Part shown: positions 1 through 64,000 of the stretch, piece after piece
How positions within the stretch are numbered: position 1 is the stretch's first letter
Layout of the letters: each line of letters begins with the position of its first letter
From: a bacterium
GTDB taxonomy: Bacteria; UBA8248
Assembly: GCA_965221165.1 (NCBI GenBank)
Contig: CBDCRP010000003.1
Location: forward strand, 352,001 to 416,000
DNA: 64,000 nt
Direction of reading: 5' to 3'
Notes under the pieces: model-generated
Seen by the model: the letters and a program-made list of their open reading frames with translations, nothing else
Told to the model about the DNA's origin: nothing
Databases searched by the model: none
Position numbers and translations under genes: made by a program

Positions 1-690
1 GACGAGGAAGGAATCCCCGGCGCCCCCATCGTCTTGATCGCAGGCTCCGATATGGACGTGGGCAAAACGACCTGCGCGTCTTCTCTCGCTTCCGCCTTGC
101 ACTCCTCGGGCATCCGCGCCTCATACGCGAAACTCACCGGAACGGGACGCATGCGGGATCTGATGGAGGTGAATTACGGGAGACCTCTCGGGTTTTTCGA
201 TTCCACGAGACTCGGCTGGGATTTCGTCGATGCGGGTCTATCCTCCACTTGCGCCGTCTCGATCAGCAGAGTCAGGCGATGCGCCCAGAATCTGCTTCGC
301 CACGCTTGTTCGAAAGCAGAGATTGTGATTGCGGAGTTGGCGGATTCCCCCTCCTCGGACGCCAGCCTCCACGTAGCGAGCGACCCCTGGGTGAAAAATT
401 GGCTTGCGCGCAGAGGCTTGATCATCTGCGCATGTGATACGCTGGAATCAACGCTCATCGTTCATTTGATCCGAAGCCACCTGGAGGTGGAGGAGGAAAA
501 CATGCTCATTTCCGGAAGACTCGCCAACGAAGAGCACGCACGCGAAGAGGCGTACCGCATGACGGGGATACGCGCCTTGAGTTGCATCGCTCCAAACCGC
601 TCCTCTCTCGCCAACGACAAGGCCGTTGGCGGCGCAATTGCCGACTGGGTGGTCAAACATTTCATGCACCAGCGCAAATCCACGTTCTGA
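1..690 (+). CDS. DUF1611-family P-loop protein, 5' end outside window
   Basis: Frame is open from base 1. Motifs GSDMDVGKTT (P-loop), AKLTGTG, DFVDAGLSST and IVIAELAD match the DUF1611 C-terminal pattern as I recall it. Confidence 0.65.
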   Translation, partial: DEEGIPGAPIVLIAGSDMDVGKTTCASSLASALHSSGIRASYAKLTGTGRMRDLMEVNYGRPLGFFDSTRLGWDFVDAGLSSTCAVSISRVRRCAQNLLRHACSKAEIVIAELADSPSSDASLHVASDPWVKNWLARRGLIICACDTLESTLIVHLIRSHLEVEEENMLISGRLANEEHAREEAYRMTGIRALSCIAPNRSSLANDKAVGGAIADWVVKHFMHQRKSTF

Positions 691-707
691 GAATCAAGAG
701 CGAAACC

Positions 708-2324
708 GTGCCCCCGCATAAGACATCAAATCATTCACCCATCGGCCGGGACCCTTCTCTCTACCATCTCACGCCCGATGCGAGCGGCGGCGTCTGGGAT
801 TTATACCGGGTGAGCGAAGAATTCGATTCGCACCCCGGCGATTTGAACGAGACCCTGATCGACAGTCTCAATCACTGGGCGTCACGAGAGCCCGGGTTCG
901 CAAATCTGCGCATCCGGGAAGACGCGCCGCCCACCCGGCGTCCGGGAGAAATCCTTTTGCTGGACGGCTCTCCGAGCCGACTGCCCCTCACCATGGAAAC
1001 GGCGCGGGTGATGAGCGCGCATTTGAACCGCCTGGGACTGTCCATCCCCGTCAGGGTTCTGAACCGCAGAGAAGAGCTTTTGGCGCGCGCCTCCAGGGCG
1101 CCCGGAGAACTGCTCGTCATCAGTCAGACGGCTCAAAGAAGCCTGTACGACGCCACCCTGGCAAAGGTTCTGGAGTCCCGGGGAGTCGTCGTCGCACCAG
1201 GGCCGCTCACCGCCCCCGGCGGACCGCTGTCGAACAAAAAAACCACTTATGAACTCTTGAATGGAAACGGTGCGAACGAGAAAAACCCGGCGGCGAATGG
1301 TCATGGGCATCGGCTGACGGCCGATTACGAGGTGGTGGAACTAAACGGTGGAGGGCCGGAAGGCGCCGCCGCCGCCATTTTGGATGCAGCGTCCGCACTG
1401 GCGAAGAAATGGGGTACGCGCACGTTCTTCGTCAAACCCCAGGAAGGCGGTGGCGGGCGCGGATGTTTTCGGCTCGATGTCTACCCCGGCGGATTCGGGC
1501 TTCCGGATTTAACCAAACTCGGAATCGCCGCGGACAAGATGATGCCCCTGCCCTTGTCTCTCGACCCCGAGAACCACGACCACCTCCAGGCGATAGGCTG
1601 GCTCGCAGATCGTTTCCAGGCCAGCCCGCCGACCTCGAAAGCCTACATCAAGACCCGAAAAGCGGGAGACGACGACTTCCCGGACGTTTTGGGGAAAATG
1701 CTCAAAAACTGCGCGCCCAGGCTCGAGTCCGGGCTGCGTGAGTCATCACGCTCCCGGGAAGATTCGATTCGCCTCCTGGCGAGCGCCATCGAGAACTACG
1801 AGCAGGCATTCGACGCCCGCTACCTCCCCTTGATATGCAACTGGATTGATTTCGGCCTGTTCAGCGTTCGAGTTCATCTCAGGCTCAGCCGTCAGGGACC
1901 GGTTGTGGAAACGCTATACGCCAGGCTGTTCCCGGTGGAGTTTTCCGATGATTCCATCGGTGTCGTCGGTGTGGACAGCATCACGAACCGCACCGAAGGT
2001 GGAATGGAACTGAACCGCTACGCGCCTTTGGTCCCCGCCCTGGTCGCATACGCGGGAGGCGCCGAGCAATTGTGCGAAAAGATTCGGGGCGCCTTCTATG
2101 CGTTTGCGCGCTTTTTGTCTCTCGTCGGCGCCTGTGAGCGCGGCAGAATTCCGGTTCGGGCCGAATTCGACCTCTCGCCACTGAACGGTCTGATCGCCGA
2201 GGGCAACGCCGACCCCGTCCGCGCCCAATGCGCCAACAGCCGTTGGGAGAGATTTTCCGAAAACTGCGTGGCGTGGGCGGAGGACGCCTTGTCGTTCTAC
2301 TCATGGAAATCTCAAAAATTCTAA
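708..2324 (+). CDS. ATP-grasp-fold ligase-like protein of unknown specificity
   Basis: Motifs LSNKKTTYELL, FFVKPQEGGGGRG and C-terminal EFD...IAEGN. GTG at 708 chosen because it lies just past the upstream stop (ORF track start 582 overlaps the upstream gene). Confidence 0.6.
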   Translation: MPPHKTSNHSPIGRDPSLYHLTPDASGGVWDLYRVSEEFDSHPGDLNETLIDSLNHWASREPGFANLRIREDAPPTRRPGEILLLDGSPSRLPLTMETARVMSAHLNRLGLSIPVRVLNRREELLARASRAPGELLVISQTAQRSLYDATLAKVLESRGVVVAPGPLTAPGGPLSNKKTTYELLNGNGANEKNPAANGHGHRLTADYEVVELNGGGPEGAAAAILDAASALAKKWGTRTFFVKPQEGGGGRGCFRLDVYPGGFGLPDLTKLGIAADKMMPLPLSLDPENHDHLQAIGWLADRFQASPPTSKAYIKTRKAGDDDFPDVLGKMLKNCAPRLESGLRESSRSREDSIRLLASAIENYEQAFDARYLPLICNWIDFGLFSVRVHLRLSRQGPVVETLYARLFPVEFSDDSIGVVGVDSITNRTEGGMELNRYAPLVPALVAYAGGAEQLCEKIRGAFYAFARFLSLVGACERGRIPVRAEFDLSPLNGLIAEGNADPVRAQCANSRWERFSENCVAWAEDALSFYSWKSQKF

Positions 2325-2419
2325 GTTAGAATCAAGCGGTTCAGCATCGCCTATGTTCCTGGAACCTCAGAGGGCGAGATACGCGCGAACCCTCATCCGT
2401 CGCCCTAAAAGTGGTTGCC

Positions 2420-5400
2420 ATGGCGAAGTTCCTCAAAAAGGCATTCAACATCCAGCAGGAAGAACTGCTCGTTTTCTCCGTGTTCTTCCTGTTCTACTTC
2501 CTGATCGGGATCCAGTTCTCCATCGGCCTCACCGTATCCGAAGCATTGTTCCTCTCCGAAGTCGGCCCCGGTTTTCTCCCCTACATGTATATATTCAACG
2601 CGCTGGTGATTATTTTCATCAGCACTTTCTACTCCTCCCTGACCGAGAAGCTATCCATTCCGGCGATGTTCAAGGTCGTTTTGATTTTTTTCATCGCGCT
2701 CGTCTTCGGCATCAAGCTGCTCATCTTCGCCGATTTCCGCGCCTACGCCATGCCCATCGCATTCCCGCTTCTCCACACGCTGTTCGTGATGTTCACGAAC
2801 ATGCTGCCGAACAATTTCCGCGCCCTGTACGGGCAGTATCTCGACGTCCTGCAGTCTAAGCGGCTGGTTCCGATTATTCTGACGGGAGGCCGCTACGGCG
2901 GCATACTGGGCGGCCTGGCCATTCCGGTGCTCATTCCCGTCCTGGGGAGCGTCTCGAATCTGCTCTACGTGTGGATTGGAGCCATCATCATCAGCATCGG
3001 GGTGGTGCAATACGCCGAATGGCGGCTGCGCGACCACCTCATCGAGGATGCGCGTCCCAAAAAGCGCAAGACGACGAAGACGGCGTCGAGAGAAGGCAAT
3101 CTCGCACTCGTCAGGACGAACAGATACGTGTGCGCATTCGCCCTGTTCAGCTTCATCGTGGTGATTCTCAGAAGTTTTCAGGATTTTCAGTACAGCCTCG
3201 TCTTTCGTGAAGTCTTTGCCGATCGCGCGCAACTCGCCTCGTTTCTCGGGTATTTCACCGCCATCGGAAGCGCTTTTTCCCTTATCGTTCAAACGTTCAT
3301 CACCCCGCGCATCATCAAGCGGCTCGGCTTGGGCACGGCGAACCTCCTATACCCGCTGACCACCATCGTCGGCCTCATCGGCATGGCGATTTCGCCCGGC
3401 TTCTATTCCGCCGTTTTCCTGCGGTTCAACAACAAAAACCTCCAGGAATCCATCAGAAACGCCATCAACGCCCTGCTCTACAACGCCGTTTCCCCGTCGA
3501 TCCGCGCGCGGGTGGGCGCGTTCGTCGCAGGCCAGGTGGTCGCCGTGGCCAGCATCGTCAGCGGCGTCGCCCTGCTCATCATCAAGCCGACCGGCCTCGC
3601 TCTTTTCCCGCTCAGCCCCGGCTGGGTGGCTCTCATCTCTCTTTTCATCGCGTTCGCCTACCTGGCCACCGGCTTCTTCGTGCGCCATGAATACGGCGCC
3701 GCCCTGCGCAGGATGCTCGAAGAGAGAAATCTCGGGTTGTTCCGCTACGCCCAGGAGGGGTTCGGGCCGATTGACGATGAGAGCATGGCGATACTCGGAA
3801 GGAACATACGCGAGGGGGATGACGATCTGTGCGTCTTCACCGCCCAGATTATGGCCGATAGCGGCAGAAGGGAAACTTTCCAGATTATTCTCGAAGAAAT
3901 TCCCCGGCGGAAAGGATATGCGGCGGCCGAATTGCTGAAAATTCTCGCCAAGGTTCCCGGGGCCGAAGAAGGCGAGAAAATACGGGCTTTGCTGGAAGAA
4001 TATCTCACCTCAGAGGAGCCCGCCATTCAATGCGCCGCGATGGATGCGGCGGAAACTCTCGGGCTGAACGACGAGACGGCGGATTTGGTTCATGAGAATC
4101 TCGAGAGCCGCTCCCCGGAAGTCAGAGCACGCGCCGTTCAACTGCTGGTGCGCTCCGACGATCTGTTCTGGCTCGCCAACGGCCTGCAGACACTGCACCT
4201 GATGCTCAACGAAGAAGACCCGGCGGCCAGGGTTTGCGCCTTGCGATGTATGGGAGAACTCCAGAATCCGCGCTTCATCAAGCGGTTGATTCCCTATCTC
4301 TATCAGGAGGAGGAGAAAGTCCGCGAAGCCGCATTGGGGGCGATAGAATCATTGGCCATGAACCAGGAGGTCGATGAGGAGAAGATGGAGGAAGTCATCC
4401 GCGTGGCCACCTCGGACAAGAGCGCGGCGATCAGGCGCAGAGGGGTCCGGCAATTAGGCAACAATGGCGCGCGGGAGAATTTCGAGCTCACCCTCGCCGC
4501 CCTCTCTGACGTCGATTCGCTGGTGCGAGGAGAGGCCGTCGCCTCCCTGAAAAACATGAAACGCAAAGGAACCCTCTCTCTCGAAGGCTCCGCTCTGGTT
4601 TCATTCGTCGTCCCGTTTTTGTTCAAAAACGCAAAAAACGGCTCCCGGGAGATGAGCGCGCAGGAAATCGTCGATTCCCTCTCCGCATTCGCCGTGGAAC
4701 ACCTGAGGGAAGTGTACGACGTCATCAATCACCTCCACGTCATAGAGAGCCGGGAAAACGCATCCGCTTTCACGATGTTGAGAAAAGCGCTCGAAGACGT
4801 CGTCGAGGAAAGGCAGCTCGTCCTGCTGGAACTGCTGGGCGTGATTGGGGATGAGAAAACGGTGGACACCGTGGCGGAATCCCTCGCCCGGGGAGGTTCT
4901 TCCTCGAGAGCGATCGCCATCGAGACGCTCTCGAATTTCTCCTCGGCCGGCAATACGAGACTCTTGATTCTGGCTCTCGAGCCTTTGCTTCTCGGGAGTT
5001 CGACCGCCGATAAAGTTTCCGAAGGCAGGAAACTCTGGGAAATCCCCGAACAATCGATTGACGACGTGCTGAGGACATACGTGAATTCCGGGAACACGTG
5101 GCTCCGGGCCATCGCCATCGATGCGGCGGCGAAACACATCGAAAGCGAAGCCGGTGGCCCAACCGCCGAATGGTGCGCGCAATGCCGGGAGCGAGCGGCT
5201 GATGAGGACCCGTTCATCCGAGAGGCGGCGGTTGCCGCCTTGAGGATTATCGGGAAAGATGAAGACGGGGTTGAGGCGTTTTTGAGAACCATGGAGAATG
5301 ACGAGAGTCAACTGGTGCGCATTCAGGTGCGCCGCGAGCACACCCGTTATGGAGCACTTGGCGAAAATCTGTCCGGACAGGAGAAATTCATGCTCTCGAC

Positions 5401-5818
5401 CATTGAAAAAGCCCTGTTTCTCAAAGGCGTCAACATGTTCGAGACGATGAGCGCGGATGAACTGAAAATACTGAGCAACATTTCCAGGGAAGTCCAGATC
5501 CAGGAGGGAGCGGTTCTTTTCGAGCAGGGAGACCCCTGCGATTATCTCTATGTCATCGTCGACGGAGAAATAGAAATCATCCTGAACCAGGAGAGCGGAG
5601 AGCCGAAGGTACTGGCCACGCTCGGCCCTACGGCCTCCTTCGGGGAAATCGCGCTGTTCGGCGATGAGGGCAGAAGCGCAGGTGCGCGCGCGAGCAAGGA
5701 CGCCTCCCTGCTGGGCATCGAGAAAGACCCTCTTTTGCAACTGATCCACGAGCACCCCACCATCTCCATAGCCATTATCGGCCAACTCGCCAGCATCATT
5801 CGAAGCCAAAACGGATAG
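2420..5818 (+). CDS. Npt/TLC-like (ATP/ADP translocase-type MFS) transporter fused to HEAT repeats and a C-terminal cyclic-nucleotide-binding domain
   Basis: About 420 aa multi-TM N-terminus, HEAT-like repeats (D/E..VR..A...L), and a cNMP domain (LFEQGD...LYVIVDG...FGEIAL...RSA). Confidence 0.8.
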   Translation: MAKFLKKAFNIQQEELLVFSVFFLFYFLIGIQFSIGLTVSEALFLSEVGPGFLPYMYIFNALVIIFISTFYSSLTEKLSIPAMFKVVLIFFIALVFGIKLLIFADFRAYAMPIAFPLLHTLFVMFTNMLPNNFRALYGQYLDVLQSKRLVPIILTGGRYGGILGGLAIPVLIPVLGSVSNLLYVWIGAIIISIGVVQYAEWRLRDHLIEDARPKKRKTTKTASREGNLALVRTNRYVCAFALFSFIVVILRSFQDFQYSLVFREVFADRAQLASFLGYFTAIGSAFSLIVQTFITPRIIKRLGLGTANLLYPLTTIVGLIGMAISPGFYSAVFLRFNNKNLQESIRNAINALLYNAVSPSIRARVGAFVAGQVVAVASIVSGVALLIIKPTGLALFPLSPGWVALISLFIAFAYLATGFFVRHEYGAALRRMLEERNLGLFRYAQEGFGPIDDESMAILGRNIREGDDDLCVFTAQIMADSGRRETFQIILEEIPRRKGYAAAELLKILAKVPGAEEGEKIRALLEEYLTSEEPAIQCAAMDAAETLGLNDETADLVHENLESRSPEVRARAVQLLVRSDDLFWLANGLQTLHLMLNEEDPAARVCALRCMGELQNPRFIKRLIPYLYQEEEKVREAALGAIESLAMNQEVDEEKMEEVIRVATSDKSAAIRRRGVRQLGNNGARENFELTLAALSDVDSLVRGEAVASLKNMKRKGTLSLEGSALVSFVVPFLFKNAKNGSREMSAQEIVDSLSAFAVEHLREVYDVINHLHVIESRENASAFTMLRKALEDVVEERQLVLLELLGVIGDEKTVDTVAESLARGGSSSRAIAIETLSNFSSAGNTRLLILALEPLLLGSSTADKVSEGRKLWEIPEQSIDDVLRTYVNSGNTWLRAIAIDAAAKHIESEAGGPTAEWCAQCRERAADEDPFIREAAVAALRIIGKDEDGVEAFLRTMENDESQLVRIQVRREHTRYGALGENLSGQEKFMLSTIEKALFLKGVNMFETMSADELKILSNISREVQIQEGAVLFEQGDPCDYLYVIVDGEIEIILNQESGEPKVLATLGPTASFGEIALFGDEGRSAGARASKDASLLGIEKDPLLQLIHEHPTISIAIIGQLASIIRSQNG

Positions 5819-5944
5819 TCTCCGGGCAGGGTCGGCGAGGGGCATGGACACCCGCCGCCGCCTGCGGGAATCACCATGTATTCTCAGCGCATTCTTCCCG
5901 TATTCACAAGGAATTAGGCTAAATTAAAACTATTCGCACTATGG

Positions 5945-5973
5945 TTGACGCCCGCCCTGCCGATACCTATAAT
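5945..5973 (+). promoter_or_regulatory. sigma70-type promoter of the multiheme cytochrome gene
   Basis: TTGACG-17 nt-TATAAT. Confidence 0.75.
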
Positions 5974-6043
5974 CAGCCGGATTTTAGCGAGGAAACCAGC
6001 AATTTCCGCTCAGAATGCCGGTGTGGGGGAGCATTTTTTCACA

Positions 6044-8956
6044 ATGCAAGGTCGAGACTTCAAGCCTCCGGAAGAGAAAACCAGTCCTATCCCGTTTTTC
6101 ATTCTAGGACTCATCATGGTCGCCGTAACGTTCTGGACCGTATGGGACGAAGCGTTCACGCGCAGACCCTGGAAACAGTACCAAAAAAAGTTCAACGCCT
6201 ATGAGAAAGCCCAGGTAGAGAAAGAACTAGCCGGTCTCAGAAAAGCCACCGGCTCCAGGGTTTCCGATCTCGACAAGAAAATCGCCGCCCAACAAGAAAA
6301 ACTCGCCGGCGACGCAGAACTCGAAAGCCTCAAGGAAGAACTCGCGAAGAGCGAACTCGACGCCTTCGAGAAAGTACAGGAGCTAGGCATCAGGAAAGCC
6401 CTCTACGATCAGTCCTACTTCTCTCTCCAGGAAGCCATCCGGCAAGGGCACGACAACCAGGCCGAGCAAAAAGAAGTCGATGAGGCCAAGGCCCTGCTCG
6501 ACCAGGCAAAGCCCCTCGCGGAAAAGGCGGAAGCCGCGAGAGACGCGATAAAGGCGAAGATCGCGGCCAAGGAAAAAGAACTGACGACGCTCGAGGCGAC
6601 GAGGCGACAGGCAGCGAGCGCGATTTCCTTCCAGGAACGGCGCCTCCAGGGCATCGCCCGCCGTACTTACGACATCGACCAGCTCGTCCTGCGCGAATAC
6701 GAGCGAAACAATTTCAACGAACCGGTGATGAAGGTGGAGCGGTGCCAGACGTGCCATCTGGGAATCAACAGGGCGGGCTTCGAAAACGCGCCGCAACCAT
6801 TCCGCACGCACCCCAAAAGACGCCTCTACCTCTCGAAGCATGAATTCAACAAAGTCGGCTGCACGCTTTGCCACGGCGGACAGGGGACGGCCGTCACCAG
6901 CGTCGATAAAGCCCACGGACACGTGCAATTCTGGGAAGACCCCCTTCTGCACGGCAGCGAATCGCAGACCAAATGCAAAAGTTGCCACACCGAAATCTTC
7001 AACATCCCGGAAGCGCCCAAAATTTCACGCGGAATCTCTCTCGTTCGGGAATTGGGGTGCAACGGCTGCCACACCCTGCCGGGCACGGAAGGCTTGCGCA
7101 AGGTGGGGCCTGACCTCTCGAGAATTCAGGAAAAAGTGGCCCCCGGCTGGCTCGTCTCCTGGGTCAAGAAACCGAAAGACTACAATCCGCGAACCCGCAT
7201 GCCTTATTTCAGCCTGACGGAGGAGGAAGCATTCGACATCTCCACATACGTCTGGCGGCAAGGCCCGCGGAAAGTGGAATCGGCCAAAATTCCGAATCTC
7301 GACGGCTCCGCGCAGATTCAAAATGGAAAGTCTATTTTTGAGTCCGTCGGGTGTCTGGGTTGTCACATCCGCAACGAAAAAGACCTGGAACTCGGCCCCC
7401 CGCTCGAGGGCGTGAACGGCAGACCCATCGTTTACCGCAACCGCGATTTCGCTCCGGCCCTGCAAAACATCGGCGCGAAGATTCAACCCGATTGGCTGTA
7501 CCGATGGCTCAAGAACCCCAAAGCGTACTGGCACGACACCAAAATGCCCAGCCTCCGCCTCTCGGATGAGGAAGCCCATGCGGTAACCTCCTACCTCGTC
7601 AGCCTCACGCCTCCCTCGAAGCGCCCGAAACCCCGGAAACTGGGGGACGCGGCTTCGTTCGAGCGAGGCAAGAAACTCGTGGCGACGCGCGGCTGCTTCG
7701 GCTGCCACGTCATCCCCGGTACGGAGACGCTCTCTAAAACCGGACCGGACCTGACCCGTTTCGCCGCCAAAAAGCCGTTCGAGCTCTCATTCGGCAACGT
7801 GGTCGACATGCCCCATACGTGGGAGTCATGGACGTTCGGCAAGCTGAAAAACCCGAAACTCTACCAGACGGAGCGCGAAACGCTCCTGATGCCGAATTTC
7901 GAATTCTCGGATGCGGAGGTTTCCTCCATGCGCACCCTGCTGCGTTCCATGATGCCGCACGGCGCGCCGCACAGCATTCACCAGGTACTCGACACCCGCG
8001 CGAAGCGAATCGAAAAAGGCCGCCGGATGATCGAGAAATACAATTGCAACGGCTGCCACGTCATCGAGAACTGGGGGGGCGACCTCCTCAGGCGTTATGA
8101 AGAGAAAACGAACGGCCCGCCCCTGCTGAACGGCGAGGGCAAAAAGGTGCAGCCCGAGTGGTTCTTCGGCTTCCTGCGCAACGTCGTGACGCTCAGGCCC
8201 TGGCTGAAGGTACGGATGCCCAGCTTCCAGATGCCGAATGAAGATGCAGCCGCGCTCGTGGATTACTTCGCCGCGCTGGACTCGAAACTCAACCCCTACA
8301 CCCATTTCGACGTCAAAACCGTGAGCGAGGAAAACCTGAAAGCCGGAAAAGAACTCTTCTCCAAAGCGGACTGCCTGGCCTGTCATGGAGAATCGCCGCC
8401 TCCAGCGGGGGAAGAACCTCCGACGGCGCCGAACCTCCTGTTCGCCAAGAACCGCCTCCGTTCGGACTGGATTGTCGATTGGCTCATATACCCGGGCAAG
8501 CTGCAGCCGGGAACCAAAATGCCCAACTTCTTCGAAGGCGCGGGCATTCAGGCCGAAATCCTAAAAGGGACCAGAGGCGAGAAGGAAGACGGGCAGTTCA
8601 CCTACGAGTTGGAGGCCAGCAAAGAAGCCGAACTGGCGGAAGAGCAGTTCGCCACCTTGCGGATCGGCGGCAACACCCACCTCGTGAAGGTGACGGGTCT
8701 CGATGAGAAAAAGGTGACCATCTCCTCCCCCACCGATCTGGGGAAAACCATCGGCAAGGCTACGATAGAGAGCCACGGCGAGCCCATCGACGAAGAACTC
8801 CTCGGTGGAGATGCGTACCGGCAAATTCGCGCGATGCGAGACTACCTGATGATCGAGAAGAATTTCGTAAAGGCCGCCGAATCCAGCGCCAAGAACGAAG
8901 CGCCCCGGACGGCGAAGCCCGAAAAAGAGGCCAAGGCGGACGCATCGCCAAGCTAA
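6044..8956 (+). CDS. Membrane-anchored octaheme c-type cytochrome with coiled-coil stalk, probable cytochrome c subunit of a Rieske/cytochrome b complex
   Basis: Eight CxxCH motifs (CQTCH, CTLCH, CKSCH, CNGCH, CLGCH, CFGCH, CNGCH, CLACH), N-terminal TM helix, repeated W...P....P.T.MP axial-Met motifs. ATG 6044 follows GGGGGAG and lies downstream of the promoter. Confidence 0.88.
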   Translation: MQGRDFKPPEEKTSPIPFFILGLIMVAVTFWTVWDEAFTRRPWKQYQKKFNAYEKAQVEKELAGLRKATGSRVSDLDKKIAAQQEKLAGDAELESLKEELAKSELDAFEKVQELGIRKALYDQSYFSLQEAIRQGHDNQAEQKEVDEAKALLDQAKPLAEKAEAARDAIKAKIAAKEKELTTLEATRRQAASAISFQERRLQGIARRTYDIDQLVLREYERNNFNEPVMKVERCQTCHLGINRAGFENAPQPFRTHPKRRLYLSKHEFNKVGCTLCHGGQGTAVTSVDKAHGHVQFWEDPLLHGSESQTKCKSCHTEIFNIPEAPKISRGISLVRELGCNGCHTLPGTEGLRKVGPDLSRIQEKVAPGWLVSWVKKPKDYNPRTRMPYFSLTEEEAFDISTYVWRQGPRKVESAKIPNLDGSAQIQNGKSIFESVGCLGCHIRNEKDLELGPPLEGVNGRPIVYRNRDFAPALQNIGAKIQPDWLYRWLKNPKAYWHDTKMPSLRLSDEEAHAVTSYLVSLTPPSKRPKPRKLGDAASFERGKKLVATRGCFGCHVIPGTETLSKTGPDLTRFAAKKPFELSFGNVVDMPHTWESWTFGKLKNPKLYQTERETLLMPNFEFSDAEVSSMRTLLRSMMPHGAPHSIHQVLDTRAKRIEKGRRMIEKYNCNGCHVIENWGGDLLRRYEEKTNGPPLLNGEGKKVQPEWFFGFLRNVVTLRPWLKVRMPSFQMPNEDAAALVDYFAALDSKLNPYTHFDVKTVSEENLKAGKELFSKADCLACHGESPPPAGEEPPTAPNLLFAKNRLRSDWIVDWLIYPGKLQPGTKMPNFFEGAGIQAEILKGTRGEKEDGQFTYELEASKEAELAEEQFATLRIGGNTHLVKVTGLDEKKVTISSPTDLGKTIGKATIESHGEPIDEELLGGDAYRQIRAMRDYLMIEKNFVKAAESSAKNEAPRTAKPEKEAKADASPS

Positions 8957-8970
8957 ACTTGAATTTCTCG

Positions 8971-9006
8971 AAAAAAAAAAGCGCCTTGAGTGAGGCGCTT
9001 TTTTTT
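8971..9006. terminator. Bidirectional rho-independent terminator
   Basis: A10-GCGCCT-loop-AGGCGC-T8 between convergent genes. Confidence 0.85.
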
Positions 9007-9694
9007 ATTCCATTTTTCGCCTTACCCTCTCCTCGTTGACGCGCTTGTGGGCTGCGCGTATCACCTCGGGCAGGCGGTACCGGCGAGTGGTCTCCAGCAC
9101 CCAGTGCACCGAACCTTCGATGTCGACCCCATGCCCGGGAGATACATATACGGGCTTCACGCCCCGCCTCGTCCTGAGAACGGCACCTACCCTCCGCCCA
9201 TCCGGCGCATGGAGGTATCGCCAATCCCCCTTCTCCTCGCCCGGCGGCTCTACGGCGTCGCCGAACAAGCGGCTTTTGGCGCACCCGATGGAAGGAAGCT
9301 CCAGGCGCAGGCCCAAGTGTGCGGCGATTCCGAGCCCCCTGGGATGGGCCGTGCCCTGGCCGTCGAAGATGACGAGGTCCGGTTTTTCGCCTAAACCCAA
9401 AAAAGCTTTTTCGAGCAGAAAACCTTCCCTGAAAGAGAGCAGCCCCGGCACGTAGGGGAATCGCAATTCCCCACCATAGAACGATTCATCGACAATCCGC
9501 ATGTCCGGCCAAGAGAAAACGACCACCCCGCCCACGCCGAACTTTCCGCGCCATTCACAAGAGACGTCCGCGCCCGCAATTGTTTTGGGCGGGCCCGACA
9601 GCGGGTGTAAGGCCAGGCGTTTTTGAAGCGCCTTTTGGACCCGAATCGCCTCGGCAGGTGCAATCTCCCAGGAATGGAGGAGCAAATCCGTCAT
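9005..9694 (-). CDS. nfi: Endonuclease V (deoxyinosine 3' endonuclease)
   Basis: Motifs IAGADVS, FPYVPGLLSFRE, DGQGTAHPRGLGIAAHLG, IGCAKS, YVSPGH, RLPE. Confidence 0.95.
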   Translation of the reverse strand: MTDLLLHSWEIAPAEAIRVQKALQKRLALHPLSGPPKTIAGADVSCEWRGKFGVGGVVVFSWPDMRIVDESFYGGELRFPYVPGLLSFREGFLLEKAFLGLGEKPDLVIFDGQGTAHPRGLGIAAHLGLRLELPSIGCAKSRLFGDAVEPPGEEKGDWRYLHAPDGRRVGAVLRTRRGVKPVYVSPGHGVDIEGSVHWVLETTRRYRLPEVIRAAHKRVNEERVRRKME

Positions 9695-9816
9695 GTATGC
9701 GTCATCGATTCATGAAGCGGGCCGGAAGTTCGCGCGCCGTTTTTGTTGGCGGCGAAAGGTTTATGGATGCCTGTCCGGATGAAACGCCGTCGCTCCGGCT
9801 CAGAGAGAAACAGGGC

Positions 9817-12054
9817 CTAATCCGTGCGAATCTGCGGAACCTTCCCCTTGTGCGGCGCCACTTCGGGCGCAATGCGGTTTACGGAGAAGATGAATTTTTC
9901 GTCACGAATTTTCTTGACGACGTCGTTCAGGTGGGTCAGATCGTGCACCTGCACGTCCAGGCGGATCGCCGCCTTGTCTTGAGCGGCCTCGGCCTCTACG
10001 CGGGAGATATTCGCTCCACAAGTCGCTATGGCTGCGCTTAGGCTCGCCAGCACGCCCGGCCTGTCGCGCGCCTCGACCACGAGCGTCACCAGGTGCATCC
10101 GATCCTTCTCGATCTCGCCCCAGGAGACTTCCACGAGGCGCTCCTGGTCATCCATCAACGACTTGATGTTGGGACAATTCTCGTTGTGCACCGTCACGCC
10201 GCGTCCGCGCGTGATGAAACCGACTATCCCGTCACCCGGAATCGGCTGGCAGCATTTTCCGTAGCGAATCAATACGTCGTCCTGGCCTTTTACGAGGATA
10301 CCCGCCTTGTTCTTGTGGCGACTCACCCGGTTCACCAGACGCCTGAGACGGGATTTGTCTCTCTTCTCCCATTCGCGCACGAGTTGTTCGGGCAACAATT
10401 TATGCACCACCTGCCGCGCGGATACGCGCCCGAAACCAATGGATACCAGCAGGTCCTTATCGGTTTGAACCCCGAAGAATCGCACGACCGACTCCAGTTC
10501 CTTCGGCTTCATGTACTTGAGGGCCTCGTCCTTCTTCACGCACCGGCGCAACTCGTGTTCAAGCAGCTCTTGGCCGAGCGTGAGGGAGCGCTCCCTTTGC
10601 TCCTGCCTTATCCAGTTTCTTATTTTTTGCTTCGCCCGGGCCGTGACGACGAATTTCATCCAGTCGGCGCTGGGTTTGCGGTGCGGGTTCGTGATGATCT
10701 CGACGATGTCGCCATTCTCTAAGAGCGAGCTCAGCGGCGCGATTTTTCCGTTGACCTTGGCCCCCACGCAGTGGCTGCCCACCTCCGTGTGGATGGAGAA
10801 AGCGAAATCGACCGGCGTCGCCCCGCGCGGAAGGCTCTTCACCTCGCCTCTGGGCGTAAAGACGAATACCTCGTCCTGAAACAAATTGACCTTGACGGAA
10901 TCGACCAGATTCCTCGGATCGGACTCCTCGTTCAGGCTTTCCACGATTCTCCTGATCCAATCGAACTTGTCGGCCAGGCCGTCTTCTGCGACCTCGTCGC
11001 CTTCCTTGTATTTCCAGTGCGCCGCAATCCCCTCCTCCGCCACCCGGTGCATCTCCTGGGTGCGAATCTGGAATTCCACCCTCTGGCCCGCCGGCCCCAG
11101 GATGGTGGTATGGAGAGACTTGTATAAATTCGCCTTCGGCAAGGCGATATAATCCTTGAAGCGCCCGGGGATGGGAGTCCACTTGGAGTGCAAAACCCCC
11201 AGTACCGCATAACAATCCTTCACGGTATCCACGATGATTCTCACGCCGCAAATATCGTATACCTGACGGAAATCGAGGTTTTGCGTCTGCATTTTCTCAT
11301 AAATACTGGAATGGAGCTTGAATCTGGAGGACGCGGCGCCGTTGATGCCCTCTTCATCGAGACTCTCCTTCAATTTCTCGATGATGAGAGCCATGTAGGC
11401 TTCGCGGTCCTTGAGGCCGTCGCGGAGCAACTCGTCGATTTCCAGGAACTCCTTGGGATGCAAATGCTTGAACGCCACGTCCTCGAGGGCGCCCTTCAGC
11501 CATCCGATACCGATGCGGTTGGCGAGCGGCGCATATATTTCCGCCGTTTCTCTCGCAATGCGCTCTCTTCTTTTGGGGGGAAGATGGTGAAGCGTAAAAG
11601 CGTTATGGAGTCTGTCCGCGAGCTTGATGATGATGACACGAATGTCTTTCGCCATGGCGATCAGCATCTTGCGATAACTTTCCGCCTGGCGAACCTGGGT
11701 GTTCGAAACATCGATTTTCGCAAGCTTCGTGACGCCATCGACGAGTTCGGCAACGTCTTTTCCGAAATGCTCGTCAATTTCCTGGAGCGTCGTCGAGGTA
11801 TCCTCCACCGTATCGTGCAGCAGTCCGGCGCATACGGTTTCGGGGTCCTGGCGCAACTCCGCCAGAATCCGGGCCACCTCCAATGGATGGGAAATGTAGG
11901 GTTCCCCGGAGATGCGCGACTGTCCCTTATGGACCTTCGCCGTAAAAATATAGGCTTTGGTAAGCAGTTCCAAGCAGTCGGGCGAGTATTCTTCGACCAG
12001 ATCGACGATGTCCATGATCCGGGCGGGTGGGCGCGACGTCAGAACTGGAGGCAA
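9817..12054 (-). CDS. rel: Bifunctional (p)ppGpp synthetase/hydrolase (long RSH)
   Basis: Intact HD motif (LLHDTVED), synthetase motifs (RFKDYIA.PK, EFQIRT, AAHWKYK), TGS, CC and ACT domains. Start is TTG 12054 after GAAGGGGGA, or alternatively ATG 12015. Confidence 0.95.
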   Translation of the reverse strand: MPPVLTSRPPARIMDIVDLVEEYSPDCLELLTKAYIFTAKVHKGQSRISGEPYISHPLEVARILAELRQDPETVCAGLLHDTVEDTSTTLQEIDEHFGKDVAELVDGVTKLAKIDVSNTQVRQAESYRKMLIAMAKDIRVIIIKLADRLHNAFTLHHLPPKRRERIARETAEIYAPLANRIGIGWLKGALEDVAFKHLHPKEFLEIDELLRDGLKDREAYMALIIEKLKESLDEEGINGAASSRFKLHSSIYEKMQTQNLDFRQVYDICGVRIIVDTVKDCYAVLGVLHSKWTPIPGRFKDYIALPKANLYKSLHTTILGPAGQRVEFQIRTQEMHRVAEEGIAAHWKYKEGDEVAEDGLADKFDWIRRIVESLNEESDPRNLVDSVKVNLFQDEVFVFTPRGEVKSLPRGATPVDFAFSIHTEVGSHCVGAKVNGKIAPLSSLLENGDIVEIITNPHRKPSADWMKFVVTARAKQKIRNWIRQEQRERSLTLGQELLEHELRRCVKKDEALKYMKPKELESVVRFFGVQTDKDLLVSIGFGRVSARQVVHKLLPEQLVREWEKRDKSRLRRLVNRVSRHKNKAGILVKGQDDVLIRYGKCCQPIPGDGIVGFITRGRGVTVHNENCPNIKSLMDDQERLVEVSWGEIEKDRMHLVTLVVEARDRPGVLASLSAAIATCGANISRVEAEAAQDKAAIRLDVQVHDLTHLNDVVKKIRDEKFIFSVNRIAPEVAPHKGKVPQIRTD

Positions 12055-12239
12055 CGGATTTCCCCCTTCTTTCGACCTGCTCGCTCGCGATGCCGACAAA
12101 GAGCGAACCCGGGCTCTCCCCGCAGAGGTGAGCCTTTCTCGACCAAAACGCTACCTGAGCCTCCATATAGCGTCAAGAAGGCCCCGTTCAAAAAAAACTC
12201 CCCCGGAATCGGGGGAGTCGCGGCCAAACAGGTATCGTC

Positions 12240-12719
12240 TTAATATGCGCGCAGGGGCGAGGTGACGAACTCGTGCATGAACGGCACCATGTATTCGGAC
12301 TCGTCTTCGTGCTTGGGTACGATGATCGCCCCCTTATTGCAAATCTCCTCGCATAGCCGGCAACCGACGCATGTGGACTGATCCACCACGGCCACGGCGC
12401 TGTGGTCCCGCTCCACGGACGAGGGAGCCATGCGAATGCAATCGAACGGGCAAACGTCCACGCACCAGATGCAGCCCGTGCAGTTCTCCTCCAGCACGAA
12501 CGCCTTGGGCATCTCCTTGTGCTTGATATTCTTGATCACGTCGCCCATATCGTCCTGAATGGCGAATGCCGGGCAATACTTGCCGCACACGCCGCAGTCG
12601 ATACAAAGCGTGGGGTCGATTTTGTAGATCTCGCGCGGGTCGCCCGTAATGGCCTTCGTGGGGCAAACGGGCTCACAAATGGAACACCCGATGCAAGCGT
12701 CGAATATAAAGTGGGTCAT
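12240..12719 (-). CDS. Polyferredoxin with four [4Fe-4S] motifs
   Basis: CIGCSICEPVCP, CIDCGVCGKYCP, CTGCIWCVDVCP, CVGCRLCEEIC. Confidence 0.9.
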   Translation of the reverse strand: MTHFIFDACIGCSICEPVCPTKAITGDPREIYKIDPTLCIDCGVCGKYCPAFAIQDDMGDVIKNIKHKEMPKAFVLEENCTGCIWCVDVCPFDCIRMAPSSVERDHSAVAVVDQSTCVGCRLCEEICNKGAIIVPKHEDESEYMVPFMHEFVTSPLRAY

Positions 12720-12960
12720 AACTGCGCCTCTCGGAAAATTTTCTTCTCAAAGGGCGACACGCCGAGAAAGAGAATATCACCTCGGCCATATCCTTCCGAT
12801 ACCAAAGATATATCCATTCCCCGCGTTGGTTGTCAAGGCGTCTCGTGAACGGCAGTCCCCATCTGGGAGCGAAGTTCGTGATTCTCTTGCCCTCGGCCCG
12901 AATTTCCGTCAAAATAGGGCCGTTGCCTTTTACCGCCAATTCGACTGAAAAGGATTCGAT

Positions 12961-13128
12961 ATGGAAAATTTCCTGGCCATTCTGACAAAGCCCGACAACA
13001 TCCCCATCGGGTTCATGATTCCCCTGCTGGCGTTTTTCGTCTGGCTGGCTATTTCCCAAGGCCTCAGACACGACAAGCTCATCGAAAAAGGGAAGAAAGA
13101 CGACGTATACGACGAGATGATCCGATAA
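12961..13128 (+). CDS. 55-aa single-TM protein (KPDNIPI motif), not in the ORF track
   Basis: Hand translation: MENFLAILTKPDNIPIGFMIPLLAFFVWLAISQGLRHDKLIEKGKKDDVYDEMIR*. Preceded by AAAGGA RBS. Confidence 0.8.
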   Translation: MENFLAILTKPDNIPIGFMIPLLAFFVWLAISQGLRHDKLIEKGKKDDVYDEMIR

Positions 13129-13243
13129 CCGCCTTGGCTGCTCACTCGCTGTCTCCCGCGTCAATCGCCCCTATTTTGGTCCTTGAATCCCGGATGATCG
13201 GTCGCGCGATGCCCTCTCGTTCTCCCATGTCTTGGACATCAAT

Positions 13244-13756
13244 ATGCTAGAACTCATCTTCGTCGCGCTCATCCTGGGATTCATCACCATATTGTTCGTC
13301 AAGAGAACGACGTCGAACATCGCGCTCGAAGCGGATGCGGAACAAAACGCGAACGATTCGGAAATCGATTCCCTGCGCCGGATTTCTCCACAGGCGTTCG
13401 AGCGCATGCTCATCGACCTGCTCGAAGACATGCACATGCGCATCGTCGAGGTTCACTGGGTCAATGAAGAGGAAATCGACATCCTCGCCCACAACCCCGA
13501 ACCCATTCTCGGCGGCGACTACATCATCCACGGCATTCTGGTGCCCGAGGGCGATTTCGTGAACTCGATACGGGTCATCGGCCTCTCCGACACCGTGCGC
13601 GCCGAAAGGGCGCTCAAGGGAATCCTGATATCGACGGGGTATTTCACCGAAGAGGTGCAGAAATACTCAGAAGGCGCTCCCATGGAGCTCATCAACGTCT
13701 CGAAACTCCGCGAGATACTCCACGCCCACGACATGGCCTGGCCCTCTTCGGACTGA
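13244..13756 (+). CDS. Membrane-anchored Mrr-like (Mrr_cat, PD-(D/E)XK fold) protein
   Basis: N-terminal TM helix. Motifs ISPQAFERMLIDLL, IDILA, KGILISTGYFT, MELIN...L. The Q.K catalytic motif appears absent (IIHG). Confidence 0.7.
   Translation: MLELIFVALILGFITILFVKRTTSNIALEADAEQNANDSEIDSLRRISPQAFERMLIDLLEDMHMRIVEVHWVNEEEIDILAHNPEPILGGDYIIHGILVPEGDFVNSIRVIGLSDTVRAERALKGILISTGYFTEEVQKYSEGAPMELINVSKLREILHAHDMAWPSSD
13611..13756 (+). repeat. Direct repeat copy 1 (146 bp), 3' end of the Mrr-like gene
   Basis: Matches 15464..15609 with 10 mismatches by manual alignment. Confidence 0.95.
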
Positions 13757-13912
13757 GGCGGCTCCTCTGCAAGCAAAAGAACACACAAGAACAAAGACCT
13801 GACAGGCGAAACAATCAGCCATGCAACGCCGTCGTTCCGGTGTCGTTCCCGACCGAGGAGGGAGGGATTGACAGATGAATTTCTCCCCTTTCGGACATCT
13901 TGATCTTAAACC

Positions 13913-14109
13913 GTAGGGGCAGCCCCCTCCTCGGGCCTGCCCCACCTTTCGCGAACGGCCCTTGCCGGAGGAAACGGGCGCTTCACGAAGCGCCCCTACG
14001 GGGGGAGAATCGTAGGGACAGGCCCCTGTGCCTGTCCGGTTCCCCTGTGCCTGTCCTGACGAGGGACAACCCCGGGGGGCAGGGACAACCCAGAAGGGTC
14101 GTCCCCTAC
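13913..14109. repeat. Two inverted pairs of GTAG-type REP-like palindromes
   Basis: GTAGGGGC...GCCCCTAC (13913-13999) and GTAGGGACAGGC...GTCCCCTAC (14012-14109). The second resembles 40211-40284. Confidence 0.75.
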
Positions 14110-14320
14110 TACAAAACTGCTTCGCCCTTCCCGGTCGGGACCGATCTCGGTAATCACTCCCCCTCGAGGGTCGGGCTTCCCGAGCAGGAAAAGCCCGGCG
14201 GCAAGGTAAGGGCGAAGCCCGGAGCCGCGGATCGATTCGGTGACGCCATGGGGCGCCAAACACCCGATTGCGGCGTCGGGGATGGCGGGATCGGTGATGG
14301 AAATTCTTTCCGGGTCCGGG

Positions 14321-15247
14321 CTAGGCCCTTTTCCTTTTGGCGCGGCTCCTCCGGGGTTTCGGCGCCGGGCGTTCTTTCAGGAACCAGTCGAGTATCTGCT
14401 CGCCGTCCCAGCACACCACCCCCGGTTTGGACAAAATATGTTCGAAGGTTTCGCGCACGTATTTTATCCGGTGCGGCGAGCCCGACAGATAAGGATGCAT
14501 GGCGATGGACATCACTTTGGTGGATTCGTGGCTTTCGGCATAAACGGTCTCGAAGTAATCAAGCGCCCGGTCGCGGAAGACCTGGGACGTGTGGTACTGG
14601 ATCGCCATCAGCACGATGTCATGAAGCTCGTAGTTGTAGGGCAGCGCCACGACCGATTTGCCGACCGTCGTCTTCAAATGCACTGGTTGGTCGTCGAGCA
14701 CCCAGTCGCCGATATATTCGATGCCAGCCTCGGCAAGAAAATCGAGCGTCTGGTATGTCTGGGTCAGTCCCGGACCGAACCAGCCGCGCGGCCTTTTACC
14801 GGCGAAATCCGTGATCACGGTCATGCATTGGTCGATAACCGCGCGTTCGTCGTCGAGCTTGTGCATCGGCACCTGTTCGAAGGAGTGGGCGTTGAATTCC
14901 CAATCCGCTTCCAGACACGCCTCGGCGACGCGCGGATATTCCAGGCAGGTGCGGGCGTTCAGGGTAACCGTCGGGCGTACGCCCAGTTCATCGAGCATGC
15001 GTTTGATGCGCCACACACCGACCCGCATTCCGTATTCGTGCCAGCTCCAGTTCGGATGATCGGGGAGCATCGGCACCCCCTGGGGCGGGGGTATCACCAT
15101 ACGCGCCATTGGCCGGACGATGTCCCACACTTCCAGCGCCAGGACCGGCCAGAGCACCAGGCGGGCGCCGCCCGGCAGTTTGAGCGGCTTACGATCGATG
15201 ATGGCCGAATAGGGCAGGCGGTCACCGGGCCTCATGCCTTGTTTCAT
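14321..15247 (-). CDS. Polysaccharide deacetylase family protein (PuuE/allantoinase-like)
   Basis: Motifs NWSWHEYGMRVGVWRI, RPRGWFGPGL, DWVLDDQP, ALPY, SIAMHPYLSG.PHR. Confidence 0.85.
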   Translation of the reverse strand: MKQGMRPGDRLPYSAIIDRKPLKLPGGARLVLWPVLALEVWDIVRPMARMVIPPPQGVPMLPDHPNWSWHEYGMRVGVWRIKRMLDELGVRPTVTLNARTCLEYPRVAEACLEADWEFNAHSFEQVPMHKLDDERAVIDQCMTVITDFAGKRPRGWFGPGLTQTYQTLDFLAEAGIEYIGDWVLDDQPVHLKTTVGKSVVALPYNYELHDIVLMAIQYHTSQVFRDRALDYFETVYAESHESTKVMSIAMHPYLSGSPHRIKYVRETFEHILSKPGVVCWDGEQILDWFLKERPAPKPRRSRAKRKRA

Positions 15248-15326
15248 GTCTTATCTCCGAATAGGTTGCGTCCGACCAGGTAGAGCGGCGCGCGGGTTAT
15301 TGTTTGCCGTCATTATACCATAGTCG

Positions 15327-15609
15327 ATGACTGCGTCTGCCGATGAAAATGTCGTTCTGGTTGAACGCGAAGGCGATATCGTCACCGCCGGATGGAACCG
15401 GCCGGAAAAGCTGAATGCGCCGCATTCGCACCTGCACTGCACGACTCACTGCTGCGGAATGGACGCTCCAGGGAATCCTGATGCCGACGGGGTATTTCAC
15501 CGAGGAAGTGCAGAAATACTCAGAAGGCGCTCCCATGGAGCTCATCAACGTCTCGAAACTCCGCGAGATACTCCACGCCCACGACATGGCTTGGCCTAGT
15601 TCGGATTGA
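15327..15609 (+). pseudogene. Chimeric remnant: enoyl-CoA hydratase N-terminal fragment joined out of frame to a second copy of the Mrr-like gene 3' end
   Basis: 15327-15420 encodes VVLVEREGDIVTAGWNRPEKLNA (compare ITLNRPEKLNA in 45470..46237). 15464-15609 repeats the GIL..TGYFTEEV...WPSSD tail. Confidence 0.75.
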
Positions 15610-15631
15610 AGCGCCGACTCGGGGAACGCCC

Positions 15632-16054
15632 TCACGCGCCCGTCCACGGGTCGATTACCTCAACCCCCATTTCTGCGAAGTCCCGGACGTTGCGCGTCGC
15701 CACCGCCATGCCTCGCGAGCGCGCGATAGCCGCAATCTGAGAATCGGCCATGGGGGCAGGACGCCCGGCGGCGCGGCGCGCCGAAGCGACTTCCGCATAG
15801 GCGAGCGCCGCGGCGCTGTCGAACGGCAACACGCGGCCTTCGAAATCCTCGCGAAGCATGGCTTCGATCTCCGAAGCCAACCTGTCCCGTCGCCGGCCCA
15901 TAGGCATAACGGCAACGCCGTAGCGCAGTTCCACTTCGCCGACTGCCGAGAAGAACAGGTCCTCCGCAGGATGTCCCGCAATCCACGCCTCGACGGACGA
16001 ATCGGTCGACAGGCGCATCAGTTCGGAAACGACGTTGGTGTCGAGCAGGATCAT
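15632..16054 (-). CDS. vapC: PIN-domain toxin (VapC/FitB type)
   Basis: Motifs MILLDTNVVSELMR, ELRYG, ADSQIAAIA, ATRNVRDF. Confidence 0.95.
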   Translation of the reverse strand: MILLDTNVVSELMRLSTDSSVEAWIAGHPAEDLFFSAVGEVELRYGVAVMPMGRRRDRLASEIEAMLREDFEGRVLPFDSAAALAYAEVASARRAAGRPAPMADSQIAAIARSRGMAVATRNVRDFAEMGVEVIDPWTGA

Positions 16055-16065
16055 GCCTAGCCGCC

Positions 16066-16308
16066 TTAATCGAACCGAGGCGGCTCGCGCGCCGGTTCAC
16101 GCGGCGGCAACTCCAGTTCCACGCCGCCCAAGGGCGCGAAGCGGGCGCGGATGAGGCTTGCGAGGTTTCCTGAACCCGGCTTGCGCCCGACAGCCTCGCG
16201 CAGGATCAGCCGCGCTTCCTCCTCCATCGAACGCCCGTTCTCCGCCGCCCGGATACGAAGGCGGGTTTTCACGTCGTCATCGAGATTGCGGATCGTGATG
16301 CTCGCCAT
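16066..16308 (-). CDS. FitA/StbC-like ribbon-helix-helix antitoxin
   Basis: MASITIRNLDDDVKTRLRIRAAENGRSMEEEAR, directly upstream of vapC. Confidence 0.92.
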   Translation of the reverse strand: MASITIRNLDDDVKTRLRIRAAENGRSMEEEARLILREAVGRKPGSGNLASLIRARFAPLGGVELELPPREPAREPPRFD

Positions 16309-16487
16309 GGTGATGCCCTCCCTCTGGGTTGAATTCTACGCTATCATTGATTGCAATGCAATCAAACAGCACCCGGCGTTGCACGCTCGCCATCGTCCGT
16401 GCGACGCCCCATGTGGACGAGGAAAAACATCCGTTCGTACTTCTTCCCCCATCGGACACCTTGAACCGTAAGGACAAATCGTACCTG

Positions 16488-16860
16488 CAGGGGCGGACCC
16501 ATGTGTCTGCCCGCCTATGCCTTTGATCGTCATTCCGCAGTGCCTGAATGCGGAATCCAGCGGCTTTGTCTTTCGCTTTCGTCTTTGCCGTCATCGAGCA
16601 ATGTCGTCATGTTCACCGGTTCTAGATTCCGCATTTCCTCCCTCCTCAGTCGGAAATGACACCGGAAAGACGGCAATCTTCGATTCAGGTTCCGTAGGGG
16701 CGGACCTACGTGTCCGCCCGCGTTCCGTCTAAGAGTGTGATTCCGGCGCTCAATGGCCATGCCGAGCGGGATGAAAAAATCCACCTTTGGAGGGATATTC
16801 CTCCGTAGGGGCAAAGGACAGGTACATGAAAACCGGGCGGACACATAGGTCCGCCCCTAC
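16488..16860. repeat. Cluster of REP-like and ATTCC..GGAAT palindromes
   Basis: GTAGGGGCGGACCTACGTGTCCGCCC at 16694 with an inverted copy ending CCCCTAC at 16860. GTCATTCCGCA..TGCGGAATCC...GGAAATGAC spans about 16529-16660. Confidence 0.75.
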
Positions 16861-16880
16861 AAAAAACGAAGCATTCAAAC

Positions 16881-16909
16881 AAAAAAGCCGCCTCCGTAAA
16901 GAAGCGGCT
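16881..16909 (-). terminator. Rho-independent terminator of the Rieske/cytochrome b operon
   Basis: On the minus strand AGCCGCTTC-TTTACG-GAGGCGGCT followed by a T-tract. Confidence 0.75.
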
Positions 16910-16961
16910 GAGCGCGGTATCGTTATGAAGTTTCAGGAGGCTTCTGCGACCTCAGCTTCCT

Positions 16962-17069
16962 CTAGGCCAGGAGATACACCACGCCCGAGACTACGAGCAG
17001 AGCGACCGCGCCCAATTTGACGCCGCAGGCGTCCCACCACAAGTGTTTTCGCTGTCTATCCTGAACCAT
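16962..17069 (-). CDS. 35-aa single-TM peptide, last gene of the Rieske/cytochrome b operon, not in the ORF track
   Basis: Hand translation: MVQDRQRKHLWWDACGVKLGAVALLVVSGVVYLLA*. GGAGAAG RBS. Starts 18 nt after the subunit IV stop and lies upstream of the terminator. Confidence 0.6.
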   Translation of the reverse strand: MVQDRQRKHLWWDACGVKLGAVALLVVSGVVYLLA

Positions 17070-17087
17070 CTTCTCCGCTCAAAAAAT

Positions 17088-17867
17088 CTAAATGTTGAAC
17101 CACGGGGTCACGAGAACGTATTTGACGTTGAACCCGATGCGCATGACCATTTTCGCCACCAATCCCATCATCGTCATGTTCAGGGACGCCTTGATGAGAT
17201 AGCGCACCAGTCCTACGTTCTTCATGCGCTCACGCCGCCAGATGTAATACGCCGGTATGGTGGCGTACCAGAGCACAATCATCACGGTGCCCGCCGCCGC
17301 CTGGCCCCAATAGCTCCTGAAGCCCAGCATGTAGGGGAGGTCCACGTTCGTCAGGGCCACGACCTTGTGCGGGTCCCAGTATTCCCAGGGCATGAAGAAG
17401 TTCCATCCCGGCCCGCGCAGGAAAGTCCCCTGCACCACCATCCACACCCACAAGACCAGAAATCCGAACAAGAAGATGAGGATGGCGAACCTGCGCTCGT
17501 GGAAGGTGTAGTAGCCGTTCCCCTTGGGGTTCACGTCGATGAAGGGGATGGCCATGAGACCCACGATGATGAGGGTGGGCAGCACGACGCCCGCCATCCA
17601 CGGGTCGAAATACACGAGCATCTCCTGAAGGCCCAGGAAATACCACGGCGCTTTCGAGGGGTTCGGCGTAACGGAGGGATTCGCCGGCTCCTCGAGCGGC
17701 GCGTCGATCACGATGGACCACACCACCAGCAGCACGGTGATGATGATCGCGCACATGAACTCCAGGCGCGTGAGGTAGGGCCACACGTGAACCTTGTCGT
17801 TCACCCGCTCCCAACTCGTCTTGGCCATGTCATCGGCAGAGCCGACTACCTTGTCTTCCTTCGCCAA
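17088..17867 (-). CDS. Cytochrome b C-terminal subunit (subunit IV-like) of a split cytochrome b
   Basis: VHVWP, APLEEPANP..TPNPSKAPWYFLGLQE (Qo motif is APWY instead of PEWY), several TM helices. Confidence 0.9.
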   Translation of the reverse strand: MAKEDKVVGSADDMAKTSWERVNDKVHVWPYLTRLEFMCAIIITVLLVVWSIVIDAPLEEPANPSVTPNPSKAPWYFLGLQEMLVYFDPWMAGVVLPTLIIVGLMAIPFIDVNPKGNGYYTFHERRFAILIFLFGFLVLWVWMVVQGTFLRGPGWNFFMPWEYWDPHKVVALTNVDLPYMLGFRSYWGQAAAGTVMIVLWYATIPAYYIWRRERMKNVGLVRYLIKASLNMTMMGLVAKMVMRIGFNVKYVLVTPWFNI

Positions 17868-17901
17868 TGTTCTCGCCCTTCCCTTTTATGCCCCGAAAAA
17901 C

Positions 17902-18690
17902 CTAGAGAGGCCCGGAGATGCCCCCGTCTTTTCGGATTCTCCAGAAATGCACCATCATCAGAATCGCCGCTATCAGGGGCACGACGATGCAATGCAGCAC
18001 GTAAAACCGCAGAAGCGTGGGCGGGCCGACGATGGTGCCGCCCAGCAGGGCCGAGCGCGCATCGAAACGCGGCGTAACGCCCACCATTTCGGCGAACGGA
18101 CCCTCGTGCCCCAGCAGGGGCGTGGCCCGCGCCATGTTGGTTCCCACCGTCACCGCCCAGATGGCCAGCTGATCCCAGGGCAGCAGATAGCCGGTGAAGC
18201 TGAGCAGGAGCGTGAGCGTGAGCAGCAACACCCCGATGACCCAGTTGAACTCGCGCGGCGGCTTGTAGGAGCCCGTCATGAAGACGCGCATCATGTGCAG
18301 CCACACGGAGATGACCATGGCGTGCGCCGCCCAGCGGTGCATGTTGCGCATGAACATGCCGAAGGGGGCGTCGAATTCGAGATACTTGATGTCGGCGTAG
18401 GCGTACTCGCCCACGGGCCGGTAGTAGAACATCAACACCACGCCGGTGACGACGAGGTAGAGGAACAGCAGGAACGTCACCCCGCCCATGCACCACGTGA
18501 AGCGGATGCGGATGGCGTGGCGCCTGATTTTCGTGGGGTGTAAGTGCAGCCACAGGTTATCCACGACCATGAGAACGCGGTTTCTCGGCGTATCCTCATA
18601 CCCGTGGCGGAACATCGACCTCCAGACCTGGGAATCAAGAACATTTTTTTTCACCTGATCCAGGTTCAAGCGTTCTTTCAAACTCGGCAT
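17902..18690 (-). CDS. Cytochrome b N-terminal subunit (cytochrome b6-like)
   Basis: [43 protein letters not shown]...HF. Cys in FTWCMGG lies at the heme c(i) attachment position. Confidence 0.95.
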
Positions 18691-18733
18691 CTATAAACCC
18701 CCACGCACTCGCTTCAAACGAATATGAAAACCT

Positions 18734-19288
18734 TTAGACAAAGAGAAAAGAACCCGGGGCGTCCCATTCCCCTTTTTCATGACGAAAAAGCTTGCCCTTG
18801 TCGATGAGCAACTGTCCATCCTCGGCCAGCCCTATTTTCAGCCTCTCGAGCGGCCTCGGAGCCGGACCCTCGAAATTCACGCCGCTTCTGCGGAATCCGC
18901 TTCCGTGGCACGGGCACTTGAACTTGTCCTCGGAGCCCAAGTACTTAGGCGTGCATCCCAAATGGGTGCATATCGCGCTCAGGGCGTAGAACCCGTTTTG
19001 TTCGCGAATTATCCAGACGCGCTCGCTGTTCACGTACCGCGTATCCACCACGCCCACGGCGTAATCCGCCGGCTTGCCCGCCTTGAACTCCGTGGGGGGT
19101 TCGAACAGAACGCGCGGGAACATGAAGCGCAAAAACCCGAGCAGCGAGATACCGATGCTGCCCAGGACGCCGAGCCACCCCGTGTAGTTCATGAACCGCC
19201 TGCGGTCGATGAACGGCTTTTTTTCTTTCGCCTCCTCCTCGTAATCGGCGGGCAGCTTCACCGGAGGGGCTTTCAAGCGAGTGTTCAT
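18734..19288 (-). CDS. Rieske [2Fe-2S] subunit
   Basis: Tat motif RRRFM plus TM helix, CTHLGC and CPCHGS boxes, GPAPRPL. ATG 19288 follows GGAG. Confidence 0.95.
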   Translation of the reverse strand: MNTRLKAPPVKLPADYEEEAKEKKPFIDRRRFMNYTGWLGVLGSIGISLLGFLRFMFPRVLFEPPTEFKAGKPADYAVGVVDTRYVNSERVWIIREQNGFYALSAICTHLGCTPKYLGSEDKFKCPCHGSGFRRSGVNFEGPAPRPLERLKIGLAEDGQLLIDKGKLFRHEKGEWDAPGSFLFV

Positions 19289-19689
19289 GCGGACTCCGCG
19301 CTCCTGTTCTGAGACTCGAACCACCTTTCAATTTCGCGCATCCCAAGGCCAATCCACTGCCAAGCGTCACGCGGATATATTATCCCCCATAACGACGGAT
19401 AATGAAACCGATTCGCTTGGTTTCGCCACGGGCGGCGCATGGCCTCGCCGGACGCCGAGACCACAGGGATGTAAGCAAACGCAAGATTCTTATTACGGAC
19501 GAAATCGTCTCGTGTCAAGGGGGAAGCGGTTCGGATGCCGAGAGCACACCGAGTTCTCGCTCGCCATTCCGGCGCATACCGCTCGAAGTCGTTCGCAGAG
19601 GCAGGGTTATAGTTATAATGTTTTCCTCGTCCGAAGCAATCTCTCCTTCATCAGTCGCGGCAAACACTCCTCCATCAGTCGCGTTTGAC

Positions 19690-20679
19690 CTACAGACCCG
19701 CGCGGTTGTCCTCCTTGACGGCTTTGTTCACCACGTTCACGGGCCATTCGCCCGAGAGGACGCGCCGCACCTCGTTGGGCGCGCCCTGCTGGAGACCCAC
19801 CATGGACTCTTCGCTGTACCAGGCCGCGTGGGGGTTGATGATCACGTTCTCGCGGCCTCGCAAGGGATGCGGATCAGGCAGGGGTTCGGGGTCGGTCGTA
19901 TCAAGCGCGCACCCGGCTATCTCGCCCGCATCGAGCGCGCGCACCAGGGCGTCGGTGTCGATGATGGGTCCGCGCGAGCAGTTGACGATGAAAGCGGTGT
20001 TTTTCATTTGAGAAAACACCTCGTCGTTCATCATGCCGCGCGTCTGGGGGATGAGCGGCGGATGGATGGAGACGAAATCCGATCCCGCGAACATGTCGGC
20101 CAGTTCGGTCTTCTCCCCAGGCGCGTCGAATTGCCCCTGCTCCACGAAGGGGTCGTTGAACAGGACCCGCATCCCGAACGAAGCGGCGCGAACGGCCACC
20201 ATGCGGGCGATGTTCCCAAAGCCCACGAGTCCCAACGTGGCCCCCGCCAGGCGGAACATGGGCTTGCCCGGCGGCACCGCCCACTCGCCCGCGCGCACCC
20301 GGCGATCGTAAAACGCCACCTTTCTCGCCGATGCGAGCAGCAGCGACATCGTGTGCTCGGCGACCTCCTCGATGCAGTAGGTGGGGTTGTTCGTGACGAT
20401 GATGCCCGCCTCGGTGGCGGCGGCCAGATCGATGGTGTCCACGCCGATGCCGTATCTCGCGATGATCTTGCAACGCGGCATCCCGGCCATGTCCTCTTTC
20501 GTGATCGGCCCCGCGTAGGTGTTCAGCACGGCGTCGCAATCGGCGGCTTCCGCGAGAAATTCCGGGGGCGTCTTCGTCTGCATGGCGACGATGTCGGCGA
20601 GATCTCCTAAAATATCGTTTTCCACGTCCAAAGAATCCCAGACGTAATCGGTCAGGACGACTTTCGCCTTCTCCGGCAT
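19690..20679 (-). CDS. D-isomer-specific 2-hydroxyacid dehydrogenase (CtBP-like)
   Basis: RYGIGVD, GLVGFGNIA, VNCSRG, ALD...EP, INPHAAWYSEE. Confidence 0.9.
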   Translation of the reverse strand: MPEKAKVVLTDYVWDSLDVENDILGDLADIVAMQTKTPPEFLAEAADCDAVLNTYAGPITKEDMAGMPRCKIIARYGIGVDTIDLAAATEAGIIVTNNPTYCIEEVAEHTMSLLLASARKVAFYDRRVRAGEWAVPPGKPMFRLAGATLGLVGFGNIARMVAVRAASFGMRVLFNDPFVEQGQFDAPGEKTELADMFAGSDFVSIHPPLIPQTRGMMNDEVFSQMKNTAFIVNCSRGPIIDTDALVRALDAGEIAGCALDTTDPEPLPDPHPLRGRENVIINPHAAWYSEESMVGLQQGAPNEVRRVLSGEWPVNVVNKAVKEDNRAGL

Positions 20680-20985
20680 GTTTTTCCCCTCTCGTTGATA
20701 TCCATGAAATGCTTAAAATTTCGCCCAGCGATGCTATCCCACACAAATACGGGAATCAAGGCTTTGGAGCCATTCCTTGACCGCCCGAAGACGCTGTAAT
20801 AGCCTCTTTTGTAATGTTCATCGTATGCTTGAACACCGAGTCGGCGCGCTTTTCGTCGTTGCTCGTGAGCCCGCGAGCTCTTCATGCGGGAGGCGGAGAG
20901 GTTTTTGGATTGCGCCCGAGAGCATTATGAAAAGACGTTTACAGGCGCGTCGTCGGCTCAGTCATTTCCCGTTTCAGGAGAAAAG

Positions 20986-21552
20986 ATGCCGGACATCGAT
21001 TCGTTTCGCCTCAACCCCCGGGACTGCCTCCTGCTCGTCGTCGACGCGCAGGAGAAGCTCATGTCCGCCATGAGCGAGAGCGTGCGCTCCCAGGTCGTCG
21101 GGCAAATCCTGACGCTGGCAGAAACGGCGACGCGCCTCGATTTCCCCGTCCTCGTCACCGAGCAATACCCCAAAGGACTCGGACCCACCGTCGATGCGGT
21201 GGCGGCGAAAATACCGGATTTCTCCCCCATCGCGAAAATTTCGTTCAGCTGCTGCGGGGAGGAGGCCTTTTTGCCGCGCCTGCACGAAACCGGCAGAACG
21301 AAAATACTGCTCACGGGTGCGGAGACGCACGTGTGCTGCTACCAGACGGCGCTCGATCTGCTGGACAACGGCTTTATCGTTCACGTAGTGGCCGACGCGC
21401 TTTGCTCACGCTCCAAACTCAACTGGCGGACGGGGCTTTCCGCCTTGGAGCGCGCAGGCGCCATTCCCTCCACCACCGAGCAGGTGCTCTTCGATTTGCT
21501 CCGCGTGGCAGGCACCGAGGATTTCAAATTCCTCTCGAAACTGATACGTTAA
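20986..21552 (+). CDS. Isochorismatase-family hydrolase (YcaC/ISOC-like)
   Basis: LLVVDAQEKL, TEQYPKGLGPTV, K.SFSC, G.ETHVCCYQT. AGGAG RBS. Confidence 0.9.
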   Translation: MPDIDSFRLNPRDCLLLVVDAQEKLMSAMSESVRSQVVGQILTLAETATRLDFPVLVTEQYPKGLGPTVDAVAAKIPDFSPIAKISFSCCGEEAFLPRLHETGRTKILLTGAETHVCCYQTALDLLDNGFIVHVVADALCSRSKLNWRTGLSALERAGAIPSTTEQVLFDLLRVAGTEDFKFLSKLIR

Positions 21553-21609
21553 GCCCCACGCCCACCTGAAAGGTTTTACCCGCATCCCGCGAGGAAGGAT
21601 TCGCCCAAG

Positions 21610-22704
21610 ATGGCGTCTGCACCCCAAAAAACAAGCGTCGGCGTGGTATTCGGCGGCAGATCGACGGAGCACGAAGTAAGCCGCAATTCGGGCAAGGCCA
21701 TCATGGCGGAACTGGACCCCGGGAAATACGACGTCCACCCCCTGCTCATTACGAAATCGGGCGCATGGCTCGCCCTCCCCGACCCGGATGCTTCGGAAGA
21801 CGAGGGCGAGGAGATACTTTTCTCGGGCACCCCGAACGGCAAACCGCTCCGGTACGCCGCAAGCGATGAAAATATCGATATCGACGTATTTTTCCCGATC
21901 ATTCACGGCACTTTCGGGGAAGACGGCACCCTCCAGGGACTCTTCGAGTTGGCGGAGGTTCCGTTCGTGGGTTCGGGATGCGCGTCGTCCGCGATAGCGA
22001 TGGACAAGACCGTGGCCAAGGCGGTGCTGCGCGCGGCGGGGCTGCCCGTTCTGCCGGCTCTTACGCTGTACCCCGATACTTGGCGTGCGGATCGCGACGC
22101 CATTTCGGAGGAGGCGGCTTCTAAAATCGAATATCCCCTGTTCGTCAAGCCCTCATCCTCGGGCAGCAGCGTCGGCGTCCACCTCGTGGAGAGCCCGGGA
22201 GAACTCGCCGACGCCGTAGAGGACGCCTTCCGGTTCGACCACAAGGTACTGCTCGAAGAACACGCCCGGGGTCGCGAAGTCGAGTGCTCCGTGCTCGAGG
22301 GACCCGCACCGGGCGACATCCTCGCCAGCCCGCTCATGGAGATCAGGACGCGCTCGGGCTGGTACGACTACGAGGCGAAATACGAAGAAGGGCGCGCCGA
22401 GCTCATCATCCTCGCACCCGTGGAGGAATCCCTCGCCGATCACGCCCGCTCCTACGCGCGGAGCGCATTCCGCGCCCTGGGCTGCTCGGGACTCGCCCGC
22501 GTGGATTTTTTCTACCGCGAGAAAACGGGCGAGACCTACATCAACGAGTTGAACACCCTGCCCGGCTTTACGCAGTTAAGCGGATATCCCCGGATGATCC
22601 GGGCGGCGGGCGTCCCCTACCCCGAAATGCTGGATCGCCTCATCGGCTGCGCGCTCGAGCGCAGCAAGAGGCTGGGCAGCAGGGAATACGACAGAAACAC
22701 TTAG
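21610..22704 (+). CDS. ddl: D-alanine--D-alanine ligase
   Basis: FGGRSTEHEVS, HGTFGEDGTLQG, VKP...GSSVG, YDYEAKY, RVDFF, NELNTLPGFT. Confidence 0.95.
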   Translation: MASAPQKTSVGVVFGGRSTEHEVSRNSGKAIMAELDPGKYDVHPLLITKSGAWLALPDPDASEDEGEEILFSGTPNGKPLRYAASDENIDIDVFFPIIHGTFGEDGTLQGLFELAEVPFVGSGCASSAIAMDKTVAKAVLRAAGLPVLPALTLYPDTWRADRDAISEEAASKIEYPLFVKPSSSGSSVGVHLVESPGELADAVEDAFRFDHKVLLEEHARGREVECSVLEGPAPGDILASPLMEIRTRSGWYDYEAKYEEGRAELIILAPVEESLADHARSYARSAFRALGCSGLARVDFFYREKTGETYINELNTLPGFTQLSGYPRMIRAAGVPYPEMLDRLIGCALERSKRLGSREYDRNT

Positions 22705-22717
22705 GCACGGCGTCTGT

Positions 22718-23710
22718 TTAGGCTCTTAAACAATTTTCCAAATATTCGAGGGCGCAATCTTCGGCCCAGTAGACCGGCGAGCGCGCGTTCGGACCCGACA
22801 CGAAACCCACGTGCCCCCCTTTTTTCGATAAAACCCCGCTCAACCACTCGGATTCCCCCACTTGCGCATGGGGAAAAACGCCGGGCGGCACGATGGGGTC
22901 GTCCTCTGCGGAGAGGATGAGCGTTTTCACCCGAATACGGGATAGATAAGGCGAAGCGTCGGCTTGTTCGTAATAATCCAGTTCGTCCCGAAAGCCATGC
23001 AGGGGCGCGATGACCAGGCGGTCGAAGTGGTGAAAGGTCCGCGCCCGCCTCACCGCCTCCATGTCGATGAGACCGGGGTGCAGTTCTGCGAAACGCTCGG
23101 CCTTTCTCTTCACGCTGCTCAGCAGATGCCATCTATAGAAATAGCCCCGCACGGAATCGAGAACCTTCGCGCACGCAGCGGGCCTTAAGCTCGCGGAAAT
23201 TCCGGCGGCCCCGCATATACGCGAGGAAACCCCCTCTCCGCATTCTCCCAGCCACTTGAGCAGGACGTTTCCCCCCAGGGAGAAGCCCGCCAGAACCAGC
23301 GGCGCATCGAATTTCTGGAGAATCCTCTCGACCACGAAGCCCAGATCTCCCGTTTCCCCGCAATGGTAGAATTTAGGCTCTAAGTTCGGCTCGCCGCCGC
23401 ATGAGCGGAAGTTCAGGGCCAGCGTCCGCCAGCCGAGCGCGCGCGCGCCGGCCGCCGCCCCGCGCACGTAATGGGACTCGGCGGAGCCTTCCAGCCCGTG
23501 CAGCACGAGCAGCGTGGGAGCTTCGCCTGCTTCCGCGTCGAGAAAGTCCACGTCCAGGAAATCGCCGTCGGGCGTATCCCAACGCTCGCGCCGCCAGGCG
23601 ATTCGCGGGCGTTTTCTTAAAAAATATCCCCATATGCTTTGGAGATGGCGGCCCGGGCAATACCAGGCCGGACGGAAAGGGGGGGTGAGCGAAGCGGCGC
23701 GCGCGTTCAT
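22718..23710 (-). CDS. YheT-family alpha/beta hydrolase
   Basis: HLQSIW, PDGDFLD, HGLEGS, GFSLGGN nucleophile elbow, DDP, GGHVGF. Confidence 0.9.
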   Translation of the reverse strand: MNARAASLTPPFRPAWYCPGRHLQSIWGYFLRKRPRIAWRRERWDTPDGDFLDVDFLDAEAGEAPTLLVLHGLEGSAESHYVRGAAAGARALGWRTLALNFRSCGGEPNLEPKFYHCGETGDLGFVVERILQKFDAPLVLAGFSLGGNVLLKWLGECGEGVSSRICGAAGISASLRPAACAKVLDSVRGYFYRWHLLSSVKRKAERFAELHPGLIDMEAVRRARTFHHFDRLVIAPLHGFRDELDYYEQADASPYLSRIRVKTLILSAEDDPIVPPGVFPHAQVGESEWLSGVLSKKGGHVGFVSGPNARSPVYWAEDCALEYLENCLRA

Positions 23711-23734
23711 TCCGGGCGTATGGGCAGGTGCTGA

Positions 23735-24652
23735 TCAGCCATCCAGGCCGAGAAGCGCTTTATAGATATCCTCGCGAGTCGTCGGCGCGTCACGGCCATA
23801 CTTCATTTTATATTTTTGAGCCAGAACCTGGTAAAGGCCCAGCGAATTGCAGAAAAACGCGTTCGATGAGCAAACCAGCCAGATTCGATACACCCGGTAG
23901 GTGCGCTCACCGACCAGTTCCTTTATTTTTTCGGCGTTCTTCTCGAATCTCTCATACCATTGCTTACACGTGCGCGCATAGTGGAGCCTCAGATTCTCCA
24001 CGTCCAGAATCTCCCAGCGCGCAAGCTCCATCACGTCCTGAATATGAGAAATGTTGTCCATCTCGGCGTTGGGAAACACGTTGCGAAGCAGAAAATCGAA
24101 CTGGCTCGTGTGTTTCCAGAATTTGTTCGTCGTAATCCCGTGGTTCAGGAACAAGCCCCCGTCGCGCAGACGATTTCGCACCGAAGCGAAATAGCTCGGA
24201 TAATTCGCAATGCCCACGTGCTCAATGATTCCGATGGCGGAAATTTTCGCAAAAGTCCTCTCTTCGGGAAAATCCCGATAATCCATGTGATGGATTTCGC
24301 ATCTGCCTTCGAGTCCCTCGCGGCGAACCTGGTCCTGGCCCCATTTCGCCTGCTCGCGCGAGAGCGTCACGCCGGTTGCGTTCACGCCGTAGTGCTTCGC
24401 CGCCCATATCGCCAACGAACCCCATCCGCAGCCGATGTCGAGGTAATCCTCTCCGGGGGAGAGCCTGAGCTTCCTGCAAACGAGGTCCATCTTGTCACGC
24501 TGCGCCTGATCGAGATCGCCGTCGGGCTCCCGGTAGTAGGCGCACGTATACAGCATGTTTTCGCACAGGAATTGCTCGTAAAACTCGTTGGAAATATCGT
24601 AGTGGTGTGAGATCGCCTCGGCATCGAATTCTTTTGTTCTCTCTTTTACCAT
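23735..24652 (-). CDS. Cfa-family SAM-dependent lipid methyltransferase, catalytic domain only
   Basis: ISHHYDISNEFY...MLYTCAYY, LDIGCGWG, GVTLSREQ, IIEHVG, LHYART. ATG 24652 follows GAGG. Lacks the roughly 110-aa N-terminal Cfa domain. Confidence 0.9.
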   Translation of the reverse strand: MVKERTKEFDAEAISHHYDISNEFYEQFLCENMLYTCAYYREPDGDLDQAQRDKMDLVCRKLRLSPGEDYLDIGCGWGSLAIWAAKHYGVNATGVTLSREQAKWGQDQVRREGLEGRCEIHHMDYRDFPEERTFAKISAIGIIEHVGIANYPSYFASVRNRLRDGGLFLNHGITTNKFWKHTSQFDFLLRNVFPNAEMDNISHIQDVMELARWEILDVENLRLHYARTCKQWYERFEKNAEKIKELVGERTYRVYRIWLVCSSNAFFCNSLGLYQVLAQKYKMKYGRDAPTTREDIYKALLGLDG

Positions 24653-24678
24653 AGCCGCCTCAATGTTGTTGTTGTTTT

Positions 24679-25791
24679 TCAGCCTATTCCGAATGCGCCT
24701 TCCAGAACCAACCGGCGTCTGAGCCAGGCGTTGCCGCAAATAAACCTGGCCACACCGAAAAGAACGTTGTCGGGAACGCGGTCGACCAATTTGTCGAGCA
24801 TCCCTTCCCCGCCGCTTCCGTATTTCGCGGAAAGCGCCTCACCGTATTCGACGAGACCCTCCCCCGTCTCCAGATACGCATGCGCGGCCCTCGCCGCCAT
24901 TTTAGCACTATGGACGGCAGGGCCGATGCCCTCTCCGCTGAAATCCTTGGCGAGACCGGCGGCGTCGCCGATAAGGGCGAACCCATCGCCCACCGGCCTT
25001 CGGACGTGCCTGCGATAGACCGAATAGGCGTGGCCGCGGAATTTCGTGAGTTCGAGCTTGGCGGACAGCCTTCCCGTTCGGCGGAATCTGTCGAGCAGAA
25101 TCTCGAGGCGCTCATGAACGCTCGGGCGCTTGCCGATGCAGCCCACGCCGATGTTCAAAAAATCCCCTTTTGTGAAATACCACGCATAACCCTTGAAGTC
25201 GGGTTCCGCGAACAGTTCGGGCAAACCGTAGTTGGGCGCCAGGGCGCGGAGCTTCTCCGCCCCCACGTTTGTTTCACTCTCCTGCGTCAAGACGACGGAT
25301 TCTTTCGAGGAAACGTCGCCGAAAGTCCTGGCGACGGGGCAGGTATGCCCCCCTGCGCCGATAACGACGGGCACTTCTAACTGCTCGCTTCCCAAATCCA
25401 CGCGCATTCCCCCGGCCGTCTTCTCGATACCCCGGACGCGGGCGCCCTCGCGCACCTCGGCGCCCTCTTCCTGCGCGCGCCTCAAGAGATAGGTGTCGAA
25501 CTGGCTCCTGATGATCCCGTAACTCGCAGGCTCGCTCCATTTCGTCTCGAGGAGCTTGTCGTCATAGCCCACGAACACGCTTTGAAACGGCTGTATCGTG
25601 TGGGGGTATTCATCAGGCCTGAGTTCCAGATCGGCCATCACCTGCTTCGTCACCCAGCCAGCGCAAAGTTTTACGCGCGGAAACGTGGCCGCATCGAGGA
25701 GCAGCACGCGGCGGCCCCTCTTCGCCAACTCCCAGGCGGCCGTGCTGCCCCCCGGGCCGCCTCCGACGATAAGAACATCCCAGGCGCTCAT
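24679..25791 (-). CDS. Geranylgeranyl-reductase-family FAD-dependent oxidoreductase
   Basis: DVLIVGGGPGGS, FPRVKLCAG, IIRSQFD, GYAWYF.K, IGDAAG...FSGEGI. ATGA overlap with the upstream ORF at 25788-25791. Confidence 0.88.
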   Translation of the reverse strand: MSAWDVLIVGGGPGGSTAAWELAKRGRRVLLLDAATFPRVKLCAGWVTKQVMADLELRPDEYPHTIQPFQSVFVGYDDKLLETKWSEPASYGIIRSQFDTYLLRRAQEEGAEVREGARVRGIEKTAGGMRVDLGSEQLEVPVVIGAGGHTCPVARTFGDVSSKESVVLTQESETNVGAEKLRALAPNYGLPELFAEPDFKGYAWYFTKGDFLNIGVGCIGKRPSVHERLEILLDRFRRTGRLSAKLELTKFRGHAYSVYRRHVRRPVGDGFALIGDAAGLAKDFSGEGIGPAVHSAKMAARAAHAYLETGEGLVEYGEALSAKYGSGGEGMLDKLVDRVPDNVLFGVARFICGNAWLRRRLVLEGAFGIG

Positions 25792-26144
25792 TCGGACAGT
25801 TTCCATATGCGCAGAGCGAACATGAATTTCTGCATCATGGTCATCTCCACCTTGTCGAAACTATCGGCCACCTTCATGGCCTCGAACAAATCGCCGTCGA
25901 AGTCGATGCCTCCGTCGCAATACGCTTCGGCAAACCCATCCGCCTGGGGATTCAGCAAAACGCGCTTGAAGGCATCCAGCGACGTGAACGTCACGGTAAC
26001 GGGGAGCACCTCGCGGCCCACCGCCAAAGCCGACCCGTCCCACATCCGAAAGTGGAGTCCGTGTTCGAGATCCCCGAAAATATGCCGCAGAATCTCGGCG
26101 GCGCCGGACGCGGCGGAACGGCTCTTTACAGGAGATGTCTTCAT
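25788..26144 (-). CDS. Stand-alone Cfa N-terminal (lipid-binding) domain protein
   Basis: FRMWDGS...FKRVLLNP..DGFAEAYCDGGIDFDGDLFEAM matches the N-terminal signature of long Cfa proteins (LGEAYxxGxxDxxGDL). GGGAGG RBS. Confidence 0.75.
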   Translation of the reverse strand: MKTSPVKSRSAASGAAEILRHIFGDLEHGLHFRMWDGSALAVGREVLPVTVTFTSLDAFKRVLLNPQADGFAEAYCDGGIDFDGDLFEAMKVADSFDKVEMTMMQKFMFALRIWKLSE

Positions 26145-26411
26145 GATGTCATCCTCCCGTAGGGCGATAGGGGATGATGTGTTCGACGTACTCTCTACAC
26201 TCTAACTCGTCCATGCCTCGTGAAGCGCGAAAAAGAAAACCCGGTCATGCTGAAACATTCATCTATTCTGAATTAACGCTCCTCGCGCATTCTGTCAACC
26301 CTTTTTTTTGGATGGGGGAGGCATCAGGGTGAGGACGGGGGCGTCAGCAGATGAGCGGGAACGGGAAGAAAGGGCGAAGCATCCCTCACCTCCTTGCGTA
26401 AGGAGCGCAAT

Positions 26412-26575
26412 TCCCCGCATTTGCGCGCCGGGGCTACCGGGTGCGCGCGCGTATGATGACGAAGCGGGTCGGCGCGTTCAGCGGCGGGTGCGTTTGTGAA
26501 AATAAGTGAAAAAAAGGTGAAAAATAGCGAAAAATAGTGAAAATATCTGAAAATTTAAATAATTGAATAATTAGG
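26412..26575. other. Non-coding element: TCCCCGCATTTGCG box plus six phased GAAAA tracts
   Basis: GAAAA starts at 26498, 26508, 26519, 26529, 26539 and 26549. A related element lies at 58681-58830. Confidence 0.7.
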
Positions 26576-26626
26576 GATTATATCGAAAAAAGCCCTTGGC
26601 GGGTGATGGGGCCCCACCCCCCTCGC

Positions 26627-27484
26627 CTAGCGGAGCGAGGTCACCAGAATCACGCCCGCCACGGTGAAGAGCGCGCCCCAAGCGATGCGCCGCGTGATTC
26701 TCTCCCTGCTCCCCAGAATCAGGGGCGCCAGCGCGAGCGTAAAGAGCGGCACCGTCGCCACCATGGGCGAGACGCGGGACACCTCTCCCATGCTCAGGGC
26801 GGCCATCAGGCACAACTGGGCGGCCCCCATCGCAAGCCCCGCCCAGAAGAAATTCATCAGCGAGGGCCTGTTGAACACGAACGGGCGCCACCCGGTGCTC
26901 GCCTTCAGGAAAAACGGCCCCACGGCGCACGCCGAAAGCGATTGCAGGAATCCCCCGAGAACGAGCGAGTCCATGCCCCCCAGCCCCATTTTCCTGAGCA
27001 TGTGGGCGAGTCCGAAAAAAGCGGCCGAAGTGAACGGCAGAAGCAGAGCGCGCCCCCTTGTGAGCGGACCTCCTCCGCTCGACATCCAGAAAACACCGGC
27101 CACGACGAAGAGAATCCCCAGCCACACCACGGCGGGCGGGCGTTCCCCCAGAAATATGAAAGCCCAAAGCGCCCCGAAAATGGCGTGGGTATTGGAGATG
27201 GCGCTCGTGGGAGCCACGCCGATTCTCTGGATCGAGCGATACAGGAACAACAAGGAGAGCGCGGGCGAGGAGAGCCCCGCCGCCAGAAAGGCGAGCCAGT
27301 AGACCGAGAACGATATTTGGGAGAAATCCACCGCCGCCAGGCAAAAAGAGAAGAACAACAATTGCATGAAGAGGACGACCAGACTCCCCGTGTGCGGCGT
27401 ACTGCCGTCCAGCCCTCTCCTGGTCATGATGCTCGAGAGGGAGAAGAAAAGAGCCGGGCTCAGGGCAACCAGTTCGAACGGCAT
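26627..27484 (-). CDS. EamA/DMT-family transporter
   Basis: About 10 TM helices in two repeats, FLGER, VSRVSP. Confidence 0.88.
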   Translation of the reverse strand: MPFELVALSPALFFSLSSIMTRRGLDGSTPHTGSLVVLFMQLLFFSFCLAAVDFSQISFSVYWLAFLAAGLSSPALSLLFLYRSIQRIGVAPTSAISNTHAIFGALWAFIFLGERPPAVVWLGILFVVAGVFWMSSGGGPLTRGRALLLPFTSAAFFGLAHMLRKMGLGGMDSLVLGGFLQSLSACAVGPFFLKASTGWRPFVFNRPSLMNFFWAGLAMGAAQLCLMAALSMGEVSRVSPMVATVPLFTLALAPLILGSRERITRRIAWGALFTVAGVILVTSLR

Positions 27485-27539
27485 TCAAACTCCGACCCGG
27501 CCGATGGCATCGACCTGTCCGGCATAGGGAGAAAGTCGA

Positions 27540-28487
27540 TTAAACGACCTCTGGATTCACGATATTCACGGGTTTTTCGCCGGCCAGGGCCAGACGCATG
27601 TTCTCCGCAGTGCGATCCATGGCGGCGACCTGCGTCTCCGGCGTCCGGGAAGCATGGTGCGGGCTGATGATGACGTTCTCCAAACCCCACAAGCCATGGT
27701 CCTTCGGTAAAGGCTCAGGGTCCGTGACGTCAAGCCCCGCGCCGCCCAGGTGGCCGGCGCGCATCACCTCCAGAAGATCACCGCTCACCACGGCGGGGCC
27801 TCTGGAAACGTTGATGAGCATGGCTTCCGGCTTCATTTTCAAGAGATTTTCCTTGTTCATGATGCCCCGCATCTCCGGCGCCAGGGGCATGCACAGAATC
27901 AGGAAATCGGCGCGCGGCAAAAGCGCATCGAAAGAGGAGAACTCGAACTTCGCCTCGGGCACATAGGAGGGGTCCTCCGTTCGCGTATTGATGAGCAGTT
28001 CCATACCGAAACCACTGCCGATGCGCGCCGCCCTGCGGCCGATATCTCCAAGACCCACGATGCCGAGCGATTTTCCGCCCAATTGCACCGCCGGCACGTG
28101 CTCCCAAGTTTCCTGCTCATCGCGCATCCAGGCGTGGCGCGCCAGATACAGCGCCATGAAAAAAGCGTGCTCCGCCACGGAGCGGCCCCGGACGCCCTCT
28201 ACGTTGCAGACCATGACGCCACGCTCATTGGCCGCATCGACATTGATGTTGTCCACGCCTGCACCCGGCTTGGCCACTACCTTGAGATTCGGCGCCATGG
28301 CCATCATCTCGGGCGAGACGGGCCGAAACACCGTGAGTATGCCCTCCGCATCCGGCAACAATGGTTCTATGGCCTCCGGGGTGTATTCGTCCGGCGCGAT
28401 GACCTCGTGCCCCGCGCCCAGCCAATCAGAAGACACGTTCCATGCAGGAGTCGAGTAAAGCGGATCGATCAACACTACTTTCGCCAT
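27540..28487 (-). CDS. D-isomer-specific 2-hydroxyacid dehydrogenase
   Basis: GAGVDNI, GIVGLGDIG, INVSRG, GLDVTDPEP, ISPH. ATG 28487 follows GAGG. Confidence 0.9.
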   Translation of the reverse strand: MAKVVLIDPLYSTPAWNVSSDWLGAGHEVIAPDEYTPEAIEPLLPDAEGILTVFRPVSPEMMAMAPNLKVVAKPGAGVDNINVDAANERGVMVCNVEGVRGRSVAEHAFFMALYLARHAWMRDEQETWEHVPAVQLGGKSLGIVGLGDIGRRAARIGSGFGMELLINTRTEDPSYVPEAKFEFSSFDALLPRADFLILCMPLAPEMRGIMNKENLLKMKPEAMLINVSRGPAVVSGDLLEVMRAGHLGGAGLDVTDPEPLPKDHGLWGLENVIISPHHASRTPETQVAAMDRTAENMRLALAGEKPVNIVNPEVV

Positions 28488-28655
28488 GATGTAAGTCCTC
28501 ATATAAAAATCGCCCGCACTCCCACGGGACGGAAAACACATATCCAGAAAAAGCGGCTCGTGGGCCATCTCGTGGGCCTTAATAACGATTCATTGGTCTA
28601 TGACAGGATTCTGAACCGAGCCTCCCCGCATGGGGGAGTCATCCTTTCTGTTTTT

Positions 28656-29747
28656 TTACCCGATGATCTTGAGCTCAGGCACCGATATGGGCCCTGATGC
28701 GTTGGCGATAGCCACCTGCTCGGCCACCTTTCTGGCGGCCTCGCGAAACGCCCTGGCCGTAGGATGATCGGGCTCTCCCGTTACGACGGGCATGCCGGAA
28801 TCTCCTCCCATCCTCACTTTGATATCGAGTGGAATGGCGCCCAGAAACGGGACTTCATAGCGCTGGGAGGCTTTCTCCCCGCCGCCGGTATCGAAAATGT
28901 TCTCGCGATGCCCACATTCGGGGCACAGGTAGTAGCTCATATTTTCGATGATCCCGAGGATGGGCACGTCGGTTTTCCTGAACATCTGAAGACCCTTGCG
29001 CGCATCGAGCAAAGCGATGTCCTGAGGCGTGCTGACGATAACGGCGCCCGCCAGAGACACCTGCTGCACGATGGTCAATTGCGCGTCGCCGGTGCCGGGA
29101 GGCAAGTCCAGAACCAGGTAGTCGAGTTCCCCCCAAATCGTCTCGCTCAAAAACTGCACCAGCGCCCGCATCACCATAGGGCCGCGCCAGATGACGGGGC
29201 TGTCCTCATCGACCAGAAAACCCATCGACATGACTTTCAGGCCGTGCGCCTCCAGCGGCCTTATCTTGTTCTCCGCTTCGGCGATGGGTTGCGCCTTGGG
29301 AATCCCCAGCATCAGGGGCTGGCTCGGCCCGTAAATATCGGCGTCCAATATCCCCACCTTCGCGCCTTCTCTGCTCAAGGAGAGCGCGATGTTCACCGCC
29401 ACGGTGGACTTGCCCACGCCGCCCTTCCCGCTTGCTATGGCGATGATGTTCTTCACGCCCGCAACGTCCATCTTGCCGGCCATCGAGGGTCGCGTGGTGA
29501 CGTGGCTCGTCACACGGACGTTTACCGTATTCACGTTCCCCAAAGAACCGACGGCCAGCTTGCATTCCTGCTCGAATTCCTCTTTGCGCGGATGCGCAGG
29601 CGTCGTCAACTGCAGCGTGAAGGCGACCGCATCTCCACAAATCTGCACATCCTTGATCATGTTGAGGCTCACGAGGTCTTTTCCGACCTCGGGGTCTCGC
29701 ACCTTCTTCAGAGCCTCTAGAATCTGGGCTTCCGTTGCTTCTGACAT
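28656..29747 (-). CDS. apbC: Mrp/ApbC Fe-S cluster carrier ATPase
   Basis: N-terminal DUF59-like domain, SGKGGVGKST, DADIYGPS, WRGPM, DLPPGTGD, ENMS...CPECG. Confidence 0.95.
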   Translation of the reverse strand: MSEATEAQILEALKKVRDPEVGKDLVSLNMIKDVQICGDAVAFTLQLTTPAHPRKEEFEQECKLAVGSLGNVNTVNVRVTSHVTTRPSMAGKMDVAGVKNIIAIASGKGGVGKSTVAVNIALSLSREGAKVGILDADIYGPSQPLMLGIPKAQPIAEAENKIRPLEAHGLKVMSMGFLVDEDSPVIWRGPMVMRALVQFLSETIWGELDYLVLDLPPGTGDAQLTIVQQVSLAGAVIVSTPQDIALLDARKGLQMFRKTDVPILGIIENMSYYLCPECGHRENIFDTGGGEKASQRYEVPFLGAIPLDIKVRMGGDSGMPVVTGEPDHPTARAFREAARKVAEQVAIANASGPISVPELKIIG

Positions 29748-30044
29748 AAGTGGGATCCTCTAATCGAAAACTGGAAACGCAATGAAAAACCGCTTATCGA
29801 AAAGTATTCTATTCAGACGAACTATTGTCATCTTATCCCCCGGATTTTTTGCACTGTCAAACGTGAAAGGCGCAACCCAATTTTACGAAGGCGCACAAAA
29901 TCGAGAAAAATCCCTTTATTGGTTGACGCATCGGCTCCATCTCATTATTTTTAGGCCGTCTCGTTTTGTTGATTCAGAACACATCCGTGCGCCTCAAGCG
30001 ACCATGACAGATTCAAGCTAGCAAAAACAAGGAGAATCAACCCT

Positions 30045-30845
30045 TTGGATATCATCGTCTGTATCAAGCAAGTACAAGACCCCGACATACCTCCCCGCGA
30101 TTTCAAGGTCGATGAGGAGAAGATGGATGTCATCCCGCCCGCGAACGTATCGCCCGTCATCAACGGCTTTTGCGAGAACGCCGTCGAGGCGGCCATCAAC
30201 CTCAAGGAAGAATACGGTGGAAAAATCACCGTCATGACGCTGGGCGATCAAAAGGCCAGGGATGGCCTAAAAAAATGTCTGGCCATGGGATGCGATGAAG
30301 CCGTATTGCTTCAAGACGATGCCTTTGAGGGTTCCGACGCTTTCGCTACGGCGCGAATTCTGGCGAGCGCCATCCAAAAGCTGGATGGTTTCGACGTCAT
30401 CCTCTGCGGCAGGCTGAGCAGCGACTGGAGCTATGGAACCACCGCCCTCGCCCTCGCCGAAGCGCTTGAGCTTCCCAGCGTAAGCCAGCTTCAGAAAGTG
30501 GAGAAAACCGATGCGAGTCTTCGGTGCGAACGCGCTTTGGAAGACGGAGTGGAGGTCGTGGAAGTTTCGACCCCGTGCCTGCTCACCGCCAGCAACGAGA
30601 TCAACACGCCTCGCCTGCCCTCGGTCAAAGGCATCTTGATGGCGTCGCGCAAGCAAATTCCCGTCTGGGGCGTGGCGGACATCGGCATAGACCCCGCTTC
30701 GGTCGGAAAAGAGGCGGCTACTTTTGAAATCACTAAATTCTACAAACCCGTGTTTGACGGAAATTGTGAATTCATCGAAGGCGAATCACTCGAAGAAGCA
30801 GCCGGCACCCTGGCGCTTCGTCTTCGTGAAGACAAAATTATTTAA
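30045..30845 (+). CDS. etfB: Electron transfer flavoprotein beta subunit
   Basis: IIVCIKQV.D, AVEAA..LKE, LAMG.D, NTPRLPS. TTG start after AAGGAG. Confidence 0.93.
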   Translation: MDIIVCIKQVQDPDIPPRDFKVDEEKMDVIPPANVSPVINGFCENAVEAAINLKEEYGGKITVMTLGDQKARDGLKKCLAMGCDEAVLLQDDAFEGSDAFATARILASAIQKLDGFDVILCGRLSSDWSYGTTALALAEALELPSVSQLQKVEKTDASLRCERALEDGVEVVEVSTPCLLTASNEINTPRLPSVKGILMASRKQIPVWGVADIGIDPASVGKEAATFEITKFYKPVFDGNCEFIEGESLEEAAGTLALRLREDKII

Positions 30846-30863
30846 GGGAGAAAGAACAACGCC

Positions 30864-31856
30864 ATGTCGAACAACGTCCTCATTTTAACCGAGCGCGCAG
30901 GGGACAAGCTGGCGCTCGTGAGCAGTGAGCTTTGTGGAATCGGCCGAAAACTCGCCGATGAAAAAGGGGGTTCTCTGGTGGCCCTTCTCCTCGGCGGCTC
31001 CGGCACCCAGGAGTTGGCAAAAGGCCTCATCGCTCTGGGGGCCGACAAGGTGCTGGCGGCCGAATCGGATATTCTGGAAGGCTATACCAATGCGGCGTAC
31101 TTGAAAGTAATCGATGCCGCTATAGCAGAAGAGAGCCCGATCATTTTTCTGGTCGCCAATACCTCTACGGGGCGGGATGTAGCCCCCAGGCTCGCTTTCA
31201 GACATGGCGCCAGCTACGCGCACGACTGCACGGACCTGATGATTGAGGATGGCGCACTCGCCGCCGTTCGCCCTGTGCACGGGGGCAGCGCCATCAGCCA
31301 CATCCGATCAAAAACGGATTCCCTCTCCATCGCATCCACACGCGCGAAAGCCCTTCCGCTGGCCGATATAGAAGAGGGCCGCGAGGGTGAGTTCATGGAA
31401 ATCAGCGTTTCGGTGGATGCCGACGAAATTCGAATGAATTTCGTAGAAGCGAAAAAAATAGAAGCCGAAGGCGTCCGCTTGGAAGATGCGGAAATCGTGG
31501 TGAGCGGTGGTCGCGGCCTGGGAGGTCCTGAGAATTTTGAATATCTCCAAGAACTCGCCAAGGTTCTCAAAGCAGCCGTGGGTGCGAGCCGCGCCGCCGT
31601 CGACGCCGGCTGGGTGCCGACGCCCATGCAAGTGGGCCAAACGGGCAAGATTGTGAGCCCCAATCTCTACATCGCCGTCGGCATCTCCGGCGCCATGCAG
31701 CACATGGTCGGCGCCGGGCCGAGCAAAAACATCGTGGCCATCAACACGGACGCCGAAGCGCCCATCTTCCAGCGCGCGCGCTACGGCATCGTGGGAGACT
31801 ACAAAAAAGTCATCCCCGCCCTGACGGAGAAATGCAAGGAATTGATGGATTCCTGA
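30864..31856 (+). CDS. etfA: Electron transfer flavoprotein alpha subunit
   Basis: [51 protein letters not shown]. Confidence 0.95.
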
Positions 31857-31859
31857 CTT

Positions 31860-32594
31860 TCAGGCGAGCGGCTGATAGGCCCAGACGACACGGCCCACGA
31901 TTCGATCGGCAGGCTCTTCTCCACCCAAATCGATATGAGTGACCATCTCTTCGCGATTCTCCGGCACCAGCCATAGACGAGGCGGGGTCCACTGCAACCG
32001 CTTGAGCGTACACCCGCCGGATTCATCCCGAACGGCGTAAATGCCATCCGAAACGATCGCCTTGTCACGACGATCGATGACGACCACGGCGCCCGGCTGT
32101 ATCAGGGGAACCATGCTCCGCCCCATTTCCCTGTCCACCCGAACCGAGACCAAGTCTCCTCGCCCGGCGATCTGGGAGACGTGGATGAGTGCATACTCCT
32201 CGACTTCTTCATCCACGATTCTGGCGCTGCCCGCCGCAATGGAACCCGACACCAAAGGCACGGCGCGAAATTCCGTATCACTCACCTTGCCCGGCGTCTG
32301 CACATTATCGCTCACGCTCAAAGCGACATCCAAAGGCCCGACGCCAGGCACTTCCTGCACGCCGGTTCGGCCCAACAACCAATCGCTGGACACATCGAGC
32401 ACCTTGGCGATTTCAAAAAGTTTACTCGCGCTAGGCTCGTTTTGGCCCTGCTCATACCGGGTGAGATTCGCCCAGGTGACCCCTGCGGTACGCGCCAATT
32501 GGTTGCGGTTCAATCCCTTGCGCTCACGCGCGCGCGCAATGCGGCGTCCTAGTTCGAGCGCATACTCCGATCGGGGTTTGGGGGGCTCGGGCAT
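31860..32594 (-). CDS. XRE/CI-like repressor with C-terminal S24 peptidase domain
   Basis: HTH (YEQGQNEPS...IAKVLDVSSDWLLG), IAAG cleavage-site region, Ser (GRSMVP) and Lys (TLKRL) dyad, IVGRVVW. Confidence 0.88.
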   Translation of the reverse strand: MPEPPKPRSEYALELGRRIARARERKGLNRNQLARTAGVTWANLTRYEQGQNEPSASKLFEIAKVLDVSSDWLLGRTGVQEVPGVGPLDVALSVSDNVQTPGKVSDTEFRAVPLVSGSIAAGSARIVDEEVEEYALIHVSQIAGRGDLVSVRVDREMGRSMVPLIQPGAVVVIDRRDKAIVSDGIYAVRDESGGCTLKRLQWTPPRLWLVPENREEMVTHIDLGGEEPADRIVGRVVWAYQPLA

Positions 32595-32730
32595 AGGCTT
32601 TGTGGAGGGCTGAAAAATTCCCCTCCCCGGGGCGGATGTCGCAGATAGACACCTAGCCTATCACATTTTGGCCATTCATCGAAAAGACGGGGTCCTTGCC
32701 AGAAAGTGCACAAGGACCCCGGAGCATGGA

Positions 32731-33420
32731 CTAATCGTCAAGAACCGCCACGGCGCGGACGGGGCTTCCCGTACCCTCGCGGAATTTCAGAGGCAGGGAA
32801 ATAAACTGGAATTCTCCCTTGCCCAGCAGCGCTTCTAAGTTGCACAGGCTTTCCAGATGGGTAATCCCCCTCTCCCAGCAGGTTTTGTGCACCAGAGCGT
32901 TGATGTCTCCTTCGGGACCGGGACGCATGGAATCGATTCCGAAATGGACGATCCCCTGATCCGCCAGCCATTCGGTGGCCTCGATATTGACGCCCGGATT
33001 ATCCGTTCCATACGCCTTAGTGGGGAACGTACGGGCATGATGGCCCGTGCAAAGCAGAACCGTACCGCCCTCGGGAATCGAGAGGCCGGTCTTCTTCACC
33101 GCTTCATCGAGGTCGTTCGAGCTGATTTCCGCCCTGGGCTCGATGTGCTGCAAATCGATGCAAATGCCGCGGACGATGCAGTTCTCGAGCGGATACTCGT
33201 TCATCGGCGTCGCATCCTGGTGAAAATGGCGCGGAGCGTCGAGATGCGTGGTGCCGTGCTCTGGCATGGTGACGAAGTTCAGGGCGTTCCCCCAGACATT
33301 GCCCGAGTCCTTGAAGGCCTCTTCATGATTTTTCCACTCGGCGTACAGAATGGGCGGCTGGCCCGGATATGCGGGTGTGCGGTGATAAATCTCTCGTGAA
33401 AGGTCAACGATGGTAGCCAT
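32731..33420 (-). CDS. Cyclase / kynurenine formamidase family protein
   Basis: IVDLS, EHGTTHLDAPRH, GID, HLESL.NL, GTGSPVRAVA. AGGAG RBS. Confidence 0.88.
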   Translation of the reverse strand: MATIVDLSREIYHRTPAYPGQPPILYAEWKNHEEAFKDSGNVWGNALNFVTMPEHGTTHLDAPRHFHQDATPMNEYPLENCIVRGICIDLQHIEPRAEISSNDLDEAVKKTGLSIPEGGTVLLCTGHHARTFPTKAYGTDNPGVNIEATEWLADQGIVHFGIDSMRPGPEGDINALVHKTCWERGITHLESLCNLEALLGKGEFQFISLPLKFREGTGSPVRAVAVLDD

Positions 33421-33440
33421 AGAATTTTTCTCCTTTTCGC

Positions 33441-34682
33441 CTAAACAGTACAACGCAATATATGCAGTCCATGGTTCTTGTCCGTCACGTAAATAAACCC
33501 CCGCCTGTCCACGATCACGTCCTCGCTCTGGGTGACGAGCGTTTTGGGCAGCATGCCGAGGCGCTTCGTCGGGTCGGCAGGTATATAGTGCGCGATCTCG
33601 CGTGGGTGGATGGGCTCTGAAATATCATAGACCCGAAGACCCGCATTGAAATACGTCAGATAAACGCGGTCTTCCCTTTGTTCGAGACAGTCGAGCCCCT
33701 GGGAGTGGTGCTGATTGTGCGGGCCGAATCGTCCGCCGCGCTCACAGAAACTCTTGTGGGAATAACCGGGCGGCGGCTCGGGAACCGGGAAGAGAGTCAT
33801 GAGCCTCGGATCCGCCTCATCTTTGATGTCGACTATCGCCGTGTAGTTGAGCGGCTCGTCACAATTCTCCTTGAGCGCCTCGCTGTTGATGTTGGCGAAT
33901 CCCCGCTTGAGGTAAGGATACGCCGTGTGCACGGCGATGGCGCTGCCAAGCGGCGGGTAGACGTTGAAGCGGCTGATGAGTTTGGGGCTGGATATGTCCT
34001 CTATGTCCGCGATGACGAACCCGCCGCGCGCATAAGGCAAATATGCCCGCCCGTTTTCGGCATGAGCGGGCCCGTGCTGAAACACGCGCATCCCCTCGCT
34101 CCAGTCCTCCGAGCTGTCGGCCTCGCTCCCCTCTTGCTCGGGCAGCCAGAAGCGGCCCGCTTCCTTGGGGTTTCTGGGATCGGCCAAATCCAGAATGCGG
34201 TAGATGTTCCCCTCATAGCCGGGCGCATATGCGGACAAGTGGGCATAGCGCCCGCCGTTGTAAAAATTCCTGTGCGTTCCGTCGTCCCCCGTCTGCCAGT
34301 GCGAGATAAGCTCCGGATCGGCCGGGTCTTTTTTCACGTCCCAGATGTAGACGCCCTCGGCTTCGGGCGGGTCTTGGGGCCTCGGCCCCCAGCCCGGGGG
34401 AATTTTCTCCATAGAGGTGATGAGCAGGCCATCCGCCACCTGCACCTGCAGCGTCCAGGTATTGTCGGGACCTTCGATGAACTTGAGGAGTTTCGGATCC
34501 GCAGGCTCCGTCACGTCGAGAACGCTCCAGCCGCTCTCCCAGAAATGCGAGAGATACAGATAAAAGCGTCCATCTACTTCCTGAACCGCCGTCTTGAAGG
34601 CGGGCCGATCCCCTAAGTCGTGATAGCCGACCAACTCCATATTTTCAGATCTGATTGCCGCAGGCGCTTGCGCGAGACTCAT
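33441..34682 (-). CDS. LVIVD-repeat beta-propeller protein
   Basis: Repeated xxxDVxxPxxP units, RFGPHN, YFNAGLRVYDI, DKNHGLHIL. Confidence 0.8.
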   Translation of the reverse strand: MSLAQAPAAIRSENMELVGYHDLGDRPAFKTAVQEVDGRFYLYLSHFWESGWSVLDVTEPADPKLLKFIEGPDNTWTLQVQVADGLLITSMEKIPPGWGPRPQDPPEAEGVYIWDVKKDPADPELISHWQTGDDGTHRNFYNGGRYAHLSAYAPGYEGNIYRILDLADPRNPKEAGRFWLPEQEGSEADSSEDWSEGMRVFQHGPAHAENGRAYLPYARGGFVIADIEDISSPKLISRFNVYPPLGSAIAVHTAYPYLKRGFANINSEALKENCDEPLNYTAIVDIKDEADPRLMTLFPVPEPPPGYSHKSFCERGGRFGPHNQHHSQGLDCLEQREDRVYLTYFNAGLRVYDISEPIHPREIAHYIPADPTKRLGMLPKTLVTQSEDVIVDRRGFIYVTDKNHGLHILRCTV

Positions 34683-34879
34683 GGCATCCTCACAAATATG
34701 TTCTATTTGACTTTTCACCATTCTTGCCAAAGAGAATTCTTATCGAATCCATGTCGGAACCATGCCTTATGTACCCCAGTAGCGCATGGTGGTAAAGTCC
34801 TTGAACGACTTTGGAACACCCAAACCGGAAAACACAACGCAGACGCTTTTCTCGAAAACGCAGTATGAGGCGGAGAAAA

Positions 34880-35644
34880 ATGACCTCACCCGGCGTGGAT
34901 TTAAGCGGCAAGACAGCCTGCATCACAGGCGGCGGCCAGGGGCTCGGCGCTTCGTTGGCCATCGGTCTTGCTGAGGCGGGCGCGGATGTCGTCCTCATCG
35001 GCAGGCGGCCGGAACCGATGGTGGAAACTGCGAAAGAATGCGAGAAATTCGGCGTCCGGGTCATGCCCGCCGTTTGCGACATCACGAATTCGGCTCGGGT
35101 GAGCGCCTTGTTCGAGCAAGTCAACAAGGAACTCGTCGGTCCACACATTCTCATCAACAACGCGGGCGTTTCGCTCCCCAGCCCGATTCTCGAGATGACG
35201 AACGAAATCTGGCGCGAGACCATCGATTTGAATCTGAGCGGCATGTTCTATTGCTGCCGCGCGGCGGTGCGCTACATGCTCGAGGCGGGGGGAGGCAAAA
35301 TCATCAATCTCGGCTCGAGCGCAGGCAGCCGGGGCCGCCCGAATCAGGTGGCCTATGCGGCGTCAAAAGCAGGCGTCCGGGGTTTCACCGAGGCGCTCGC
35401 CGTCGAGCTTGCGGAGAAAAACATTCAGGTGAACTGCATCGCGCCGGGCCGCTTCCCGACCCCGATGACGGTCGAGCGCATCGCCGATCCGGCGCAAAGC
35501 GAGGCGTTCCTGCGCTTCGTCCCCATGAAGCGTTATGGCGAGCCTGAAGAAATACGGCCCCTCGTCGTCTACCTTTGCGGCCCCCAGAGCAACTTCATGA
35601 CCGGGCAGACGGTATATCTCGACGGCGGCAGCAGCGCGCTCTAG
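34880..35644 (+). CDS. SDR-family oxidoreductase (KduD/gluconate 5-dehydrogenase-like)
   Basis: TGGGQGLG, NNAG, YAASK, VNCIAPG.F.TPM. Confidence 0.9.
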   Translation: MTSPGVDLSGKTACITGGGQGLGASLAIGLAEAGADVVLIGRRPEPMVETAKECEKFGVRVMPAVCDITNSARVSALFEQVNKELVGPHILINNAGVSLPSPILEMTNEIWRETIDLNLSGMFYCCRAAVRYMLEAGGGKIINLGSSAGSRGRPNQVAYAASKAGVRGFTEALAVELAEKNIQVNCIAPGRFPTPMTVERIADPAQSEAFLRFVPMKRYGEPEEIRPLVVYLCGPQSNFMTGQTVYLDGGSSAL

Positions 35645-36435
35645 GGTCTCACCACGTCGCATCGCCCGCCGTCCACGTTGATGGATTCCCCCGTGATGTT
35701 CGAAGCCAGGTCGGAGACCAGAAACAATACGGCGTTCGCGCAATCCTCGGCCCGCGTGAGGCGGCCCATGGGCAATTCGGCGCGCCTTTCGGCGTCCACT
35801 TCCTCATATGTGCGATTCGTCAACTCGGCTATTCTCGTCGTCTGCCGGACATATCTCGGAGTGTCCGTCGTTCCGGGGTTGATGAGGTTCACCCGGATGC
35901 TCTCGGGCGCGAGCCTGCGGGCGAGCTGATGCTTGTAGGCGGACAAGCCTGCGTTCGATATGCAGCCCGAGCCATGGTATTCCGAGGTGTGCACATGGCT
36001 CAGTCCCGAGAAATAGACGATGACGCCCGCGCCCCGTTTTCTCATCTGCGGAATCGCGGCCTTCGTCAAGCGGATGGCGGCGCGGAGTTTGAGGCCGATG
36101 GCGAGGTCGATGTCATCGTCCGTCGTATCTATCGGGTCGGAGCGCCGGCTCACGCCTGCGGCGTTGATCAGAAAATCGATTCCGCCCAGGCGGGCGCAGG
36201 TTTCCTCGACCACGCGCTCGGTATGGCCCGAGGCGGTGAGGTCGCCCGCCATCACCTCCGCGCGTCCCCCGGCGGCGATTATCGCAGAAGCGGTCTGCTT
36301 CAAATTCTCCTCGTTTCGAGCCGCGAGGGCGACGGAGGCTCCCGCCCGCGCCAGCACTCTTGCGCACGCCTGTCCGATGCCCTGGCTCGAACCCGTCACC
36401 AGGGCGATCTTTCCGCTCAAATCTATGCTGATCAT
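35641..36435 (-). CDS. SDR-family oxidoreductase with atypical active site
   Basis: TGSSQGIG, INAAG, VNLINPG.TDT, ITGESINVDGG. YxxxK is replaced by GCISN. Confidence 0.85.
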   Translation of the reverse strand: MISIDLSGKIALVTGSSQGIGQACARVLARAGASVALAARNEENLKQTASAIIAAGGRAEVMAGDLTASGHTERVVEETCARLGGIDFLINAAGVSRRSDPIDTTDDDIDLAIGLKLRAAIRLTKAAIPQMRKRGAGVIVYFSGLSHVHTSEYHGSGCISNAGLSAYKHQLARRLAPESIRVNLINPGTTDTPRYVRQTTRIAELTNRTYEEVDAERRAELPMGRLTRAEDCANAVLFLVSDLASNITGESINVDGGRCDVVRP

Positions 36436-36614
36436 CGATTCCCCTTTCTTGTCGATCCGTTCATACTCGAATCTGCGTCGGCGCCGGGTGAAGACAAAAC
36501 GCGAACCTCGAAGACCATCGCCCGGCGCTGGATTTTCATGACGATTTTCCTTATACACCACTTGTCCTTCGGCGACATTCCCGGCGGCGTTCATATCTAT
36601 AGAGGCGATACTTC

Positions 36615-37853
36615 ATGACGAAGAAAAGCATCTCGAACCTGGACGTGCGCGGTAAGCGCGTGCTGATGCGGGTGGACTTCAACGTCCCCCAGGACGAGAG
36701 AGGCCTCATCGCCGATGATCGCAGAATCCGCATGGCGCTTCCCACGATAAACCACATACTGGATGGTGGAGGCCGCCTCATTCTCATGAGCCATCTCGGA
36801 CGCCCGACGGGAGAAGGCCCACCAGCCGATAGCAAATGGACGCTCAGGCCCGTCGCCGAACGCCTGGAGAAACTTCTGGGCAAAAGCGTCGTTTTTTCGG
36901 AAAACTGCGTGGGACCCGCGGCCGAGAGCGCAGCAGCCGCGCTGGGAGACGGGGAATGTTGCCTCCTCGAAAACTTGCGCTTTCACAAGGCCGAGCAGAT
37001 CAAGGATAAGGCGGCGGCCCAGGATGAAGCGCTAAGAGCGGAAAAAGACACCTTCGCGCAAGGGCTGGCGTCTTTGGCCGACGTTTATGTGAACGACGCC
37101 TTCGGCACCTGCCACCGCGACAACGCGAGCATGCTCACCGTACCGGGGATGATGGCGGGCAAACCCCGCGTCACGGGATTCTTGCTGACCAAGGAGCTTC
37201 AATACCTCGGCGGAGCGCTGAACGAACCGATGAGGCCTTTCCTCGCCATCATCGGGGGAAAGAAAGTCTCCGATAAAATGATGGTCATAGAAGCCCTTTT
37301 GAGCAAATGCGACCGGGTGCTCATCGGCGGGGCCATGGTGTATACGTTCATGAAGGCGAACGGCAAAAACACGGGCGCGAGCCTCGTGGAGGAAGACAAA
37401 CTCGACGTGGCCGCGCGGCTGCAATCCCTAGGCGGTGAGAAACTCGTTTTACCCACGGACGTCGTCGCAGCGCGCGCCATCGAGAAAGGAGCGGAATTCG
37501 AGGTTTTTCAGGGAGAAATCCCGGATGGCCTGATGGGTCTCGACATCGGCCCCGAATCCGCACGTCGGTTTTCTGGAATGATCGCAGAGGCGAAAACCAT
37601 CGTCTGGAACGGCCCCATGGGCGTTTTCGAGGTCAAGCCGTTCGATACGGGCACTTTCACCGTCGCGCACGCCCTCGCGGAGGCGACGAAAAACGGCGCC
37701 ACGACCGTCATCGGCGGCGGCGACAGCGCTGCGGCCATCGAGATGGCCGGGTTGAGCGAGAAAGTGACCCACGTGAGCACGGGCGGTGGAGCGAGCCTCG
37801 AGTTCATGGAGGGAAAAACGTTTCAGGCCGTCGAAATTCTGGATGATTTGTAG
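36615..37853 (+). CDS. pgk: Phosphoglycerate kinase
   Basis: RVDFNVP, SHLGRP, LLENLRFH, NDAFGT.HR, WNGPMGVFE, GGGDS, STGGGASLE. Confidence 0.97.
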   Translation: MTKKSISNLDVRGKRVLMRVDFNVPQDERGLIADDRRIRMALPTINHILDGGGRLILMSHLGRPTGEGPPADSKWTLRPVAERLEKLLGKSVVFSENCVGPAAESAAAALGDGECCLLENLRFHKAEQIKDKAAAQDEALRAEKDTFAQGLASLADVYVNDAFGTCHRDNASMLTVPGMMAGKPRVTGFLLTKELQYLGGALNEPMRPFLAIIGGKKVSDKMMVIEALLSKCDRVLIGGAMVYTFMKANGKNTGASLVEEDKLDVAARLQSLGGEKLVLPTDVVAARAIEKGAEFEVFQGEIPDGLMGLDIGPESARRFSGMIAEAKTIVWNGPMGVFEVKPFDTGTFTVAHALAEATKNGATTVIGGGDSAAAIEMAGLSEKVTHVSTGGGASLEFMEGKTFQAVEILDDL

Positions 37854-37936
37854 ACGAACCCCGCGCGGATACCGCATAATCGTCTCGCAAGTACGAGGTT
37901 TTCGGGTCTTCAAGCTGCTTTTAAGGGTGCGACCGG

Positions 37937-38932
37937 GTGAAGAACAACATTCTGGAGGCCATCGGCGACACGCCGATCGTAAGGCTCAACTCGGTCGGCG
38001 CGGAAGTGGAATCGGAACTGTTCGTCAAGGTCGAATACATGAACCCCGGCTTGTCGGTAAAAGACCGCATTGCGCCGCTGATCGTCGAAGACGCCGAGAA
38101 AAAGGGCGAACTCAAGCCGGGCGGAATGATTGTCGAGGCCACCTCCGGGAACACCGGCGCGGGACTCGCCATCGTCGCAGCCATCAAGGGCTACAGTTGC
38201 GTTTTCGTGATGCCCGACAAGATGAGCCAGGAGAAAATCGACCGGCTGCGCGCATACGGCGCGAAAGTCATCGTCACACCCACGGTGGCGCTGGACGACC
38301 CGGAGAGCCACTACTGCGTCGCGCGCAGAATCGTGGAGGAAACGCCCAACTCCATTCTGGCGAATCAATACAACAACACGAACAACCCTAAGTCCCACTA
38401 CCGCATGACGGGGCCTGAAATCTGGCGTCAGACGGGAGGCGATTTCGACGCCTTCGTCACCGGTCTCGGCACCGGCGGCACCATCTCGGGCACGGGAAGA
38501 TTCCTGAAAGAGAAAAATCCCGATATCAAAGTCGTCGGAGTGGACCCCATCGGCTCGATTCTGTACGGCCTTTTTTACGGGGAAACGAACCCCGAGGCGG
38601 GCTCCTACAAGACCGAGGGAATCGGGGAGAGCTTCAAGCCCGCAACGCTCAGTTTCGACAACATGGACGAAGTCGTTCGGGTCACCGACAAGGAATGCCT
38701 CCTGATGGCGCGCAGGCCGGCGAGAGAAGAAGGCATCCTGGTGGGCGGCTCTGCGGGCGGCGCGGTCGCCGGCGCCGTCCGGTACGCGGAATCCCTCGGA
38801 AAACCGGAGAGAATCGTTACCCTGATGCCGGATTCGGGCATGTTTTATCTCAGCAAGATATTTTCCGACGAATGGATGGCGGCCAACGCGTTCCTGGATG
38901 AGGAAGAAGCCGCACGGGCGCTGGTTGAGTGA
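37937..38932 (+). CDS. PLP-dependent cystathionine beta-synthase / cysteine synthase family enzyme without CBS domains
   Basis: NPG.SVKDR, EATSGNTG, MPDKMSQEK (CBS-type), GTGGT, EGIG. Adjacent to a cystathionine gamma-lyase. Confidence 0.9.
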   Translation: MKNNILEAIGDTPIVRLNSVGAEVESELFVKVEYMNPGLSVKDRIAPLIVEDAEKKGELKPGGMIVEATSGNTGAGLAIVAAIKGYSCVFVMPDKMSQEKIDRLRAYGAKVIVTPTVALDDPESHYCVARRIVEETPNSILANQYNNTNNPKSHYRMTGPEIWRQTGGDFDAFVTGLGTGGTISGTGRFLKEKNPDIKVVGVDPIGSILYGLFYGETNPEAGSYKTEGIGESFKPATLSFDNMDEVVRVTDKECLLMARRPAREEGILVGGSAGGAVAGAVRYAESLGKPERIVTLMPDSGMFYLSKIFSDEWMAANAFLDEEEAARALVE

Positions 38933-39038
38933 ACAAGCGCGATTTTTTACACAAAAATACCGGCGTACTCGATGAAGAACGCCTTGCAATAGACATCATC
39001 ACGAAAACTGGAGTCTCCCCTCGCCTTCTTGGAGTAAA

Positions 39039-40214
39039 ATGAAAATATCCACCAGAGCGGTTCACCACGGAAAAGAACCCAACGAACTTACCGGCGCCGT
39101 GAAGCCCGACATCTGCTTGAGCAGCATGTTCAAACAAAATACGCCCGGCGATCCCGTCGGTGATTTTGAATACTCGCGCTCGGGCAATCCGACGCGAGAG
39201 GCCCTGGAGATGAACATCGCGGGCCTCGAGCGCCCCGATAACGAGGATACCGAATGCCACGGGCTGGCGTTTTCCTCGGGTCTGGGCGCCAGCGCCACGA
39301 TACTCTTCGCCCTTCTCTCCCACGGCGACCACATGCTCTGCTCGGATGACGTGTACGGCGGAACGTTCCGCCTCATCACGGGCAAGGATTTCCGGGGGTT
39401 TGAAAAATTCGGGATCTCGTGCGACTACGTCGACATGGAGGATGAAGAATCCCTCGCCGGTAAAATCAGGGAAAACACGAGACTCATCTGGATAGAAAGC
39501 CCCACGAACCCGCTCCTCAAGATGGCCGACATCCGGAGCATCGCCTCCACGTACGGGAAAGACGGCGCCATCGTCGCCGTGGACAACACCTTCATGAGTC
39601 CCTACTTCCAGAGGCCGCTCGCCCTGGGCGCGGACATCGCCGTTCACAGCACGACGAAATACATCGGCGGACACAGCGACGTCGTCGGCGGCGCCCTGGT
39701 GACGAAAAGCCAAGCGCTTTATGAGCGCATCAAGCATTATCAGAACGCGCTCGGAGCGACTCCCGCCCCCTTTGATTGCTACATGACGATGCGGGGCATC
39801 GACACCCTCCCCGTGCGGATGGAAAAACACCAGGAAAACGCCATCAAAATCGCCGGGTTTTTAGAGGGACACGCCGGCGTGGAGAAAGTTATCTACCCGG
39901 GACTCGAATCCCATCCCCAGTTTGAGCTGGCCAAAAAGCAGATGAGCGGTTTCGGGGGTATGTTGGCGTTTTATCTGAAAGGAGGCTTGGCCGAGGCGCG
40001 GAAGTTTTTGGAAAACGTCCGGCTATTCACCCTGGCGGAGAGCCTCGGGGGCACCGAATCCCTGGTGGAGCATCCCGCCATCATGACCCACGCCTCCCTT
40101 ACCGAGGAAAGCAGAGAAGCGCTGGGCATCAGCGATACCCTGATTCGCCTGTCCGTGGGAATCGAGGACGCGGACGATTTAATCGAGGATCTCGATCAGG
40201 CTCTGAAAGTGTAG
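39039..40214 (+). CDS. Cystathionine gamma-lyase/gamma-synthase
   Basis: YSRSGNPTR, FSSG, YGGT, ESPTNP, VDNTF, HSTTKYIGGHSD, AESLGG.ESL, RLSVGIE. Confidence 0.93.
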   Translation: MKISTRAVHHGKEPNELTGAVKPDICLSSMFKQNTPGDPVGDFEYSRSGNPTREALEMNIAGLERPDNEDTECHGLAFSSGLGASATILFALLSHGDHMLCSDDVYGGTFRLITGKDFRGFEKFGISCDYVDMEDEESLAGKIRENTRLIWIESPTNPLLKMADIRSIASTYGKDGAIVAVDNTFMSPYFQRPLALGADIAVHSTTKYIGGHSDVVGGALVTKSQALYERIKHYQNALGATPAPFDCYMTMRGIDTLPVRMEKHQENAIKIAGFLEGHAGVEKVIYPGLESHPQFELAKKQMSGFGGMLAFYLKGGLAEARKFLENVRLFTLAESLGGTESLVEHPAIMTHASLTEESREALGISDTLIRLSVGIEDADDLIEDLDQALKV

Positions 40215-40284
40215 GGACAGGCCCCCGTGCCTGTCCTGATCACATCCGCCAAGAAGAAGGACAACCACGGGGGCCTGTCCCTAC
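40211..40284. repeat. GTAG REP-like inverted pair overlapping the upstream stop codon
   Basis: GTAGGGACAGGCCCCCGTGCCTGTCC...GGACAACCACGGGGGCCTGTCCCTAC. Confidence 0.8.
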
Positions 40285-40336
40285 GGAAAAATAAAATATT
40301 TAATATCATTCCCCCCTTGATGCGCGCTTCGAAATA

Positions 40337-40585
40337 ACTCCCCCCTTGAGGGTCATTTCCGAACGAAGAGGGAGGGAATGTCGCAGAAGCCGAGCGCCTT
40401 GGGGGCGAAGGCTGATGCGGTGGGGGGTCAGGCCCGACAGAGGAAGGAGGGCCTGCCTGACTTAAAAAGGAGCAATCGCTCCCTTCCCGGTCGCGATTGA
40501 CCCCCACCGGCTCGACTGCGGGCTTTGCCCTTGTCTTGCCGACAATCCCTCATTTTTCAATCGGGATTGACCCTCAAGGGGGAGT
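40337..40585. mobile_element. MITE-like non-coding element (about 250 bp) with about 25-bp imperfect terminal inverted repeats
   Basis: ACTCCCCCCTTGAGGGTCATTTCCGA ... TCGGGATTGACCCTCAAGGGGGAGT. A related end occurs near 14155. Confidence 0.55.
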
Positions 40586-40657
40586 GAAATTGGGAGCCAC
40601 GCTTTTTTTCAAGGTCCCATCGACATTCCCTCCCCCGGACGCATCCCATTGTCTCGC

Positions 40658-40708
40658 ACAAAAAAAACCATCCCCCTGCCCTGTTGAGGCCGGAAGATGG
40701 TTTTTTGT
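40658..40708 (-). terminator. Terminator downstream of msrP, possibly bidirectional
   Basis: AAAAAAAACCATC...GATGGTTTTTT hairpin. Confidence 0.65.
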
Positions 40709-40721
40709 CTAAATCCCACGC

Positions 40722-41726
40722 TTACATGAAATACTTCCGGTCGTTCATGTCCGGATACATGTCTCCCACCCATTTCGCATAGCCGTTGAACAGGAGTGTC
40801 GGCCTTCTCTTGTTCGTTCCCAGCATGCGCTCGGAGGCCTGGGACCACCTGGGGTGATTGAACTTCGGGTTGATGTTGGCCCAGAAGCCGTATTCGCTGG
40901 GGGCCGCCCTCTCCCAAAACGTGCGGGGCCGCTTGTCGGTGAATTCGATGGAAACGATGGATTTTATACTCTTGAACCCAAACTTCCAGGGAACCACCAG
41001 GCGCAGGGGCGCGCCATGCTGCTGCGGCAGGGGATGCCCGTAAACGCCCGTCCCCATCATCGCAAGTTCGTTCATCGCCTCCTTCATGGTGAGGCCTTCC
41101 ACGTACGGCCACGGGTACCAGACCTGGAGCTGTCCCAACGCCACCTTGCGGTTCAGGAAAGTCGTGAATTTGATGTATTTCGCCTTGCTCGTGGGCTCTA
41201 CTTTCTTGATCAACTCGGAAATCCTGAAACCCGTCCACGGAACGGCCATCGCCCATGCCTCCACGCAGCGGAAACGATACAGCCGCTCCTCGAGCGTCAT
41301 GCCCTTGATCAATTCATCGATGTCATAGGTTTTGGGCTTCTTGACGTGTCCCTGCACCTCCACTTGCCAGGGGCGCGTCTCCATGCGCCTGGCCAGCCAG
41401 GAGATTGCCTTGGAGCCGCCGAACTCATAAAAATTATTGTACTCGGCCGCCACTTTTTCTTCCGTCAGGGGACGGTCCAGAGTGAAAGCAGGGTTCCGCC
41501 GCGCCGGGTAAAGACCCACTGTCTGATCCTTAGGATTAGCGCTCCCTTTATTCGCTTTGGCCAGGGCGAGCGGACCGTCGCGCTCGGGCCAGTAGGGAGG
41601 CGTCACCATCTGGCTCAGCATCAAACCCGCGCCGCCCGCCAGAAAATTACGACGATTCAAGAACACGGATTCCGGCGTGGCCTCGCGCTCAGGCATCGAC
41701 CACTCGGGCTTTTTTATGAAATTCAT
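40722..41726 (-). CDS. msrP: Periplasmic protein-methionine-sulfoxide reductase catalytic subunit
   Basis: Tat motif RRNFL, YNNFYEFG, YRFRCVEAW, YVEGL, GAPLRLVVPWK.GFKSIKSI, HPRWSQASE. Start is one of three tandem ATGs (41726-41732). Confidence 0.93.
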   Translation of the reverse strand: MNFIKKPEWSMPEREATPESVFLNRRNFLAGGAGLMLSQMVTPPYWPERDGPLALAKANKGSANPKDQTVGLYPARRNPAFTLDRPLTEEKVAAEYNNFYEFGGSKAISWLARRMETRPWQVEVQGHVKKPKTYDIDELIKGMTLEERLYRFRCVEAWAMAVPWTGFRISELIKKVEPTSKAKYIKFTTFLNRKVALGQLQVWYPWPYVEGLTMKEAMNELAMMGTGVYGHPLPQQHGAPLRLVVPWKFGFKSIKSIVSIEFTDKRPRTFWERAAPSEYGFWANINPKFNHPRWSQASERMLGTNKRRPTLLFNGYAKWVGDMYPDMNDRKYFM

Positions 41727-41978
41727 CATCATCCCCTTTTGGATTGCGGCTGGAGTTGCGTTCATCCTCCACACCGGCAAATTCGCGTTTTATATACTAT
41801 ATATGCGAATTCGCCTTCCATGACGGCTCATGGGAATATATCATATAAATCTCACCTGATTCGTGGGGAAACCCGAGTTTAAGGAATCTTTACAGACATC
41901 ATGGATTATTATCGCCCGAACAAGGCTCGCGAACACGTCCCATAAGGCTCAAAAACGCAAGTCGACCGAGGAGACCCC

Positions 41979-43037
41979 ATGTCCGAGCTACGCTACCCCG
42001 TTGAACGCCTGGAGAGTTTCATTCACGCCGTCCTGGTCGCGCACGATGTTTTGGACGATCATGCGCGCATCTGCGCCGTCCGCATGATCGAAGCAGACCT
42101 CCACGGGATGCACGGACACGGCATCTTCAGGCTCCCTCCCTATTGCCGCAGAATCCGCGAGGGCGGATACAACTTACGGCCCGACATACGCGCCGAGCGC
42201 GAAACCCCGGTAAGCGCATTGGTGAACGGGGACAACGGCTTCGGCCAGGTGGTCGTGACGTTCGCGGCCGAACTGGCCATCCAAAAGGCGAAAGAAAGCG
42301 GTCTGGCGTGGATCGGCATACATCACGGAAACCATGCCGGCGCCGCGGGGGTCTACGCCGCCATACCCCTCGCGCACGATATGATCGGCATGTACATGGC
42401 CGTCGCCAACGCCAACCACATGCCCCCCTGGGGCGGCGTCGACATGCTCCTGAGCACCAACCCCATCGCCTACGCCATTCCGGCGGGCGAGGAGCCGCCC
42501 TTCGTCCTCGACATGGCCACCACCGAGACCTCCTACGGCAAGGTGAAAGTCTACGCCCAGGAGGGAAAGCCGATGCCCGAGGGCTGGATGATGACCAGAG
42601 ACGGGAAACCCCTCACCGACGCCTCGCGGGCCGAGGAGGGTTTTTTGCTCCCCATCGGGGGACACAAGGGCTATGGCTTGAACATGATGATCGGCGCGCT
42701 CGCCGGCGTGCTGAACGGAGCGGCCTTCGGTTCGGACGTCATCGATTTCAACAAGGATTTCAAGACGCCCACGAACACCGGCCAGGTCTTTTTCGCCATG
42801 CGGCCGGACATCTTCCGCGACCTGGATGATTTCAAGGCGGAGATGGACCTGAGAATCCGCGAGATCAGGAATTCCGCCCCCATGGAGGGCAAAGGCCCCA
42901 TCCGGATTCCCGGCGAGAACCTCGCGCGAAGAAAAGAAGAAATGCGCCGCGAGGGCGTGCCCGTCGCCGCGCCCGTGCTCGCCCAACTCAGGGAGATGGC
43001 CGAAGGACTCGGCTTAGAGGACAGGCTCGCCGACTGA
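41979..43037 (+). CDS. Ldh_2-family (malate/L-lactate/sulfolactate/ureidoglycolate type) dehydrogenase
   Basis: EADLHG..GHG, DNGFGQ, NHAGAAG, STNPIA, LDMATT, GGHKGYGL, RIPGE. Confidence 0.9.
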   Translation: MSELRYPVERLESFIHAVLVAHDVLDDHARICAVRMIEADLHGMHGHGIFRLPPYCRRIREGGYNLRPDIRAERETPVSALVNGDNGFGQVVVTFAAELAIQKAKESGLAWIGIHHGNHAGAAGVYAAIPLAHDMIGMYMAVANANHMPPWGGVDMLLSTNPIAYAIPAGEEPPFVLDMATTETSYGKVKVYAQEGKPMPEGWMMTRDGKPLTDASRAEEGFLLPIGGHKGYGLNMMIGALAGVLNGAAFGSDVIDFNKDFKTPTNTGQVFFAMRPDIFRDLDDFKAEMDLRIREIRNSAPMEGKGPIRIPGENLARRKEEMRREGVPVAAPVLAQLREMAEGLGLEDRLAD

Positions 43038-43895
43038 TCACACGAGGCTTATCAGCGCGCCTCCCGCGACGATGAAGGCCGCGCCCAGCACCATGAGCGG
43101 CGTCAGCGTCTCCATGCCCTGCGGCAGAAAGCGTGAGAAGAGCAGCACGAACAGGGGCTGCGCCGAGGTGATCGGCGACACGACGACGATGCGGCCCTCC
43201 TCGAGCGCGAAGAAAAGCGCCGTCAGCGCCGAAAAACTGGAGATTCCCACAAGCACGAAATAAAAGAGGCCCTTCCCGGTGAAGTCCCTGCGACCGCTTT
43301 TGGAATTCGCCAGGACAAATGCCATGACGATGCTCGACGTCCCCGCCATCACGAAAATCGCCAGCGTCTTGTAGGGCACATCGGGAGAGGAGTAGCGGAT
43401 GATGAGGTCGCGCATGACCCATATGAGCGTGGCCCCGATGGCGTAGGCGATTCCGGTGAGAGCCCACGAGCGCATCTCATCTTTCCTGATCGACAAGACG
43501 ACGATGCCGCAGACGATGAGCGCGGTTCCCAGGGCGAGGACAGGCGTGAGTTGCTCGCCGAGGAGCAAGACGGCCAGCGTGCTTGAGAAGAGCGGTCCCA
43601 GACCGCGCAGGATACCCGAAGGAGCCGCCCCGATGCGCTGGACGCCCGCGAACTGGAACGTCCTCGATATGCTGGGGGTGATCACGCCGAGCCCCACGAA
43701 CCAGAGCAGGTGCGGGTTGGCAAAAGCGCTCATCGGCACGCTCGCCGCTATCCAGGGCAGATAGAGCAGCGTCACCACGGCCGAGGCCACGAACCCGCCG
43801 AACACGGGCGTCGCCTCCCGCGTCGCCATGCGCGAGAAGATGAACGTCAGCGCGAAAAAGGCCGACGCCGCAATGGCCAGGGGAATCTCTGTCAA
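43038..43895 (-). CDS. EamA/DMT-family transporter
   Basis: About 10 TM helices, LLGEQLT, VVSPI...QPLF. TTG start. Confidence 0.85.
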   Translation of the reverse strand: MTEIPLAIAASAFFALTFIFSRMATREATPVFGGFVASAVVTLLYLPWIAASVPMSAFANPHLLWFVGLGVITPSISRTFQFAGVQRIGAAPSGILRGLGPLFSSTLAVLLLGEQLTPVLALGTALIVCGIVVLSIRKDEMRSWALTGIAYAIGATLIWVMRDLIIRYSSPDVPYKTLAIFVMAGTSSIVMAFVLANSKSGRRDFTGKGLFYFVLVGISSFSALTALFFALEEGRIVVVSPITSAQPLFVLLFSRFLPQGMETLTPLMVLGAAFIVAGGALISLV

Positions 43896-43916
43896 CGCAT
43901 GCCTCGTCTCATAATG

Positions 43917-43950
43917 AAAAAGCGCCCCCGGACCTCATGCCAGGGGCGCC
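43917..43950 (-). terminator. Probable terminator after the M24 gene
   Basis: GGCGCCCCTGG...CCGGGGGCGC followed by TTTTT on the minus strand. Confidence 0.6.
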
Positions 43951-43969
43951 GATTCAAGCCAACGCCTGC

Positions 43970-45208
43970 TCAATCCTGAATGATCAGTTCTTCGCAATAG
44001 GGAGCGCGCGTCATATAGACGGGTTCATCCTCGGTGATGAGAATATGATCCTCGATGCGCACGCCAGCTCCGCCCGGAATGCCCGGGACGAATATCAAAG
44101 GCTCGATGGCGAACGTCATCCCCGGCAAGAAATCCACGCTCTCGGCCCCGGGCATCACCTCGCCCACATAGGGAGGTTCGTTGGGCGAGATGCCGCAGCC
44201 GTGACCGATGAAGAGCTTGATGAAGTTTTCCTCGAGACCCGCGGAGCGCGCCACTTCCAGAAACTCCGCCGCCGAGTCGTCGTTCGTGTAGCCGGGGCGC
44301 ATCTTTTCGATTCCCGCCCTGAGCGCCTTATACACGGTCGTATACACCTTTCGCTGCATGGGATGGGGCGGGCCGCCCGCCACCTTCGCGCGCCCGCAGT
44401 CGCCGAAATACCCGTTCCAGCAGGCGCCGATGTCGATGAAGACGATGTCCGCGTTTCTGATGATTTTATCCGTGGGAAAGCGCGTCGGCGGCGCCATGTG
44501 TTCGCCCGAAGCCACGAACGGAGACGCCAGATGCCCGAACTCACCGCCGTGGGTGAAGAGCGTCTTCATGGCTTCCGCCGCCACGTCGAACTCGCGCACG
44601 CCCGGCTCGGCGTGGTTGAGCGCCGTGATGGTCACGGCGTCGGCAATCGCGCACGCCTGGTGGAGGCAGGCGATCTCATCCGTCGTCTTCTGCACCCGGC
44701 TCATGTACATGAACTGCTCGCCGTCCACGAAGTTGGCTTCGGGGAAGTATTTTTCGATCATCTCCCGCTGGGTGAAGGTGTGCCCGTCGAGGCCGATGGC
44801 GCCGTTCGAAACCCCCCAGTCGTCGAATCGCGTCTTGATGTCGGTGCCCACCGTGTGCTCGACGAGGCCCGGCTCCTCCAGGATACCGATGGGCACGTAA
44901 TCGTCTATCCAGGGCATGCACTCCTCGATGCGGTGCGCCTCGCCGCTCGAGGCCAGCAGCGTCGGATTTCCCTCCTGCCTCAGCAATACGCCGTAGGTGG
45001 TGGAGGAGCGGTACTGAATCATGATGACGCGCGCGCTGGTGAGATAGCGCACATTCTCATCCTTCCAGAGGATGAGGGCGTCGATGCCTTGTTCCTTCAT
45101 CGCCGCCTGGGTCTTCTCGACCCGCTCTCGGCGCATCCGGTCCATGTCGATGCGGTGCTCCCAGTCGACCATCATCGAGCCGCGCGCCCACGTGGGGTAG
45201 TCCGTCAT
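43970..45208 (-). CDS. M24-family Xaa-Pro peptidase / creatinase-fold hydrolase
   Basis: Creatinase N-domain (ENVRYLT) and metal ligands FIDIG, YFGD, GHG, IEP, RIED. GAGGAGG RBS. Confidence 0.88.
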   Translation of the reverse strand: MTDYPTWARGSMMVDWEHRIDMDRMRRERVEKTQAAMKEQGIDALILWKDENVRYLTSARVIMIQYRSSTTYGVLLRQEGNPTLLASSGEAHRIEECMPWIDDYVPIGILEEPGLVEHTVGTDIKTRFDDWGVSNGAIGLDGHTFTQREMIEKYFPEANFVDGEQFMYMSRVQKTTDEIACLHQACAIADAVTITALNHAEPGVREFDVAAEAMKTLFTHGGEFGHLASPFVASGEHMAPPTRFPTDKIIRNADIVFIDIGACWNGYFGDCGRAKVAGGPPHPMQRKVYTTVYKALRAGIEKMRPGYTNDDSAAEFLEVARSAGLEENFIKLFIGHGCGISPNEPPYVGEVMPGAESVDFLPGMTFAIEPLIFVPGIPGGAGVRIEDHILITEDEPVYMTRAPYCEELIIQD

Positions 45209-45385
45209 TGCGTCTTCCTCCTCGAAAAACAAAGATTTCGGCCTGAAAATATCGAGTCCGCAAAAGATTATTCAAAATATGGAATTTCGCGGCGACGCTA
45301 ACACCCGCGCCGGAACCTGTCAAGAAAACGCCTGATGGGCGGGGTTCCGGGTGCAAGCGGAAATGCGGGTGGAATCCCCGCATCA

Positions 45386-45414
45386 TTGACTTGATGGCCC
45401 GGCCTCGCTACTTT
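45386..45414 (+). promoter_or_regulatory. sigma70-like promoter for the enoyl-CoA hydratase gene
   Basis: TTGACT-17 nt-TACTTT. Confidence 0.5.
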
Positions 45415-45469
45415 CGGCCCAACGAACATACGCGCGCGCATTCGCCGAATCGAACACGGAGGACCACCG

Positions 45470-46237
45470 ATGAGCCTCGTCATCTATGAAATGAAAGATA
45501 AAACCGCCACCATCACCCTGAACCGGCCCGAGAAGCTCAACGCCTACACCGAGGAAATGGTGGACGAGATGTACGACGCCTGCCAGAAATTCGCGAAAGA
45601 CGATGAGGCGTGGACGGCCATCGTCACCGGCGCGGGCGATCGCGCGTTTTGCGCGGGCCACGACCTCAACCTGGTGGTGGAGAGCGAAGGCCAGTACAAG
45701 GATCACGACTCGCCCACGGTGTGGTACGGCGAATTCGAGATTTACAAGCCCATGATCGCCGCGGTGAACGGCTATGCCTTCGGGGGCGGGTGCTCGCTGG
45801 CGCTCTCGTGCGACATCCGAATCGCATCTGAAAACGCCGTCTTCGGCTACCCGCAGCCCAAATACGGCGCGATGAGCCTGGGCGGACACCAGCGGCTGCC
45901 CAAGACCATCCCGCCCGGCATCGCCATGGAGTTCATGCTGACCGGCAGAAACATCCCGGCGGAAGAAGCGGCTCGTTGGGGCATGGTGAACAAGGTAGTG
46001 CCCCAGGACGCGCTGATGGACGAGGCGCGCGCCATGGCCGCCCTCATCAACGAGAACGCGCCGCTCTCCGTCCGGCACACGAAAGAGGCGGTTCTCAAGG
46101 GACTGAGAACGCCCGACGTGCGCGAGGGCATCAGCATGGCCAAACTCATCAGCTATCGCCTGCAGACCTCCCGGGACACGCAGGAGGGCCTTGCGGCCTT
46201 CATGGAGAAGAGAAAACCCGAATGGCAGGGCCGCTAG
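45470..46237 (+). CDS. Enoyl-CoA hydratase/isomerase family protein
   Basis: ITLNRPEKLNA, AFCAGHDL, KPMIAAVNGYAFGGG, CDIRIA. Both usual catalytic Glu positions appear replaced (GGGCS, YPQ). Confidence 0.9.
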   Translation: MSLVIYEMKDKTATITLNRPEKLNAYTEEMVDEMYDACQKFAKDDEAWTAIVTGAGDRAFCAGHDLNLVVESEGQYKDHDSPTVWYGEFEIYKPMIAAVNGYAFGGGCSLALSCDIRIASENAVFGYPQPKYGAMSLGGHQRLPKTIPPGIAMEFMLTGRNIPAEEAARWGMVNKVVPQDALMDEARAMAALINENAPLSVRHTKEAVLKGLRTPDVREGISMAKLISYRLQTSRDTQEGLAAFMEKRKPEWQGR

Positions 46238-46310
46238 AAGACATCGGCTATCCGCCTCTCCATTCGCTTTAGGTGAAACGCACATATGTTTTCTTACGAG
46301 GTATCCATTG

Positions 46311-47348
46311 ATGAATGATGCACCTAAAATCGGCATGGCCTTCATCGGGCTCGGCTGGTGGGGCGCCGTGCTTGCGGACGCCGCCCTCGCCTCCGGGAAA
46401 GTGGAAGTAACCGGCGGATTCGCCCGCACTCCCTCCTCCCGAGAAGAATTTGTCGGCAAATACGGCGGCAGGAACTTCGCCTCCATCGACGAGGTGATGG
46501 CCGACTCCGAGACAGAAGCCGTCGTCATCGCCACGGCGAACTCCGTCCACAAGGAAATCGCCATAGCCGCCGCGCGCGCGGGCAAGCACGTTCATCTGGA
46601 AAAACCCATGGCGCTGAGCGTCTCCGATGCGAAAGCCGTCGATCAGGCGTGCAGGGACTTTGGGGTGAAACTCCACATGGGGCAGAACTTCAGGCGCTGG
46701 CCGATGTTCCGCAAGGCGAAAGAAATCGTGGAGAGCGGAAATCTGGGGCTGGTGAACTACACGGTCGCCACGTTCTCGAACAACCACGGCTTCACCGCCG
46801 GTCCCGAGAGCATGCGGTGGGACGCCACGGAGAACCCGGGAGGACCGCTTTACAGCTACACCATCCATCTCGCGGACATGATGGAATACCTCTTCGGCGA
46901 CGTGGACGAGGTGAGCGGCTCATGCGCCAAGGTGGGCGGCCCCAACCCCCAGGAAGACGCCGCCGCCGCCATTTTGCGCTTCAAAAGCGGACTGATGGGC
47001 ACAATCTCGGGCAGCTACCTGGCCCCGTTCCACTTCGCATTCGACGTTCAGGGCACCGAAGCGAACCTGAGCCTCTCCACGACGGAAAACCCGACCCTCA
47101 AGCGGCCCATCGACCTGATGGGCGGTCTGGAAACCAAAATCGTAGAACTCGACCACGACCTCGTGGAGGGAAGACTCCTGGCCAACCGCGAGCAATTCGA
47201 CGACCTTGTCGGCGCGATTCGAGAGGACAGGGACCCCGAAGTCACCGGGCGTCACGGAGTTCGGGCGCTCGCCATCATGCGGGCGATCCTGAAGAGCAAC
47301 GCGGAGAGGCGGATTGTGACGATCGAGGAGATTCTCGAGAGCGACTAG
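46311..47348 (+). CDS. Gfo/Idh/MocA-family oxidoreductase
   Basis: IGLGWWG, IATANSVH, GKHVHLEKPMA, GGPL....IH..D. Confidence 0.9.
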   Translation: MNDAPKIGMAFIGLGWWGAVLADAALASGKVEVTGGFARTPSSREEFVGKYGGRNFASIDEVMADSETEAVVIATANSVHKEIAIAAARAGKHVHLEKPMALSVSDAKAVDQACRDFGVKLHMGQNFRRWPMFRKAKEIVESGNLGLVNYTVATFSNNHGFTAGPESMRWDATENPGGPLYSYTIHLADMMEYLFGDVDEVSGSCAKVGGPNPQEDAAAAILRFKSGLMGTISGSYLAPFHFAFDVQGTEANLSLSTTENPTLKRPIDLMGGLETKIVELDHDLVEGRLLANREQFDDLVGAIREDRDPEVTGRHGVRALAIMRAILKSNAERRIVTIEEILESD

Positions 47349-47463
47349 ACCTGAAACAAGGCCCTCGCCACGGGGGCTTGATTCCCGTATAATGCTGCAT
47401 CGGTAGCCCATCACGCATCTGCGACTCGTTCCGCCCGCCACTTGTCTCGGAAACGGTTTTCCC

Positions 47464-48282
47464 ATGGGCAGGCGACGCGACACGCCGGATTTCACGCGCT
47501 CCAACAAATTCCCGGCACTCGAATACCAACCCGCAGCGGAAGAGCGCGAATTCACCAGAAAACTCATCGCATCCACGAGCGCGAACGAGCGCGAAGCGCT
47601 GGGCCAGAAACTGCTCGACAACATTTGCGGCAGCCTCAAAATCCCCCGCGCGCGCCTGCGCGTGTACGAAGAGCGGCAACCCCACAAGCTGCGCGGCGGA
47701 AAACTCGCCTATAAGCTGTACGGCGTCTATTATTGCGAAAACGCGATGATCGAAATCGCCAACCTGACGTCTATTCGCAAACAGGTCGTCGCAGGCAAGA
47801 CGTTTATGGATACCCTCATTCACGAACTCATGCACCACATCGACAGAAAATTTCTCCGAATACCCTCCACCCCACATAGCCCCGGCTTTTACGCGCGCAT
47901 CGAGGACATCAAAACCAAACTCATGCACATGAAGGGCGGGGAGTTGCCATCCCCGCAAGAAGCCGCCTGGGAGAGACCCAAAAACCTGACGGCGGCTCTC
48001 GAGACGGCGGTCTCAGGCGCACGAGCGAGAAACGAACGTCAAAACCCCCAAAAGCCGCACGAGGAGACTCCCGGCGACATTCCGCCGAAGAAGAGAAAGC
48101 CTAGGTGGACCCCGCCGGGTGAATCCGTATCCCCCGCACATGCACTGCCCGAAGAAGCCGGCGCAACAAACCCACCGAAAAAACCGCCACGCACCCGGGG
48201 AGGAGAGTCCACTTTTCCGAATCATCCCCAAAAAGACGTTTCGGTGGAGAAGGAGCCGCAACTGTCGTTCGACTTCCAGTAG
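47464..48282 (+). CDS. SprT/WLM-like HExxH zinc metalloprotease with disordered tail
   Basis: LYGVY, DTLIHELMHH...PHSPGFY (third His ligand). Pro/Lys-rich tail ends QLSFDFQ. Confidence 0.7.
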   Translation: MGRRRDTPDFTRSNKFPALEYQPAAEEREFTRKLIASTSANEREALGQKLLDNICGSLKIPRARLRVYEERQPHKLRGGKLAYKLYGVYYCENAMIEIANLTSIRKQVVAGKTFMDTLIHELMHHIDRKFLRIPSTPHSPGFYARIEDIKTKLMHMKGGELPSPQEAAWERPKNLTAALETAVSGARARNERQNPQKPHEETPGDIPPKKRKPRWTPPGESVSPAHALPEEAGATNPPKKPPRTRGGESTFPNHPQKDVSVEKEPQLSFDFQ

Positions 48283-48473
48283 GTATAATTTACTTTAGGC
48301 AAAAATAATAAATAACTGAAATATAAATTGAAATAAATTCCAAAAATGCGCCTGTCAAAACGCTCTTTCGCTACCCGGCCCAGGCGGTTGTGTTTCACTC
48401 TGCGATTGGGTAAACAAGGTCAGTGCATACGCCATCATACAATCAAGCGCATATCGCAGAGGAGTATTTTCAT

Positions 48474-49166
48474 ATGAGGCCGGCTAACGATTCAGTCCCG
48501 AAACCCTGGGGACCGCTGGCGGGTTTTTGGTCCTGGCAGTACCTGAATCTGTGGAAGACCATCAAACTCGTCACGAGCAAACGGGTCAAAAGTTTTTACG
48601 ATAAATTTCCGAACGTTCATCCCCCCGGCACCGCCTTCCCCGACTTCGAACTCAAGGATATTCACGGGAACGTCTACCGCATGGCGGATTATCTGGGCAA
48701 GAAATACGTGGTGATGACCACGGGCGCCATCACGTGACCGCCATACAGGCGGCAGGTGCCGTTTTACGAAGAGTTGCAGGAGAAATATGCGGATCGCGAC
48801 GTGGTCGTCTTCAATCTCTACGTGAGAGAACCGCACGCGGGCGAGCGCGGATTCCCGGAGATCAGAAACCATGAATCCTACGAACACAAGCGGAGCTACG
48901 CCCAAATGCTGGCCGAGGTCAAGAACATGGAAACCAATATCCTGGTCGACGAGATGGACCAGAAGGTTCACGCCAAGCTCGGAGATCTGCCGAACACCAT
49001 CTGGCTCGTCGGCAAGGACGGGAAAGTGGCCTATAAGTGCACCTGGTCGAACGCGGAGCACGTGGATGAATACCTGGCCAAACTGGTGAACGAGGACCCC
49101 GCATTCGAGGGGATGCCCAAAATGGAGCAAACCATCTTCACTGCCGGCGCCGGCACCGCGATCTAG
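48474..49166 (+). CDS. Iodothyronine-deiodinase-like thioredoxin-fold selenoprotein (230 aa, Sec88 at TGA 48735-48737)
   Basis: ORFs 48423..48737 and 48756..49166 share a frame and are separated by a single TGA. Read-through gives TGAIT-U-PPY (deiodinase GSCT-U-PPF), YVREPH, and VDEMDQ...G.LPN. AGAGGAG RBS before ATG 48474. Confidence 0.85.
48738..48764 (+). promoter_or_regulatory. Bacterial SECIS-like hairpin
   Basis: Stem AGGCGGC / GCCGTTT (48747-48764) with apical loop AGGT beginning 16 nt after the TGA. Confidence 0.7.
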
Positions 49167-49183
49167 CGAGACCAGTCGCCCAG

Positions 49184-49212
49184 AAACGCCCCTGTTTTCG
49201 AGGGGCGTTTTT
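49184..49212 (+). terminator. Terminator-like hairpin after the selenoprotein gene
   Basis: AAACGCCCCT-GTTTTCG-AGGGGCGTTTTT. Confidence 0.7.
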
Positions 49213-49243
49213 CGTCTCCATCACAAAGGAGGAAAACCCGGTC

Positions 49244-49768
49244 ATGGACGCGCCGACAATCATAGGAGAGCGCCTGGAAGCCTACGGGATGAGGCTTAGA
49301 GAAGTCATGGAAGACGTCACCGATGCGGACTTGATGATTCAGCCGGGTTCGAACGACAACCCTATGGGCTGGCTCGTCTGGCACATGACGCGCTTTGAGG
49401 ACAGGACTTTCTCTTGCATCGCTAAAACCCCGGAACTTTGGATAGAAGAAAAATGGCACGATCGCTTCGGCATGGAGCCCGATCCCGAATGCGACGGCGT
49501 GGGCTTCACCCTAGATCAGGTCCTTGAGCTTAAAACCAACAAGGACGCCCTGATGGGCTATTTCGAAGCAGTGCGCGGGAATACGCTCCCCTGCCTCTCG
49601 GGATTAAGCGCGGCGGACCTGGACCGGGAAGAAATCGATTTTATCAGCGGCAAGCCCATCAAGATCGGCCTGCTGGTGGGAAGATATCTGGGCGATCACA
49701 TCTCCCACATCGGACAAATCTGCTATCTGAGGGGCCACATCGCAGGCTGGGGGCGATACCCCGTATAG
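49244..49768 (+). CDS. DinB/YfiT-family protein (putative thiol S-transferase)
   Basis: NPMGWLVWHM and DHISHIGQI give the metal-binding His triad. AGGAGG RBS. Confidence 0.85.
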   Translation: MDAPTIIGERLEAYGMRLREVMEDVTDADLMIQPGSNDNPMGWLVWHMTRFEDRTFSCIAKTPELWIEEKWHDRFGMEPDPECDGVGFTLDQVLELKTNKDALMGYFEAVRGNTLPCLSGLSAADLDREEIDFISGKPIKIGLLVGRYLGDHISHIGQICYLRGHIAGWGRYPV

Positions 49769-49772
49769 CTTT

Positions 49773-50774
49773 CTAGTCGAGTTCTCCCAGAATCCGGAGA
49801 GCTCGCTTCATGTCCTCTTCGGGCGTCTCGTCGGGCACGCGGAAAAGCGGCTGCGTGACGCCTGCCTCTCTCAGAGCGGCCAGCATCTCGTTGCACCTGG
49901 ATTTGGGGCCGCAAATGGCGAGGTCATCCAGCAGCGCGTCCGAGAGGGCTTCTCCCGCCGCCCTGCGGCCTCCCTTCCGCCAGGCCGCCCGGATGCTGTC
50001 GGCATCCTCCCCATAGCCCCAGCGCGTGAGCTGGGCATGGTAGTAATCGCCCATCGCCCCGATGTAGAACCCGAGTTCGGGCTTTACGAGTGCGCGCGCG
50101 CGGTCGATGTCATCAAAAGGCACCGCGTAGACGAAGGGCGCCACGTCGACCTCGGAGACCGCCCTGCCCGCCGATTCCGCGCCCTCTTCCAGGAATTTCA
50201 GCGCGTCTTTCATTCTCGAAAACGGAATGCAGAAAGGAATCCACCCATCTGCTATCTCCCCGGTCAGTCTCGTATAATTCGGGCCGTTCGACCCCAGATA
50301 GATGGGCAGGCGCTCCTGCACCGGCTTTCGCCTCAGCCTGAAGCCGCTCATCCGGTAGATTTCACCACCGAGCTCCACGCGATCGCCCCGGAACGCCTGG
50401 CGCAGGGCTTCGACCATCTCCCGGGAGCGCTTGAGCGGGCTGCCGAAGGGAACCCCGTGCCAGTTCTCGATCACCGCCTGGCCGCTCGAGCCCAGCCCCA
50501 GATGGAAGCGGCCATCGCTCAGGACGTCGAGTTCCGCCGCCGTCTGGGCCATGAGGCCCGGGCTTCTGCCGTAGATGTTGAACACCGCCGAGCCGAGCTT
50601 GATGTTGTCCACCGCCTGCGCCGCCATGGCGACGTGGATGCTGCCGTCGCGCACCCAGGTCTCTGGAAACCAGAGCGAGTCGATGCCCGAATCCTCGCAC
50701 CACCGGGCGAACAGCGGAACCTCGCGCGCGTCGATGGTCTCCTGGTGCCACAAAACGACCCCTTTTTTCCTCAT
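49773..50774 (-). CDS. Luciferase-like monooxygenase (LLM) family oxidoreductase, possibly F420-dependent
   Basis: W.PE.W..D, IYGRSP..MAQTAA.LD.LS.GRF.LGLGSSG..VIENWHG, GEIADGW. Confidence 0.88.
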   Translation of the reverse strand: MRKKGVVLWHQETIDAREVPLFARWCEDSGIDSLWFPETWVRDGSIHVAMAAQAVDNIKLGSAVFNIYGRSPGLMAQTAAELDVLSDGRFHLGLGSSGQAVIENWHGVPFGSPLKRSREMVEALRQAFRGDRVELGGEIYRMSGFRLRRKPVQERLPIYLGSNGPNYTRLTGEIADGWIPFCIPFSRMKDALKFLEEGAESAGRAVSEVDVAPFVYAVPFDDIDRARALVKPELGFYIGAMGDYYHAQLTRWGYGEDADSIRAAWRKGGRRAAGEALSDALLDDLAICGPKSRCNEMLAALREAGVTQPLFRVPDETPEEDMKRALRILGELD

Positions 50775-50815
50775 GAACCCACTCCCTTGCAATTACGAGT
50801 CCTCGGGATTCGCGC

Positions 50816-50844
50816 TTGACAGACTCTCACATCTCTCCTATAAA
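50816..50844 (+). promoter_or_regulatory. sigma70-like promoter for the DEAD-box helicase
   Basis: TTGACA-17 nt-TATAAA. Confidence 0.65.
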
Positions 50845-50852
50845 CACTCATC

Positions 50853-52574
50853 GTGAGAATTATCAAACATTTAGCGAGCATCATAAGCTCCAAAAACAAA
50901 GAAGACGCCCCCCGGAACCCATCTCCCGCCAAGGTTCAGGAATCCGCTTCCGTGCCATCCGCAAACCATACCGGGCGGAGAGACCCCGACTCGGCCCCAA
51001 AGACCGCCGATGGCGAATCCCGGCAGGAAAAAACCGACCCGACGACAACGAATTCCGCGAATCCGCGCCGCCGGCGCAGACGCCCGCGGAGAAAACAAAA
51101 TAATGGAGAAACATTGCATAAGCAAAACGGAACGAGCATAGAATCGAAAAAACAAACAAGCGGCGACCAGCCGCCGAAAAGCAACAGAAACAAAAGACGC
51201 CGCAAGAAAAAACCCGCAACATCCGGGGCGCAGGCCGCACCACAAAAACCCCAGAAAGCCGCGAATCCCTCCTATAACGGCGTTATCTACCGGAAAGACC
51301 CCGCCGACTTCGGCGTGGGCGATTTCGACGTCGCAGACGCGCCCGAAGGCTTCCGGGAACTCGGCTTCGGGCCGGAACTGCTCCGCGGGATTCAGGGTCT
51401 GGAATTCGGCGCGCCCACTCCCATCCAGTGGGAGGCGATTCCCGTCGCGCGCGAGGGTCGGGACATCATCGGCTGCGCCCAGACGGGCACGGGGAAAACG
51501 GCCTCGTTCGCACTGCCGACTCTCGAACATTTACAAGGCGACTCGGGCACGCGGTGTCTCGTCCTGACGCCCACCCGGGAGCTGGCCATACAGGTTTCAG
51601 AACAATTCCACCGCCTGGGCAAACACCTCGAAACCTCGTGCGCCGTCATTTACGGCGGAGTGGACTACGAGCCGCAATTCCAGGCTTTCCAGGACGACGT
51701 GGACATCGTCGTCGCGACGCCCGGCAGACTGCTCGATCACTTGAACCGGAAATCCGTTCATTTCAGGAAACTGGAGATACTCATCATCGACGAGGCCGAC
51801 CGCATGCTGGACATGGGCTTCGCCGAGGAGATCACCGATATTCTGAAACGCCTGCCCCAAAAGCGGCAAACCATGCTCTTCTCCGCCACTATGCCCGAGA
51901 AAATTCAGGACCTGGCGAATCGCGCGGTGAGCGAGCCGGTCCAGATCAACATCTCGCCGCCATCGACTCCGGCGGAGGGCATCCACCACGGCGTCTACCC
52001 CATCAGCATGGCGAACAAGCCCCGCGGCGTGTTGGGCATCATCGATAAATACAACCCCACCAGCGTTCTCATCTTCACGAGAACCAAAGCCGGGGCCGAT
52101 GTGCTGTGCAATTTCCTGGAGAACGAGAAAATTTCCGTCGCCAAGATTCATTCCGACAGAAACCAGCGCCAAAGAGAAAAAGCGCTGGCGGGCTTTCGCC
52201 AGGGCAAGCACCGAATTCTCGTGGCGACGGACATCGTTTCGCGCGGCATCGACGTGACGGGCATCTCGCACGTCATCAATTACGACGTGCCCGAGTACCC
52301 CGAGGACTACGTGCATCGCGCAGGCAGAACGGCGCGCGCCGGCCGCATCGGCTACGCCATGACGCTTATGTCGCCCGGCGAAATCACGCCCGTCAAGAAC
52401 ATCGAGCGCTTTATCGGCAAGGCGCTGCCCCGGGTCGGCATGAAAGGTTTTGCGAATGACGTCCACCAACAAAACCTCGAGAACGAGCCCAAACCCCTGC
52501 TCGACCAGCCGACCGTCGCGCGCTATGAACGACTTCGCAAAATGCCGCGCCGCACCGGCCTCTCGCTTCGCTAG
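50853..52574 (+). CDS. DEAD-box RNA helicase (RhlE-like) with long basic disordered N-terminus
   Basis: PTPIQ, AQTGTGKT, PTRELA, TPGRL, DEAD, SAT, RGID, HRAGRTAR. Start codon uncertain. Confidence 0.92.
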   Translation: MRIIKHLASIISSKNKEDAPRNPSPAKVQESASVPSANHTGRRDPDSAPKTADGESRQEKTDPTTTNSANPRRRRRRPRRKQNNGETLHKQNGTSIESKKQTSGDQPPKSNRNKRRRKKKPATSGAQAAPQKPQKAANPSYNGVIYRKDPADFGVGDFDVADAPEGFRELGFGPELLRGIQGLEFGAPTPIQWEAIPVAREGRDIIGCAQTGTGKTASFALPTLEHLQGDSGTRCLVLTPTRELAIQVSEQFHRLGKHLETSCAVIYGGVDYEPQFQAFQDDVDIVVATPGRLLDHLNRKSVHFRKLEILIIDEADRMLDMGFAEEITDILKRLPQKRQTMLFSATMPEKIQDLANRAVSEPVQINISPPSTPAEGIHHGVYPISMANKPRGVLGIIDKYNPTSVLIFTRTKAGADVLCNFLENEKISVAKIHSDRNQRQREKALAGFRQGKHRILVATDIVSRGIDVTGISHVINYDVPEYPEDYVHRAGRTARAGRIGYAMTLMSPGEITPVKNIERFIGKALPRVGMKGFANDVHQQNLENEPKPLLDQPTVARYERLRKMPRRTGLSLR

Positions 52575-52815
52575 TTCGCCCCCTTCGGCAAAAATCATGT
52601 CCTTTTTGTAAAGATTCTGTAAATTTTCACAAATAATTGATATTGTGTGAGTTACGTGTATAAATCATGCGTTTGGCGGTGCAAAAAATCGCTTTCGTCC
52701 CGTTTTCTATTGACCTCTTCGCGCGGCTACGCTAAATTGCCCTACCTACAGAAATACATTCGATATGAAACGAAGACCTTTCATAAGGCCCGTACAATTC
52801 TGGGGGGACTCCTGA

Positions 52816-53091
52816 ATGCAGAAATCGAATATCGTAGAAAAAATCGCAGAGGAAGCCGGTATCTCGAAGGCCGCAGCAGACAGGGCTCTTAAATCCTTGC
52901 TCGATTCCGTCACGCAAGCCCTGAAAAAAGGCGACCGCGTCTCCCTGGTCGGCTTCGGAACATTTTCCGTCTCAAAGCGGGCCGCTCGCACGGGCCGCAA
53001 TCCCCAAACGGGCGAGCAGATCTCGATCAAGGCGAGCAAGACGCCCAAGTTCTCCGCAGGCAAAAGCCTCAAGGACGCGGTGAACAAATAA
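52816..53091 (+). CDS. hup: DNA-binding protein HU
   Basis: VSLVGFGTF...[13 protein letters not shown]...[13 protein letters not shown]. Upstream TTGACC-17 nt-TAAATT at 52710-52738. Confidence 0.97.
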
Positions 53092-53140
53092 GCGCAAACT
53101 TTTGAAGGCGCTTTAGACAAAAATCATCCGATATAAAGTT

Positions 53141-53190
53141 AAACCCCCGACGCTGGAGGTGCAATGTCCGGTGTAGGGGGTTTTTTATTT
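53141..53190 (+). terminator. Rho-independent terminator after hup
   Basis: AAACCCCC...GGGGGTTTTTT long hairpin. Confidence 0.75.
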
Positions 53191-53231
53191 TCAAGAACCC
53201 ATTCCGCTCTGGCGAGGCATGAGACGAGCGT

Positions 53232-53353
53232 TTAGGGGCCGTTCGCGAACGGCCCCTATGTCTTTGGGGTCGGCAACGTGACTGTAGGGGCCGCATATAT
53301 GCGGCCCTGCTTTTTCACCGTCAAAACATGGGTCGCATATATGCGACCCCTAC
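53232..53353. repeat. GTAG REP-like palindromes
   Basis: TAGGGGCCGTTCGCGAACGGCCCCTA, then GTAGGGGCCGCATATATGCGGCCC ... GGGTCGCATATATGCGACCCCTAC. Confidence 0.8.
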
Positions 53354-53463
53354 AAGGGCATCACGCTGTCCACAGGAACAGGCTTCTACCCCCATGAGGG
53401 TATGCCAAACTTCAAGGGGTGAGCATTGATCGTTTTACCGAATTCTGCCGACCCGAAACGGCT

Positions 53464-54552
53464 TCAGGCGAGAAAATTCGTGAGCTTCGAGAGGAAGCGT
53501 TCGTTCTCTATCTCTAGCCCGATGGTTACGCGAATCCAATCGGGACAACCGAAAGCGCTGCCGGGGCGAACGATGACGCCCTCGCGCATCAGCGCATCCA
53601 TCGCGCCGTCCCCATCGCCCACGCGCACGAAAATAAAATTGGCCTGGCTCTCGACGTATGCCAGTCCCATCTCCTCGAACGCCCGGTAGAGCGTTTCTTT
53701 TCCCTCTCGCACCAGAGCGATGGCGCGCTCCCTGTAGTCGTCGTCCTCGAGCGCGGCCAAAGCCGCCGCTTGCGCGAGTTGATTCACGTTGAAAGGCTCA
53801 CGAACGCGGTTCATGTACTCGACGACGCCCTCCCTGCTCACGGCGAACCCCACGCGAAGGCCCGCAAGGCCATAAATTTTCGAAAACGAGCGCAGAACGA
53901 CGAGCGGGAAGCGATCGATGAGAGAGGAGCTGTCGGGGTAAGCCGGATCGTCCGTGAAATCGCCGTAGGCCTCATCCAGAAGCACAAGCAAGCCCTCGGG
54001 TAATTTTTCGAGAAAGGAAACAAGTTCATCCTCGGTCAATATCCCGCCCGTGGGATTGTTCGGAGAACAGAGGAAGACGATTTTCGTGCGCCCGGAAATC
54101 CTGGCGAAGACGTCGTCCAAATCTATTTTCATATCCCGCAAGGGAGAGAAAACGACGCGGGCGCCCATCACCCGGCTCACATGCGCATAGGGGCTGAAAG
54201 TGGGCCGTGGTATCACCACCTCGTCCCCGTCGTTGAGAAAAGTTCTGCTCAAAACGGAGAGAACGTCGTCTCCGCCGTTTCCCATGAACACCCGGGATGG
54301 CGCAACGCCCAGTTTTTGCGCCAGACGGCCCACCAGCGCTTTCGCCCCGCCATCGGGATAGCGGTGCAGGCCGTCGAGCACGCCGCGAATCGCATCCACC
54401 GCGCCGGGCGTGGGGCCGAGCGCATTCTCGTTGCCGGCGAGCTTGACGACCTCGCCCAGCCCGTACTCGGCGGCCACATCTTCGATGGAGCGCCCCGGAA
54501 CATAGGCATGAAGCGATGAGACGCCCTTTCTCAGCAACTCTTCCACGTTCAA
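53464..54552 (-). CDS. hisC: Histidinol-phosphate aminotransferase
   Basis: KLAGNEN.LG, RYPD, CSPNNPTG, DEAY, RSFSKIYGLAGLRVG, PFNVN, SQANF. Confidence 0.92.
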   Translation of the reverse strand: MNVEELLRKGVSSLHAYVPGRSIEDVAAEYGLGEVVKLAGNENALGPTPGAVDAIRGVLDGLHRYPDGGAKALVGRLAQKLGVAPSRVFMGNGGDDVLSVLSRTFLNDGDEVVIPRPTFSPYAHVSRVMGARVVFSPLRDMKIDLDDVFARISGRTKIVFLCSPNNPTGGILTEDELVSFLEKLPEGLLVLLDEAYGDFTDDPAYPDSSSLIDRFPLVVLRSFSKIYGLAGLRVGFAVSREGVVEYMNRVREPFNVNQLAQAAALAALEDDDYRERAIALVREGKETLYRAFEEMGLAYVESQANFIFVRVGDGDGAMDALMREGVIVRPGSAFGCPDWIRVTIGLEIENERFLSKLTNFLA

Positions 54553-54785
54553 AGCCTTACACCTCTTTTCTTTGACTCGTTATCGTCCTGAACCTCTCGA
54601 ACGGCGAACATATAGACCATTCAGAGCGATTTGACCATCCCTCGGCAATCGACAAGCGCCCGGGCCTCTCGTTATCAACGAACCGGATATCGTCATACGT
54701 CATGAAGCCTGGAATGTCGATGCGTTGCCCTCGGCGAACAGGACGGCTAGAATATGCGGGACCAGCCGTCGAACGGAGATCTATC

Positions 54786-55634
54786 TTGAGCGATGCGAAT
54801 CCGGACGTGAAACTCAAAAGACTCGAACGAACCCTGAAAGAGATGGGGAGCGTTCTCGTCGCATTCTCGGCCGGCGTGGACAGCACCTTTTTGGCCAAAG
54901 TAGCCCACGAGGCCCTGGGCGCGGGGGCGCTCGCCGTCACGGGCCGCTCCGTCACCCTGGCATCCTCCGAACTGGAAGAATCGGGTGCGCTCGCAGAGCA
55001 AATCGGGATTCGCCACATCATCGTGGACACCGACGAGATTGCGGATGAATCTTTTGGAAACAACCCGCCGAATCGTTGTTATTTCTGCAAAAATGAACTC
55101 TATTCCGTCTTGAGCCGCGTGGCGTCCCAGGAGGAGATGGCCGTCATCGTCGACGGCTCGAACGCAGACGACGTGGGCGATCATCGGCCCGGCATGCAGG
55201 CGGCGCGGGAACTGGGCGTGAGAAGCCCGCTCATGGAAGTGGGAATGACGAAAGAAGATATCCGCACCCTCTCCAAATCATTCGGACTTTCCACCTGGGA
55301 CAAGCCTGCGCAAGCCTGTCTTTCGAGCCGCTTTCCCTATGGAGACCGCATCACGCCCGAGAAAATCGCCCAGGTCGAAAAAGCGGAAGCCGCCTTGCGG
55401 GAATTGGGTTTTAGGCAGTTGCGGGTGCGACACCATGACCGAATCGCAAGAATCGAGGTGCCAAAAGCCGACGTCGCGCGCCTGGTGGACGAAGAAATCT
55501 CAGAGCAAGTGATCGCCCGCATGAAAGAGGCCGGCTTCACCTACGTGACCATCGACCTGGAAGGGTTCCGATCGGGCAGCATGAACGAGGTGCTCGAATC
55601 CGGGCGCGGCTCCGATCTTCTCATACTCTCGTGA
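54786..55634 (+). CDS. larE: Nickel-pincer nucleotide sulfur insertase LarE
   Basis: PP-loop AFSAGVDS, RCYFCK, DHRPG, KPAQACLSSRFPYG, RVRHH. TTG start after GGAG. Confidence 0.92.
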   Translation: MSDANPDVKLKRLERTLKEMGSVLVAFSAGVDSTFLAKVAHEALGAGALAVTGRSVTLASSELEESGALAEQIGIRHIIVDTDEIADESFGNNPPNRCYFCKNELYSVLSRVASQEEMAVIVDGSNADDVGDHRPGMQAARELGVRSPLMEVGMTKEDIRTLSKSFGLSTWDKPAQACLSSRFPYGDRITPEKIAQVEKAEAALRELGFRQLRVRHHDRIARIEVPKADVARLVDEEISEQVIARMKEAGFTYVTIDLEGFRSGSMNEVLESGRGSDLLILS

Positions 55635-56389
55635 ACCCAGACTTCATCCTCGAACTCCTCGAGCAGGTGAAACAGGGCCGACTCGATCCGCAGGGCGCCG
55701 TCGCGCGCCTTCGGGATCTGCCGTTCGAGGACCTGGGCCACACGCGGGTGGATCATCACCGCGCCCTGAGAAGCGGGTTTCCCGAAGTCGTCTTCGGCGC
55801 GGGAAAAACCAGAGCCCAAGTCGTTGAAATCGCCAAGAGCCTGATGGCGAAAGAACAGACGGTTCTGCTCACGCACGCCAGGGCGGAGCAGGCAGAAGCC
55901 CTGCTCGAACTCTCTCCCCACGCGCATCACCACGAAACGGCGCGCATCGTCGAAATACCATCCCAGAATCCGCCCGCTCCCGTCGGCTCTCTCGCGGTCG
56001 TTTGCGCGGGCACCTCCGACATGCCCGTGGCCGAAGAGGCGGCGGTGACCGCGCGAATCCTGGGCTCCAAGGTGACGCACGTCTACGACGTGGGCGTGGC
56101 GGGTCTGCACCGCCTTCTGGCGGAGGTGAAAACCCTACATGAGGCCAACGTCATCATCGCCGTGGCGGGGATGGAAGGCGCCCTGCCCTCGGTGGTCGCA
56201 GGTCTGGTGGCCTGCCCCGTCATCGCGGTGCCCACCTCGGTGGGTTACGGGGCGAACCTGGGCGGATTGACGGCGCTTTTCGCCATGCTGAACTCATGCG
56301 CCTCGGGCCTAAGCGTGGTGAACATAGACAACGGCTTCGGCGCGGCCTGTCAGGCGCACCTCATCAACAAACAAACGGCCGCCTCGTGA
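55631..56389 (+). CDS. larB: Nickel-pincer nucleotide carboxylase/hydrolase LarB
   Basis: GFPEV...GKT, AGTSD.PVAEEA, DVGVAGLHRL, AGMEGAL, PTSVGYG, VVNIDNGFGA. Confidence 0.95.
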   Translation: MNPDFILELLEQVKQGRLDPQGAVARLRDLPFEDLGHTRVDHHRALRSGFPEVVFGAGKTRAQVVEIAKSLMAKEQTVLLTHARAEQAEALLELSPHAHHHETARIVEIPSQNPPAPVGSLAVVCAGTSDMPVAEEAAVTARILGSKVTHVYDVGVAGLHRLLAEVKTLHEANVIIAVAGMEGALPSVVAGLVACPVIAVPTSVGYGANLGGLTALFAMLNSCASGLSVVNIDNGFGAACQAHLINKQTAAS

Positions 56390-57624
56390 AGACGATCTAC
56401 TTCGACTGCTTTGCCGGTGCTGCGGGCGATATGCTCCTGGGCGCTTTGATAGACGTAGGCCTCGATTTCGCGGCGCTCGAAGGCGAGCTTGCGAAACTGG
56501 GAATCGATGGCTATTCCCTATCTTCTGAACCAGTTATCAAACAAGGAGTTTCGGCTAGAAAGTTCAGAGTGGACGTTACACAGGAAACCCGCCACCATCA
56601 CCACGAAGAGGGGGGCTCCCATCACGCGGAACACCACGGCCGCTCCTACAGCCAAATTCGGGAAATTCTCGAAAAAGCGCCGATTACGGAAACTCCCAAA
56701 AAACGCGCCATCTCGGCATTTCACCGCCTGGGAGTCGTGGAGGCGGGCATCCACGGCACGGACATCGACTCCATCCATTTCCACGAAGTGGGCGCGATTG
56801 ATTCCATCATCGACGTCACGGGCTATTTTCTGGGTCTCCACATGCTGGGTGTCGAGCGGGTTGCTGCCTCTCCCCTGCCGGTGGGACGCGGGTTCGTGCA
56901 ATGCGCGCACGGGCGGATGCCGGTTCCAGCACCCGCGACCGCGAAACTGCTCGAAGGCATACCCGTGGCGCAGGGCGATCTCGAGGGCGAGGTACTCACT
57001 CCAACGGGCGCTTTGCTCTTGAGCGAGAGCGCGGAATTTTTCGGTCCCATGCCCGAGATGACGATATCGCGGGTGGGCTACGGCGCGGGCGACAAGGACC
57101 AACCGAACACTCCCAACGCCGTTCGCGCCTTTTTGGGAGAAAGCGCATCGATTCCCGAGGGCGGGGGGCCTCCCACCACCATCGCCGTGCTGGAAGCCAA
57201 CATAGACGACATGAGTCCCGAGCTTTTCCCCCACGTCATAGAAGGCGCCTTGAAGGCGGGCGCGCTCGATGCGTTCTCCATACCCGTAACCGGCAAGAAA
57301 GGAAGGCCCGCGCAACTACTCACGATTTTAAGTCCCCTGTCCAGACAAGAGGCCCTCACCCGCTTTCTGTTCCGGGAGACATCGACCCTGGGCGTTCGCC
57401 ACCGCACGACGGGGCGCGCGGTCGCCGAGCGCGAGTGGATGGACGTCGCGCTCCCCTGGGGCGGGGTGCGCGTGAAAAAAGGAATTTTCGAGGGGAAGCT
57501 CACGAATCTCGCGCCCGAATACGAGGACTGCAAGCGCTTGGCGGAGGAAAACGGGGTACCGCTCAAGCAGGTGATCGAGGCGGCCCTCGCGCGCGCCAGA
57601 GACGCTCTGGGGGGCGAATCGTGA
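56386..57624 (+). CDS. larC: Nickel insertase LarC (single unsplit ORF)
   Basis: YFDC..G.AGDM, His-rich insert, HFHEVGAIDSIID, TPTGA, EANIDD, KKGRP, PEYED. GTGA overlap with larB. Confidence 0.95.
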   Translation: MKTIYFDCFAGAAGDMLLGALIDVGLDFAALEGELAKLGIDGYSLSSEPVIKQGVSARKFRVDVTQETRHHHHEEGGSHHAEHHGRSYSQIREILEKAPITETPKKRAISAFHRLGVVEAGIHGTDIDSIHFHEVGAIDSIIDVTGYFLGLHMLGVERVAASPLPVGRGFVQCAHGRMPVPAPATAKLLEGIPVAQGDLEGEVLTPTGALLLSESAEFFGPMPEMTISRVGYGAGDKDQPNTPNAVRAFLGESASIPEGGGPPTTIAVLEANIDDMSPELFPHVIEGALKAGALDAFSIPVTGKKGRPAQLLTILSPLSRQEALTRFLFRETSTLGVRHRTTGRAVAEREWMDVALPWGGVRVKKGIFEGKLTNLAPEYEDCKRLAEENGVPLKQVIEAALARARDALGGES

Positions 57625-57766
57625 GAATCCGTTTTCATGGATGCCGGCGAGAGGCCGATGACGGCCCGCCGGGAAGAACCAGAGGGCCGGCCATACAGAT
57701 CCGCTTTAACAGGTGATGCGTGATGCGCGGGGCAAACCCGGTGAGAAAGAGTCGAGGGGGTCGTCC

Positions 57767-58009
57767 ATGAAGATACGCCTTAAATTGTTCGCCGATTTCG
57801 CGGAGAAAATGCCGCCCGAACAGGACCCGGAGGGCGCCGCCGAAATTACGCTGCCCGAGGACGCGCGGGTGTACGACGTGCTCGATCGCTTCGAGATACC
57901 TTATGAGGAAGCCTATATCGTCCTGCTAGACGGCCGGCACGCGAAAAAATCGGCCGTGATACCCGAAGGATCCGAGCTTTGCGTGTTTCCGCCGATTGTG
58001 GGCGGATGA
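57767..58009 (+). CDS. ThiS/MoaD-family sulfur carrier (ubiquitin-like)
   Basis: 80 aa, MKIRLKLFA...FPPIVGG with C-terminal diglycine. GAGGGGG RBS. Confidence 0.88.
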   Translation: MKIRLKLFADFAEKMPPEQDPEGAAEITLPEDARVYDVLDRFEIPYEEAYIVLLDGRHAKKSAVIPEGSELCVFPPIVGG

Positions 58010-58028
58010 GGGTGAAAGGCAGGTCAAA

Positions 58029-58551
58029 CCCTCCTCCCGCAGGTCGGACATATATGTCCGCCACCCATACATGCGACCCATGTTCTACGGGCGAAAGGCC
58101 GGGCCGCATATATGCCTCCCCTACAAAAAACGATATCTCCCTCATCGGCCGGGAAAGGCGCAAACCCTCGCTCCCCGGGGTTGTTGAAAAACCCCTCCCC
58201 GCTAAGAATTGACCACTGCCGTTATTCCGGCGAAAGCCGGAATCCAGTGCCGAGCGGAATGGCAATACTCCGGCTTTTCATCTCCTCGTCATTGGCGGGG
58301 ATCAATCAGAAAATAAAAAACAAAGGCAAAACACATGGATTCCGGCATACGCCGGAATGACGAACAAAGGCAAGAAGCAATCCCTCCCGCATTGGTCGCC
58401 ATCCCTCCTCCCGCAGGTCGGACATATATGTCCGCCACCCATACGTGCGACCCATGTTCTACGGGCGAAGGGCCGGGCCGCATATATGCCTCCCCTACAA
58501 AAAACGATATCTCCCTCATCGGCCGGGAAAGGCGCAAACCCTCGCTCCCCG
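58029..58551. repeat. Two 149-bp direct repeats (58029-58177 and 58403-58551) flanking an ATTCC..GGAAT palindromic element (58221-58361)
   Basis: Copies differ at 2 positions by manual comparison, and each contains a REP-like pair ending CCCCTAC. Confidence 0.9.
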
Positions 58552-58680
58552 CTCGGGTTTGACCTCCCTCATTGGCCAGCAATCCCTCCCTCCTCGGTCG
58601 GGATTGACCCCTACCATGGTATTTCCGCTTTACCCGATCAGTTCGATATTCCCCTCCTCGCTCGGGATTGATCGTGCATC

Positions 58681-58960
58681 TCCCCGCACTTGCGATGCCG
58701 GTGAAATTTCGGGGTTTCGGTATGGTGCGGCCGCGCGTGATGTTGTTCGGCGGAAATGAGTGTCTGAAATTAAAGTGAAAAATAGTGAAAAAAGATGAAA
58801 AATTCGAAAAATATCTGAAAAATAATCGTGAATATAAAAGTTTATAATATACACTATTTCAAACAATTACGACATAAATATAAAGTAGTATAGTAATAAA
58901 ATCCCGGGATTTTCGCATAAAAAAAATTTTCAGCCCCCGCATTTCCCCGCATTTGCGCGC
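58681..58960. other. Non-coding element: TCCCCGCA(C/T)TTGCG boxes flanking phased GAAA tracts and an AT-rich stretch
   Basis: Boxes at 58681 and 58944. GAAA starts at 58766, 58777, 58787, 58797, 58806 and 58817. Confidence 0.7.
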
Positions 58961-59063
58961 GGGGGCTTTTCCCAAGGGGAGCATATTCGGAGCCGAAAAA
59001 TTCGAGGCGGCTCAAGTCAGGCAAGAGCCGCTCGGATGAGGATTCGAAAGGTGAGAGAAATAT

Positions 59064-59528
59064 CTAGCCTGCGTCCTTTTCCTTGCGCTCCACCATGATG
59101 GTGACGTCGCCCTCGTGGATGAGTTCATCCCTTTGATTCAAGAGCCTGAGCGCGAGCGTCACCAGCCCTTGGCCCTTACTGGAAACGCGCCTGGACTTCA
59201 CTACGACCTCGCCGGCAATCGTATCGCCGAACCGAATCGGACCGCGAAAGCGCCACTCCAGACCCAAAAACGCCTCGACCGTCCCCTCGACGATGCCGAG
59301 CCTGGTCACCAAACCCATGAGGAATGAAAGCCCGAGCAGTCCATGCCCCACCCTTTCCCCAAAAGGAGTTTTGGCCGCCGCCTCCGCATCGGTGTGCAGA
59401 TAGGTGTAATCACCCGTCAGGGCGGAGAAGGCGTTGACGTCGGACTCTCCTATTGTACGCGCAGCAGTCTTCCACGACCTGCCCTCTTCCAATTCCTCAT
59501 AAAACAAACCCGTAGCCTCGTATTCCAA
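59064..59528 (-). CDS. MaoC-like hotdog-fold dehydratase
   Basis: RTI.E.D..AF.ALTGD...LHTD...A..TPFGER..HG, F.GP...GDT. Confidence 0.9.
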   Translation of the reverse strand: MEYEATGLFYEELEEGRSWKTAARTIGESDVNAFSALTGDYTYLHTDAEAAAKTPFGERVGHGLLGLSFLMGLVTRLGIVEGTVEAFLGLEWRFRGPIRFGDTIAGEVVVKSRRVSSKGQGLVTLALRLLNQRDELIHEGDVTIMVERKEKDAG

Positions 59529-59538
59529 AACACGTTCC

Positions 59539-60375
59539 TCAGCGCAAAAGAAAACGGAAAGTGATTTCGCCCCATTGCTCCCTGTCGTCGGCGTCCGGGG
59601 GAAGAGGACTAAAGCGCCAGCGCTTCAGGTGATTCGAAGCCAAACCCTCGAGGTAAGCGCTCGCCTTTCTGATCGGGATGACGCGACCGACCGTACCATC
59701 CGGCAGCACCCAAAACTTCAAGACAATTTCCGTCGTGCTTTCGAGCCTCTCCAGTTTCGGTGGTTTCGGCTGAAACAGAATTCTCCGTCTTGCCGCCGGT
59801 CCTGCAATATCGGCTCGTTTTTTCGTCCTGGAATCGCGGGGAAAACTCAATCGCGATAATTCATCCAGCATTTTGCGGTCCGCTCTGGAATCCGAGAACG
59901 TGATTTTTTTTCTCCCCTTCAAACCTTTTGATTTTCCTGTGTTCTCTACCGGCAGCACGATTTCCCCCAGCCCTCCGCCTGGCTCCGAAATCTTTATCGG
60001 GGACACTTTTCCGGGCGCAAGCACCGGTTCCGGCATCTCTAACGCCGGAGGAGCAGGCAATGGCTTGCTCTCAGGCAGTACCCCCGGCTCGGGCGCTTCA
60101 AATTTCGCTTTCCTCTCAAGATCCAGGTTCCGCTCGATCGTAGTTTTTTTAGATAGCAATCGGCTCAAATCCAATGGTTTCGGCAAGGGAACTTCGGGCA
60201 ATGGCTTCGGCAGCAATGCTTCGGGTATGGGCACCTCCCGGCGTAAGAGGTCGACTTCCATTCTGTCAGGCTGTTTGGCGAAAATAGGCGATATTTTGAC
60301 CGCGGGCCCAAGCAGAACCAATCCCATATGAAGAGCGATGGAAACCAATAGCGTTAGAATCAATGAAAAGCTCAT
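59539..60375 (-). CDS. tonB: TonB-like energy transducer
   Basis: TM helix with SIALH motif, Pro-rich linker, C-terminal F.V.PDG.V...WRF.P. Downstream of exbBD. Confidence 0.8.
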   Translation of the reverse strand: MSFSLILTLLVSIALHMGLVLLGPAVKISPIFAKQPDRMEVDLLRREVPIPEALLPKPLPEVPLPKPLDLSRLLSKKTTIERNLDLERKAKFEAPEPGVLPESKPLPAPPALEMPEPVLAPGKVSPIKISEPGGGLGEIVLPVENTGKSKGLKGRKKITFSDSRADRKMLDELSRLSFPRDSRTKKRADIAGPAARRRILFQPKPPKLERLESTTEIVLKFWVLPDGTVGRVIPIRKASAYLEGLASNHLKRWRFSPLPPDADDREQWGEITFRFLLR

Positions 60376-60400
60376 GGTATTTGAGCCATCCTCCCTCGGG

Positions 60401-60826
60401 CTACTTCGTCGTCTTCTTCTGCACCCGCTTCGTCGGCGCCGTGGCAATCGACATTCGCAAAGCTCCCGCCTGCTTGGCAATATCCATCACTTGCACCACC
60501 AGACCATGAGGCACTCCTTTGTCTGCCCGAATGATGATCATACCCTCTCGCTGCACTTTCAACTCTTCTATCAATCGACCCCAGAGAGATTTAAGGGGTA
60601 TTTGATCGTTGTTCAAAAATACTCTTTTGTCACGCGCAATGATGAGGATTAAATCCTTGCGCACAGGATGTTCCTGCGTCACGGTCCGCGGCAACTCCAC
60701 CTTGACACCCGGTTGCAGAACAAATGAAGAACTCAAGACAAAGAACAACAGTAGCAAAAAGATAATGTCGATCATGGCTGTCATCCCGGGTTCCGCTCGC
60801 ACGCGCCTGAGGTCTCGAATTTTCAC
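60401..60826 (-). CDS. exbD: ExbD/TolR-family protein
   Basis: TAMIDIIFLLLLFF, V.LP, IRADK.V.HG.VV.VMD. Confidence 0.92.
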   Translation of the reverse strand: MKIRDLRRVRAEPGMTAMIDIIFLLLLFFVLSSSFVLQPGVKVELPRTVTQEHPVRKDLILIIARDKRVFLNNDQIPLKSLWGRLIEELKVQREGMIIIRADKGVPHGLVVQVMDIAKQAGALRMSIATAPTKRVQKKTTK

Positions 60827-60833
60827 TGTTTAC

Positions 60834-61436
60834 TCACCGCTTCAACGTCTCGACAACCCGGTAAGAGTGTTTTTCGATTTCCAAGATGAGACGGTCCGCC
60901 TTATTGGTGAAATAGTTGTAAAAAATGAGCGTGGGTATCGCTATGACGAGGCCCGTCGCCGTAGTAATGAGGGCCTCGCTGATGCCGCCGGCGAGTTGGC
61001 TGGGATGAGCGATTCCCTTCTCGCTAATGATGGCGAAAGTACGAATCATGCCGAAAACCGTCCCCGTGAGGCCCAGCAATGGCGATATGGCGGCGATAGT
61101 TCCCAGAGCGCCTAAATTCCTATCGAGCACGGTAACCTCCTGCCTGCCCGCATCCTCCACGATGGAACGGAGTTCCTCACGTTCTCTATCGTGATTCGCT
61201 ATCGTCAGGAGCAGTATCCTCCCCATGACCGAAGGATAGCGTCGGCAAAGCGTCATGGCATCAGACACCTGGTTCTCTGCAACCAAGTCTCTGACTTGTT
61301 GTAAAATGTCGATCTGAATGATTTTCTTGGTGCGCAGATTCAGAGTTCGCTCCAAGATGATGGCCAAAGCCAAGATGGAGCAAACACCCAATGGAACCAT
61401 CAGCACCCCACCCCTGGCCAAAAATTCGAACATCAA
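60834..61436 (-). CDS. exbB: ExbB/TolQ/MotA-family proton channel
   Basis: ISPLLGL.GTV.GMI..F, GGISEALITTA.GL.IAIP. Confidence 0.93.
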   Translation of the reverse strand: MMFEFLARGGVLMVPLGVCSILALAIILERTLNLRTKKIIQIDILQQVRDLVAENQVSDAMTLCRRYPSVMGRILLLTIANHDREREELRSIVEDAGRQEVTVLDRNLGALGTIAAISPLLGLTGTVFGMIRTFAIISEKGIAHPSQLAGGISEALITTATGLVIAIPTLIFYNYFTNKADRLILEIEKHSYRVVETLKR

Positions 61437-61473
61437 TAAGCACCTTTGAATAAATGGGATTTTTCAATTTTCA

Positions 61474-64000
61474 TTACTGTACACGACTTTTAATTTGTTT
61501 CGTAATTCGCTTAATAGCAATTCGAGCTTTTCGTCTAAATGCAGGATCGTCCACAACTTTTTTCACCTTTTGGTAAACCCGAAGGGCAATGGCGCGTTTG
61601 CCGGCTTTTTCATAGAGTTCGCCTGCACGTCCCAAGGCCCGCGCCACCCATATTTTCTGATCCGGGTATCGATAGATCAACTTCAAATACTCAGCAGCCG
61701 CTTTCGGGTCCTTGCGTTCATAGAATATCCGCGCGCGCACAAAGAACGCCTCCGCCGCCAGTTCCGGCGCTCCAAGTTCGACCGCGACCCCCAGCGCGCG
61801 TTGTGCATTGATATATTTCCTTCGTTTCCTAAAAATCTCGGCCGCCAGGAGCGCGGATTGACTTCGCAAGTCCACGCCTGCGGCGGATTCACTATTCATG
61901 GCCATCAAGAGGTGGGGGAGTGCAGCATCGTATTCCACTAACCGAACCAAGCAGCGGCCCAAGGCGAAACGAGCCAGCATTTCATAGCCATGGCCCGGAT
62001 ATGCCTCTAAAAACTCCTGAAGCCTCTGTTTTGCCTCTGCGCACCGGCCGATGCCGGCCAAGGTTTCACCGACGCCAAAAAGTCCATCCGCACGAAATCT
62101 AGCCGACGGATATTGGGTCAACAAAATCTCATACGAATCAAGGGCTTTGTCGATGTCTTTTCTAACCTTATGTATTCCCGCTATTCGCAACAGGGCTTGG
62201 GCAGCCAGATCATTACTCGCGTACTGGGCAATGACATCCTTATACGCTTTTAGAGCTTCCTCCAGATTCCTCTGTGTGAGCAAAACCTCGCCGATTTGAA
62301 AAGCCAGGGAAATACTCAAGTTACTTTCCGGATATTGGTCAATATACTCACGCGCACCCGATAGGAAGTTCACATACTCACCTAGTTGAAGGTGGCTGAG
62401 CAAACGACCATAGACGGCTTCTGAGAATTTCAGATGAGAAGGATACCTATTCATCATAAGACGATATAAGCGGTTCGCTTCTCTGTAGCGTCCTTCGTTG
62501 TACGATGAATCAGCCAGGCGCAAATATCCATCGCCTGCAAAGGAGGAATCTTTGTGTGATTCGAGAAAATCAAGAAGTTTCTGGCGGGCCAGGGAGTAGT
62601 TTCCTTTGCGGAAAGGAATCAATGCTAGAATATATTTTATTTCGGATACCGCTTTGCTCTTGGGGTAGCGCTTCAAAAAAGCATGAAAGTTCTTCTCCGC
62701 CGCATCAAAACGGCTACGCCTGAACAGCAATTTCGCTTTTTGGTATAGCGCTTCTTTGGCAACATCGCTTCCCCTGTATTTTTTCTCTACTCTCTCGAAA
62801 GATTGTAAAGCGCCATCATAGTTTCTGAGGTTGAAGCGAGCCTCTCCCGCACGGGAGAGAGCTTCCGGCGCCAAAACCCCACTCGGTTTGTGTTCAAAAA
62901 CCCGGTCAAAGGCAAGTGCTGCTTTTCTCCAGCTCTGTTTCCGGTATTGAACCCAAGCGAGCCCCCCCAAGGCGCGATAAAATTCAGGCGTATTCTTGGG
63001 AATTGCTCGAAACGCACGAGCAGCATCGTCAAGATTGCCCAATTCAAAAGCCGCTTCTCCATACCACAAAGCCGCCAGACCATCCTGGGAGACCGCGGGA
63101 TTCCTGCCCGCCGAGAAAGCCCAATGCTTGAGTACATCTCGGGCGCCCCTGAAGTCCTTGAGCCGAAATGCGGCAAAAGCCGTCGCCATCGCCGCGGAAC
63201 GAGCAGCATCACGCTCTGCCAGGCGATGAATGGAAACCGGCGGGTAATCAGCACCCAAACGCAGGATGCCGTAAGCGCGCTTTACTTTGCCGAGATGGTA
63301 TTGAGAAAGACCTTCCACAATCCTCGCTATACGATAGATTCTGCCGAGCGGGAACTCATCGCTTACCCTTCCCGCCAGAATCGATGCTTCTTCATACACC
63401 CCGATGCGGAATAACTTCCAAGCCAATTGAAGGCGCAAAGCGCCAACAAGCATTTTTCGGCGATTGGCGCGAGAGAATTCCAGAAGGCGCATCTTTAATT
63501 TTTTTAACCTTTCGTCAGATTTTTGGATTGACTCGATTTCAGAGGAAAACAAACCCGCCAGGACAAAAGCCTGGAGGGGATGTTCCGGGTGGCGACGCAT
63601 GAAAAGAGAAAAGGCACGCTTTGCTCCCTCGATTTGGCCCAAGAACAATCGCGCCCAGCCAATACCGTAAAGCGCTTCCCCCAGAAGTGTTTTATTAAAC
63701 TTACCTCCACTCGCACCGAGCGCCTCAGCCGCCGTGTAGCGTTTTTCCGCCTGAACATAATTTCGTTTTTGCAGATAGAAATGTCCGAGAGCCACGAGCG
63801 CTTTAAGCGCCAGTCGCCCCTTGTTATCAGCTAGTATCGTCCATGTATCGAGCGCTTCATCGATTGAACCTGCTTTCGCTTGCGCCAAGCCTTTCAGGAA
63901 AATCGCCTCATCATAGGCAAGTTTACCCTTAACCCACGATTGCCCCTCCAATAGACCCAGACACCCCTCATAATCACGCGCCTCGCAATGTTCTTGCGCA
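61474..64000 (-). CDS. Large tetratricopeptide-repeat protein, 5' end outside window
   Basis: Many TPR units (A....F...L..YP.S...A). Frame stays open to the window edge. Confidence 0.88.
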   Translation of the reverse strand, partial: AQEHCEARDYEGCLGLLEGQSWVKGKLAYDEAIFLKGLAQAKAGSIDEALDTWTILADNKGRLALKALVALGHFYLQKRNYVQAEKRYTAAEALGASGGKFNKTLLGEALYGIGWARLFLGQIEGAKRAFSLFMRRHPEHPLQAFVLAGLFSSEIESIQKSDERLKKLKMRLLEFSRANRRKMLVGALRLQLAWKLFRIGVYEEASILAGRVSDEFPLGRIYRIARIVEGLSQYHLGKVKRAYGILRLGADYPPVSIHRLAERDAARSAAMATAFAAFRLKDFRGARDVLKHWAFSAGRNPAVSQDGLAALWYGEAAFELGNLDDAARAFRAIPKNTPEFYRALGGLAWVQYRKQSWRKAALAFDRVFEHKPSGVLAPEALSRAGEARFNLRNYDGALQSFERVEKKYRGSDVAKEALYQKAKLLFRRSRFDAAEKNFHAFLKRYPKSKAVSEIKYILALIPFRKGNYSLARQKLLDFLESHKDSSFAGDGYLRLADSSYNEGRYREANRLYRLMMNRYPSHLKFSEAVYGRLLSHLQLGEYVNFLSGAREYIDQYPESNLSISLAFQIGEVLLTQRNLEEALKAYKDVIAQYASNDLAAQALLRIAGIHKVRKDIDKALDSYEILLTQYPSARFRADGLFGVGETLAGIGRCAEAKQRLQEFLEAYPGHGYEMLARFALGRCLVRLVEYDAALPHLLMAMNSESAAGVDLRSQSALLAAEIFRKRRKYINAQRALGVAVELGAPELAAEAFFVRARIFYERKDPKAAAEYLKLIYRYPDQKIWVARALGRAGELYEKAGKRAIALRVYQKVKKVVDDPAFRRKARIAIKRITKQIKSRVQ

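Follow-up and report, generated by a model that had tools for sequence, protein, structure and literature searches.

A conserved two-gene Cfa-type methyltransferase around a TmpA-like reductase: a candidate new layout of the tmpBA pathway

Introduction

10-Methyl fatty acids are used as markers of actinobacteria and sulfate reducers. In Actinomycetota, the bfaAB/tmsAB pathway makes tuberculostearate by forming a methylene group and then reducing it. Another pathway type, tmpBA, was published in 2021 from Thiohalospira halophila, Marinobacter hydrocarbonoclasticus, Desulfobacter and Desulfobacula (PMC7791843). As described in that paper, TmpA resembles geranylgeranyl reductases (GGRs), 10-methylene palmitate was obtained in E. 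coli with four of the five tmpBA operons, and the only published trials of TmpA, in E. coli and yeast, found it inactive (PMC7791843). The exocyclic methylene product shows 13C signals near 150 and 108 ppm in that work.

Here, we describe a bacterial locus in which a flavoprotein of the GGR family lies between two genes that each encode one domain of a Cfa-type methyltransferase. This order (N domain, reductase, catalytic domain) is conserved and has apparently not been described so far.

Anatomy of the locus

The window (the whole 64,000-nucleotide stretch of DNA that was analysed) holds four intact minus-strand ORFs, each with a single terminal stop (Table 1). The original prediction had put forward this order (N domain, FAD reductase, Cfa catalytic domain, YheT) with intact frames, together with an ATGA coupling of the first two genes and a separate ribosome binding site (RBS) for each Cfa half. 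All of these are present. The reductase gene has only a weak GGA as its RBS, could alternatively start from an in-frame ATG at 25806 (375 aa), and is separated from the catalytic-domain gene by 26 nt. GGAGG also precedes the N gene in most of the same-genus loci compared, and the -4 overlap with the reductase gene recurs in most of the host-family loci compared. The catalytic-domain gene, said to begin right at the ISHHYD linker, starts 13 residues ahead of this motif. What is missing compared with fused relatives is the variable linker only.

Table 1. Features of the locus, with positions counted from the first letter of the window
Feature	Position	Strand	Basis
Stand-alone Cfa N-terminal domain, SCP2-like, lipid-binding; 118 aa	25788..26144	-	DUF7884 and CfaB N-part matches; fold
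TmpA-like geranylgeranyl-reductase-family flavoprotein, 370 aa	24679..25791	-	TIGR02032, TmpA likeness, YxWxF, Foldseek
Stand-alone Cfa catalytic (SAM-binding) domain, 305 aa	23735..24652	-	CMAS and CfaB model
YheT-type alpha/beta hydrolase, 330 aa	22718..23710	-	NF008218, under its cut-off
Shine-Dalgarno GGAGG, N-domain gene	26153..26157	-	8 nt ahead of ATG
Shine-Dalgarno GAGG, catalytic-domain gene	24658..24661	-	5 nt ahead of ATG
ATGA stop/start overlap, N gene and reductase coupled	25788..25791	-	sequence

A promoter and terminator scan yielded about as many sites as chance would give (2 where 1.5 were expected, and 4 where 5.1 were), and Rfam gave zero matches within 21000-28000. Read-archive evidence consists of contigs in every run. 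Among these, two RNA-library contigs from related strains (X21 and X22) span the N/reductase and reductase/catalytic junctions; they may derive from DNA and are no proof of a single transcript. YheT has scarcely any coverage in these data, to which we attach no meaning, and one run (X1) may stem from the source of the window itself.

The two Cfa halves

The N protein, whose gene is present in one copy in the genome, scores 25.1 bits against DUF7884 (below the cut-off of 27) and matches positions 5-82 of the NCBIfam CfaB model with E 1.9e-5. Its predicted structure (pLDDT 86.8) is most similar to the N-domain of Cfa 5z9o (Z 6.5, rmsd 3.7, 89 aligned), and SCP2 proteins come next, their Z scores of 5.7 and 5.4 trailing that of 5z9o by no more than 1 to 1.1. 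Foldseek returned Cfa 7qos at E 1.3e-3 and nothing at E <= 0.001. A direct BLASTP search of the N protein against a TmpB-matching protein found nothing; the evidence for homology to Cfa N-termini, on which the original prediction had hinged, comes from profiles and folds.

The catalytic protein matches CMAS with 291 bits and positions 97-393 of the CfaB model. This cyclopropane synthase model is its best in NCBIfam, with 323 bits for the catalytic and 24 bits for the N protein, below the full-length cut-off of 650. The genome encodes no further Cfa homologue (one match). The SAM motif and the bicarbonate-site motifs (at positions that we take to correspond to the residue numbers of E. coli Cfa) are retained in 112-120 of 120 relatives. 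Since the bicarbonate-site residues are common to ring-forming and methylene-forming enzymes, the sequence does not give the product.

In a tree of 74 rows, the split catalytic domains (27 rows) form one clade with support 96/98, which a branch supported at 100/99 sets apart from the TmpB-matching protein, the tree containing one published TmpB. An AU test on 37 of the 74 rows was borderline and did not reject a joint clade with TmpB (p 0.063). In the part of the proposed phylogenetic comparison that covers Cfa, BfaB and TmpB, the split domains are monophyletic and group with CfaB/BfaB-like enzymes, in an assemblage with both ring-forming and methylene-forming members. All trees are unrooted; 21 of the 29 nearly identical loci of the host family were dropped from them, along with duplicates and partial domains.

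The two halves are predicted to bind each other. The N + C complex scored 0.71 against 0.01 for the best of three controls, with a partner pLDDT of 86 and at least 95% of contacts shared between runs. Of 157 solved pairs, 116 attain the binding mark, as do 2 of 215 mismatched ones. Resemblance to solved Cfa can account for this pass, which bears on the multimer-contact proposal for the N + C pair only. The invariant N-domain residues fall where the model places the interface to the catalytic half. The split form of E. coli Cfa was reportedly poorly active in the 2018 structure paper. Separately expressed domains of E. coli Cfa are described as staying associated (PMC9851988). The suggestion that methyltransferase and reductase share the N-domain is not needed for our best reading, and loci with the order N-C-reductase occur as well.

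The reductase

The reductase exceeds the cut-off of TIGR02032 (169.3 bits against 158.8) and has 39% identity across 373 columns (E 1e-68) with a metagenomic protein (L149) matched to published TmpA by eye. In a tree of the reductases, it is nested among TmpA-like proteins, and the reductases of split loci form one clade (SH-aLRT 98). Residues Y202/W204/F206 align with the YxWxF motif of archaeal GGRs, which is kept in 119 of 120 relatives. According to PMC9385802, Y215/W217/F219 of GGRs enclose a methyl-substituted alkene, and acyl alkenes that lack a branch are considered poor substrates. Foldseek places archaeal GGRs on top, with halogenase/monooxygenase folds close behind (FasV at E 3.2e-22 against 4.9e-25). 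By sequence, the best solved GGR or halogenase (E 7e-17) is far behind TmpA. A GGR-like TmpA, as put forward in the original prediction, agrees with the published description (PMC7791843), and the present protein is a full-length relative of TmpA.

Conservation of the layout and neighbouring genes

The order N-reductase-C is found in 27 of 30 related genome loci (two are cut by contig ends and one is N-C-reductase) and in four soil-type metagenome loci. The layout therefore extends beyond this assembly, as the gene-order comparison was meant to establish, and a frameshift or assembly artefact is ruled out. The split form occurs in the host family, Rokubacteria/Methylomirabilota, Binatia and a halophilic gammaproteobacterial genus, three genomes of which (G041, G235 and G394) have a fused Cfa elsewhere in addition. 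The type species of this genus is said to hold 10-methyl-16:0, which we left out of the lipid evidence in view of these fused copies.

Of 74 metagenome loci whose TmpA-like reductase is more distant, 57 encode a Cfa catalytic domain immediately upstream and in the same orientation, so that pairing of reductase and Cfa is the rule. One split-clade reductase (L031) has neither Cfa half beside it. A DesA-family desaturase is encoded in the host genome and directly follows the operon in two of the four soil-type N-reductase-C loci (L033 and L036), which points to a supply of unsaturated substrate.

YheT (NF008218, 217.8 bits against a cut-off of 267) had been counted as part of the operon. It does follow the catalytic-domain gene here. 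However, it adjoins the operon in host-family loci only, and extra DNA parts the two genes in several loci. We reject it as a core part; it is probably a family-specific neighbour outside the pathway.

Proposed pathway and alternative readings

On balance, we favour the reading that the locus encodes a heterodimeric methylene-forming methyltransferase and a reductase making mid-chain methyl fatty acids, which would make it a tmpBA pathway in a new layout. A two-subunit Cfa-type enzyme would form from the 118-aa and 305-aa proteins, the small subunit binding membrane phospholipid and the large one transferring a methyl group from SAM onto a mono-unsaturated acyl chain at its cis double bond. 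Proton loss would then leave an exocyclic methylene, as with TmpB and BfaB, a step suggested by the reductase partner and not by the enzyme's own sequence. The TmpA-like flavoprotein would reduce the branched alkene to a saturated mid-chain methyl (e.g. 10-methyl-16:0 or 10-methyl-18:0). The originally predicted methylation followed by reduction remains the best reading; its product is one that we infer, and the catalytic half groups with CfaB/BfaB-like enzymes. The split probably goes back to a single fission at the inter-domain linker, with N-C-reductase kept in one gammaproteobacterial genus and the reductase placed between the halves in other lineages (the unrooted trees leave this direction presumptive).

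Other readings fit parts of the evidence. The least improbable is an ordinary cyclopropane synthase in two pieces, whose reductase either has a different lipid as its substrate or turns the ring into a methyl branch by opening it. This would agree with CfaB as the best model, with the split enzyme as sole Cfa in the genome, and with nearest fused relatives that have no TmpA-like neighbour in the plasmid loci examined. Yet the active enzymes beside published TmpA are described as giving methylene acids (PMC7791843). Moreover, in 40 of the 41 other host-family genomes the reductase goes together with the split enzyme; across split loci the pairing is seen in two gene orders, and BfaB-like methylene-formers sit in the same part of the tree. 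We also think it unlikely that the same outcome is reached in the manner of UfaM, which methylates at the near carbon with a double-bond shift; reduction would then give 9-methyl-16:0 or 11-methyl-18:0, not 10-methyl acids. DUF1365, the furan-pathway partner of UfaM, was not found in the host genome (one genome, 96% complete). On the other hand, the catalytic half is a lineage separate from TmpB, which leaves regiochemistry free; a close relative sits in a run labelled sponge metagenome, and sponges are described as holding 8-/9-Me-16:0 and 10-/11-Me-18:0 at at least 20% of fatty acids (PMC7840048).

In our view, it is very improbable that the substrate is not a phospholipid acyl chain but an isoprenoid, the tail of a quinone or a chain bound to a carrier, with a prenyl reductase, halogenase or oxygenase as the flavoprotein. 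Mycolic-acid methyltransferases (287-318 aa), whose substrate is a carrier-bound chain, do function without an N-domain, and the reductase has weaker matches to MenJ, halogenases and monooxygenases. Prenyl chains are indeed reduced by GGR-family enzymes, as PMC9385802 describes. The much closer match to TmpA, the desaturase neighbours and a Cfa-type lipid-binding N-domain retained under selection all argue against this. It is scarcely credible that the N gene is a remnant in decay, leaving the catalytic domain to act alone. N is the fastest-evolving gene (median dN/dS 0.24, against 0.11 and 0.085 for the other two, the latter for the catalytic-domain gene), but values remain at 0.19-0.33 in all 15 comparisons (15 relatives), and both Cfa halves are under purifying selection. 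Across loci, the gene has a constant length and a strong RBS; its protein is kept from soil lineages to the halophilic genus at 22-40% identity, with invariant residues at the predicted interface.

Significance

If the two-subunit methylation and reduction pathway is correct, synthesis of mid-chain methyl fatty acids would extend to a whole uncultured family (the reductase is present in 41 of 42 genomes), as well as to Rokubacteria/Methylomirabilota, Binatia and the halophilic genus. The use of 10-methyl acids as markers would be weakened, and a candidate source of sponge branched fatty acids would emerge. A bolder version is quite unlikely: the SCP2-like free subunit as a lipid-presenting shuttle from methyltransferase to reductase, the enzyme with a regiochemistry of its own (9-methyl-16:0, 11-methyl-18:0) and the host family among the makers of the branched fatty acids of high-microbial-abundance sponges. 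So far, these sources ascribe such mid-chain acids to Poribacteria and Sup polyketide synthases (PMC7840048, PMC4245539). A natural two-subunit Cfa enzyme offers a ready test of linker and N-domain roles, and its partner is a further TmpA to try, the published ones having been inactive; a missing subunit or electron donor could be the reason.

Comparison with known systems

Mycolic-acid methyltransferases (CmaA1, PcaA, MmaA) likewise have a catalytic domain without an attached N-domain, but the present protein scores 157.9 bits against the NF040660 cut-off of 390, and we know of no separate N-domain gene in these systems. The reductase shares with archaeal GGRs (TaGGR 3oz2 and SaGGR 3atq) the fold (TM 0.71 and 0.69), the YxWxF motif and an aligned Cys; identity is only 23%, and their substrates are isoprenoid. 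Cyclopropane synthases (E. coli Cfa, CfaB, 5z9o, 7qos) have both domains and the same SAM and bicarbonate-site residues, whereas those known are single chains with a disordered linker (E. coli residues 100-120, as given in PMC9851988) and no reductase partner. The bfaAB/tmsAB pathway has the same two chemical steps as those proposed here, and bfaB-like catalytic domains share a broad branch of the tree with the split domain. In contrast, BfaB is one chain, the gene order is different, and BfaA, described as having no meaningful homology to TmpA (PMC7791843), differs from the present GGR-family reductase. Each of the five published TmpB is one chain of ~375-437 aa, with the gene order tmpB-tmpA, whereas here two genes flank the reductase and the catalytic domain lies in another branch, at the borderline AU value given above. 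As in tmpBA, a Cfa-family methyltransferase adjoins a GGR-like flavoprotein, here one with 39% identity to the TmpA-matching protein.

Anatomy of the split operon

The operon encodes a stand-alone Cfa N-terminal domain (N, 118 aa), a TmpA-like flavoprotein of the geranylgeranyl-reductase (GGR) family (R, 370 aa) and a stand-alone Cfa catalytic domain (C, 305 aa). These three ORFs and the neighbouring YheT gene are all present as originally predicted, with intact frames. The two halves do have their own ribosome-binding sites (GGAGG for N, GAGG for C) and an ATGA overlap does join N to R, while 26 nt separate the end of R from the start of C. Homology of the 118-aa ORF to Cfa N-termini was also borne out: N matches positions 5-82 of a CfaB profile model and C positions 97-393. 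When aligned with fused relatives, N extends through the last N-domain helix, C begins at the residues preceding the HYD motif, and the variable linker is the sole part absent from the pair. Among solved structures, the model of N is most similar to the N-domain of a Cfa, and SCP2 lipid-binding proteins score nearly as well. The host genome holds single copies of N and C, and no further Cfa was found in it.

Features of the window and of related loci (L, locus; G, genome)
Feature	Location	Strand
N	25788..26144	-
R	24679..25791	-
C	23735..24652	-
YheT hydrolase	22718..23710	-
Extra DNA (~200-600 bases) between C and YheT	L004, L006, L008, L010, L014, L016, L017, L024, L029	
Mrp/ApbC-like gene and EtfB/EtfA-like pair, a few kb upstream (by eye)	28656-31856	-
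Rieske protein, cytochrome b and subunit-IV-like genes; bc-type complex (by eye)	17088-19324	-
PIN-domain toxin and small antitoxin, VapBC/FitAB-like (by eye)	15632-16308	-
Helix-turn-helix regulator, S24-like C-terminal part (by eye)	31860-32594	-
DesA-family desaturase directly after operon	L033:3245-3985, L036:5011-5751	
DesA-family desaturase, long Ala/Glu/Lys-rich C-terminal tail	G000:C3:320139-320774 (L179:883-2343)	
N-C-reductase layout, one gammaproteobacterial genus	L030:3710-6131, L122, L123, L177, L178	
Split-clade reductase, neither half adjoining	L031:1490-2578	
Mesorhizobium plasmid cluster: type III PKS, methyltransferase, FAD monooxygenase, fused Cfa	L165:1-3373	

Distribution and gene order

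Proposed from one assembly, the three-gene order is not unique to it: 27 of the 30 genome loci found with R are N-R-C, two are R-C on contigs starting inside R, and one (L030, titled Thiohalorhabdus) is N-C-R. Relatives in the host family (lineage UBA8248) carry the database labels Nitrospinota, Nitrospinaceae or Tectomicrobia. C is present in all 25 scored family genomes (identity at least 74%) and absent from all 16 other genomes scored, which gave weak partial methyltransferase matches at most. R occurs in 41 of 42 family genomes, the host's included, and scores at most 141 bits in other families of the phylum. In comparisons with 15 relatives, dN/dS has a median of 0.24 for N, 0.11 for R and 0.085 for C. 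YheT was rejected as an operon part, since it adjoins the other genes in the host family alone and is missing from all soil-type (metagenome N-R-C) and N-C-R loci.

Of the 120 database proteins most closely related to C, 118 have a length of 295-316 aa, with proteins of up to 534 aa eligible, and the HYD motif starts no later than residue 25 in 118; named cluster members belong to Rokubacteria/Methylomirabilota and Binatia. A profile built from 17 N proteins listed 150 matches; 36 of the best 50 are at most 135 aa, some short matches possibly being contig fragments, and 44 of the 150 have a C-domain piece attached (nearly whole in 10).

Among 80 metagenome loci with the reductase, a fused N=C gene precedes R in 38, a C domain precedes it in 19 and R occurs by itself in 17 (two with Cfa on the opposite strand); four are N-R-C, one has N-R running off its contig, and one (L031) has a split-clade reductase on its own. 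In the class of G041, a genome of a halophilic gammaproteobacterial genus, 47 of 400 genomes match the reductase search. The 29 new loci listed comprise 24 fused, two N-C-R, two C-R and one R only, and six additional lower-scoring loci are all fused. Within the genus, six of seven genomes have a split-type reductase and five the N-C-R order (the N match of L178 is partial); one locus ends at a contig edge. Three checked N-C-R genomes have an additional fused Cfa elsewhere (L114, L171, L173), each lacking a reductase within 1.5 kb.

One sequencing run, labelled as sponge metagenome, contains a 251-letter related piece with 3 differences, and the host is presumably a sponge symbiont. Mid-chain branched acids make up at least 20% of fatty acids in sponges, their maker being described as unsettled in PMC7840048 and PMC4245539.

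Phylogeny

In a C-domain tree of 74 rows (27 split, 12 of these known only as short proteins), split C domains form one clade (96/98), and the TmpB type is a separate branch (100/99). The split clade falls within a branch that also holds fused enzymes of the CfaB-like and bfaB-like kinds. Joining split C to the TmpB type was not rejected in an AU test (37 rows, p 0.063). The reductases of split enzymes likewise form one clade (SH-aLRT 98; quick tree, 128 rows). Both trees were built without a root and under a simple model; in each, the N-C-R group branches off first. They would most simply be read as a single fission, after which the gene order changed.

Predicted assembly of N with C

Complex prediction scored N with C at 0.71 (best control 0.01), with a partner pLDDT of 86; at least 95% of contacts agreed between runs. 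Of 157 solved pairs 116 attained the mark for this score, as did 2 of 215 mismatched pairs; since the alignments used were our own, these counts hold roughly. Two pieces of one split gene are expected to pass through their likeness to solved Cfa, so the score shows that likeness. The predicted interface comprises A72-Y75 and L86 of N with E249 and R253 of C, invariant in alignments made here. For E. coli Cfa, sections of PMC9851988 describe residues 100-120 as a disordered linker and domains that stay together when expressed as separate chains.

Proposed chemistry and relation to tmpBA

Passages of PMC7791843 give 10-methylene acids as the product of TmpB enzymes, and describe TmpA as similar to archaeal GGR and inactive in E. 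coli and yeast. By eye, the proteins of one related locus (L149) match published TmpB (408 aa) and TmpA (375 aa); window R is 39% identical to the TmpA-matching protein and window C 37% to the TmpB-matching one. The modelled R structure best matches GGRs, with halogenases close behind, and R keeps the YxWxF motif, which in GGRs positions a methyl-bearing alkene (part of PMC9385802). A methylene-branched chain from N and C would be a fitting substrate for R. By analogy, we consider it rather likely that N and C form a methylene-forming methyltransferase whose product R then reduces to mid-chain methyl fatty acids; confidence stays moderate because the C sequence cannot tell ring from methylene. 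The EtfB/EtfA-like pair is a possible electron source. The host genome also encodes a DesA-family desaturase; in L033 and L036, a 352-353-aa ORF after the desaturase has no Pfam or NCBIfam match.

A 'T. denitrificans' tmpB (genus unspelled) was tried in yeast and, like three other genes, is not among the two named active in the Fig. 2b legend of PMC7791843. If this gene were catalytic-only and of the split type, a missing N subunit could explain the lack of named activity.

Literature queries confined to openly accessible articles, and worded without 'split', listed none that deals with a Cfa divided in nature or with the N-R-C layout. Judged from sequence, the split operon is a real, widespread and apparently undescribed variant of the tmpBA type. 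It would work like tmpBA, yet without that system's single-chain methyltransferase.

Follow-up and report, generated by a model that had tools for sequence, protein, structure and literature searches.

Selenoproteins designated 'deiodinase-like protein' were described in prokaryotes in 2005 by Zhang, Fomenko and Gladyshev, working with Sargasso Sea sequences (PMC1088965), and the family is listed in a 2026 review under Pfam family PF00837 with UxxC as its tabulated motif (PMC13188914). In their account of the family, Zhang et al. judged that the bacterial homologues were probably not concerned with the deiodination of thyroid hormones and suggested a redox function (PMC1088965), and the review, where it treats the thioredoxin-fold selenoproteins of prokaryotes, counts most of them among presumed redox or antioxidant proteins (PMC13188914). 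As presented in the relevant passages of these two sources, the role of the bacterial proteins has been open since 2005. A search of full-text literature, covering main texts, returned no study of what a bacterial deiodinase-like protein does, and the word deiodinase is absent from the main text of the BSepDB paper, which was the only find for Nitrospinota-type selenoproteins.

The gene described here, located in a 64,000-nucleotide stretch of bacterial DNA (the window), is a further member of the family described in 2005. What it adds is modest: a subfamily that lacks the UxxC motif, a resolving cysteine and a membrane anchor, and that is present in two to three copies per genome. It leaves the understanding of selenocysteine (Sec) recoding itself unchanged. 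The consequences for annotation are more immediate, as every public gene call that we examined cuts the gene at the Sec codon. Our main conclusion, to which we assign a probability of roughly 85%, is that positions 48474–49166 comprise a single intact gene of the deiodinase family in which the UGA at codon 88 is recoded as Sec.

The reading frame and its TGA codon

The features that define the gene are as follows:

48474–49166, plus strand: predicted coding sequence of a deiodinase-like selenoprotein, 230 codons closed by TAG, codon 88 encoding Sec; translated with TGA read as U
48459–48464, plus strand: Shine-Dalgarno-like GAGGAG, 9 nt before the ATG, read from the sequence
48735–48737, plus strand: in-frame TGA, proposed to encode U88 (selenocysteine) on the evidence of TGA conservation, Cys in distant homologues and DNA contigs

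The frame opens with the ATG at 48474 and closes with the TAG at 49164–49166, with codon 88 as its only in-frame TGA. Retranslation bore out what the first-pass annotation had claimed of the protein: a single TGA lies at codon 88 within the deiodinase-type motif GAIT-U-PPY and is followed by 142 further residues that include YVREPH (residues 116–121) and VDEMD (158–162). It had also been noted correctly that there is no cysteine close to the Sec and only one elsewhere in the protein (C189, within YKCTW, which is not conserved and is replaced by A, S or N in relatives), and that the N-terminus is rich in tryptophan, with four Trp among the first 27 residues. In related loci, conservation at the amino acid level begins at exactly the ATG at 48474, and across 47 such loci residues 1 to 230 are conserved through the TGA in the same frame.

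The TGA and its flanking motif occupy the same column in all 47 related loci, which represent at least seven phyla (the labels attached to them are Nitrospinota, Tectomicrobia, Acidimicrobiia, Verrucomicrobiota, Binatia, Acidobacteria, Planctomycetota and Anaerolineales), and in every one [PA]-P-[YF] follows directly after the U. Within the phylum to which the window belongs, 109 of 112 matches contain exactly one TGA, the remaining three being fragments that do not span residue 88. Such recurrence greatly exceeds what chance would give. Of 51 genomes of the phylum, 48 have the gene, at one to four copies each. Whilst all the members found carry Sec, both in the 47 loci and in the 109 phylum copies spanning the site, the same column is occupied by Cys in 27 of 30 distant full-length relatives. 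The expectation that homologues would show TGA or Cys at this column therefore holds with three exceptions among the distant relatives, two Ser and one Gly, with Trp seen in none. In a tree of 45 rows that we picked by hand, the Sec and Cys forms are separated by one change (support 88/85).

Public databases present the locus differently, in a manner that would follow if the TGA were a true stop, the frame then comprising either two small genes (87 and 136 amino acids) or a pseudogene derived from a former Cys-type gene. All 81 database homologues in a length window of 126–403 amino acids are C-terminal fragments of 127–137 amino acids, N-terminal fragments ending at residue 87 are also called as separate genes, and the phylum's 109 copies, from 48 genomes, are likewise cut at the Sec codon; TGA is, in addition, the commonest stop codon of the genome. 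A nonsense mutation would not, however, be expected to persist at one column in all 47 loci and in 109 matches, spanning phyla and paralogues alike. The two halves, moreover, make up one thioredoxin fold (AF2 model, pLDDT 93.4) that aligns to Dio3 as a single domain, and the TGA falls in the catalytic Cys/Sec column, close to hairpin codons whose synonymous sites are frozen and in a genome with the full Sec machinery. A true stop is therefore very improbable, and the fragmentary gene calls correspond to the splitting that the first-pass annotation had predicted. Because the calls are cut at the Sec codon, the proteomes of the host organisms appear to be without an enzyme that is near-universal and multi-copy among them.

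Still less probable is that the codon is really TGC or TGT, misread in sequencing or assembly, or that TGA has another meaning throughout the genome, such as Trp or Gly. Nothing specific speaks for either; completeness of the genome is estimated at 96% and contamination at 8.5%, and a frameshift occurs in one related locus (L044). Logan contigs from two DNA runs (X1 and X2, which are from one sample, possibly the source sample) cover 48702–48832 with zero differences, including at the TGA, which answers the question of sequencing error raised at the outset, and the same TGA is present in the independent assemblies of the 47 loci. Across the genome, TGA ends 1209 of 2742 long ORFs and is the commonest stop, and thus is not reassigned genome-wide; the column itself, as noted above, is Cys in the distant relatives bar one Gly and two Ser of 30.

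The reading of codon 88 as Sec is matched by the gene content of the organism. The first-pass annotation had proposed a search for selA, selB, selC and selD, and all four were found in the genome: selA (507.1 bits), the SelB wing domain (73.9 bits) around 2.7 kb downstream of selA, the tRNA-Sec (75.9 bits, identified by ARAGORN as SeC with anticodon tca) on another contig, and selD (329.8 bits), which itself has one in-frame TGA and is Sec-containing. A tRNA scan of the window found no tRNA genes there.

The SECIS hairpin and other RNA elements

As set out by Zhang et al., a bacterial SECIS element is a stem-loop that closely follows the UGA and carries a G in its small apical loop (PMC1088965). 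Three predicted structures lie in or beyond the gene:

48747–48764, plus strand: candidate SECIS hairpin, arms 48747–48753 and 48758–48764, AGGU loop 48754–48757
48738–48752, plus strand: competing hairpin CCGCC/GGCGG, an alternative to the SECIS in free RNA and the minimum-energy fold of the isolated RNA, in which the UGA is included
49182–49212, plus strand: terminator-like hairpin of 12 bp with a 7-nt loop, followed by a U tract and starting 16 nt after the stop codon

The first of these had been reported as a 7-bp stem with an AGGU loop lying 16 nt downstream of the TGA. The hairpin does exist, with 16 nt being the distance to the loop and 9 nt the distance to the start of the stem. Its seven pairs include two G-U pairs, and its conserved core comprises 6 bp (48748–48753 with 48758–48763). 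The predicted folding energy is −8.7 kcal/mol (z −2.72), with 3 of 200 shuffled sequences being as stable.

Comparison between loci further bears out the hairpin, through conservation, covariation and frozen synonymous sites. The covariation score is 0.237 compared with 0.197 in shuffles, a value reached by 0 of 500 shuffles. Pair 18–25 occurs as G-C, G-U and A-U and pair 15–28 as G-U, G-C, A-U and C-G, with the outermost pair, 13–30, left open in 24 of 40 sequences. The hairpin is also kept, by compensatory changes, in two paralogues from the genome that contains the window. The loop consensus is AG[G/U]U, although in loci L060–L064 the stem is shifted and the loop is GGUC. When third-position entropy was scanned in 42 sequences (median 1.15 bits), values of 0.3 bits or below were found only at codon 88 and codons 92–96 among 172 degenerate gap-free columns. 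The percentage of paired positions taken alone is weak evidence, since 84.3% of cells still pair when the partners are slid by −3. On the basis of these sequence comparisons, the identification of 48747–48764 as a bacterial SECIS is supported.

Database and folding searches of the surrounding region were less informative. A permissive Rfam scan of 48300–49300 returned no SECIS family, its sole match being to nrdJ RNA, sub-threshold at 20.4 versus 40.3 bits and placed on the minus strand where the terminator-like hairpin lies. When the 66 nt after the TGA are folded as a unit, the minimum-energy structure is no better than that of shuffles (z 0.11).

The competing hairpin was considered as a functional element in its own right and rejected, because it shows no covariation and 11 of 40 distinct sequences disrupt its pair 6–16; a function for it is improbable. 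With a ribosome at UGA88, the first 9 or so downstream nucleotides would lie inside the ribosome, and the competing hairpin could therefore not form. The 6–7 bp AGGU-loop hairpin would then form at the channel entrance and recruit SelB-GTP-Sec-tRNA(Sec), allowing Sec to be inserted. In this we presume, from the E. coli model, that SelB binds the hairpin in the window.

The terminator-like hairpin has a predicted energy of −19.7 kcal/mol (z −3.76), with 0 of 200 shuffles being as stable. It was not listed by a promoter and terminator consensus scan of 48250–49300, which picked up neither a promoter-like site nor a plus-strand terminator. An RNA-library run (X14) yielded a 446-nt contig over 48635–49080 with around 93% identity, which by itself is not proof of transcription, and a contig from X20 ends at 48699, short of the TGA.

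Family membership, fold and active site

Searched as a single sequence, the protein scores above the Pfam cut-offs for three thioredoxin-fold families: PF00578 (AhpC-TSA, 46.9 bits against a cut-off of 26), PF08534 (Redoxin, 41.3 bits) and PF00837 (T4_deiodinase, 39.3 bits, cut-off 27, with residues 27–189 matched). PF00837 is matched at E ≤ 1e-5 by 42 of 45 family members. When a profile of the 45 members was compared with PDB, Dio3 (4tr3, E 5e-24) and Dio2 (9h48, E 1e-18) ranked ahead of ResA (E 3e-14); by profile, the deiodinases are the best-matching solved family. Membership of the deiodinase-like family is thus supported at the level of sequence. A candidate assignment to a second family, NCBIfam NF038285 (deiodinase_rel), was rejected: the score of 72.7 bits is far below the curated cut-off of 250 and spans profile positions 180–324 of 347, NF038285 being a different, longer subfamily.

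Fold searches alone do not separate deiodinases from ResA or peroxiredoxins. VIA-align places Dio2 first (Z 17.5, 161 residues) and Dio3 next (Z 17.2, 165 residues), with other thioredoxin-fold chains within 1 Z, and Foldseek places ResA first (E 2.5e-10) with deiodinases at ranks 25 and 28. The AF2 model has three short helices at residues 14–47.

How does the protein compare with those already catalogued? In common with them, it appears to be a bacterial thioredoxin-fold protein of PF00837 with an in-frame UGA-Sec at the catalytic site and Cys-containing homologues (PMC1088965, PMC13188914), and its candidate SECIS is of the bacterial type, directly downstream of the UGA and having a small apical loop that includes a G (PMC1088965). 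Judged from the text descriptions, it differs in the active-site motif, which here is U-P-P-[Y/F]-R-R with no Cys at +3, in contrast to the UxxC of the review (PMC13188914). The clade to which the window protein belongs also differs in having no signal peptide or membrane helix (none is apparent from the hydropathy of the first 52 residues, where the maximum mean Kyte-Doolittle value over 19 residues is 0.41), in possessing a conserved Trp-rich helical N-terminal extension of around 45 residues, and in being all-Sec, with its one to four copies per genome in 48 of 51 genomes of a single phylum. Its C-terminal tail, ending in ...T-x-I, is conserved as well.

The likeness to the animal enzymes is closest around the active site. 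Dio3 and Dio2 (4TR3/4TR4 and 9H48) are the best PDB profile matches over around 150 residues and share T-U-P-P-[F/Y] and an L-V-x-D strand with the window protein. In the alignment to 4tr3, which covers the anchor T87-U88-P89-P90-Y91 together with Y116, E119 and H121, Dio3 Thr169 corresponds to Thr87, Sec170-Pro171-Pro172 to U88-P89-P90, the Tyr197/Glu200/His202 of the Y-x-x-E-x-H motif to Tyr116/Glu119/His121, and His219 to His133 (roles of the Dio3 residues are taken from the relevant parts of PMC7506546). Among 30 distant relatives, no substitution is seen at Y116, E119 or D159; 29 share T87, and the same number share H121 and W191, against 15 for His133.

There are also clear differences. 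The Ser167 and Cys168 of the Dio3 SCTU motif are replaced here by Ala85 and Ile86, the omega-loop is around five residues shorter, and Dio3 Trp207 aligns to Gly126 with Phe127 adjacent. As there is no counterpart of Dio3 Cys239, the window protein has no internal resolving thiol. The SCTU cysteine does not define the whole family, however, because Dio2 also lacks the proximal Cys, having SATU, as described in the part of PMC7506546 dealing with these residues. Unlike the mammalian deiodinases, the window protein is without an N-terminal transmembrane anchor, and its candidate SECIS is of the in-frame bacterial type whereas theirs, as outlined by Zhang et al., are located in the 3' UTR (PMC1088965). 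The protein is not expected to take thyroid hormones as its substrate.

ResA/TlpA and the peroxiredoxins Bcp and AhpE belong to the same thioredoxin-fold subclass, and the AhpC-TSA and Redoxin scores both exceed their cut-offs. The window protein differs from ResA/TlpA in having neither CxxC nor UxxC, the +3 residue in its clade being Tyr or Phe. The sequence matches to ResA and the peroxiredoxins span only the N-terminal half of the domain (around 45–117 for ResA), and the window protein possesses the deiodinase-type insertion E-x-H...H-x-S-x-E-x-K.

It is against this background that a different activity has to be weighed for the same gene with the same Sec recoding: that of a thiol- or thioredoxin-dependent peroxidase or general redox protein, such as a one-Sec peroxiredoxin or a glutathione peroxidase analogue that reduces hydroperoxides via a selenenic acid, rather than that of a dehalogenase. 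AhpC-TSA and Redoxin score slightly above T4_deiodinase, many peroxiredoxin, Bcp and AhpE structures align at Z 14–16 in VIA-align, and luciferase-like flavin monooxygenase genes adjoin the window gene and are found near one of its paralogues. A peroxiredoxin active site has Pro at −7 and Thr or Ser at −3 from the peroxidatic residue, a pattern at odds with the Met81 and Ala85 found at these positions relative to U88. The retained Tyr116, Glu119 and His121 (the last in 29 of 30 relatives) form a deiodinase-specific anchor, and the family profile favours Dio3 and Dio2 over every peroxiredoxin and over ResA, as seen in the E values of 5e-24 for Dio3 and 3e-14 for ResA. A peroxidase or general redox role would accord with the function proposed by Zhang et al. 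(PMC1088965) and with the redox or antioxidant view of such proteins in the pertinent section of the review (PMC13188914); we regard it as possible, but on balance unlikely.

Proposed chemistry and gene neighbourhood

The product of the gene is predicted to be a soluble thioredoxin-fold selenoenzyme of around 26 kDa belonging to the deiodinase family. Sec88 would sit at the N-terminus of helix alpha-1, in the sequence T-U-P-P-Y, backed by Thr87, Tyr116, Glu119, His121 and His133. Most likely the selenolate would attack an electrophilic atom of a small substrate to give an Se-X or Se-OH intermediate and, as there is no conserved second Cys, we infer that this intermediate would be resolved by an external thiol or thioredoxin. 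The suggestion of the first-pass annotation, a putative dehalogenase or peroxidase whose recycling would depend on an external thiol, is a reasonable one. As to the substrate, reductive dehalogenation of an aromatic compound in the manner of the deiodinases is the single likeliest guess, albeit one that falls well short of even odds; a hydroperoxide is a more doubtful candidate, with some other substrate accounting for the remainder.

A more far-reaching proposal, which we consider speculative and rather unlikely, is that the all-Sec cytosolic T-U-P-P-[Y/F]-R-R clade without a resolving Cys represents a genuine Sec-dependent reductive dehalogenase. In this scheme the enzyme, which almost all genomes of a very selenoprotein-rich phylum carry in two to three copies and which has spread to Acidimicrobiia and other phyla, would embody the ancestral chemistry of the animal deiodinases, with the paralogues acting on different natural organohalogens (bromo- or iodo-phenolics) and being recycled by thioredoxin or a small thiol. 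The clade would make a convenient bacterial model, because it is small and soluble, keeps the deiodinase anchor and has no internal resolving Cys. The question to which such a model could be put is how Sec-deiodinase chemistry was used before there were thyroid hormones.

The gene neighbourhood, compared across the 47 loci, gave no clear clue to the substrate. Genes encoding a DinB_2 protein, a luciferase-like monooxygenase and a DEAD helicase are found alongside the gene in 19, 24 and 25 of the 47 loci, respectively, with synteny seen only within Nitrospinota-like loci. A GFO/IDH/MocA oxidoreductase gene lies within 4 kb in 29 of the 47 loci, nine of them distant; these neighbours are only 30–39% identical, and the genome containing the window has 17 tblastn matches for GFO/IDH/MocA.

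Reading frame, in-frame TGA and Sec machinery

The deiodinase-like frame on the forward strand of the window is, judged from sequence, probably a real selenoprotein gene, a reading to which we give a probability of roughly 0.85. The first-pass annotation had recognised it as such, correctly in the light of four kinds of evidence for recoding: a conserved UGA, Cys counterparts, a conserved hairpin and the presence of Sec machinery.

Features of the gene and its surroundings in the window
46329-47348, +, GFO/IDH/MocA oxidoreductase gene, N-terminal GLGWWG motif
47464-48282, +, upstream ORF of 272 aa without a Pfam match
9 nt upstream of the ATG, +, GAGGAG, read from the sequence
48474-49166, +, deiodinase-like selenoprotein gene, ATG to TAG, 230 residues with TGA read as U
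48735-48737, +, in-frame TGA at codon 88, the sole in-frame stop inside the gene
48747-48764, +, SECIS hairpin, positions 13-19 pairing with 24-30 (T of TGA is position 1), loop A-G-G-U
49182-49212, +, strong terminator-like hairpin downstream of the gene (z -3.76)

Translation bore out all that had been stated earlier about the sequence (frame, TGA, motifs, Cys and Trp): codon 88 lies in GAIT-U-PPYRRQ with 142 residues beyond the TGA, YVREPH and VDEMD are both present, C189 is the sole Cys and four Trp fall among residues 1-27. Under table 11 the frame breaks into ORFs of 104 and 136 aa. The C-terminal tail (residues 208-230; 49095-49163) is modelled with high confidence without secondary structure and ends in a conserved ...T-x-I, of which Ile230 is shared by all 22 aligned sequences.

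The genome (G000) encodes the Sec machinery for which a search had been proposed: selA (507 bits) with selB adjoining it, a tRNA-Sec (75.9 bits, anticodon tca) and selD (329.8 bits; locus L012 = G000:C2:975065-976027, - strand). The selD frame contains one in-frame TGA, which probably makes selenophosphate synthetase a selenoprotein in this genome as well. In one distant locus, selB (L047:4727-6649, - strand; GTP_EFTU, SelB wing 2 and 3 and SelB beta-barrel domains) lies directly downstream of the deiodinase-like gene. Two other explanations of the TGA, a sequencing error and a reassigned codon, are effectively ruled out. Independently assembled contigs from two DNA runs, both of one sample that is maybe the source sample, match 48702-48832 without any difference, and TGA is the commonest stop in the genome (1209 of 2742 long ORFs), so there is no genome-wide reassignment.

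Conservation of the TGA and the downstream hairpin

Scanning a single genome for each species yielded 47 related loci (L018-L064), with record titles including Nitrospinota/Nitrospinaceae, Tectomicrobia, Acidimicrobiia, Verrucomicrobiota, Binatia, Acidobacteria, Planctomycetota and Anaerolineales. TGA occupies the same column in 47/47, between G[AS]xT and [PA]P[YF][RK]R, and among distant full-length relatives (about 30-40% identity) this column holds Cys in 27 of 30, Ser in two and Gly in one, in line with the expectation that homologues would carry Cys or TGA. In a maximum-likelihood tree built on 22 forms with Sec and 23 with Cys, a single change separates the two labels (support 88/85); the rows of the tree were hand-picked, so that it shows clustering rather than history. 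The gene is present in 48 of the 51 genomes of the window's phylum (29/29 of those of high quality), mostly in 2-3 copies, and exactly one TGA is seen in 109 of 112 matches (a total summed over the per-genome column), the other three being fragments (residues 1-87, 116-229 and 115-230), none of which spans the Sec site. One member, L044:4001-4689, has a one-base deficit upstream of the TGA that puts its N-terminal part out of frame, through either assembly noise or pseudogene formation. Two Planctomycetota-labelled members (L062:1656-2948, L064:3638-5002) lie in far longer frames (about 430-454 codons), with N-terminal stretches resembling EF-hand loops by eye (D-x-N-K-D-G-x-L-x-x-D-E).

Two more paralogues are encoded in the window's genome. 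They are 43% and 41% identical, and in both the Sec column holds TGA and a hairpin lies downstream.

Paralogues in the window's genome
L065:5186-5791 = G000:C3:1430186-1430791, +, paralogue 1
L066:4904-5506 = G000:C2:321404-322006, -, paralogue 2

The C3 paralogue lies ~1 kb upstream of genes for a luciferase-like monooxygenase and a flavin reductase. In two related genomes the orthologue is preceded, some 800 nt upstream, by a divergent second copy in tandem, and these copies (L043:3211-3849; L044 around 3462) also have TGA at the Sec column.

The hairpin with an AGGU loop that had been proposed as a SECIS is present; the 16 nt quoted for it is the distance from the TGA to the loop, the stem beginning 9 nt past the TGA. 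We take it to resemble the E. coli fdhF SECIS, and finer rules exist for the distance of bacterial SECIS elements from the UGA. The criterion given in PMC1088965 passages (Zhang, Fomenko and Gladyshev, 2005) is a stable stem-loop directly past the UGA whose small apical loop includes a G. The cleanest of the hairpin tests is that of synonymous sites, in 42 distinct coding sequences (the window and L018-L059 minus the frameshifted L044). Among 172 gap-free degenerate codon columns (median third-position entropy 1.15 bits), values of <=0.3 bits occur only at codon 88 and codons 92-96, the latter five coinciding exactly with the stem and loop and pointing to constraint at the RNA level where a bacterial SECIS is expected.

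Covariation agrees with this. In 45 aligned sequences (the window, L018-L059 and the two tandem copies; 40 distinct rows), each of the six inner pairs forms in 38-40 rows, with pair 18-25 as G-C in 28, G-U in 10 and A-U in 2, and pair 15-28 as G-U in 24, G-C in 12, A-U in 1 and C-G in 1. The covariation score of 0.237 (0.197 in shuffles) was reached by 0/500 shuffles. L060-L064 were omitted from these counts and from the synonymous-site test, their hairpin being in another register: in Planctomycetota, Binatia and Acidobacteria members the stem is shifted and the loop is GGUC. Both paralogues have the hairpin at the same place, with loop AGGU or AGGUG and G15-U28 changed to C-G. The hairpin at 48747-48764 has an energy of -8.7 kcal/mol, which 3/200 shuffles equalled. 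Several results count against it: 24/40 rows leave the outer pair 13-30 open, partners slid by -3 still pair in 84.3% of cells (though the covariation score is then just 0.074), the 66-nt fold downstream of the TGA is no better than shuffles, and in free RNA a competing hairpin (positions 4-8 with 14-18) is preferred. Covariation is absent from this competitor, 11/40 rows break it and its 5' arm would sit within a ribosome paused at the UGA. For the SECIS hairpin, SelB would bind at the mRNA channel entrance and deliver Sec-tRNA.

Family, structure and possible chemistry

Single-sequence Pfam searches gave AhpC-TSA (46.9 bits), Redoxin (41.3) and T4_deiodinase (PF00837; 39.3), all exceeding their cut-offs, and the protein did not reach the NCBIfam deiodinase_rel cut-off (72.7 against 250 bits). 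A profile built from 45 family members was more decisive: its best PDB matches were the mammalian iodothyronine deiodinases Dio3 (4tr3, E 5e-24 over about 150 residues) and Dio2 (9h48, E 1e-18), followed by ResA (3e-14, N-terminal half only), and 42/45 members match PF00837. The AlphaFold model (pLDDT 93.4, pTM 0.91) has a thioredoxin fold after three short helices (residues 14-47). Foldseek ranks ResA first, whereas VIA-align places Dio2 (Z 17.5) and Dio3 (Z 17.2) on top with other thioredoxin-fold chains within 1 Z, and thus fold alone does not decide the family.

In the alignment, Dio3 Thr169-Sec170-Pro171-Pro172-Phe173 corresponds to T87-U88-P89-P90-Y91, Tyr197, Glu200 and His202 to Y116, E119 and H121, and His219 to H133; according to passages of PMC7506546, these residues make up the conserved anchor and the proton network in the Dio3 active site. 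No substitution occurs at Y116, E119 or D159. Of the 30 distant relatives, 29 retain T87, and the same number H121 and W191; just 15 have H133. Unlike the membrane-anchored animal enzymes, the protein has no anchor (maximum hydropathy 0.41), has no conserved second Cys, has a shorter omega-loop and carries Ala85-Ile86 in place of the Ser-Cys before Thr-Sec.

The enzyme relies on a single redox-active Sec and lacks a resolving Cys, so that an Se-X or Se-OH intermediate would depend on an external thiol or on thioredoxin for its resolution. Our tentative first choice of chemistry, at less than even odds, is reductive dehalogenation of an aromatic halide in the manner of deiodinases, because the invariant residues are deiodinase-specific and the peroxiredoxin and CxxC patterns are absent; a hydroperoxide substrate is somewhat less likely still.

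The protein joins a kind known from earlier literature. In passages of their paper, Zhang, Fomenko and Gladyshev (2005; PMC1088965) describe deiodinase-like proteins (PF00837) from bacteria, some with Sec and some with Cys, along with SECIS elements of the bacterial type, and give the proteins' function as unknown, and passages of a 2026 review (PMC13188914) place deiodinase-like proteins, with motif UxxC, among >110 prokaryotic selenoprotein families of largely unknown function; the clade here has U-P-P-[Y/F]. It is further characterised by a soluble form in which the N-terminal extension is conserved, by Sec in all members found and by near-universal, multi-copy occurrence in one phylum. The clade may already figure in published family lists, from which it is set apart here on passages of their descriptions. 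BSepDB counts an organism bearing the name in the L039 record title among its top ten bacteria for selenoprotein genes, of which it has 54. The main value lies in correcting the annotation and in a tractable bacterial model for deiodinase chemistry.

Gene neighbourhood

No clear pointer to the substrate comes from the neighbouring genes. They include DinB_2, a DEAD helicase and a divergent luciferase-like monooxygenase; the GFO/IDH/MocA oxidoreductase is upstream, and it alone recurs beyond Nitrospinota-like loci. It is found <=4 kb away in 29/47 loci, nine of them distant (Acidimicrobiia/Verrucomicrobiota-labelled or unlabelled), where it is adjacent and divergent (for example L050:2856-3872, - strand). 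The distant copies are 30-39% identical to that of the window, whose genome has 17 hits to this family. The 272-aa ORF is conserved in 24/47 loci, all Nitrospinota-like, and contains an H-E-L-M-H-H stretch that resembles the metalloprotease HExxH by eye. Seven consecutive genes (45470-52574: enoyl-CoA hydratase, GFO/IDH/MocA, the 272-aa ORF, the selenoprotein, DinB_2, the luciferase-like monooxygenase and the DEAD helicase) all stop at TAG, a run that is probably due to chance; TAG ends 30% of long ORFs genome-wide and 14/47 in the window.
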